IMG/VR virus record: IMGVR_UViG_2778261452_000001
Direction: 5' to 3' (one strand)
Origin: a virus
Taxonomy: Duplodnaviria > Heunggongvirae > Uroviricota > Caudoviricetes
DNA: 42,376 nt
In this document: positions 1 to 42,376 of the stretch, in pieces
How positions within the stretch are numbered: the first letter of the stretch is position 1
How the letters are laid out: every line of letters begins with the position of its first letter
The notes under the pieces: model-generated
Databases searched by the model: none
What the model was told of the DNA's origin: nothing
What the model saw: only the letters and a program-made list of their open reading frames with translations
Made by a program: the position numbers and the translations under genes

Positions 1-14
1 CAGGAGCTGAAAAT

Positions 15-101
15 ATGAACACGGCATTCAAAATCATTATGGCCGCGATCTATTTCTGGCTGTTCTCTATCACTTTTGGCGGCATCGTCGCGCATGGGTA
101 A
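15..101 (+). CDS. small hydrophobic peptide (28 aa, one predicted TM helix), hypothetical
   Basis: ATG at 15 preceded by CAGGAG at 1-6; translates MNTAFKIIMAAIYFWLFSITFGGIVAHG; TAA at 99-101; sits just before the SD of the 111 gene; below ORF-track size cutoff. Confidence 0.3.
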   Translation: MNTAFKIIMAAIYFWLFSITFGGIVAHG

Positions 102-110
102 GGGGGATGC

Positions 111-836
111 ATGAAAGGCGAAGTGAAAGAGCGCGGCATGATTTTCAACGATGAGATGGTCCGAGCCATCCTCGAAGGAAGGAAAACGCAGACGCGGCGG
201 ATAATGAAAAATCAGCCTGCGGAAGTTGGTCCAGAAGCACCAGTGATGGTTAGGGAAATTGGTGCAGGTTTTCAGTGGTACGGGGCTGATGGTGTAAGCA
301 GTGTTTTCAATTGCCCCTTTGGTATCGTCGGCGATCGAATTTGGGTTCGTGAAACATGGGCGATATTAGGCAATGAAGATGGTTGCAGTGTGGACTGGAA
401 CGACAACCTTTGTCGTGGCGATGAGAAGAACGCAGCAAGGATTTATCGGGCCAGTTGTGAGCAAAAGCCTGGTGATTACGGTTTATGGTCGATACCCGAT
501 GATGCCGACTGGAAACCTCACACTGTGAATGAAAAGTTTGATGGTGGGTGGCGTCCATCAATTCACATGCCGCGATGGGCATCACGCATCCTGTTGGAAA
601 TTACCAACGTGCGCGTTGAGCGGTTGAACAATATCAGCGAATGCGATGCAAGGGATGAGGGCGTTCCGCCTGCTGGAAGTTTGCTTCCTGATCACCCGGG
701 AACATTCCTTACTCCCAAGGGGGATTTCGCAATGGCCAAGGTTGCGTTCCAGCGCCTGTGGGAATCCATCTATGGTGAAGAAAGCTGGAACGCTAATCCC
801 TGGGTGTGGGTAATCGAGTTTGAGCGTATTCAGTAG
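111..836 (+). CDS. conserved phage protein of unknown function (possibly ASCH/PUA-like fold)
   Basis: 241-aa ORF, ATG with AAGGGGGA SD upstream; N-terminal MIFNDEMVRAILEGRKTQTRR motif recalled from prophage proteins; first gene of a coupled + strand operon. Confidence 0.6.
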   Translation: MKGEVKERGMIFNDEMVRAILEGRKTQTRRIMKNQPAEVGPEAPVMVREIGAGFQWYGADGVSSVFNCPFGIVGDRIWVRETWAILGNEDGCSVDWNDNLCRGDEKNAARIYRASCEQKPGDYGLWSIPDDADWKPHTVNEKFDGGWRPSIHMPRWASRILLEITNVRVERLNNISECDARDEGVPPAGSLLPDHPGTFLTPKGDFAMAKVAFQRLWESIYGEESWNANPWVWVIEFERIQ

Positions 837-1476
837 GGCGAGCGTATGCAATCTGTTATTTGATACTGGTACTTATGCGGTGCACACGCCCGGTGATGAA
901 CGATGTGAAGACGTTATCAAATGGACCGGCTTTGATGGACAGAAAAATGCAGAGAACAACGCTCGTCATGTTGCCGCGTTCAACCCAAAGGTTGCACTGG
1001 AGCTGCTTGGTGAAATTAAGTGCTTGGAGGACACAAATATTGATGCCACGTGCCGAATTTCAGAGCTTGAGACTAATCTCGCTGCGCTGGTGGCAGAGAA
1101 CGCTGGGCTGAAACACGCAATGGCCGTAACTCTTGAGCATGTGTCGGTCACGGATGCAGGGCAGGCCGGAGTTGCTGCAATGATTATCAACGATGCCCTG
1201 CACCACAGCGAAACCCCAGCAACCGATGCTTTTCTGGCTGAAGGGAGGACTGAAGCACGCAAGGAAGGCGCTTATTTTGTGGCGAACAGAATGTTGGCTG
1301 CCTGGAAAGCTGGTTTTATTGATGATACTGCGAAGAACGCCGCGGATATTGCCCGGATGATTCTTACCTCTACTGAGTTTATGGCTAATGCGCCGGAAAG
1401 CCATTTTGATCGCTCATTCTCTGATGGCGTTCTCGAAGATATCGCCGAACAGCTTCGTAAAGGAGTCATCCAATGA
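820..1476 (+). CDS. hypothetical phage protein, tandem paralogue A (AAFNPKVAL motif)
   Basis: 218-aa ORF overlapping upstream gene end; TTG start at 820 uncertain (GTG at ~880 alternative); shares NARHVAAFNPKVALELL motif with next gene. Confidence 0.5.
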   Translation: MSVFSRASVCNLLFDTGTYAVHTPGDERCEDVIKWTGFDGQKNAENNARHVAAFNPKVALELLGEIKCLEDTNIDATCRISELETNLAALVAENAGLKHAMAVTLEHVSVTDAGQAGVAAMIINDALHHSETPATDAFLAEGRTEARKEGAYFVANRMLAAWKAGFIDDTAKNAADIARMILTSTEFMANAPESHFDRSFSDGVLEDIAEQLRKGVIQ

Positions 1477-2126
1477 GCAAGATTGACTATCAGGCACTGC
1501 GTGAGGCGGCAGAGAAAGCAACGTGGGGAGACTGGGACTCATATAAACCACACCGTGGCGCACGTGGTTATGAGGTCCGACTAAGTAGTCAGGCCATTGC
1601 GCAACACGTTCTGAAAAACAATGCTGAATTTATTGCCGCCTTTAATCCAAAGGTTGCTTTGGCACTACTGGATGAACGGGAAAGAAACCAGCAATACATA
1701 AAACGCCGCGATCAGGAGAACGAGGATATTGCGCTAACGGTAGGGAAGCTGTTAATCGAAAACGGTCAGCTTGTTGCCGATACGCTACGCCACTTAGCTG
1801 ATAACGAAATCGACTCTGATTATTTTGCTATCACCTCAACGAATGAGAACGGTACTGAAATTGATCATGAGATGGCTATTACCGATTACGCACTGCAAGC
1901 TGCCGGAACTGTAGACGAATTGGTTGCAGCGCTGGAATCCGCAGAGAAGCGCATAGCAGAACTGTCTGCTAGCCACAGCAAATTGCGCGACACAATGGCT
2001 GGCATCCACAACACAATCCGAATGGATGGCGGCTATACGCCACTGGCAGCAATCCTTAACGCTGCTAAACGCGCATATGAAGAATCAGCAAGCGCAGCTG
2101 GCATTCGCATCAAAGGAGGTGAGTAA
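1473..2126 (+). CDS. hypothetical phage protein, tandem paralogue B (AAFNPKVAL motif)
   Basis: 217-aa ORF, ATG with AAAGGAG SD, start overlaps upstream stop (ATGA); motif NNAEFIAAFNPKVALALL matches paralogue A. Confidence 0.6.
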   Translation: MSKIDYQALREAAEKATWGDWDSYKPHRGARGYEVRLSSQAIAQHVLKNNAEFIAAFNPKVALALLDERERNQQYIKRRDQENEDIALTVGKLLIENGQLVADTLRHLADNEIDSDYFAITSTNENGTEIDHEMAITDYALQAAGTVDELVAALESAEKRIAELSASHSKLRDTMAGIHNTIRMDGGYTPLAAILNAAKRAYEESASAAGIRIKGGE

Positions 2127-2298
2127 TGCGTGTGGCATGTATCGGCTTGTTACCGTACCCGACTCGTTTTTGGGCTTCTGCGCTAATTGCGAAGCCGCAT
2201 GTCCTGATGGCTGACAACATCATCCCGGCACCAAAGCGCCGCCATACCGGTATTGCGGCTGCACGACGCGAAGCAAAGAAACGCAGGAGAGCAAAACG

Positions 2299-2487
2299 AT
2301 GAAAAACCGTAAAGCAAAGATTCTGTTAGTTCGTAGAAACGCTCCTGGCGTCTGGCAGTGGGTGAGACTCAGCAACCGACGGATGGGGTTGATGAAATAT
2401 TACGGGATGATGGATTGTGGTTTTTGCAAAAAGCCCAGCGCGGCGCAAAACCGCTGGAAAAACCACTTGCGCACTAAAGGAGAGTGA
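2299..2487 (+). CDS. small basic hypothetical protein
   Basis: 62-aa ORF ending 1 nt before next gene ATG; no recognisable domain. Confidence 0.3.
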   Translation: MKNRKAKILLVRRNAPGVWQWVRLSNRRMGLMKYYGMMDCGFCKKPSAAQNRWKNHLRTKGE

Positions 2488-2488
2488 T

Positions 2489-3004
2489 ATGGCGTTAACA
2501 CACCGCGAACTCTGTCAGATTGCGTATAAGTTCCTTAAGCGCAACGGGTTCAAGGTTTGTTTTCATGACCGCTTTATAGCTGTAACCAGTACCGGAGAAC
2601 AGCCAGATGCTATGGGATTCAGAAATTCAGCATCATGCCTGATAGAAGCGAAGTGTTCTCGTGCTGACTTGTTAGCAGATAGAAAAAAGCGTTTTCGTAA
2701 AAATCCGTCTCTTGGAATGGGCGACTGGCGATTCTTTATTAGTGAGCCGGGAATTATTTCAATTGAGGATTTACCACCTGGCTGGGGATTACTTCACGTT
2801 GTTAACGGAAGAGTACGGAAAGTACATGGGTGGCCCAAGGGTAATTGCTGTTGGGGGAATCCTGACGATAAGCCATTTACTGGAAATAAGCAGGTTGAAT
2901 GCGATTACATGTTATCTGCATTAAGGCGCATGGAGTTGAGAGGGCACCTTAATGAAATATATGACGGTGTAATTGTTAATAAGAAAGAAGGAAACGCGGC
3001 ATGA
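2489..3004 (+). CDS. hypothetical protein with PD-(D/E)xK nuclease-like motif
   Basis: ATG at 2489 with AAAGGAGAGTGAT SD (ORF-track start 2417 is an upstream in-frame extension); D...LIEAKCS resembles D-x(n)-E-x-K. Confidence 0.5.
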   Translation: MALTHRELCQIAYKFLKRNGFKVCFHDRFIAVTSTGEQPDAMGFRNSASCLIEAKCSRADLLADRKKRFRKNPSLGMGDWRFFISEPGIISIEDLPPGWGLLHVVNGRVRKVHGWPKGNCCWGNPDDKPFTGNKQVECDYMLSALRRMELRGHLNEIYDGVIVNKKEGNAA

Positions 3005-3396
3005 TCACTATTACCAAAGAGCGACTACTGACAATCAAGCAGTGGCGCGAAACATACGGACCTGGTAGCAACGTTGTACTGCCAGCAGAAGAAGCGGAAG
3101 AACTGGCACGAATTGCTCTGGCAGCGCTGGAAGTCGAGCCGATAGGTTTCCGTTGCAGGCGCAATGATAACCTTGGTGATTGGAGTTACGTATATCATCG
3201 AGAGCCAGATGATTTTGAGCGCAAACATTTAGTGATAGAGGGTATTTACGCCGCCCCTCCAGCGCAAGTAGTACCGGAAGAAAAACCAATGCCTAATCCT
3301 CTTAGCATGTACGCGGTTGATGCTGTTGCCGCTATTGCAGAGGTGAGAGGCTGGAACGCCTGCCGTGCCGCTATGCTTCAGGGGAAAGGAGAGTGA
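3001..3396 (+). CDS. hypothetical phage protein, short paralogue of the 3606 gene
   Basis: 131-aa ORF; N-terminus MITITKERLL and C-terminal GWNACRAAMLQ match the N-terminus and an internal stretch of the 3606..4490 product; ATGA overlap with upstream stop. Confidence 0.55.
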   Translation: MITITKERLLTIKQWRETYGPGSNVVLPAEEAEELARIALAALEVEPIGFRCRRNDNLGDWSYVYHREPDDFERKHLVIEGIYAAPPAQVVPEEKPMPNPLSMYAVDAVAAIAEVRGWNACRAAMLQGKGE

Positions 3397-3397
3397 T

Positions 3398-3595
3398 ATG
3401 GACAAAAACACACCTGCTTACTGGAGTTTATCACTTGATACTGAATGCCCAAAATGCGGCCACAATTTCGATCTGCTTTGCGATGCTGATTTCTGGGAAT
3501 TTTCTGGAGCAAAACAGGCATGTGAAGAAATAAAAGGTTACGAAACATGCTGCCCAGAATGTAACCATGAATTTAAAACAGATTTTGTGTATTGA
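3398..3595 (+). CDS. small zinc-ribbon protein (CPKCG...CPEC)
   Basis: ATG at 3398 preceded by the same AAAGGAGAGTGAT SD seen at 2476-2488; two Cys pairs CxxC ~40 aa apart. Confidence 0.5.
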   Translation: MDKNTPAYWSLSLDTECPKCGHNFDLLCDADFWEFSGAKQACEEIKGYETCCPECNHEFKTDFVY

Positions 3596-3605
3596 GGCAT
3601 AACGA

Positions 3606-4490
3606 ATGACCACTTTTACTAAAGAACAATTAATAGAGATGATTAAGCGCAATATAACGGTTATGGATCGTTATCCTGATTTAGTAACTGCACAAATGGA
3701 TCTGGAAGTATACAAAATTGCGCTGGCATCACTGGAAGCAGAACCAGTTGCTTATATTTTCAAACATCCGGCCGGGAAATTATTCTGGGCTTTAACGGAT
3801 GAAAGCAATAAAGAGCAACCGGACGTTATTCCTGTTTATGCTGACTCACCCGCGCCGGTTGTGCCGGATGAAATAGACGTAAACGATGTGCCAAGGGCGG
3901 TGACATATTTCAAGACACACAGAGATTGTTACGCAGATGGCTGGAACGCCTGCCGCGCCGCCATGCTTCAGTCCGGAAACTTTCGGGAAAACAAGAATTC
4001 GTCAACCAATAATTTTCGGGAAATCGCGGAAACGTCAACCAACTATCCGGTAATTCCTAGTGAGGTGTTGTCCGCAATCCAGAAGGTTGCCAAGATTCGT
4101 GCCGATTTCGATGATTTTGACGGTGACAGGCGAGGTATCGGTGATTGTCTGGATGAGGCTGAGCAAGAGCTTATCGTTACCATTAACAAATATGCCAGTC
4201 AGTTGGCAGCAGAACCTATAGCGCCTAATGACGTTCGAGAGCAGACAGCCATTCCGCAAGTTCCGGTAACTCCGGATGGTTGGATAAGCTGTAGTGAGCG
4301 AATGCCGAATACCAAAACAGCCGTTCTTGTTGCCGTGGAGTTTGACAGGAAAGGTGACTGGCGAATGAAATGGGCTACTTACATCCCGGGGCATCCTGAC
4401 GCTAATGATGGGTGGATAATTCCTGGTGCGTCGTGGAAACCGTCACACTGGATGCCGCTACCAGAACCGCCGCAGGAGGTGAATCAATGA
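3606..4490 (+). CDS. phage protein with C-terminal DUF551-like domain
   Basis: 294-aa ORF; C-terminal W-rich region ...DGWIIPGASWKPSHWMPLPEPP recalled as DUF551-type; shares DNA and protein repeat with the 3001 gene. Confidence 0.6.
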   Translation: MTTFTKEQLIEMIKRNITVMDRYPDLVTAQMDLEVYKIALASLEAEPVAYIFKHPAGKLFWALTDESNKEQPDVIPVYADSPAPVVPDEIDVNDVPRAVTYFKTHRDCYADGWNACRAAMLQSGNFRENKNSSTNNFREIAETSTNYPVIPSEVLSAIQKVAKIRADFDDFDGDRRGIGDCLDEAEQELIVTINKYASQLAAEPIAPNDVREQTAIPQVPVTPDGWISCSERMPNTKTAVLVAVEFDRKGDWRMKWATYIPGHPDANDGWIIPGASWKPSHWMPLPEPPQEVNQ

Positions 4491-4570
4491 GCTGGCCTGA
4501 AGCATTCACCACGGTAGGAATTGTGATGGCGGCAGCACTGGGTTTGTATTCAATTTGTCGCTGGTGGTAA
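4487..4570 (+). CDS. small hydrophobic peptide (27 aa), hypothetical
   Basis: ATG at 4487 overlaps upstream TGA (ATGA); strong SD AGGAGGTG 6 nt upstream; translates MSWPEAFTTVGIVMAAALGLYSICRWW. Confidence 0.3.
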   Translation: MSWPEAFTTVGIVMAAALGLYSICRWW

Positions 4571-4572
4571 CG

Positions 4573-4806
4573 ATGGGAAAAATAACTTTTGTAGTCGAAT
4601 TTGAGGATGGTAAAGAGCCACCTGTTAGCGCCAATCTTGATGTTGCTGGTGGCAGGCTTGTTTCGGTTCTATTTGGTGACTACCGAGATGATTTCTTCCA
4701 ACCAGAAGAAGTTGATGTGGTGCGAGAGGCATTAAACGAGTTAAGTGTTGATAACGATGATACTCATGCGGAAATCATCCAAAAAATGGAACTGCTAACT
4801 CACTAA
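4573..4806 (+). CDS. hypothetical acidic protein
   Basis: ATG at 4573 (ORF-track start 4555 is a GTG extension); 77 aa; follows small peptide ORF by 2 nt. Confidence 0.45.
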   Translation: MGKITFVVEFEDGKEPPVSANLDVAGGRLVSVLFGDYRDDFFQPEEVDVVREALNELSVDNDDTHAEIIQKMELLTH

Positions 4807-4854
4807 ATTATCAATTATGGTGCTATCACCTACGACACCGAGAGAAAATTTATA

Positions 4855-4977
4855 ATGTCAAAAGTAAATGTTTTGATTTTTTCAGCAATTGTTGGCTTTG
4901 GTTTTACTGCCGGAGTGCAGATTTATATTACGTGGGAAAAAATCATCAACTACGCATGGAGTTGTTTTATTAAGTGA
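4855..4977 (+). CDS. small hydrophobic peptide (40 aa), hypothetical
   Basis: ATG at 4855; translates MSKVNVLIFSAIVGFGFTAGVQIYITWEKIINYAWSCFIK; TGA at 4975-4977; AT-rich; weak SD. Confidence 0.25.
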   Translation: MSKVNVLIFSAIVGFGFTAGVQIYITWEKIINYAWSCFIK

Positions 4978-4984
4978 GGTAAGT

Positions 4985-5278
4985 ATGTGGAGAGGTAATA
5001 GTCATGGCAAAAGCCAGATGATACTTACCGAATATCAGCTCGACCACAAAACCAATAAATCACGTTCAGTATATTTGCTTCGCCACAATAGCCGCGTAAG
5101 GAATACCGTACTGGAGCAAAATCTGACCGTTGAAATGGATAATTACGGGGGCTTCAAGCCAACAATATCGCTTGATGATTTTCCTCGTGGTTTAAGCGAA
5201 AGAGAAGCAATGCTGAAATTAGCAGAATGGCTACAAAGATTAAGCATTGCTATTGAAGATAACTGGTCTGAACCTTAA
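4985..5278 (+). CDS. hypothetical protein
   Basis: ATG at 4985 with GTGAGGT SD; ORF-track entry 4889..5278 begins upstream at a non-ATG codon and overlaps the small peptide ORF. Confidence 0.4.
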   Translation: MWRGNSHGKSQMILTEYQLDHKTNKSRSVYLLRHNSRVRNTVLEQNLTVEMDNYGGFKPTISLDDFPRGLSEREAMLKLAEWLQRLSIAIEDNWSEP

Positions 5279-5284
5279 ATTAAT

Positions 5285-5659
5285 ATGATGACACTAAAAC
5301 ATTTTCTTGACCGCCCATTATGGGCGGCAGCCGCAGGCTATGACTTTAATTATATGGATTGCATGTCTTATACTGCCAATGCATACGACCATTCGTTCAG
5401 CCTGCTGTTTAATTCTTTAAGAATATTGCCGGAAACAGAAGTTGGAGAGCTTCATTTATGGATATTGGGCTTTATCGCGGCTGTCGTTGGTATTGCTGTA
5501 TGGCCTTTTATTTTCTGGCTGGTGGCTGTTGTAGTGTGGTTTAAGTGCAAGACATACCGGAGAAAGTATTTCTTAGGTGATGGAATGACTGATATTGCCA
5601 AAATGAACATTGAAAAATGGACTAAGGAATGTGAAAAGAAATGGCGCAAAAAGAAATGA
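5285..5659 (+). CDS. predicted membrane protein
   Basis: 124-aa ORF from ATG 5285; long hydrophobic stretch LWILGFIAAVVGIAVWPFIFWLVAVVVWF; lysine-rich C-terminus. Confidence 0.5.
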   Translation: MMTLKHFLDRPLWAAAAGYDFNYMDCMSYTANAYDHSFSLLFNSLRILPETEVGELHLWILGFIAAVVGIAVWPFIFWLVAVVVWFKCKTYRRKYFLGDGMTDIAKMNIEKWTKECEKKWRKKK

Positions 5660-6573
5660 CCAGAATCACTGAAGAGCGTATATCAGAGACTATTTCCCGT
5701 ATCGAAATGTATGGTCACGGTGCTGGATATACGGCAGATGAAGTATTGGCACTTGCCCAAATGGCTTTGGCGGCTTGCAAAGATGATAAAAAAATGAAGC
5801 TTATCGACTTGTTAGTGAAGGAGCTGCCTAAGTGCGGCGGGTGGCCTGATGGAATGAGTTATTGTTACCTACCCAGTGTCAATTTAATGGCACCATGCGC
5901 GACTTTTGCTTTTGGCTCAGACCACAAAAAAGACACTTTCTTTGGGCGCAATTTTTGTTGTGAGATTGAGCTTCCAATTGGTGACCTTGATAGCGATGAA
6001 TACCAGTCAGTTGTCACTCGCGAACAATACGAATCAGCTCTCATAGCGTCGCAGAAAGTCGAGTTCAATGGTGATGAACTTGAAAGTAAGACTTACAGGT
6101 TGGATTTTGGGCAATGGCTGGAACAGCAACGCGGGAAAATCGATGTGGACTGTGGTTGTGTGTCCACTGAAACATTCATGCACTGGCTGCGGGTAGCTTA
6201 CGAGGCTGGCAACTATCCGGACATTCCGGATAGTTCGGTGCCAGCGAAAGGAAAGGGCGTCCCCGGTGAACGTATCCGAATTAAGCCGCATGTTTATCGC
6301 GAACTGGTTAACCGCCTCCACGATACAGCGGTCAAGTGTGCTGGCACCCAGCAATTACGAGAAAGAATTAGCCGTGTTTTGGGCGACGTTATTACGCCAG
6401 ATCATCATAAACAAGCCGAGAAAAGTGACCTAGAAAGGTGTCACCTTGAGGCGGCATTAAACATTAAGCCGGGGCATACGCTTGGCATTATCGATGCTCT
6501 GTTGGTTCATAAGATGGCCATGGCTTTATTGCCGTTGGTGGATGCTGGCGATACAAGCGAGGGTGAAGTATGA
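5641..6573 (+). CDS. hypothetical protein
   Basis: 310-aa ORF overlapping upstream gene end; no recognisable motif. Confidence 0.55.
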   Translation: MAQKEMTRITEERISETISRIEMYGHGAGYTADEVLALAQMALAACKDDKKMKLIDLLVKELPKCGGWPDGMSYCYLPSVNLMAPCATFAFGSDHKKDTFFGRNFCCEIELPIGDLDSDEYQSVVTREQYESALIASQKVEFNGDELESKTYRLDFGQWLEQQRGKIDVDCGCVSTETFMHWLRVAYEAGNYPDIPDSSVPAKGKGVPGERIRIKPHVYRELVNRLHDTAVKCAGTQQLRERISRVLGDVITPDHHKQAEKSDLERCHLEAALNIKPGHTLGIIDALLVHKMAMALLPLVDAGDTSEGEV

Positions 6574-6576
6574 GAG

Positions 6577-6927
6577 TTGCACATCAAACACCTTGAAAGA
6601 ATTATCGAAAACGGTGAACTCTTAAGAGATCAGATGAGACGCACGGCAGAAGTCAGAGAGGCGATAATCCGCAGTCAGGCTGGTAAATTAAAGCAATTGT
6701 CAGAGATTAACGCGCTATACAAGAACAGACGTAACCGGGCGGCGCGGCGGCTTCAGAAAGCACGTAATGAAATTAAATTGGTGGAGGCAAAACTGAAAAA
6801 ACAGATTCAGCGTTACGATCAGCAAGATGCTTTTTATGCCGCCATCAAGGCGGCTGCTAATGAAATAGGCATCTGGAAGTTGCTGGTGGAGAAAGCAAAG
6901 ACGAAGTTAAATGCCAACGAAAGCTGA
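6577..6927 (+). CDS. hypothetical coiled-coil protein
   Basis: 116-aa ORF beginning 4 nt after upstream stop (TTG start); K/R/E-rich, helical heptad-like. Confidence 0.4.
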   Translation: MHIKHLERIIENGELLRDQMRRTAEVREAIIRSQAGKLKQLSEINALYKNRRNRAARRLQKARNEIKLVEAKLKKQIQRYDQQDAFYAAIKAAANEIGIWKLLVEKAKTKLNANES

Positions 6928-6983
6928 ACTACAGGTACCCACCAGCACATACAGAAAATGATTGTTTCCACATCAAGGAGATT

Positions 6984-7006
6984 TTAATGTTTCACTGAAA
7001 CATTAA
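6984..7006. repeat. perfect 23-bp palindrome TTAATGTTTCA-C-TGAAACATTAA
   Basis: Read directly: 11-bp arms are exact reverse complements around one central base; overlaps stop codon of the minus-strand small ORF 7004..7140; AAGGAG lies 7 nt upstream of an ATG inside it. Confidence 0.5.
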
Positions 7007-7140
7007 GTAAGCCAGTGCATAATTCCATTTTTTACTGACCTTAAAAGCAAAATCAAAACGATGATGAGGATAATAGCCAGAATCTGGCTAATAACAGGCG
7101 CATCTAAAAATGCACTCAGGAACTGAAAAAAAGCAGTCAT
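7004..7140 (-). CDS. small hydrophobic protein (45 aa), hypothetical
   Basis: Minus-strand ATG at 7140 with AAGGA SD ~9 nt upstream; translates MTAFFQFLSAFLDAPVISQILAIILIIVLILLLRSVKNGIMHWLT; lies alone in the 650-bp gap; below ORF-track cutoff. Confidence 0.3.
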
Positions 7141-7301
7141 TAAGGTGGTTCCTTGTCAAATGTAAAGGAGCACTTGCTCACGTTGACGTAGAAACCCAAC
7201 CCTTATATAGTTGGATTCGGTGAAAGAAAGTCGTTAACGTGAGCTTACGGCACATGTTTTCGGAACAACATCAGGGAACGGCTAATTCCTTGATGCGGGT
7301 G

Positions 7302-7320
7302 GGGTCTGTAATGCAGACCC
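7302..7320 (+). other. stem-loop GGGTCTG-TAATG-CAGACCC in non-coding gap
   Basis: 7-bp perfect inverted repeat with 5-nt loop read directly; followed by T-containing sequence; possible terminator or small RNA element. Confidence 0.3.
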
Positions 7321-7577
7321 TATCTATTAACGTCATGATTGCATCTCAAATTTTCTCCTTATCTTCATTAATCAAAATTCATTTCATTTGTGAAACATCA
7401 CAATATTTAGAAAATGGCCCTCTTGCAAGTGCATAACTTTGTGGATAAATCAGGAAGAAAAAAGTTGATTCTGCGCACGGCAAGGCAGATAAGCTGTGCA
7501 CAAAAATCAATGGGAGAAGAAAAAAAATTAAAAGTTACTTTGCTGGTTAAATAATAGTCGTTACTCAATTATTCTGG

Positions 7578-7841
7578 ATGGGATTTGATATGTACGATTG
7601 GAATATTGCAGCTAAAAGTCAGGAAGAACGGGATAAGGTTAACGTTGATCTGGCTGCCAGCGGTGTGGCGTACAAAGAGCGATTGAACATACCTGTCATA
7701 GCTGAACAGGTAGCCCGCGAGCAACCAGAGAATCTGCGCACCTATTTCATGGAACGGCTACGGCACTACCGGCAGTTAAGCCTCCAGTTGCCAAAAGGGA
7801 GCGATCCGGCATATCAGAAAGATGATGCCGTAAAGAAATAG
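7578..7841 (+). CDS. hot: Hot, homologue of DNA polymerase III theta subunit (HolE)
   Basis: 87-aa product; [36 protein letters not shown] aligns with recalled E. coli theta ([37 protein letters not shown]); position matches P1 hot. Confidence 0.8.
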
Positions 7842-7847
7842 CGGTAG

Positions 7848-8420
7848 TTAACCGTTTTGAACTTCTCGTATCTTGGCAATGACAGCTTCATGCTGGGCTT
7901 GGATAGCGGCTTTTTCGTTTTCAAGTCGGGCAATAGACATCTCTAATTCTTTGCTGTACCAGGCGAGTTGGGCCAGGTTCATCCGGTTGTGGTCGAGAGT
8001 TGGAGACACTTCGACGCGCTCCCTTTCTTCCTGCTTTAATGAGAAGAGATTCATCTCATCCCTTGAGGAAAATTCAGCAACAATTTCTTGTTGATGATCC
8101 GGTCGCTGCGGCATCCTCGCCAGTATAAATGGCGGTTCTTTTGAAAACATGAATGTCGGCTGTGACCGTGTTTTCACCCATCTAGCCTGCTGTCTTTCGG
8201 CAAGTTCACAGGCTTCATCATAGTTATTTGCCAAACCAAGCACGGATGGACGGTCCCACGCGCCACCATTCAGACAATAAACAACAATTTTCCCGTCATG
8301 TTCTGTAACCCCATAGGGATGGTCCCACCAGGCGTCCAGCTGAGCTTTAGAGCGTTTCTCGTTAGGAGTGCAGTCAAAATTTTTGGGCAATACAGGATCG
8401 AGAGGAATGCGATTAGGCAT
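7848..8420 (-). CDS. lxr: LexA-regulated protein candidate (P1 lxr position)
   Basis: 190-aa minus-strand ORF, ATG at 8420 with AAGGA SD; divergent from humD across a LexA box; symbol by synteny only. Confidence 0.5.
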   Translation of the reverse strand: MPNRIPLDPVLPKNFDCTPNEKRSKAQLDAWWDHPYGVTEHDGKIVVYCLNGGAWDRPSVLGLANNYDEACELAERQQARWVKTRSQPTFMFSKEPPFILARMPQRPDHQQEIVAEFSSRDEMNLFSLKQEERERVEVSPTLDHNRMNLAQLAWYSKELEMSIARLENEKAAIQAQHEAVIAKIREVQNG

Positions 8421-8555
8421 AGCTAATTCCTTATTAACTGATTGGCAACGAGGTTACGCTGATCCGTTGGTGATGAATAGTAGCAAAGCGCACAAAATCA
8501 TCAGCGGTTGTTGATGTACGTAACGCGTTTGCACCAAAGGTGTCTCTTTAATGTA

Positions 8556-8575
8556 TACTGTATAAATGAACAGTA
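8556..8575. promoter_or_regulatory. LexA (SOS) box TACTGTATAAATGAACAGTA
   Basis: CTGT-N8-ACAG with AT-rich spacer read directly, in the divergent promoter region between lxr and humD. Confidence 0.8.
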
Positions 8576-8594
8576 TTATTGAGGTGAAAACGCT

Positions 8595-17885: not shown

Positions 17886-18446
17886 ATGAAAACAATCGAA
17901 CAAAAACTTGAACAGCGCCGCGAGTGGCAGAAGGCAGCCAGAGAACGAGCGATCGCTCGGCAACGGGAAAAGTTGGCTGACCCCGCCTGGCGAGAATCGC
18001 AATATCAGAAAATGCGGGATTCTATCGACCGCCGTATCGCTAAACAGAAAGAGCGCCCACCAGCCAGCAAAACGCGGAAAAGTGCGGTAAAGATAAAATC
18101 TCGTGGCTTGAAGGGGCGAACACCGACAGCGGAGGAACGGAGCATCGCCAGTGCTCTTGGCGCTCTCCCCTGCATTGCCTGCTACATGCATGGAGTAATA
18201 TCTGAAGAGGTATCTTTGCACCATATCTCCGGTCGTACCGCGCCGGGTTGTCACAAAAAGCAATTGCCCCTTTGTAGATGGCACCACCAGCATGCAGCAC
18301 CGGCTGAAGTAAGAGAAAAATATCCCTGGCTGGTCCCTGTTCATGCCGATGGTGTGGTTGGAGGCAAGAAAGAATTCACCTTGCTGAACAAGTCAGAGAT
18401 GGAGTTGCTGGCTGACGCCTATGAGATGGCAAACATTATGCACTAA
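17886..18446 (+). CDS. ref: Ref, recombination enhancement function (HNH-type endonuclease)
   Basis: 186-aa product beginning MKTIEQKLEQRREWQ with Cys/His cluster CIACYMH...HHISGRTAPGCHKK...CRWHHQH; ATG at 17886 (track start 17781 is upstream extension through operator and hairpin). Confidence 0.8.
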   Translation: MKTIEQKLEQRREWQKAARERAIARQREKLADPAWRESQYQKMRDSIDRRIAKQKERPPASKTRKSAVKIKSRGLKGRTPTAEERSIASALGALPCIACYMHGVISEEVSLHHISGRTAPGCHKKQLPLCRWHHQHAAPAEVREKYPWLVPVHADGVVGGKKEFTLLNKSEMELLADAYEMANIMH

Positions 18447-18634
18447 TAAATATATTATTTTTAATCTGAAATAATTGACAACTGACAAGTGACTTCAGTC
18501 AGAATCATCACATGCCCGGTACGGATGGATCCCTTTTCAAATATTCCATGGACGGCACAGTCTGAGTACCGGGCGCTACCTTTTGTTGTATTGCTAAGCC
18601 GCCGCTGGTGGCTTTTCTTTTTTGTAGGGGCGCT

Positions 18635-19276
18635 ATGGATAAGAAAATATGCGTTGTTTCGATGAGCGTCGGCAAACCGGCGTCAATGACTGCTGCATGG
18701 ATCAACAACGAGCTGATAATGGCTGAGCGGACCAGCTACCCTGAACGCCGCCGCGATATGGAACTCCAGTTGCTGCGCGAATTGCGTGAGAAAGAGGAAA
18801 AAGGTTTTATCGTGCTGGTGGAAGAGGAAAACAGCTTTATTACTGGTCGAGTTGGCCAGCGTGTAAGGTTGCGCGATCCCTTCATGAACGGCAGGCCGGT
18901 ACTGATTGAAGCAATGCAGATTTACAAGGAGCTGGAACGCCAGAAAGCGATCAAGTTACCGCGCAAGGAATCCGGCAAATACATCCTCCACCAAAGCATC
19001 TTCGATTCCGAACACGATAAAAAAGGCGATGAATTTTTCAACATCAACTGGAGCGAAATAACGACAGAGCATGTTCTGACGTTACTATGTTGCTTTGCGA
19101 CGGAATACAACAACGTTGCCAGCGCCGACTACATCAGGGCAATGGCTGGAGAAGTTGAAGCCCGCCAGGAACCATCGTTACTAAGTCCACTTATTAACAT
19201 AATTCTGGGTACCCAGACACTGGAACAAAAAAAAGTGCCGAAAGGGGTATTAACAGGCAAGCATAATTATTTCTAA
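18635..19276 (+). CDS. mat: Mat-position protein (particle maturation), by synteny
   Basis: ATG at 18635 (MDKKICVV...), 213 aa; follows ref as P1 mat does. Confidence 0.5.
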   Translation: MDKKICVVSMSVGKPASMTAAWINNELIMAERTSYPERRRDMELQLLRELREKEEKGFIVLVEEENSFITGRVGQRVRLRDPFMNGRPVLIEAMQIYKELERQKAIKLPRKESGKYILHQSIFDSEHDKKGDEFFNINWSEITTEHVLTLLCCFATEYNNVASADYIRAMAGEVEARQEPSLLSPLINIILGTQTLEQKKVPKGVLTGKHNYF

Positions 19277-19441
19277 TAATTTATAGTGGGGACTTTTGAT
19301 GGTGTAAAACCCCATGAATTATTATTTTTTAGTTTTTTGATTCTATTTTTTTTGCATTACCCGTCATAAAAATGAGCTTGCTTACATAATAGAAAATTAT
19401 TTTATCAACACTATTACAACAAACGATTATCACTGATAACA

Positions 19442-19467
19442 TGAGTCCTTTGAAAACAAAGGACTCA
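19442..19467 (+). promoter_or_regulatory. perfect 11-bp inverted repeat TGAGTCCTTTG-AAAA-CAAAGGACTCA containing the only SD-like AGGA before the GNAT start
   Basis: Read directly; 3' arm ends 7 nt before ATG 19475; AGGA at 19460-19463 lies inside the stem. Confidence 0.55.
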
Positions 19468-19474
19468 CCATACT

Positions 19475-20083
19475 ATGTCTAATACCTCGGCAAATGAAAT
19501 TGTACCGCACTTACCGCTAATTTTCGAAAATGAAGCTAATGGGATTCTTCAGGATCTGGCCTATACTCCATCGCTTATGGGGTTGATGATGTTCCCGACA
19601 GAAGAGGAGCTGAAAGCAGCGAGAAGCTACATAATTAACGTTTTTGAAGAGTGTTACCGAGCCGGTCATTTGCGCATTATGGGCTTTACTAATGAAGAAA
19701 ACTTGTTCGGATACGCCTTAATCTTCGGACATCCATCGGGAAATTTTCCGTTGTACTGTCATAAAATATATGTATATGAGCAATATCGTGGTAATGGACT
19801 TGGAAGTAATATACTGGCAGAAATACTTGCATTTCCAAATGAGGTCGCTTTGATTTGCCAGTCTGATTTGGTTCCTTTTTATGAATCAGCCGGAATGCAC
19901 TTTAAAGGAAATTACACCACTCCATCAGTCGCCAATTTCAAAAAAACTCGCGGCATGTATGAGGGGCTTTGTTTGATGAGCACTGAAAAAAATGCAAACT
20001 CTAATGGTGTACCTATATTCATGCTGAACGATAACGATATTGATAACATCATACAGGCTATCGCATCATCGGCACCACGATAA
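19475..20083 (+). CDS. GNAT-family N-acetyltransferase (substrate unknown), cargo gene
   Basis: 202-aa ORF; acetyl-CoA binding motif VYEQYRGNGLGSNILAEI (Q/R-x-x-G-x-G/A); AT-rich relative to flanks; sits where P1 has res/mod. Confidence 0.65.
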   Translation: MSNTSANEIVPHLPLIFENEANGILQDLAYTPSLMGLMMFPTEEELKAARSYIINVFEECYRAGHLRIMGFTNEENLFGYALIFGHPSGNFPLYCHKIYVYEQYRGNGLGSNILAEILAFPNEVALICQSDLVPFYESAGMHFKGNYTTPSVANFKKTRGMYEGLCLMSTEKNANSNGVPIFMLNDNDIDNIIQAIASSAPR

Positions 20084-20138
20084 TATTAATAATTCATCTC
20101 GCCGCAGGAACTACAAACCAGTTGATTGTTTGTGAAAC

Positions 20139-20156
20139 GCCCGGTGCAAACCGGGC
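20139..20156 (-). terminator. stem-loop GCCCGG-TGCAAA-CCGGGC between convergent GNAT gene and lxc
   Basis: 6-7 bp GC stem read directly; modest U content downstream on minus strand; weak. Confidence 0.35.
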
Positions 20157-20165
20157 CAACAAAAC

Positions 20166-20414
20166 TCAATCAGCATTGAGAAGCAATGCATTATCTATGA
20201 TGATCTGCTCCCATTCTTCGAATGCCCGGTCGCGGACGCCCTGGGGAACACTGTTTGTTTTGAAATCGACGACTGTACGCCATTTCCCGTCCGGACGGTA
20301 CATGCGCAGAGCTTTACTTCCCCCTTCCCTGCGCACCTCAACGTTATGCTTGTCAGCAAACTCTTGTAATGCTCGTAGCGTCCCATGCTTTACTGTGTAG
20401 TATCGCTTTTTCAA
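20166..20414 (-). CDS. lxc: Lxc/Bof, C1 co-repressor modulator
   Basis: 82-aa basic product; size and position (downstream of ulx-darB on minus strand) match P1 lxc/bof. Confidence 0.65.
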   Translation of the reverse strand: MKKRYYTVKHGTLRALQEFADKHNVEVRREGGSKALRMYRPDGKWRTVVDFKTNSVPQGVRDRAFEEWEQIIIDNALLLNAD

Positions 20415-20851
20415 GTTTTCTCTCCAGCCTGTGCCAAGGCTTCAACTTCCAAATCGTAAGACTCAAACTCATAGTCCTGGTCGTCAACTTCTTCAGGCAC
20501 TGGCAGTAAATGCCAGGCTGAGTATATCTGACCATTATCAAAACGCTCCTGGCTGTAGAGCGTCGCGGCTATGAGTGTTAGCGCCGGGCGGTCATAACGG
20601 TAAATTTTGCGAACGTCACGGTCAACGAGACGACCGAAATTACCATAACCGCGCTCCAGTAATAATTTTTTAATTTCCGGCCAGTATGGACCATAGCTGC
20701 GGTACAGGCGGGGATTTTTCAGTAATCGCCCGCGTAGCCCTGACAGGAAGAAATCAACGTATTCGTCTTCTGTCTTTCCTAACAACGCTGTACGGAGTAC
20801 CGCCTCAAGATATGTTTTATTCGGTTTTATTGTATCAGATAGTGTGGCCAT
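20411..20851 (-). CDS. ulx: Ulx, Dar antirestriction-system component
   Basis: 146-aa ORF whose end overlaps lxc start (4-nt overlap), downstream of darB; symbol by synteny. Confidence 0.55.
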   Translation of the reverse strand: MATLSDTIKPNKTYLEAVLRTALLGKTEDEYVDFFLSGLRGRLLKNPRLYRSYGPYWPEIKKLLLERGYGNFGRLVDRDVRKIYRYDRPALTLIAATLYSQERFDNGQIYSAWHLLPVPEEVDDQDYEFESYDLEVEALAQAGEKT

Positions 20852-20884
20852 ATTATGCGACGCCCGGCGAACCGGGCGCTCCTG

Positions 20885-23800
20885 TTATGCGTATTGTTGG
20901 ATGACGGCCAGAACGTCCGCCACGTTGTGTTTTGTCTCGATAATCCACCAGTTACCTGGGAAGTCGCTGTTCTTCGCCTTCGCTGGCAACCAGCGAGCGC
21001 CGAATTTCGCCTTGATTGCGTCTTTCGCACGGAAAAGAACCCCTTTCATGCCGGAGGCTTCCTGAAGCCCAAATACCTCGCCAGCGGCGAATTTTGGTGC
21101 GTACATCATCTTCAGGTCGGCGGTGGATACGCGATAATTCAGACCAAGAGACTGAGCTATGCTGGTGGCATCACCCTGTATTGATGATAACTCTTCTTGT
21201 TTCTCGTTTCTGGCAGCAATTTCTTCCTCCGTGATGTTGCCAAGGGCCAGGTTTATCCGATCAGCGTCTGCCTGTTTCTCTTCATCGGTGCGCCCGGCAA
21301 GTACCGTGTTAATTCTGTGCAATATCTCCACATGATTCTTGCGCATGCTGAGCAATTCCGGCGTAACCTCGTTAAGGTCCACCAGCCCAAGGATGGCAAG
21401 GTCGGTAAACATTGATACCAGGTTGTAGGTCATGCGATAGCTGAGTTGCCCATAGGCTGATGGCAACTGCACCGCATCCATTTTATAGGCATCCATAAAT
21501 TTAGAGCCGTCGTTTACGACATCCGCAATTGCCGGTGTGATTTTTCCTGTGGTGGCGGCCTCCCTGATTGCTGTTACCCACGATTGAGTCAGCGCGGCGA
21601 CTGCATGATTCAGATTGACTTTCCGTTCTGCTGCAATGCGCGCGCTTGCTGCGTCCATTGCCTGTTTGATCTCGTCTTTATTGCTGTAAATGCCAATGGT
21701 GCCAAACTGTGCTGTGGTGATCTCATAATCTGACGCCCGGAACTCATTGGTACCGAAAATGGCATTGGTGACTTCAAGTTCAGAATCCCCGTTACGAGTA
21801 GCCCCCTGGCTTGTTTTTTCCGGCATTCTGGCGATCGCATCCGCTATTTTCTCCTGAATTGCTTCAGGGGATAGCGTATCTCCGTATGACGCGATTACAT
21901 CGCCATAATTGGAGCCAAACAGTTCAACCAGGAATGTTTCTGCCGAACGGATCTGGCGGTTATTCCCTTCCGACATCATACCAAGCACCCATTTTGCAAT
22001 TGACGACTTCAGCGCGCCGTCACGGCGATCCGGGTAAACCGCATGCTTCAGTGGGTCCGTATAGGTACCAACAAAATCGATGCTATAGCCTGACTCTGTA
22101 GTCTGAACGCCGTATGAGTCAGTGATTTTGATCATGCCGCGCTGCTGGAAACGGTAGAAATCGTCACAGGAAATGATGTCGTTAATCCCGGCGATGGAGA
22201 CGCCACCACTGATTTTCTGCATAACAGCATCTTCATCGGGAGTTACATCCACCTGTTTATCCAGCGTCTTCACATCCCAGTTACCCGATTTGGTGCCTCT
22301 TAAGGTAAAGATGATCTCCACGTCTGCGCGCTGGCTGTCGAAGTCCAACGACTTAATGCGAACGATATCACCGGCACAATCGTAGTATTGGCCTACACGC
22401 CATGAGCGATCGCCGATAACAAGGAACTCATTCGCATGGTTAACCAGATCAGGATCAACATCCAGAATGCCTTTATTTATTGCATCCTCCACCAGCGGGC
22501 GCAGGCGTTTGATATCCGTCGCGGCCTTCTGAGTACGGTTCAATAATTTCTCATAGCGGGAGATGGCCTGAGAGATATTAGCCTTGCGCTGAATGGCGCT
22601 TTTCAACGACGCGCGATACTGTGCTAACAACGTACGGTCTGTGTGATGGACGCTACCCCAGCGGGCTTTCCAGTCTGCGTTATCAGCTGCTTTGGCCATT
22701 ACCGCCTGTTTGAATTTAGCTACCTCGGCGGTGGTCTTTTCAAGTTCCGCTTTGCTTCGCTTTAATTCAGCGGTAAGTACCTCCACATCCTCGCCAGCTG
22801 CGTGCTGCGCCTTGATGTAATTCTGAAGGTCGATAGTAGCCTGTTCTTTCTGGCGAGCGCGTTTCGCAGCTTTCGCCTTATCCATTTGAACCTGCATCAT
22901 TGCCAGACGTTCGCCGTCATCCTTCGCGGTATACATCTGCATTTCGATCATGTCATTGGCGTCGGCGTTCTCCATTTCCGACTTATCTGAACGGAGGATA
23001 TCGGAGATCCAGCCTGCTTTACGCTTCAGCGTCTTCAATCGGTATTCATCGAAAGACCCCTTGCCGCAGTAGTAGTGAACGCGAACGCTTGCACGGTTGG
23101 AGCCAACTCGAGCACCGCGACCGTTACGCTGTGCGATACTGGCTGGTGTCCATGGCAACGTCAGATGATGGATGTCAGTCGTTCCTCGATGCAGGTTGAT
23201 ACCCACCTCTGCCTTTTTGTTGCAGATGATGATCGGAGTCCGGCCCTCCTGGAAGTCGGCTGCAATCTTTTCCAGACCGCCCAACGACATTTCATTCTGC
23301 TGCGCGATATAGGCGTCATACAGAGCCATTTGCTCGTTGTATTTCGCTATCTGTGCATCTGTTGGTTCATCCGGTAACTCTTTCGGCGGTTTAACCGCTT
23401 TCAGTTTCTTACCGGTTTTACCTGCCTCGGCAACCGTCTGAGCATTCAGGATCCCCACCTTTGAAGGTTCAAGGTTAAGAGCATTGCAGATAATGCGCTT
23501 GAGCTTCTGGTGCTGCGTTTTTTCGTCCGTGAAGATGATTTGCTTACCTTCCGGGAAAAACTCCTTCAGCGTGGCGATCAGCTTCACGTATTTGGGCGTA
23601 ACGGGGTGAGTTACAGTCTGTTCGTCAATGCCAAACTTGGCCAAGCGCTTATTCACTTCCTGCTCGAACGCTTCCGGAACCTGCAACTGAATAAACTCGC
23701 CCTTATCTATCAGGGAGTATTGCGATTGCTGCGTGATTGAATCATCACTGTCGTCGTCTTCGCTGGTGGCTTGTTTGGGCAAACTGTCCGCCAGCTGCTG

Positions 23801-26800
23801 CACCGCATCGGCGTACTCCGGCAGGAAACGATAGGTGATCCGGCGATAGTACAGGTCCATGTCAGTACATACGCGGTCCATATCCCTGATTATTGAGAAG
23901 ATCGGACGGGCTTTCTCGTGCTCAATCACTCCGTCTTCATCGACCGAGGTCGTTACGCCATTGTTGGCTTTGGCCGCCGCTTCCGCCTGCTGACGCAATT
24001 CTTCATACGCCGCCAGTTGTTCTTCAGTAAGTGGTGCATCCTGCTGGTGTTCGTCCAGCTCCGGGATCTCCACGGTATCCTTAACGTCTTCCGCCGTTTT
24101 AAGCGTTGTCCAGCGATGGAATATGCCGCGCAGCGCATCAAGGTTTTCAAAGCCCACCAGCGCCATTTTTTCTTCAACTTCACCGCTGATTTTCTGTACC
24201 GTTTCCAGCCTGGTCTTGCCGAAGAATTTAACGAAGTCATCAGGACCGTAGATCCCCATCTTCTGCCAGTATTCCTTCGGCAGAACATGAGAAAGCATGT
24301 TGTATGCATCGATCGGGGTGTTAACGACTGGCGTTGCAGTCAGGAGAACCGGCCCGCGCCCGCCATTCTTTTTCATCAGGTACGCGTTTTTGATTGCCAT
24401 ATCCCGCGCCGATTGCGCCACCGCGCTGGTGGGCAGATAGGCCAGTTGTGACGCTTCGCGACCATTTTTATAGCTATTGCGGTAGTTGTGGCCTTCGTCG
24501 GCGATCACACTATCGAAGCCCATATCCTCAAAGTACGGATATTTCTCTGCTTTTTCGGTACCGGTATCTGAATACTCCGACAATACCCGGCGACGCGCCG
24601 CCTCTTTACGATGGGAGTCGGAATCCATTGCGCTGGCTACGCGCCCGGCGGCAACGAAGTCATAAAGCATGTCTTGTGCATGCTCATCTACGGTGTCATC
24701 ACGTAGCGGAATGCGGGCGTATTGTTCTTTGGTAAACACGACTGCACGGTAGTTTGAGTGCGGGATCGCGTTCATCCGCGCCGTGATAGTGGCTTCATCT
24801 GCCAGCTTAAGGGCATCGCGCATAACGGGAGTGCCATCTGCACCAACGACAGGTTTACCGTTCTCATCGAGCACCGGCACCTGGCGAATCTGATCGCCAT
24901 CCATCAGCACATCAAGACCGACGAACAGGTAGTTACTGAATGCCTCTTCACTCAGAAACTCTTTTGCTTCGTAATACCAGTTTTCCAGCACTGATTTAGG
25001 CACTACATACGCAGTACGGGTGGAACGACCGTTCTCATAGTTGAACGCCTCAAGCGCCAGCGCGGTCGTGGTTTTACCCAGCCCGGTACCGAAGCCCAGG
25101 ATGCCGCGCCCATCTTCGGACAGTCGGCGCACCTCGCTATTCTGGTAATCAAATGGCTGTCGCTTACCGCTTAATCCCTTCAACCCAAGCGGATCGCCAG
25201 AGTGTTCATACGGGATATTGCTATTGAAAACATCGTTGTATTTGGCAACCAGCTCATCGTAGCGATCGTGCGTCTTGATCCACTTATTGAACTGGTCCTC
25301 AAGCAGTGCCATCTGCTCGCGGTAGCCGTTCGCCGTCGCGCTATCTTTGCCACCGATACGCGCACCATTGAGATACTTTTCCAGCTGTGCCGGGAACCCG
25401 GTCGCGTTTTCACCTGATTTACGGTCCCACTCGTAGCGGATCTCGCCTGTTTCTTTATCCTTGCGCTGGACGACACCGTATCGGTGCCCGACGAACAGAC
25501 CATCACCACCGTGATAGGTGTCAGAAACCATTTCGTCGCCTTCCAGCTGCACTGACTGCACATAGCGCAGATCCGGATAGCCGTTTTCCTGCAAAAACTC
25601 CAGAATGACGGAGCGGTCGAACCAACGGCTATTGAGCTTAAAGCGGATATTCTCTGCTGGCGTCTTGATGCGCTTCTCTTCGATCGCTGCCAGCTGATTA
25701 AGGACGTTGTTCTTTACTGGACCGTCGGGGAGTGTGGCAAGGAATTCCTGTTTTGGAGCCACTATCTCGTTAATGTCGCCGCTGGTGGCGCGGGCGAACG
25801 GAACAATCCCGCCATACGGTGAAACCGCAATACCAGGGGTGCTGGCCAATAAATTAAGCAACTCTTCATCACTGGCTGGCAGTTCGCCGGTAAACGCAAG
25901 GCGGAAATCATCGAGCTGGATTGGATCGCGGGTAAGATCGCTATAGAGATAACGCAGGGTGTCCTGATAGCTGGTGGAGTCATAACTGGCGCTGGAATCA
26001 TGCGTAACCAGCTTTCCTGCCAGCTCGTCAGAAATAGTGCCATCCAGCTTAATTGCACCACGGAAAGCAAACCAGGAGCGCGCACCGCTTCCCGATAATT
26101 TAGCTATCGGACCGCGACCGGGGTTACCAAAACGGTCAATCTCTGCCTGCAAACGGGACACCAGAGAAAGGCGCTGTTGTTCGATTTGTTCAGCACTATG
26201 CCCGGCGGCCTTCATGTCCTGATATTCAATTAACATCCGGCCAATCATCGCCCCGCGATACAAGCGTTCACGGTATTTTTCAGGCTGGCTGTTAATCCAG
26301 TCCACCAGCTGCACCATATCGTCGCTGATTGATGTGGTGTACTTATCGCGGACATTTGCCATCTGGGTAAATGTCATGCCGAGACGGCCTTCTGTTGTAG
26401 TCAGGTTACGCTGAAGAGCCTCCCAGCTATCCGCGCCATAACTGGCAGCATCGATCTTAAGTTCCTTCCCGGCATCAGCTTCAATCCAGCGACCACCAGC
26501 ATATTTTTGCCATACGCCATTAATCAGGCGCATTTCCCCTTCACCAACAACGTCTGCGGTCGGTGACGGTTCAGCCATATCGAGCAAAGACCAGTCGATA
26601 CGGCTTTCGAAACGATGAATCAGCTTCGCTTTAAGAGCCTGGTTATCAATCTGACCGTCGGCACGAACCTCAATACGCCCCTGGAAGCCCTTTTCCTGGG
26701 TGCCATGAACAAACCGGCGGCCATCCTTTTCAAACCACTTGCCAGAAATAAACGTTGGCCAAAGCACATTTGCCGATTCAAGAGTGCTTTCATCCACCAG

Positions 26801-27652
26801 GGGGATTTTCTCAGCCATCTCTGCCGGATGTTTGCGCATCAGCACCACATCTACGACCGTACTGGTCCCGTTTGCGTCAAAAGTACCGGTAGGCAGGCGG
26901 TGGGCACCAAGAAATTCAGCTTTACGGGATAAGCGCAGGCGTAACCGCTTCATGTTTGAACCTGAAACAATGGACGGCGGCACAATCACACACATGAATC
27001 CGCCAGGTTTTATCTTGTCCAGCATGCGGAGCATGAAGTAAGACCCCATGTCCGTTTCTTCTGCGTAAGGCTTATCGATGTTGCGTGTGTTATCACGACC
27101 GCCGAACGGAACGTTACCCACAACATGGTCGAATGAATCGTTAGGCGTGTTTATAGCCAGCTGTTCGAACGGGGAAATCTGTACGCTGTCTTCCGGGTGT
27201 AACAACTGGTTTATACGACCGGAAACACTGCTGATCTCAGTCGCGGTCATCACCGTACCAACCGGTTTTGTCTCATTAAAAACGCCGGTTCCCGCCGATG
27301 GTTCCAGAGTGTTACCTACGTCCGCGCCGTAGAGCTTCATGATCTCCCAGACACCTTCAGCGATAGGCTTTGGTGTGTAATATTCGGAGACGGACCCGCC
27401 AATGCCGCCTTCACCAGTGTACCCGGCCAGGATCTGGCGCTGTTCATCTGTCAGTGTCGCGCCGTCCACCAGCGAATTAAGCAAATCTATCGCCTTCTGA
27501 TTCGCCTCCCGGCGCAGTCGGTCATAGCTTTTGCCTTCCACCTTTTCCACGCCGTATTTAATCGGCGCTCGGTGAGATGTTATTGCCCTAATGTATTTCA
27601 ATATTTCGCTGACACTTGAACAGCGAAACACCCCCATAGATAGCTTGTTCAT
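20885..27652 (-). CDS. darB: DarB, head-packaged antirestriction protein (N6-adenine methyltransferase plus SF2 helicase domains)
   Basis: 2255-aa ORF; MTase-like motifs LEPSAGTGVF and GNVPFGG near N-terminus (~26780-27330); helicase Walker A GTGLGKTT encoded at 25067-25090 and DEGH box at ~24488-24499; size matches P1 DarB. Confidence 0.85.
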   Translation of the reverse strand: MNKLSMGVFRCSSVSEILKYIRAITSHRAPIKYGVEKVEGKSYDRLRREANQKAIDLLNSLVDGATLTDEQRQILAGYTGEGGIGGSVSEYYTPKPIAEGVWEIMKLYGADVGNTLEPSAGTGVFNETKPVGTVMTATEISSVSGRINQLLHPEDSVQISPFEQLAINTPNDSFDHVVGNVPFGGRDNTRNIDKPYAEETDMGSYFMLRMLDKIKPGGFMCVIVPPSIVSGSNMKRLRLRLSRKAEFLGAHRLPTGTFDANGTSTVVDVVLMRKHPAEMAEKIPLVDESTLESANVLWPTFISGKWFEKDGRRFVHGTQEKGFQGRIEVRADGQIDNQALKAKLIHRFESRIDWSLLDMAEPSPTADVVGEGEMRLINGVWQKYAGGRWIEADAGKELKIDAASYGADSWEALQRNLTTTEGRLGMTFTQMANVRDKYTTSISDDMVQLVDWINSQPEKYRERLYRGAMIGRMLIEYQDMKAAGHSAEQIEQQRLSLVSRLQAEIDRFGNPGRGPIAKLSGSGARSWFAFRGAIKLDGTISDELAGKLVTHDSSASYDSTSYQDTLRYLYSDLTRDPIQLDDFRLAFTGELPASDEELLNLLASTPGIAVSPYGGIVPFARATSGDINEIVAPKQEFLATLPDGPVKNNVLNQLAAIEEKRIKTPAENIRFKLNSRWFDRSVILEFLQENGYPDLRYVQSVQLEGDEMVSDTYHGGDGLFVGHRYGVVQRKDKETGEIRYEWDRKSGENATGFPAQLEKYLNGARIGGKDSATANGYREQMALLEDQFNKWIKTHDRYDELVAKYNDVFNSNIPYEHSGDPLGLKGLSGKRQPFDYQNSEVRRLSEDGRGILGFGTGLGKTTTALALEAFNYENGRSTRTAYVVPKSVLENWYYEAKEFLSEEAFSNYLFVGLDVLMDGDQIRQVPVLDENGKPVVGADGTPVMRDALKLADEATITARMNAIPHSNYRAVVFTKEQYARIPLRDDTVDEHAQDMLYDFVAAGRVASAMDSDSHRKEAARRRVLSEYSDTGTEKAEKYPYFEDMGFDSVIADEGHNYRNSYKNGREASQLAYLPTSAVAQSARDMAIKNAYLMKKNGGRGPVLLTATPVVNTPIDAYNMLSHVLPKEYWQKMGIYGPDDFVKFFGKTRLETVQKISGEVEEKMALVGFENLDALRGIFHRWTTLKTAEDVKDTVEIPELDEHQQDAPLTEEQLAAYEELRQQAEAAAKANNGVTTSVDEDGVIEHEKARPIFSIIRDMDRVCTDMDLYYRRITYRFLPEYADAVQQLADSLPKQATSEDDDSDDSITQQSQYSLIDKGEFIQLQVPEAFEQEVNKRLAKFGIDEQTVTHPVTPKYVKLIATLKEFFPEGKQIIFTDEKTQHQKLKRIICNALNLEPSKVGILNAQTVAEAGKTGKKLKAVKPPKELPDEPTDAQIAKYNEQMALYDAYIAQQNEMSLGGLEKIAADFQEGRTPIIICNKKAEVGINLHRGTTDIHHLTLPWTPASIAQRNGRGARVGSNRASVRVHYYCGKGSFDEYRLKTLKRKAGWISDILRSDKSEMENADANDMIEMQMYTAKDDGERLAMMQVQMDKAKAAKRARQKEQATIDLQNYIKAQHAAGEDVEVLTAELKRSKAELEKTTAEVAKFKQAVMAKAADNADWKARWGSVHHTDRTLLAQYRASLKSAIQRKANISQAISRYEKLLNRTQKAATDIKRLRPLVEDAINKGILDVDPDLVNHANEFLVIGDRSWRVGQYYDCAGDIVRIKSLDFDSQRADVEIIFTLRGTKSGNWDVKTLDKQVDVTPDEDAVMQKISGGVSIAGINDIISCDDFYRFQQRGMIKITDSYGVQTTESGYSIDFVGTYTDPLKHAVYPDRRDGALKSSIAKWVLGMMSEGNNRQIRSAETFLVELFGSNYGDVIASYGDTLSPEAIQEKIADAIARMPEKTSQGATRNGDSELEVTNAIFGTNEFRASDYEITTAQFGTIGIYSNKDEIKQAMDAASARIAAERKVNLNHAVAALTQSWVTAIREAATTGKITPAIADVVNDGSKFMDAYKMDAVQLPSAYGQLSYRMTYNLVSMFTDLAILGLVDLNEVTPELLSMRKNHVEILHRINTVLAGRTDEEKQADADRINLALGNITEEEIAARNEKQEELSSIQGDATSIAQSLGLNYRVSTADLKMMYAPKFAAGEVFGLQEASGMKGVLFRAKDAIKAKFGARWLPAKAKNSDFPGNWWIIETKHNVADVLAVIQQYA

Positions 27653-27718
27653 TGGTAATCCTTAACAAGTGACTAGTGTTAAATTCCGTTAAAACACGAT
27701 GCGAATTATTCTAATTAA

Positions 27719-30449
<2,731 letters not shown>

Positions 30450-30462
30450 CCACCAAAAATAA

Positions 30463-42376: not shown

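Follow-up and report, generated by a model that had tools for sequence, protein, structure and literature searches.

The window analysed here, the whole 42,376 nt stretch of DNA of IMG/VR record IMGVR_UViG_2778261452_000001, was recognised by genome comparison as a P1-like IncY phage-plasmid, whose closest relative is plasmid pMTY2330 (99.9% identical to the window). Three micro-ORFs, here ORF1 to ORF3, lie in the C1-repressed accessory operon known as pmgT in P1 and "hea" in P7. The operon begins with the operator OpmgT/Op88, which lies a short way 5' of window base 1, and ORF1 is its first cistron. Base 1 truncates the leader of ORF1, and the promoter, the C1 operator and a 5' hairpin fall just outside the window; the sequence 5' of base 1 was taken from pMTY2330 and P1. 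The features of the locus are the following.

Directly 5' of ORF1 (read in P1 and pMTY2330): C1 operator, ATTGCTCTAATAAATCT
Directly 5' of ORF1 (read in P1 and pMTY2330): predicted promoters P1/P2pmgT
Directly 5' of ORF1 (read in P1 and pMTY2330): 5' hairpin of 8-9 bp
2..6, + strand: SD AGGAG of ORF1, 8 nt ahead of the ATG at 15, read directly
15..101, + strand: ORF1 (MNTAFKIIMAAIYFWLFSITFGGIVAHG), 28 codons, one hydrophobic helix at about residues 5-25
111..836, + strand: gene for a 241 aa protein, phrog_874, with a PmgT-like N-terminal region
3606..4490, + strand: DUF551-domain gene (Pfam DUF551, E = 5.9e-21)
4474..4480, + strand: SD AGGAGGT of ORF2, 6 nt ahead of the ATG at 4487
4487..4570, + strand: ORF2 (MSWPEAFTTVGIVMAAALGLYSICRWW), 27 codons, one TM helix, invariant ends WPEAF and YSICRW
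4573..4806, + strand: gene for a 77 aa protein, phrog_3876, starting 2 nt past the ORF2 stop
4840..4844, + strand: weak SD-like GAGAG of ORF3, 10 nt ahead of the ATG at 4855
4855..4977, + strand: ORF3 (MSKVNVLIFSAIVGFGFTAGVQIYITWEKIINYAWSCFIK), 40 codons, a hydrophobic N-terminal helix followed by an amphipathic C-terminal part
4985..5278, + strand: gene for a 97 aa protein, phrog_1258

Coordinates and lengths of the three ORFs (28, 27 and 40 aa) are as given in a preliminary description of this DNA, and the strong SDs which it reported for ORF1 and ORF2 were found again, as was the ATGA overlap of the ORF2 start with the upstream gene, the TGA being that of the DUF551 gene. The last codons of this gene (QEVNQ*) double as the SD of ORF2. 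Genes are tightly packed in this part of the element. Within 1..6573 the + strand gaps of more than 10 nt are 1-110, 4491-4572 and 4807-4984, which correspond exactly to ORF1, ORF2 and ORF3, plus 834-861, a deletion scar. The stop codons of the three ORFs lie 9, 2 and 7 nt ahead of the next start, the SD of the 111..836 gene (GGGGGA) overlaps or abuts the stop of ORF1, and that of the 4985..5278 gene (GAGG) overlaps the stop codon of ORF3. The three gaps contain no sigma-70-like promoter on the + strand, no terminator-like site and no Rfam family. In profile searches all operon neighbours of the three ORFs were without known function.

A TM-like hydrophobic stretch is present in all three ORFs, more often than expected by chance, in agreement with the one helix per ORF described earlier. 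The Kyte-Doolittle maxima over 17 residues are 1.84, 1.81 and 1.85 for ORF1, ORF2 and ORF3, and the longest runs without any of the residues DEKRHNQP are 20, 19 and 16 residues, respectively. Over all six frames, the window has 229 ORFs of 24-60 aa starting with ATG; six of them (2.6%), including ORF1 and ORF2, combine a maximum of at least 1.8 with such a run of at least 17 residues; ORF3 drops out solely through Gln22. Searches of Pfam, NCBIfam, PADLOC, PDB and Rfam gave no match to any of the three, and neither the literature nor one EHEC Ribo-seq supplement gave evidence that they are translated, reach the membrane or cause a phenotype.

ORF2 is, on comparative sequence evidence, beyond reasonable doubt a genuine protein-coding gene. 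Its 24 distinct 84-nt haplotypes are all intact at 27 codons, with a stop codon which alternates between TAA and TGA at a constant position. Variable sites are distributed 6/5/19 over the three codon positions, and pN/pS is 0.149, as compared to 1.97 and 1.60 when the two alternative sense frames are read. Length, SD and overlap are unchanged in one diverged copy, MNWPEAFTAVGVAIAVAFILYSLFRWG. At least 489 loci were confirmed in IMG/VR, and among complete E. coli genomes 1486 of 5426 carry the gene, in up to six copies each; the PGAP call was missing in both genomes inspected. At least five unrelated genes precede ORF2, each time with a GGAGG/GAGG-type SD and a stop-start overlap (ATGA or TAATG); the proteins encoded upstream end in a common QEVN[QR] C-terminus, encoded by the SD. 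Downstream, the phrog_3876 gene is the most frequent partner without being obligatory; in 30 of 71 distinct contexts no gene follows ORF2 at a distance of up to 60 nt. Copies of ORF2 neighbour ead/Ea22-like and DUF551 genes, some of them immediately upstream of xis/int. Conservation along the peptide has an alpha-helical periodicity, with a peak at 100 degrees (permutation p = 0.033, a modest result obtained with 18 related peptides), and the conserved face of the helix is formed by G11, A15, L18 and Y21/S22.

ORF3 matches the full profile of phrog_5525 (E = 1.2e-24, 40/40 positions), a family of 40-aa phage proteins with no described function, labelled hypothetical proteins in SJ46 (gp090), EC.W1-9 and phiv142-3. 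Its AlphaFold2 model is a single helix from residue 3 to 39 (pLDDT 86), and residues 26-40 have a muH of about 0.5. Diverged relatives of 50-75% identity are of unchanged length, and three subfamilies have K3, GFG, AG, Y..W and W35 in common. In the Uetakevirus-type subfamily, GGAGGTGAAGTG directly precedes the ATG, the SD is GGAGG and stops overlap on both sides; pN/pS is 0.22 versus 0.92 and 2.89 out of frame, with 19/10/30 variable sites by codon position. ORF3 belongs to a real micro-protein family, which is clearly under purifying selection in other phages. Unlike the Uetakevirus-type members, ORF3 of the window has lost the strong SD and the stop-start coupling, and its own P1-type subfamily looks relaxed, with a pN/pS of 0.61, a hand count of about 12 non-synonymous and 3 synonymous changes, a change of ATG to CTG in one contig and loss of the stop in one variant.

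ORF1 has the best translation signals of the three, with a canonical SD and spacing; the SD is invariant in the retrieved copies, but it served as search anchor and its invariance is thus not independent evidence. The ORF is identical in phage P1 (84393-84479), where it was left unannotated by the curators. A longer version of 44 aa is annotated in SJ46 and in some PGAP records; its additional N-terminal part contains a stop codon in the closest relative of the window. It is intact, without frameshift or nonsense mutation, in 116 of 117 copies (19 haplotypes) and broken by an insertion in the remaining one. The N:S count is 11:9 (omega about 0.34) versus 15:4 and 13:6 when the other two frames are read, similar to the 30:39 (omega about 0.23) of the pap 3' end; for ORF1 this amounts to no more than 20 substitution events. 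Its lineage is shallow and occurs solely on P1-like backbones of the Escherichia type, with copies 92-100% identical and without diverged relatives. Because the lineage is shallow, this evolutionary support for selection on ORF1 is suggestive. Variants include G22D, G23D, L16Q and G28R, which place Asp, Gln or Arg within or beside the helix, and an in-frame deletion of AIYFW in one plasmid. ORF1 is retained where a convergent hsdR replaces the entire downstream operon, and a dead, IS1-truncated remnant persists in IncF plasmids, so that part of its conservation is plain backbone identity. In P1-like backbones homology breaks off 4-5 nt 3' of the ORF1 stop; a repeat of the ORF1 region was looked for at the far end of the variable slot and not found.

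The preliminary description had taken ORF1 and ORF2 for translated micro-proteins and not noise, with absence of frame conservation in related genomes as a possible refutation, and had named toxins, holin-like factors or modulators of host membrane proteins as possible roles. Micro-proteins and not noise is a reading that holds for the set of three; the frames are conserved, and ORF2 and the ORF3 family are under purifying selection. Its ranking by SD strength stands for ORF2, whereas comparative evidence does not bear out ORF1 as strong and ORF3 as weakest.

ORF2-type and ORF3-type genes are portable modules in which SD and ORF move together. They are alternative occupants of a slot directly behind DUF551-type genes, which is occupied in lambdoid, Uetakevirus-type and P1-like phages. 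On balance we consider it probable that the three ORFs belong, as micro-cistrons, to a single early C1-controlled operon and encode inner-membrane helices that bind a membrane partner. Upon loss of the C1 repressor the operon would be transcribed as a polycistronic mRNA. ORF1 would be translated as its first cistron, with AGGAG as its own SD; ribosomes that finish the DUF551 gene would start on ORF2 via the ATGA overlap and the internal AGGAGGT, and ORF3 would be translated weakly, from its poor SD. Each peptide would insert into the inner membrane as a single hydrophobic helix. Small membrane proteins of sequence-specific action would be ORF2 and, in general, the ORF3 family. The conserved face of ORF2, together with its interfacial ends WPEAF and YSICRW, would pack against a host or phage membrane protein, the activity of which would be altered early in lytic development. 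Such packing is the most likely action; characterised bacterial small membrane proteins work in this way. Regulatory proteins of the bacterial inner membrane of up to 50 aa include MgrB, AcrZ, MgtS, MgtR, PmrR and CydX (PMC12648545). Like the MgrB/AcrZ-type proteins, the ORFs, of 27-40 aa, have a single hydrophobic helix, have no catalytic domain and are easily missed by annotation, and the conserved face and interfacial residues of ORF2 are as expected for helix-helix partner recognition. Differently from these proteins, to which no sequence similarity was found in NCBIfam, Pfam and PDB, the ORFs are phage-borne, modular between phages and part of a repressor-controlled, presumably early operon.

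Small size and a single hydrophobic helix are also features of the type I toxins TisB, ShoB, DinQ and Ibs. The peptides could thus be membrane-damaging toxins (type-I-toxin-like, Kil-like or holin-like) acting on derepression without a specific partner, by depolarising or permeabilising the inner membrane or by blocking division, a reading which we regard as rather unlikely. The ORFs resemble the toxins of type I TA systems (Hok, TisB, ShoB, DinQ, Ibs, Ldr, ZorO) in size, in helix and in frequent location on mobile elements and prophages, and silencing by C1 in the lysogen would fit. Yet there is neither an Rfam antitoxin match nor an antisense RNA gene or promoter-like site opposite the ORFs, and instead of stand-alone loci ORF2- and ORF3-type genes are embedded in operons by stop-start overlap, with translation probably coupled to upstream genes. 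Lysis genes are not adjacent, a charged C-terminal tail is absent and the size is far below that of holins. In addition, the conserved face and invariant interfacial motifs of ORF2 point to specific recognition, and up to six copies coexist in a genome. Holin-like and type-I-toxin-like readings fail on those aspects of genomic context which are open to checking.

Alternatively, only the act of translation may matter and the peptide sequence be incidental: ribosomes kept on the spacers of 80-180 nt would prevent Rho-dependent polarity and be handed over to the next gene. The exact filling of the gaps, stops 2-9 nt short of the next start and downstream SDs overlapping or abutting each stop speak for this, as do the weak or absent amino-acid-level constraint on ORF1 and the P1-type ORF3 subfamily and the tolerance of G22D, G23D and L16Q in ORF1. 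We think it improbable given the low pN/pS (0.15) and invariant motifs of ORF2, its contexts lacking a close downstream gene (30/71) and the constraint on ORF3 in Uetakevirus-type phages; hydrophobicity, needless for such a function, is nevertheless found in all three ORFs against a background of about 3%. Still less probable are non-coding chance ORFs conserved through the young P1 backbone, or through another function of the DNA or RNA, for example as mRNA leader or as a boundary of mosaic recombination. This would concern mainly ORF1, with its near-identical copies, adjacent breakpoint, dead remnant in IncF plasmids and missing P1 annotation, and the neutral-looking ORF3 of the window; for ORF2 it is excluded. 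The canonical SD and spacing of ORF1, an N:S ratio which is the best of three frames and comparable to the real gene pap, the lack of frameshift or nonsense in all 116 intact copies and the missing repeat at the far end of the slot argue against it, as do the absence of an Rfam match, the unexceptional fold (z = -1.23) and the constrained same-length homologues of ORF3.

Small ORFs are also described in the lambdoid exo-xis or ea region (orf60a, orf61, orf63, orf73, ea8.5 and ea22; PMC4195576, PMC8614690). ORF2 resembles them in genomic neighbourhood and expression class, that of early, non-essential accessory genes, while the described proteins are soluble and of 60 aa or longer, none being a 27-aa transmembrane peptide. 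ORF2 was absent from the annotated ORFs of this region in the records inspected. Small early membrane-associated accessory factors of other phages include T4 Imm and Sp and T5 Llp, involved in superinfection exclusion or envelope remodelling, and lambda Kil, a small early host-targeting peptide. The three ORFs would share with these small size, early expression and membrane association; they have no homology to them, and those proteins are 47-100 aa long and some are lipoproteins. ORF2 is a real, strongly conserved gene, which roughly one in four complete E. coli genomes carries and which standard annotation mostly misses.

The three hydrophobic micro-ORFs of the preliminary description were confirmed by reading of the sequence, each at its coordinates and with the translation signals reported for it. 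They are the following.

15..101, plus strand: ORF1, 28 amino acids; SD AGGAG with 8 nt spacing to the ATG.
4487..4570, plus strand: ORF2, 27 amino acids; SD AGGAGGT with 6 nt spacing; ATGA overlap with the TGA of the DUF551-domain gene 3606..4490.
4855..4977, plus strand: ORF3, 40 amino acids; weak SD-like GAGAG only, with 10 nt spacing.

In codon count, start codon and spacing of the ribosome binding site all three conform to small single-pass membrane proteins of at most 50 amino acids, the SD of ORF3 being weak. The one transmembrane-like stretch predicted for each was likewise found (KD17 maxima 1.81-1.85), and the uncharged runs of 20 residues in ORF1, 19 in ORF2 and 16 in ORF3 suffice for a membrane span. 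Only 6 of the 229 short ATG-ORFs in the six frames of the window (2.6%) qualified as hydrophobic, ORF1 and ORF2 being among the six, and ORF3 missed qualification solely through Gln22. The gaps of more than 10 nt between plus strand genes in 1..6573 are 1-110, 4491-4572 and 4807-4984, which correspond to the three ORFs, plus a 28-nt deletion scar at 834-861. The distance from stop to next start is 9 nt for ORF1, 2 nt for ORF2 and 7 nt for ORF3, and the following SD overlaps or abuts each stop. This gap-filling layout is unlike that of chance ORFs.

Searches of Pfam, NCBIfam, PADLOC and the PDB sequences gave nothing significant for any of the three peptides. In PHROG ORF3 alone has a match, to a family without described function, leaving ORF1 and ORF2 in no curated family and ORF2 with no match in Pfam, NCBIfam, PHROG, PADLOC or PDB. 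The literature search found the peptide strings in no paper, and it gave neither a Ribo-seq study of P1 nor a match in the EHEC translatome supplements. The neighbours of the three ORFs all belong to PHROGs without known function, DUF551 being the sole recognised domain.

The region 1-5400 corresponds to the accessory operon which follows pap in P1-like phage-plasmids, designated pmgT and onwards in P1 and known as the "hea" operon in P7. Its identity is 99.9% with the IncY plasmid pMTY2330 and, as mosaic pieces, about 97% with phages P1, P7, SJ46 and RCS47; single genes of it are also found in lambdoid and Stx prophages. The curated annotation of P1 places the C1 operator OpmgT (formerly Op88) and the predicted promoters P1/P2pmgT directly after pap. 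The 17-nt operator ATTGCTCTAATAAATCT is found just 5' of the position of window base 1 in pMTY2330, SJ46, P7 and P1, together with an 8-9 bp hairpin (ACATGCCG-loop-CGGCATGT). The window therefore begins within the 5' leader of an early transcription unit under repressor control. Within 1-6600 promoter-like and terminator-like matches were fewer than in shuffled sequence, with none in the plus strand gaps; no Rfam family was found there at E <= 1, and the promoter scan gave no promoter-like site on the strand opposite ORF1, ORF2 or ORF3.

Several features of this mosaic operon were observed alongside. The scar at 834-861 is a 28-nt junction in place of 1240 nt of the otherwise 99.9-100% identical pMTY2330, the missing part comprising three small genes and the 5' part of a gene of the ead/Ea22-like type. 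The first ead/Ea22-like gene of the window (end 1476) is accordingly 5'-truncated, and its only possible starts are TTG 820 or GTG 877. An exact 17-nt cassette, AAAGGAGAGTGATATGG, consisting of an SD and a stop and start linker, is present at two gene boundaries (2476-2492 and 3385-3401); these cassettes and the ORF2 linker CAGGAGGTGAATCAATGA may be joints at which mosaic phage operons recombine. A 33-nt repeat, 94% identical between 3349-3381 and 3939-3971, encodes GWNACRAAMLQ in genes 3001..3396 and 3606..4490, and the latter, the DUF551 gene, also carries an internal 33-nt tandem duplication (3978-4042). The second gene after ORF3 (5285-5659) encodes a 124 amino acid protein of phrog_2638 with a long, strongly hydrophobic central segment, ELHLWILGFIAAVVGIAVWPFIFWLVAVVVWF, and is predicted to be another membrane protein of the same operon.

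ORF2 gave the clearest evidence of selection. A degenerate-pattern scan of IMG/VR yielded at least 489 confirmed loci. From 80 retrieved IMG/VR loci, the window and other loci we obtained 24 distinct haplotypes of 84 nt, in all of which the 27 codons are intact and the stop, TAA or TGA, is constant in position. Variable sites are distributed 6/5/19 over the codon positions, and the pooled Nei-Gojobori pN/pS is 0.149 in frame versus 1.97 and 1.60 in the other sense frames. A gene antisense to ORF2 was considered and rejected, its frame (pN/pS 0.23) being the expected mirror of the sense wobble positions and having no usable start. Comparative sequence data identify ORF2 as a real gene with an unmistakable mark of purifying selection.

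The family is mobile between contexts: at least five unrelated genes are found upstream of ORF2, and in every one of these contexts the SD is kept (GGAGG/GAGG), as is the stop-start overlap (ATGA or TAATG). Unrelated upstream proteins share the ending QEVN[QR], because those codons are the SD of ORF2, and SD plus ORF2 therefore constitute a portable module. The downstream partner is variable, with no gene within 60 nt in 30 of 71 distinct contexts. Among the 18 distinct peptides M1, W3-P4-E5-A6-F7, G11, A15, Y21, S22 and W26 are invariant. The periodicity of the variable positions has its maximum at exactly 100 degrees per residue (permutation p = 0.033), indicating one conserved helix face. 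ORF2-like DNA is present in 1486 of 5426 complete E. coli genomes (about 27%), at 2361 places of which 2199 are chromosomal, with a maximum of six per genome, O157:H7 included; the multiple copies in EHEC lie in prophages, and one 84-nt copy is at 2163180-2163263 of the ATCC 43894 chromosome. PGAP left the ORF2 slot empty in both genomes inspected and otherwise calls the gene from a wrong start as 45 amino acids. A few 45-aa "hypothetical proteins" in nr cover ORF2 with a wrong start; the 45-52-aa version was rejected, since the extension is the out-of-frame end of one upstream gene and is missing in other contexts. In SJ46 (retrieved locus L003, about 4878-4952) there is a shorter, diverged and unannotated paralogue of 24 amino acids, MSWPEAFAIVGVAMAIAAIFIFWG, whose start coincides with the final base of the eaa-like gene ahead of it, so that the WPEAF family is broader than the 27-aa form.

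For ORF3 the family has to be distinguished from the copy in the window. The match of ORF3 to phrog_5525 is full-length (E = 1.2e-24; residues 1-40 align with all 40 positions of the profile). SJ46 has an annotation for ORF3; among the records listed PGAP annotated it in 0 of 30. Diverged relatives, retrieved by tblastn and a second IMG/VR scan, have the same 40-residue length and occur in Uetakevirus-type E. coli phages (EC.W1-9, phiv142-3 Orf32 and others); a further subfamily has 45-46 amino acids, and K3, GFG, AG, Y..W27 and W35 are common to all. In the Uetakevirus-type subfamily pN/pS is 0.22 versus 0.92 and 2.89 out of frame, with variable sites 19/10/30. There the SD GGAGGTGAAGTG stands immediately 5' of the ATG, which overlaps the stop of an upstream DUF551/ea22-type gene, and the following gene overlaps by 8 nt. 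With this coupling the ORF3-type gene fills the slot behind DUF551 that is held by ORF2 in the window. ORF3 belongs to a real micro-protein family, which in those phages is under purifying selection.

Within P1-like elements ORF3 is nearly invariant, and its few changes look neutral. In this subfamily pN/pS is 0.61, variable sites are 8/6/8 by codon position, and a hand count from haplotypes gave about 12 non-synonymous versus 3 synonymous changes; ATG is replaced by CTG in one contig, and one variant has lost the stop and extends to 47 amino acids. The window's own copy thus looks to be under relaxed selection. The AlphaFold2 model of ORF3 is a single helix (residues 3-39, pLDDT 86), of which residues 26-40 are amphipathic (muH about 0.5). 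In an exhaustive profile search only 8 of 1.84 billion cluster representatives matched, which makes this a narrow family; ORF3 DNA is present in 204 of 5426 genomes, nearly all on plasmids.

ORF1 has the best translation signals of the three and the shallowest evolutionary evidence. It is identical in every base to P1 84393-84479, a part of the pmgT leader in which it carries no annotation, and is called as a 44-aa version in SJ46 and some PGAP records. The 44-aa version was rejected: the extension begins within the 5' hairpin, has no SD and in pMTY2330 reads ATG CCG TAA, with a stop at codon 3. The conserved unit is therefore 28 codons. Anchoring on SD plus ATG retrieved 117 copies, of which 116 are intact (19 haplotypes, no frameshift or nonsense) and one is broken by an insertion. 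The distinct substitutions are given below.

Table. Distinct substitutions in the ORF1 region and the pap 3' end.
ORF1 own frame: N:S 11:9; omega about 0.34
ORF1 region frame +1: N:S 15:4; omega -
ORF1 region frame +2: N:S 13:6; omega -
pap 3' end: N:S 30:39; omega about 0.23

Variability per site is lower in ORF1 (0.24) than in pap (0.30) or the promoter/operator stretch (0.73). Selection of ORF1 as protein-coding is only suggestive, because the substitution events number 20 in total. Against its maintenance as a gene count variants with Asp, Gln or Arg inside or beside the helix, an in-frame deletion of AIYFW in one plasmid, and the finding that the protein database and a scan of species-representative genomes gave only copies of at least about 93% identity, all in Escherichia. 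ORF1 DNA is present in 883 of 5426 genomes, mostly plasmid-borne, and a large share of it consists of remnants of 80-84 bp, which IS1 has truncated 7 nt into the ORF; such remnants are retained by IncF plasmids.

Homology of the P1-like backbone breaks 4-5 nt past the ORF1 stop (window 99-106 being the stop and next nucleotides), beyond which some backbones carry pmgT-like cargo and others a convergent type I hsdR, in agreement with the notes of the P1 curators on the R124/3 and EcoDXXI flanks. On P1-like backbones the end of ORF1 is the fixed left border of a slot for cargo exchange. In the protein database ORF1 is found fused (...AHG-Y-...) to five different tails. A role as arm of a paired recombination site was rejected, no repeat of the ORF1 region being found elsewhere in the first 12 kb. 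As an attenuation-type leader peptide would be, ORF1 is a short ORF in the 5' leader of the operon, after the Op88 promoter and ahead of the first long gene. It lacks the alternative terminator/antiterminator structures and the regulatory codon runs of that class: it is followed by no terminator-like site, its fold is no better than shuffles and the peptide has no run of a single amino acid. The 5' hairpin is present in the leader, but the overall predicted fold is unexceptional (z = -1.23 versus shuffles). This hairpin (1462-1490 in the retrieved relative locus L001; P1 84343-84365) is conserved where the Op88/pmgT transcript is predicted to begin, 12 nt ahead of the SD of ORF1, and may be a 5' mRNA-stabilising stem-loop. 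Its variability per site (0.23 versus 0.24 in ORF1) is about equally low, and the loop base that differs among relatives is the one which opens or closes the spurious 44-aa extension.

The preliminary description had favoured ORF1 and ORF2 over ORF3 on the strength of their SDs. This holds for ORF2 (pN/pS 0.15), while ORF1 is suggestive only (N:S 11:9) and the ORF3 family is constrained (Uetakevirus-type 0.22, the window's subfamily 0.61) despite the weak SD of the window copy. Chance or non-coding sequence accordingly has as its candidates only ORF1 and the window's copy of ORF3. That the ORFs are relays, in which translation alone matters by preventing polarity, is possible for ORF1 and is ruled out for ORF2 and the ORF3 family by their amino-acid constraint.

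Non-specific membrane toxicity would be a rival reading of the three peptides, but their context differs from that of the known systems of this type. Type I toxin-antitoxin systems have an antisense or divergent RNA antitoxin with its own promoter, whereas the three ORFs have neither an Rfam family nor an opposite-strand promoter; the toxin has a stand-alone transcript with a structured 5' UTR, whereas ORF2-type and ORF3-type genes are translationally coupled in operons. Holins and antiholins lie in a lysis cassette beside the endolysin and are expressed late, whereas the neighbours here are PmgT-like, ead/Ea22-like, DUF551 and unknown families, in an operon behind a C1 operator and not a late promoter. 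Holins also have about 60 amino acids or more and a charged hydrophilic C-terminal tail, as against 27 (ORF2), 28 (ORF1) and 40 (ORF3) amino acids and C-termini of RWW in ORF2, AHG in ORF1 and an amphipathic, weakly charged segment in ORF3. The bacterial regulators MgrB, AcrZ and MgtS are of the same kind, the difference being that the present ORFs are phage-borne, in an exo-xis/ea-like early accessory neighbourhood. None of the three peptides belongs to a characterised family; by kind they are putative small single-pass membrane proteins.

In this operon, whose genes are tightly packed behind a C1 operator, there are three micro-cistrons with translation signals and coupling architecture, which encode hydrophobic helices; ORF2 and the ORF3 family are under purifying selection and move as modules. 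On the most likely reading, the operon would be transcribed upon loss of C1 and the peptides produced, ORF1 presumably initiating independently, ORF2 by termination-reinitiation and ORF3 weakly. All three peptides would insert into the inner membrane, where ORF2, with its invariant interfacial ends and one conserved face, would bind and modulate a membrane partner early in lytic growth; its predicted topology is N-out/C-in, with E5 outside and R25 inside. A bolder and rather doubtful reading sees ORF2-type and ORF3-type genes as two interchangeable families of phage early "micro-effectors", with a slot of their own after DUF551-type genes in lambdoid, Uetakevirus-type and P1-like phages. Their products would enter the inner membrane and there act specifically on a host membrane protein, neutralising or hijacking it; targets might be a transporter or receptor, machinery of the FtsH/YidC type, or a defence effector anchored in the membrane.

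Small membrane proteins are systematically under-annotated and ORF2 is a clean example; SD strength by itself misranks such micro-gene candidates. The micro-genes travel with their own SD as modules and dictate the final residues of the preceding gene. For the biology of P1, ORF1 is an unannotated first cistron of the Op88/pmgT operon at the fixed left edge of the cargo-exchange slot. Most noteworthy are the breadth and the clean selection signature of the ORF2 family, essentially unannotated in the roughly 27% of complete E. coli genomes that carry it, and its conserved helix face makes the partner-binding hypothesis directly testable. If the micro-effector reading were true, few uncharacterised factors of host takeover by phages would be as widespread in E. 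coli as the ORF2 family.

Follow-up and report, generated by a model that had tools for sequence, protein, structure and literature searches.

What lies between pmgV and hot in phage P1, at positions 6928-7577 of the window (the whole stretch of DNA that was analysed, 42,376 nt, a 100% match to P1)? P1 is among the most studied phages and is a standard genetic tool. A sequence-only reading had described the interval as the only large gene-free stretch, holding an exact palindrome, a short hydrophobic minus-strand ORF and a hairpin, and had interpreted it either as a small toxin gene with regulatory RNA (type I-like) or as a binding site for a regulator. The stretch is not the only one of its kind, since 15094-16246 likewise has no ORF of at least 90 aa, nor is it gene-free, since the P1 GenBank records AF234172 and NC_005856 annotate three ORFs within it:

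7110-7223, plus strand: upfM
7239-7436, plus strand: upfN
7414-7554, plus strand: upfO

That reading had overlooked these ORFs, together with a conserved block and an nrdA-like promoter that probably drives the minus-strand ORF. The P1 records also annotate several predicted promoters, a DnaA-box segment and the late promoter LPhot in the interval. A literature search outside the 2004 P1 genome paper found no RNAs mapped in the interval and no description of the minus-strand ORF.

Judging from sequence comparison and structure prediction, we consider it an even bet that the pmgV-hot "gap" is an unrecognised minus-strand cassette of a type I toxin-antitoxin-like, hok/sok-like kind. By the searches described below, such a cassette would lack homology to known toxin or antitoxin families and would be confined to P1-like plasmids. 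The outline of the earlier type I interpretation thus stands, in the form of a surviving hydrophobic ORF, a conserved leader and an opposite-strand promoter; the roles it gave to the palindrome and the hairpin do not.

The ORF and its ribosome binding site are as follows.

7003-7140, minus strand: 45-codon ORF for a predicted small membrane peptide, MTAFFQFLSAFLDAPVISQILAIILIIVLILLLRSVKNGIMHWLT; RefSeq WP_000123562.1, 'hypothetical protein', absent from the P1 GenBank records
7150-7154, minus strand: Shine-Dalgarno (SD) sequence AAGGA of this ORF, 9 nt 5′ of its ATG

The length of 45 aa and the ORF's own SD had been read correctly, and its stop codon (7003-7005) does fall inside the palindrome at 6984-7006; the left edge, stop included, is 7003 rather than 7004. 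This is the only ORF of the interval that survives divergence, and the only one that PGAP calls there, leaving upfM, upfN and upfO uncalled. It is intact, free of indels and of equal length in all three lineages, with start, stop, SD and hydrophobic helix kept; the SD of the diverged lineage (~77% DNA identity) is GAGGA at a spacing of 8 nt. The frame has taken 31 substitutions and no indels, whereas the surrounding non-coding DNA has 5-6 indels.

The peptide reaches a Kyte-Doolittle 19-residue maximum of 3.08 in P1, against 2.59 in its diverged counterpart. An AlphaFold2 model places helices at residues 2-12 and 15-44 (pLDDT 88), and the C-terminus, RSVKNGIMHWLT, is basic/aromatic. Type I toxins generally have fewer than 70 aa, a transmembrane helix and a polar, charged, aromatic or basic C-terminus (PMC2887945, PMC8309996); the P1 peptide and its diverged counterpart each have fewer than 70 aa, a predicted transmembrane helix and a polar/charged/aromatic C-terminal cluster. 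The coding signal in the DNA is weak: NG86 omega is 0.45, an intact frame turned up by chance in 13% of simulations, substitutions are spread 11/8/12 over the codon positions, and amino-acid identity between lineages is not above the random-substitution expectation.

Profile searches of the peptide against Pfam and NCBIfam (hmmscan, E up to 10) returned transmembrane noise only (best E 0.33), with no match to the Hok/Gef family (Pfam HOK_GEF) or to NCBIfam toxin models, and Pfam, NCBIfam, PHROGs and PADLOC gave no match to known enterobacterial type I toxins (e.g. Ldr, TisB, Ibs). An Ldr/Fst-like N-terminal motif seen by eye, MT..AF..D.APVI, is unsupported by any Pfam or NCBIfam profile. Two further candidates were rejected: a DnaA-box-like TTATGCACT inside the ORF (7022-7014) is not conserved, and sequestration of the ORF's SD would use pairing partners that vary by lineage, the site having about average accessibility.

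Upstream of the ORF on the same strand is a promoter region shared with the host.

7400-7427, minus strand: nrdA-like sigma-70 promoter, leftward; -35 TTGCAA at 7427-7422, 17-nt spacer, -10 TATTGT at 7405-7400
7428-7524, minus strand: captured E. coli nrdA upstream regulatory region, with DnaA boxes TTATCCACA at 7448-7440 and TTATGCACT at 7436-7428

The predicted transcription start is ~7391-7396. Record M95666 annotates an 'nrdA-like promoter' on the minus strand, and both it and AF234172 annotate a DnaA box. Over the 115 bp of 7410-7524, the sequence is 82.6% identical to the DNA preceding nrdA on the E. coli chromosome, and the promoter hexamers align position for position with E. coli nrdA TTGCAA-17-TATCTT; with two DnaA boxes, the -35 TTGCAA, the 17-nt spacing and homology to nrdA upstream DNA, the segment belongs by sequence with nrdA promoters. 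The DnaA boxes are invariant, and no lineage departs from the -35; the diverged lineage has TACTGT as its -10, and conservation of the core 7414-7443 stays at 90-100% across the lineages. The P1 segment shares with the E. coli nrdAB promoter region both DnaA boxes, the -35 and the spacing of the -10, but the similarity ends at the -10; what would be transcribed in P1 bears no relation to the nrdA leader, and there is no nrd gene after it. In P7-type elements the right part is near-identical to E. coli nrdA upstream DNA, a resemblance that suggests exchange with the host. Of an NrdR-box-like sequence, only half is recognisable by eye in the P1 segment.

Between this promoter and the ORF lies the conserved block.

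7177-7362, strand not assigned: conserved structured block of ~190 bp adjoining the ORF; leader of the predicted minus-strand mRNA and/or antisense RNA gene
7302-7320, 7269-7295 and 7194-7220: hairpins of the block, the last enclosed by a long stem, 7233-7245/7174-7186
7271-7360, minus strand: leader translation signals, with SD AAGGAG at 7360-7355, a 3-codon mini-ORF at 7344-7333 and an overlapping 21-codon leader ORF at 7336-7271

Identity between P1 and the diverged lineage is 90-100% in 7177-7362 and 55-75% in the flanks. The hairpin previously described is exact (GGGTCTG 7302-7308, loop TAATG, CAGACCC 7314-7320), but it is a part of this block rather than a separate element. It has one compensatory pair (7305/7317); hairpin 7269-7295 has three changes, all in the loop, and 9 of its 10 pairs are unchanged. 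In the minus-strand fold, substitutions are depleted at paired positions (odds ratio 0.32, p=0.0046), stem changes preserve the pair in 7 of 11 cases, and the fold of the predicted 418-nt mRNA has a z-score of -3.4. The covariation is thin because the comparison comes down to effectively two independent lineages: each structure has a single compensatory pair, and the shuffle controls stand at 25/500 and 83/500. When E. coli genomes were searched by blastn with the conserved block, it turned up on P1-like plasmids only, and its confinement to them keeps covariation power low; part of its conservation could stem from phage mosaicism. The leader SD and both AUGs are conserved across lineages. The 21-codon frame is open in all of them and its peptide is not conserved (6/21 residues changed); the SD, mini-ORF and 21-codon ORF are putative translation signals.

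The opposite strand of the block has a promoter of its own.

7183-7211, plus strand: near-consensus sigma-70 promoter TTGACG-17-TATAGT, 'PupfN' in P1; proposed antisense RNA promoter
7218-7330, plus strand: candidate cis-antisense RNA of ~110 nt with three hairpins, GGGTCTG/CAGACCC last, then UAUCUAUU

The promoter matches 10 of 12 consensus positions, a score reached by three sites in the first 20 kb, this one included and both strands counted. Its hexamers are unchanged in 15/15 sequence variants, changes being confined to the spacer (7202, 7203); this conservation could be a by-product of the minus-strand stem that contains it. The candidate RNA has an MFE of -43.2 kcal/mol (z = -5.0 vs shuffles). 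Its terminal hairpin shows one U-A to C-G compensation and two G-U to A-U changes, and the U-rich tail after the GGGTCTG hairpin is found on the plus strand only; the U-tract of this "terminator" is imperfect, and a terminator scan made no call. The plus-strand fold shows no stem/loop substitution bias (p=0.39), and a substitution neutral for the minus strand disrupts one of its stems. Rfam cmscan gave no credible match, Sok included, either at permissive E-values in 6500-8000 or at gathering thresholds in the whole window, and the Rfam AgrB and OrzO-P models do not match the P1 locus. Trans-pairing of the 5′ tail of this RNA with codons 3-6 of the ORF was rejected as chance because it is broken in P7-type elements.

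The remaining elements would form the two ends of the minus-strand mRNA.

6984-7006, minus strand: palindrome TTAATGTTTCA-C-TGAAACATTAA, forming a 10-bp AU-rich stem-loop that overlaps the stop codon; proposed to protect the 3′ end of the mRNA
6955-6983, minus strand: 3′ tail, with anti-SD-like UCUCCUU at 6981-6975 and terminal UCAUUUU (fbi-like) at 6961-6955, which would pair with 7379-7385
7379-7385, minus strand: predicted 5′-terminal element GAAAUGA of the mRNA; proposed partner of 6955-6961 (tac-like)

The palindrome sits precisely where it had been reported, and as a stem-loop has -7.8 kcal/mol (z = -4.2). The diverged lineage reads TTAATATCTCAGCGCGACATTAA at this site and keeps 9 of the 10 stem pairs, in minus-strand RNA only, by way of one G-U wobble and one U-A to C-G compensation; the loop varies. 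Such changes fit an mRNA 3′ stem-loop better than an operator. The 5′-3′ helix (7385-7379/6961-6955) has 7 bp in the consensus fold of 7 variants, and positions 7379 and 6961 covary (A-U to G-C). In a post hoc test, column shuffles gave an equally long 5′-3′ helix in both lineages in 2.3% of cases, and one with a compensatory pair in 0.46%. The RNA ends implied by this predicted helix agree with those expected from the promoter and from the cassette boundary. No canonical intrinsic terminator was found for the predicted mRNA. Pairing of the tail with the SD is present in the consensus fold and is not significant (67% of shuffles); a 12-bp complementarity between 7287-7298 and 6968-6979 (-21.5 kcal/mol in P1 vs -8.9 in the diverged lineage) was rejected, about one such being expected by chance per 650 nt.

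What the analysis shows is the conservation pattern, the integrity of the ORF, the predicted RNA structures with their limited covariation and the identity of the nrdA-derived segment. Both transcripts, antisense control, toxicity and a biological role are inferred, in the following form. Positions ~6940-7530 would be a self-contained accessory cassette read on the minus strand. The host-copied nrdA promoter would start an mRNA of ~440 nt near 7392, whose first ~250 nt would fold as the strongly conserved multi-hairpin leader; the mRNA would encode the 45-residue single-pass membrane peptide (7140-7003) and end in the AU-rich stem-loop that overlaps the stop codon (the "palindrome"), with a short tail behind it. 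The end of this tail would pair with the mRNA's own 5′ end, and the fold-back would keep the full-length mRNA inert. The opposite-strand promoter in the leader (7183-7211) would yield the ~110-nt cis-antisense RNA, terminated at the GGGTCTG/CAGACCC hairpin and U-rich tail, which would bind the leader, including the 21-codon leader ORF, to block translation and/or direct cleavage. The peptide would be made only when the antisense RNA drops (e.g. once the plasmid prophage is lost) or on induction of the nrdA-type promoter, and its target would be the inner membrane.

The rival that survives best, and to which we allow a modest chance, keeps the gene and discards the toxin-antitoxin function: a genuine small membrane-protein gene with a structured nrdA-promoter leader, the peptide being a regulator, exclusion factor or membrane modulator and the plus-strand promoter inactive or irrelevant, conserved solely through its position in the stems of the leader. 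It agrees with the stem/loop bias, present on the minus-strand fold and absent for the plus-strand RNA, with a G-to-A change at 7243 that breaks a hairpin of the plus-strand RNA and leaves a U-G wobble on the minus strand, with the position of the plus-strand -35 within the long stem 7174-7186, and with the conservation of the ORF and its SD. It agrees less well with the three loop nucleotides of the -10 TATAGT (7206-7208), which are invariant whereas their loop neighbours 7202 and 7203 vary, with a post-hairpin U-rich tail specific to the plus strand, and with the G-U to A-U changes in the extended terminal stem, sensible on the plus strand only. Moreover, 40-50 aa single-helix peptides of comparable layout are, as a general statement, mostly toxic on over-expression (PMC8309996).

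It is unlikely that the block instead serves the plus strand, with TTGACG-17-TATAGT driving hot, or a trans-acting RNA, in the lysogen, the hairpins a leader or attenuator, and the 45-codon ORF an untranslated by-product. The late promoter is the sole other annotated hot promoter, the plus-strand promoter is strong and invariant, its hairpin and U-rich tail could attenuate, and the coding signal of the ORF is weak. But in P7-type elements, which have no hot downstream, both the block (98% identical) and the ORF are kept, a plus-strand transcript would meet the conserved nrdA-like promoter head-on, and the ORF, its SD, start and stop survive the 31 substitutions without the indels of the non-coding surroundings. 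The 5′-3′ helix, too, implies a minus-strand RNA spanning the ORF.

For the peptide, a word-indexed search gave 2 truncated matches and exhaustive HMMER of 1.8 billion proteins gave 4, in both cases P1-like variants only, and GTDB species genomes gave no homologue, so that none was found beyond P1-like plasmids in either collection; its 54 loci in IMG/VR all fall within the same three lineages. Homology between the lineages ends near 6940, where the left neighbour switches from pmgV to hsdM; the cassette persists across this switch, as it does without hot in P7-type elements. An analogous case comes from one IncFIB plasmid family, in which the slot is occupied by the P1-type cassette or by an unrelated second cassette, that of SSU5-like plasmids. 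The latter shares the type of promoter and has a hydrophobic ORF of 27 aa, and its RNA matches the dinQ antitoxin AgrB over the full length but below threshold; its DNA shows no significant homology to the P1 block.

A non-functional mosaic junction, made of a host nrdA promoter remnant and drifting DNA and seemingly conserved through recent recombination among plasmid lineages, is in our estimate improbable. Phage-plasmids are mosaic, the right part in P7-type elements has the near-identity to host DNA noted above, and the interval is dispensable in lytic growth. Yet change here is non-random (loops vs stems, compensatory pairs, an ORF free of indels), and 229 PLSDB plasmids, as well as 216 of 5,426 complete E. 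coli genomes, have kept the cassette, which occurs in three flank contexts.

We rate as very improbable the second of the earlier interpretations, in which a DNA-binding regulator has the palindrome as its operator and insulates or regulates the pmgT-V operon and hot from there. An 11-bp dyad without a mismatch is a statistical rarity in P1 (the 42-kb window has three perfect short-loop palindromes whose arms reach 11 bp or more, and 30 shuffles had none), this one overlaps the predicted promoters P1upfM and P2upfM, and a third TGAAACAT copy lies at 7391-7398. However, the perfect palindrome is limited to P1 proper: the commonest P1-type variant loses the symmetry by a 1-bp deletion at 6998 and the diverged lineage by 6 substitutions, the changes preserving RNA pairing on the minus strand only. 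Since the dyad is not conserved, the regulator-site alternative is unsupported. Neither the predicted upfM promoters nor the third TGAAACAT copy, rejected as an element in its own right, is conserved, and the diverged lineage does not have the element behind pmgV at all.

That upfM, upfN and upfO are real protein-coding genes, as annotated in AF234172 and NC_005856, is scarcely credible, and they look like spurious annotations: stop codons or frameshifts interrupt each of them in the diverged lineage, P7-type elements have upfN and upfO in a changed frame, family searches and PGAP returned nothing for any of the three, and upfN and upfO are non-essential by CRISPRi.

Returning to a type I-like cassette, its design would have much in common with hok/sok (mok) of plasmid R1, summarised in PMC9841398: an mRNA of ~400-440 nt with a long structured 5′ leader (in P1, predicted only), a leader ORF preceded by a strong SD of its own, a gene for a short antisense RNA (in P1, a candidate) embedded in the leader but read from the other strand, a small membrane peptide with a single helix, a terminal stem-loop past the ORF followed by a short tail, and predicted pairing of the tail end with the extreme 5′ end, as in tac/fbi. 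It differs in that the peptide is outside the Hok/Gef Pfam family and Rfam gives no Sok match; that mok overlaps the toxin ORF and is needed for toxin translation, whereas the 21-codon leader ORF of P1 ends ~130 nt before the peptide ATG; that the candidate antisense RNA has ~110 nt and three hairpins against ~64 nt for Sok; and that the P1 promoter is copied from host nrdA.

With tisB/istR-1 and dinQ/agrB, E. coli type I systems driven by stress promoters, the cassette would share a small hydrophobic peptide, an mRNA whose long, structured 5′ UTR is inert, a small RNA from the opposite strand that acts well upstream of the start codon, and a toxin promoter coupled to a DNA-metabolism signal. 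The P1 locus also adjoins LexA-controlled lxr and humD. Unlike in those systems, the P1 promoter has nrdA DnaA boxes and no LexA box, and the RNA would be cis-antisense rather than trans-complementary via a repeat, the direct repeat being absent from the cassette. There is no sequence or Rfam similarity; the weak AgrB match belongs to the second IncFIB cassette and not to that of P1.

The nrdA promoter reports DnaA status and dNTP or replication stress. A speculative extension, which we hold to be doubtful, is that P1-like and SSU5-like phage-plasmids captured the nrdA promoter to drive small non-homologous membrane toxins kept in check by antisense RNAs, as killers responding to replication stress or plasmid loss, unlike the SOS-triggered tisB and dinQ; the hok-like fold-back of P1 would then have arisen independently of hok.

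In P1 itself, the interval carries three annotated ORFs that fail comparison, whereas the reference records omit the sole conserved ORF. Should the cassette prove to be a type I module, P1 gains a second addiction or stress module besides phd/doc, which bears on the stability of P1-like plasmids, now spreading resistance genes in E. coli and Salmonella. If true, a class undetectable by homology would also gain a new family of toxin and RNA, and there would be a case of a mobile element re-using a host cell-cycle promoter.

Window positions 6800-7700 are 100% identical to AF234172, AF234173 and NC_005856, which identifies the source as bacteriophage P1 (P1 position = window position + 78,989). 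The interval between pmgV, which ends at 6927, and hot, which starts at 7578, had been taken as empty of genes in the sequence-only reading. The P1 records annotate there three small ORFs (upfM, upfN and upfO), predicted sigma-70 promoters (P2upfM, P1upfM and PupfN), an E. coli-like segment (94% identical) with two DnaA boxes and the late promoter LPhot. These records do not annotate the minus-strand 45-codon ORF. That ORF, the palindrome at 6984-7006 and the hairpin at 7302-7320 all lie where that reading placed them.

Features of the interval (window coordinates):
7003-7140, minus strand, 45-codon ORF including its stop
7154-7150, minus strand, its SD, AAGGA
7110-7223, plus strand, upfM, "unknown protein function"
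7239-7436, plus strand, upfN, "unknown protein function"
7414-7554, plus strand, upfO, "unknown protein function"
7409-7464, minus strand, "nrdA-like promoter" with DnaA box, as labelled in the older record M95666

To call this the only gene-free stretch was a slight overstatement, as 15094-16246 (~1.15 kb) likewise lacks ORFs of at least 90 aa. Converted with the P1 offset, the latter runs across the point where the linear P1 record ends and begins; the window therefore has a circularly permuted order with respect to the reference.

The strongest signal of the locus is not the ORF; it is a conserved block (7177-7362) with 90-100% identity between lineages, against 55-75% in its flanks. Inside it lies a plus-strand promoter, TTGACG-17-TATAGT (a 10/12 match, hexamers invariant), one of three sites as good in 20 kb. 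The candidate plus-strand RNA (7218-7330) has three predicted hairpins (-43.2 kcal/mol, z = -5.0), ending in a hairpin followed by UAUCUAUU. The 7302-7320 hairpin shows a single, compensatory change (T to C at 7305, A to G at 7317); another hairpin, at 7269-7295, has three loop changes and 9 of 10 pairs unchanged. The minus strand has a 12-bp stem (7233-7245 with 7174-7186) that encloses a further hairpin; in the minus-strand fold substitutions are depleted at paired positions (odds ratio 0.32, p=0.0046) and the pair is kept in 7 of 11 stem changes. No stem/loop bias is seen in the plus-strand fold (p=0.39), formal covariation in the block is weak, the lineages being effectively two, and neither strand matches Rfam.

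Positions 7410-7524 match the upstream region of E. coli nrdA at 82.6% identity and hold DnaA boxes TTATCCACA and TTATGCACT and a -35 element, TTGCAA, followed at 17-nt spacing by TATTGT (TATCTT, at the same spacing, in E. coli). This promoter points leftward, facing the 45-codon ORF; the P1 sequence that it would transcribe shows no relation to nrdA. The predicted transcript, from ~7392, would have a ~250-nt leader including the entire conserved block. Over 7410-7546 the P7-type copy (loci L003 and L007) is much nearer the E. coli chromosome (L009) than P1's copy is and reaches further (to GTTAAAAATAAC), which suggests that DNA was exchanged with the host repeatedly or captured independently. 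The left boundary of the cassette (6940-6960) and the junction of nrdA-derived DNA and leader (7396-7416) share an imperfect direct repeat (15 of 21 nt, with GAAAATG at its end), which could reflect how the cassette was assembled or be due to chance.

The ATG, the TAA, the length and the SD (AAGGA becoming GAGGA) of the 45-codon frame persist across lineages through 31 substitutions and zero indels, and the peptide is still a hydrophobic helix whose tail is basic/aromatic. Evidence for coding is no more than moderate (omega 0.45): chance alone leaves the frame intact in 13% of simulations, and retention of the hydrophobic core sits at their 14% tail. The peptide has no family match in Pfam, NCBIfam, PHROGs or PADLOC. 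Within the ORF, a second near-perfect palindrome (7071-7093, TAATAGCCAGA-A-TCTGGCTAATA) is predicted to form an mRNA hairpin, part of which (GCCAG/TTGGC) the diverged lineage keeps. A rival reading, a gene for a non-toxic small membrane protein free of antisense control, we think rather unlikely.

The locus is present in 229 PLSDB plasmids and, among 5,426 complete E. coli genomes, in 216; P1-like plasmids are essentially its only carriers. Its copies form a P1-type, a P7-type (~92-96% identical) and a diverged lineage (~77% identical), the homology of the last to P1 beginning near 6940 in all three loci examined, with hsdM (a type I restriction gene) as left neighbour in two. No relatives beyond these three lineages turned up in exhaustive protein searches or when species genomes and viral contigs were scanned. 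A plus-strand leader or promoter serving hot is improbable, a reading weakened by the P7-type, which retains the cassette without hot. Mosaic junk seems still less probable.

Only three perfect short-loop palindromes of the window, the one at 6984-7006 among them, have arms of 11 bp or longer (none in 30 shuffles), and the sequence-only reading had offered this one as an operator. Six substitutions destroy the dyad in the diverged lineage, and the commonest P1-type variant loses it through a 1-bp deletion (an A of the right arm, at 6998, absent in 20 of 62 fetched loci), so that a 'perfect' dyad, as in reference P1, is the minority state. The minus-strand RNA meanwhile keeps 9 of 10 pairs (one now a G-U wobble, one compensated from U-A to C-G) around a variable loop. 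An mRNA 3' stem-loop over the stop codon thus fits and an operator does not; we think the operator reading very improbable. Other perfect short-loop palindromes with 9-11 bp arms lie at 6211-6235, within a 310-aa ORF (5641-6573; pmgT by the P1 offset), at 19442-19467, and at 34041-34064 and 30461-30482, which resemble GC-rich terminator stems.

The upf ORFs, annotated in P1, gain stops or frameshifts in related plasmids, where PGAP calls none of them and does call the 45-codon ORF (WP_000123562.1, hypothetical protein); they are probably annotation artefacts, and hardly credible as genes.

In the consensus fold of the full-length mRNA (seven variants), GAAAUGA (7385-7379), just past the predicted start, pairs with UCAUUUU (6961-6955), near the left cassette boundary, with covariation between 7379 and 6961 (A-U to G-C). 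In a test made post hoc, column shuffles gave a helix of this kind, kept in both lineages, 2.3% of the time, and 0.46% of the time when it also had to carry a compensatory pair. With about even confidence, we read the cassette as type I toxin-antitoxin-like, on the hok/sok plan, outside known toxin and RNA families and under an nrdA promoter captured from the host. The order would be a leader ORF with a strong SD, an antisense gene in the leader, a small membrane peptide and a terminal stem-loop, whose tail would fold back onto the 5' end of the mRNA; this predicted layout matches the hok/sok design summarized in PMC9841398. Steps past sequence conservation and predicted structure are ones we infer, the literature searched having yielded no transcript, translation or toxicity results for the interval. 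Lytic growth does not require the interval, as expected of an accessory module.

IncFIB SSU5-like plasmids carry, in a slot beside metG-apbC-humD, one of two cassettes: the P1-type cassette in its diverged form, or one unrelated to it that is found in 93 plasmids.

Features of the unrelated cassette (CP088541.1, L010 coordinates):
1966-2505, cassette in the equivalent slot, adjoining humD
2165 and 2339, 18-nt direct repeat
2397-2414, bidirectional terminator
within the cassette, 27-aa hydrophobic ORF MVNLLFKIVPPMFAIIKAIIEYVNQRP with a strong terminator

Homology to the P1 cassette was not found at the DNA level. The predicted plus-strand RNA of the unrelated cassette (2340-2421) aligns full-length, below threshold, with Rfam AgrB, the dinQ antitoxin (27.6 bits; gathering score 40). 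This cassette has the look of a dinQ/agrB-like type I locus that lacks annotation. Its promoter is also nrdA-type (TTGCAT-17-TATCTT), and only by analogy does this cassette support the nrdA-type promoter as a driver of small-peptide/antisense modules.

Follow-up and report, generated by a model that had tools for sequence, protein, structure and literature searches.

The gene for a GNAT-family N-acetyltransferase in a P1-like phage-plasmid is preceded by a perfect palindrome that, with a probability of about 0.5, acts as a fold-back insulator against transcriptional read-through, the acetyltransferase itself being translated from the transcripts of its own promoter. We rate this reading no higher because both the start site of these transcripts and the read-through are predictions. 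In the following, the window refers to the whole stretch of 42,376 nucleotides that was analysed. If the reading is correct, the palindrome would be a clear non-transposon example of translational insulation, in which a horizontally acquired phage-plasmid cargo gene is expressed independently of the phage programme around it. The finding opens no long-standing question and is of modest general interest; it bears on the variable slot between mat and lxc of P1-like plasmids and on the role of the GNAT protein.

The palindrome occupies positions 19442-19467 and is composed of a left (5') arm, TGAGTCCTTTG (19442-19452, plus strand), an AAAA loop (19453-19456, plus strand) and a right (3') arm, CAAAGGACTCA (19457-19467, plus strand). 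In agreement with the initial annotation, it is a perfect 11-bp inverted repeat with arms that are 100% complementary and a loop of 4 nt. The only sequence of the gene that resembles a Shine-Dalgarno (SD) motif, AAGGA at 19459-19463, is located inside the 3' arm. Its AGGA (19460-19463) is separated by 11 nt from the ATG at 19475, as had been reported, and the spacer in between, CTCACCATACT (19464-19474), is free of further purine-rich SD-like runs. In Markov-1 shuffles of the 42-kb window, perfect stems of 11 bp or more with loops of 3-8 nt occurred 0.09 times per shuffle, with 15 of 200 shuffles containing any; the real window contains three, namely the GNAT palindrome, a loxP site at 15795-15828 and a hairpin at 6211-6235.

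The fold of the palindrome is highly stable. The calculated energy of the stem is -17.4 kcal/mol at 30 °C, -15.5 kcal/mol at 37 °C, -14.1 kcal/mol at 42 °C and still -9.1 kcal/mol at 60 °C, and the RNA fold has a z-score of -4.8 for the 26-mer and of -5.3 in an 80-nt context. SD occlusion was computed for RNAs starting at 19330, 19400 and 19440. In these RNAs, which carry both arms, the probability of the SD being unpaired is 0.00 at 30, 37 and 42 °C, which confirms the sequestration that had been proposed. In RNAs starting at 19449-19452 the hairpin is gone and the folding energy is reduced to -3.9 kcal/mol. A thermosensor, which had been suggested as one function of such a structure, was rejected on the stability of the stem across 25-70 °C: between 37 and 42 °C the stem loses merely 1.4 kcal/mol and the SD is always paired. 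Likewise, no Rfam family was matched at E ≤1 in the region 19000-20400. A stem of this stability is unsuited to a thermosensor and would hence be a constitutive lock. RNA thermometers such as ROSE and fourU, and SD-sequestering leaders in general, share with the palindrome an SD that is paired in a hairpin a few nucleotides before the AUG. The palindrome differs in its 11 perfect Watson-Crick pairs, free of mismatches and G-U pairs, and in that its 5' arm is probably not part of the GNAT gene's own mRNA.

This own mRNA is predicted to start at about 19449-19452, without the left arm and with a free SD, based on a conserved extended -10 element that ends at 19442 and an UP element that is in register with it. 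The extended -10 element, TGaTAACAT (19434-19442, plus strand), consists of a TG at 19434-19435 and a hexamer at 19437-19442, the last T of which is the first base of the palindrome. In an alignment of 10 upstream sequences the TG and the bases T, A, A, A and T of the hexamer are invariant, the base between TG and hexamer varies (A, C or T) and the flanks have diverged. In each of the 14 homologous loci whose protein is at least 56% identical (14/14), the pattern TGnTAnnnT occurs exactly once in the 110 nt upstream of the gene, 27-34 nt before the ATG. Together with the AGG of the SD, TG-n-TAA(C/T)AT forms the sole invariant non-coding blocks of the upstream alignment, in which the ATG is also conserved. 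An invariant TG followed by a variable spacer base and TA...T is the extended -10 signature of sigma-70 promoters.

Further upstream, an A/T tract resembles an UP element (19391-19412, plus strand; core AAAATTATTTTATCAA at 19393-19408). The core pattern AAAWWTWTTTTNNNAA has its sole match in the window, on either strand, at 19393-19408, compared to 0.02 expected matches. The UP-element consensus and the -57 register were reportedly described by Estrem et al. in 1998. Placing the AAA of the UP element at -57 sets +1 at 19450, and counting from the -10 hexamer sets it at 19449. PWM scoring also identified a weak -35-like hexamer, TTACAA (19414-19419, plus strand), 17 nt upstream of the -10 hexamer, which agrees with the -35 at 3 of its 6 bases and has no conserved equivalent in other lineages. 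We infer a transcription start at 19449-19452 on the plus strand, 7-10 nt downstream of the -10 hexamer. The first purine among these bases, G19452, is homologous to the R in the CTTT-R-AAAA of other lineages. A start within the left arm would mean that the hairpin forms solely in RNAs entering from upstream.

Promoter scans gave divided results. In three lineages the TGaTAACAT promoter had the top rank in a crude position-weight scan, and in the window it came second. A stricter consensus scan omits it, owing to its poor -35, and lists positions 19296-19325 (TTGATG-18-TATTAT), the only forward-strand match of that scan in the spacer between mat and the GNAT gene; transcripts from there would carry the whole hairpin. 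Another candidate promoter, TTCGCT-18-AAAAAT, seen in some relatives, was discarded, as it is not conserved in the type to which the window belongs (lineage A) and in the P1-like plasmids whose protein is 85% identical (lineage B), and its start would lie within the SD. The initial annotation had proposed translational control through RNA structure and had set a start downstream of the hairpin against it. Masking of the SD holds for RNAs in which both arms are present, but the gene's own mRNA is predicted to lack the 5' arm, and the comparative evidence places the start downstream of that arm.

RNAs with both arms could originate from the phage genes upstream. The P1-like character of the window is evident from a Cre-type recombinase (16247-17278), which carries the annotation of site-specific integrase in both phage P1 and related plasmids, from a perfect 13-8-13 loxP site upstream of cre (15795-15828; ATAACTTCGTATA-GCATACAT-TATACGAAGTTAT) and from the genes ref, mat, lxc (20166-20414, minus strand), ulx and darB (2255 aa), which are all present in the order of the annotated phage P1 record. 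In the slot between mat and lxc, P1 (record L004, 3544-9750) carries res and mod, its type III restriction-modification genes; the same slot of the window holds the single GNAT gene on the plus strand. The mat gene (18608-19276, plus strand), an open reading frame that matches phrog_1837 and is annotated as 'maturation control protein' in homologous plasmids, is located directly upstream of the GNAT gene, is co-directional with it and ends 198 nt before it. No credible small ORF or antitoxin was found in this 198-nt spacer.

A pattern search identified the P1 late promoter LPmat at 18487-18505 on the plus strand (Lpa box AAGTGACTT, N4, CAGAAT), identical to the annotated LPmat of phage P1. The pattern, taken from the P1 annotation, comprises the 9-bp box AAGTGACTT, 4 nt and TANNNT; with up to 2 mismatches it yields 10 sites in the window, compared to 2.5 expected. 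Judged by their sequence, the five matches with a single mismatch (11486, 18487 and 27667 on the plus strand, 31386 and 41035 on the minus strand) mark Lpa-dependent late promoters, LPmat and LPpro among them. The asymmetric 17-bp C1 operator site, ATTGCTCTAATAAATTT, has 8 matches in the window at up to 3 mismatches, including those at 15652-15668, 15735-15751 and 17771; none lies between 17788 and 27581.

Between mat and the GNAT gene, a terminator-like hairpin (19274-19338, plus strand) begins at the mat stop codon, with a stem at 19274-19324 that is followed by T6-AG-T6. With -13.4 kcal/mol and a z-score of -1.3 it is missing from a consensus terminator scan. The hairpin is probably an imperfect first barrier to read-through, and it may already stop most of it. 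With mat and LPmat on the same strand and a terminator of moderate strength, co-directional entry from upstream is possible, the read-through itself being a prediction.

According to the mechanism that we propose, the palindrome would extend across the start of a sigma-70 promoter belonging to the GNAT gene itself, made up of UP element, weak -35 and extended -10. The left arm would serve as promoter and discriminator DNA (approximately -7 to +3), so that the anti-SD sequence would be present solely in RNAs started upstream, while the right arm with the SD would belong to the 23-26-nt leader of an own mRNA that is hairpin-free and normally translated. Transcripts of mat, initiated at the C1-controlled Pmat or the Lpa-dependent LPmat, would carry both arms whenever they escape the weak terminator. 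In such read-through RNAs the stem of -15.5 kcal/mol would lock the SD and leave the GNAT gene untranslated. The cargo gene would thereby be kept under its own promoter and remain blind to phage transcription.

Protection from read-through by fold-back inhibition was reportedly described for IS10 by Davis, Simons and Kleckner in 1985 and for IS50 by Krebs, Schulz and Reznikoff. The GNAT palindrome resembles these elements and IS200 in that its 3' arm covers the ribosome-binding site and in that the resident promoter, here by prediction, starts inside or after the 5' arm, so that solely read-through RNAs fold and become untranslatable. IS200 combines a terminator for impinging transcripts with a stem-loop that occludes the ribosome-binding site (PMC3196728). 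The GNAT hairpin is likewise paired with a terminator-like hairpin upstream. Unlike in the insertion sequences, the gene concerned is not a transposase but a phage-plasmid cargo acetyltransferase, the case is known from sequence alone, and the 5' arm doubles as the discriminator of a promoter whose start site is predicted. The design is thus already known from insertion sequences, and the GNAT palindrome is most likely a further example of it.

To what extent selection may have shaped the palindrome can be judged from the homologous loci. The GNAT cassette is present in 22 PLSDB plasmid records (21 from Escherichia, one from Salmonella), of which those examined are P1-like and 19 are at least 97.4% identical over the full query. 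It is also found on plasmids of 19 complete E. coli genomes, and a megablast search of a phage collection gave no match. Diverged relatives comprise lineage B and the loci L001 and L002 from other P1-like plasmids; relatives with 56-76% identity come from Serratia, Klebsiella, Providencia, Enterobacter and metagenomic contigs. In the aligned upstream regions the palindrome hairpin is confined to lineage A, which is near-clonal. All copies that bear it are at least 97% identical, and covariation of the arms is therefore not assessable. At the nucleotide level, lineages A and B are homologous from 19428 onwards, a few bases before the TG, hence the shared mobile unit consists of -10, leader and gene. 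A metagenome scan for intermediate forms of the leader, with a loose pattern, returned 120 stretches, none of which encodes the GNAT protein.

Two lineages without the palindrome show another form of SD pairing. In lineage B, where the gene is located directly behind mat, CTCCTTC at the -35 position is the exact complement of the SD sequence GAAGGAG, and the SD is predicted to be sequestered in the 80-nt RNA (MFE -16 to -18.6 kcal/mol, z -2.6 to -2.9). In L026, a distant P1-like element, CUCCCUGUU overlaps the TG and pairs with AGCAGGGAG on the SD side, again with predicted sequestration in the 80-nt RNA (MFE -17 kcal/mol, z -2.3). In all three, lineage A, lineage B and L026, the anti-SD lies 5' of the predicted start, at three different places. 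Loci with a longer native upstream region show no comparable SD pairing (z of about 0). The anti-SD sequences of lineage B and L026 are individually marginal, with p of about 0.1 for the 7-nt complement and 0.05-0.1 for the duplex energy, and the lineages compared are few and not independent; the convergent pattern across the three P1-type lineages is suggestive. A tentative generalization, to which we give somewhat less credence than to the insulation of the GNAT gene itself, would be that cargo ('moron') genes behind phage genes repeatedly evolve an anti-SD in their own promoter DNA, here three times, and thereby stay silent on late transcripts. If so, there would have been selection against acetyltransferase production during lytic growth.

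The restriction of the palindrome to one near-clonal lineage would also fit a neutral by-product, which we regard as unlikely. An ancestral quasi-palindrome would have been 'corrected' by intramolecular template switching, and few RNAs would contain both arms given the terminator behind mat. Relatives do carry an imperfect CAGGCTTTR...CGAAGGACTC, the Providencia locus L030 already has the right-arm sequence AAGGACTC, and a single GAGTCC copy templated from GGACTC would explain three clustered differences in the left arm. However, both arms have changed (G to A in CGAAGG, T to A at 19467) and the loop was shortened, which requires more than a single event. The neutral reading also has to accommodate the two other lineages directly behind a co-directional gene, which reached complementarity to the SD via different sequences.

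A DNA operator, the alternative function named in the initial annotation, appears improbable. A host- or plasmid-encoded dimeric repressor would bind the 26-bp palindrome and block initiation or promoter escape. The position is plausible, since the perfect dyad symmetry extends from about -7 to +19 and overlaps the predicted start, and another, small palindrome, TTATCA-C-TGATAA, lies next to it and includes the TG. As in operators of the lacO and tetO type, the centre of symmetry falls a few bases past the predicted +1; in contrast to these, there is no cognate regulator and no auxiliary or repeated site, and conservation is limited to one lineage. Within the window the half-site is no more frequent than expected by chance, and neither a second copy nor a similar pair of half-sites was found there or in the complete 91-kb plasmid NZ_CP122833.1 of the same type, in which the palindrome is single-copy. 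It is absent from all other lineages with the same promoter and gene, no candidate regulator gene is adjacent in the element, and natural operators are rarely perfect 11+11 repeats. The palindrome also shares its P1-type genome with genuine regulatory sites, such as LPmat at 18487 nearby, but matches neither the late-promoter pattern AAGTGACTT-N4-TANNNT nor the C1 operator ATTGCTCTAATAAATTT.

Similarly doubtful is control of the GNAT gene's own mRNA, in which the transcript would start upstream, at 19296-19325 or by co-transcription with mat, and an sRNA, a protein or helicase, or processing would open or remove the 5' arm. The consensus scan favours the 19296-19325 promoter and SD occlusion is complete in such RNAs, and the SD pairing in lineage B and L026 could mean that masking was selected in all transcripts. 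On the other hand, the stem is too stable for opening by temperature and matches no Rfam family, and 11 bp are short for RNase III. Upstream initiation would leave the invariant TG-n-TAAYAT and the in-register UP element unexplained. Moreover, the anti-SD is always found 5' of the predicted start, in three places in three lineages, and masking of the SD is absent from most homologous loci. If fold-back insulation is the correct reading, annotators should check the 5' arm against the gene's own start site before calling an SD-masking hairpin a riboregulator.

Other identities of the palindrome were rejected. An intrinsic terminator would require a U-run, and the palindrome is followed by CCATACTATG on the plus strand and TGTTATCAGT on the minus strand and is absent from the terminator scan. 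The Lpa late-promoter search gave no match with up to 2 mismatches near 19400-19480, though it recovered LPmat and LPpro; a look-alike with 6 of 9 Lpa box positions, AAAGGACTC-ACCA-TACTAT, would place the transcription start beyond the ATG. No C1 operator match is located at the palindrome, and the sites of Fur, CRP, LexA, IscR and cix/hix did not fit by eye when compared with their consensus sequences.

The protected gene would be a stand-alone cargo gene (19475-20083, plus strand) with a CDS of 609 nt that encodes 202 amino acids. Its start at ATG 19475 is assigned on the basis of the N-termini of 18 homologues, which align there, of the identical 609-nt CDS annotated by RefSeq, and of PDB entry 9s30_A, titled 'GNAT family N-acetyltransferase', whose residues 31-232 match residues 1-202 of the protein over the full length and with the same sequence (E = 8.7e-137). 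The protein matches Pfam PF13673 and PF00583 as well as phrog_10454, a family with the function given as not known. Its AlphaFold model (pLDDT 88) has a generic GNAT fold, and a fold search returned matches limited to generic GNAT, polyamine and arylalkylamine acetyltransferases. PADLOC and NCBIfam gave no match for the protein, and a literature search for it, for 9S30 and for WP_000072647 found no paper. Genes neighbouring the homologues encode ThsB-TIR and ParE (L030), AbiTii (L156), a NACHT protein (L022) and phage lysis proteins (L028). Together with the location in the slot between mat and lxc, this neighbourhood suggests that the GNAT gene is cargo of a defence or counter-defence island.

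The cassette match of plasmid NZ_KX518745.1, which comes from a pig farm, covers 19277-19760 and ends inside the GNAT gene. Two places in this plasmid match, which suggests that its copy of the gene is interrupted. A second exact TGATAACAT is located at 20041-20049, inside the GNAT coding region at its 3' end; the count of two in the whole window is compatible with chance (1.27 expected).

The small palindrome next to the main one, TTATCA-C-TGATAA at 19427-19439, is also perfect and reaches across the TG into the first bases of the -10 hexamer. The right half coincides with the conserved promoter element, and the left half is specific to lineage A (CTATCG in lineage B). The small palindrome resembles the core of tetO, TATCAnTGATA. 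At the non-P1 loci L005 (about 2908-2916), L006, L020, L022, L024 and L030 a different short inverted repeat is shared, CCTGGCAGG or a variant of it, which is perfect in L020 (ATCCT-AGC-AGGAT) and absent from the window. Between its end and the -10 hexamer lie 44 nt, which places it at about -60, a position at which an activator might bind. Elsewhere in the window, other perfect hairpins of 9-11 bp with loops of 3-4 nt are located at 6211-6235, 6984-7006, 30461-30482 and 34041-34064. The first of these, AACTATCCGGA-CAT-TCCGGATAGTT with 11 bp, is as rare by chance as the GNAT palindrome.
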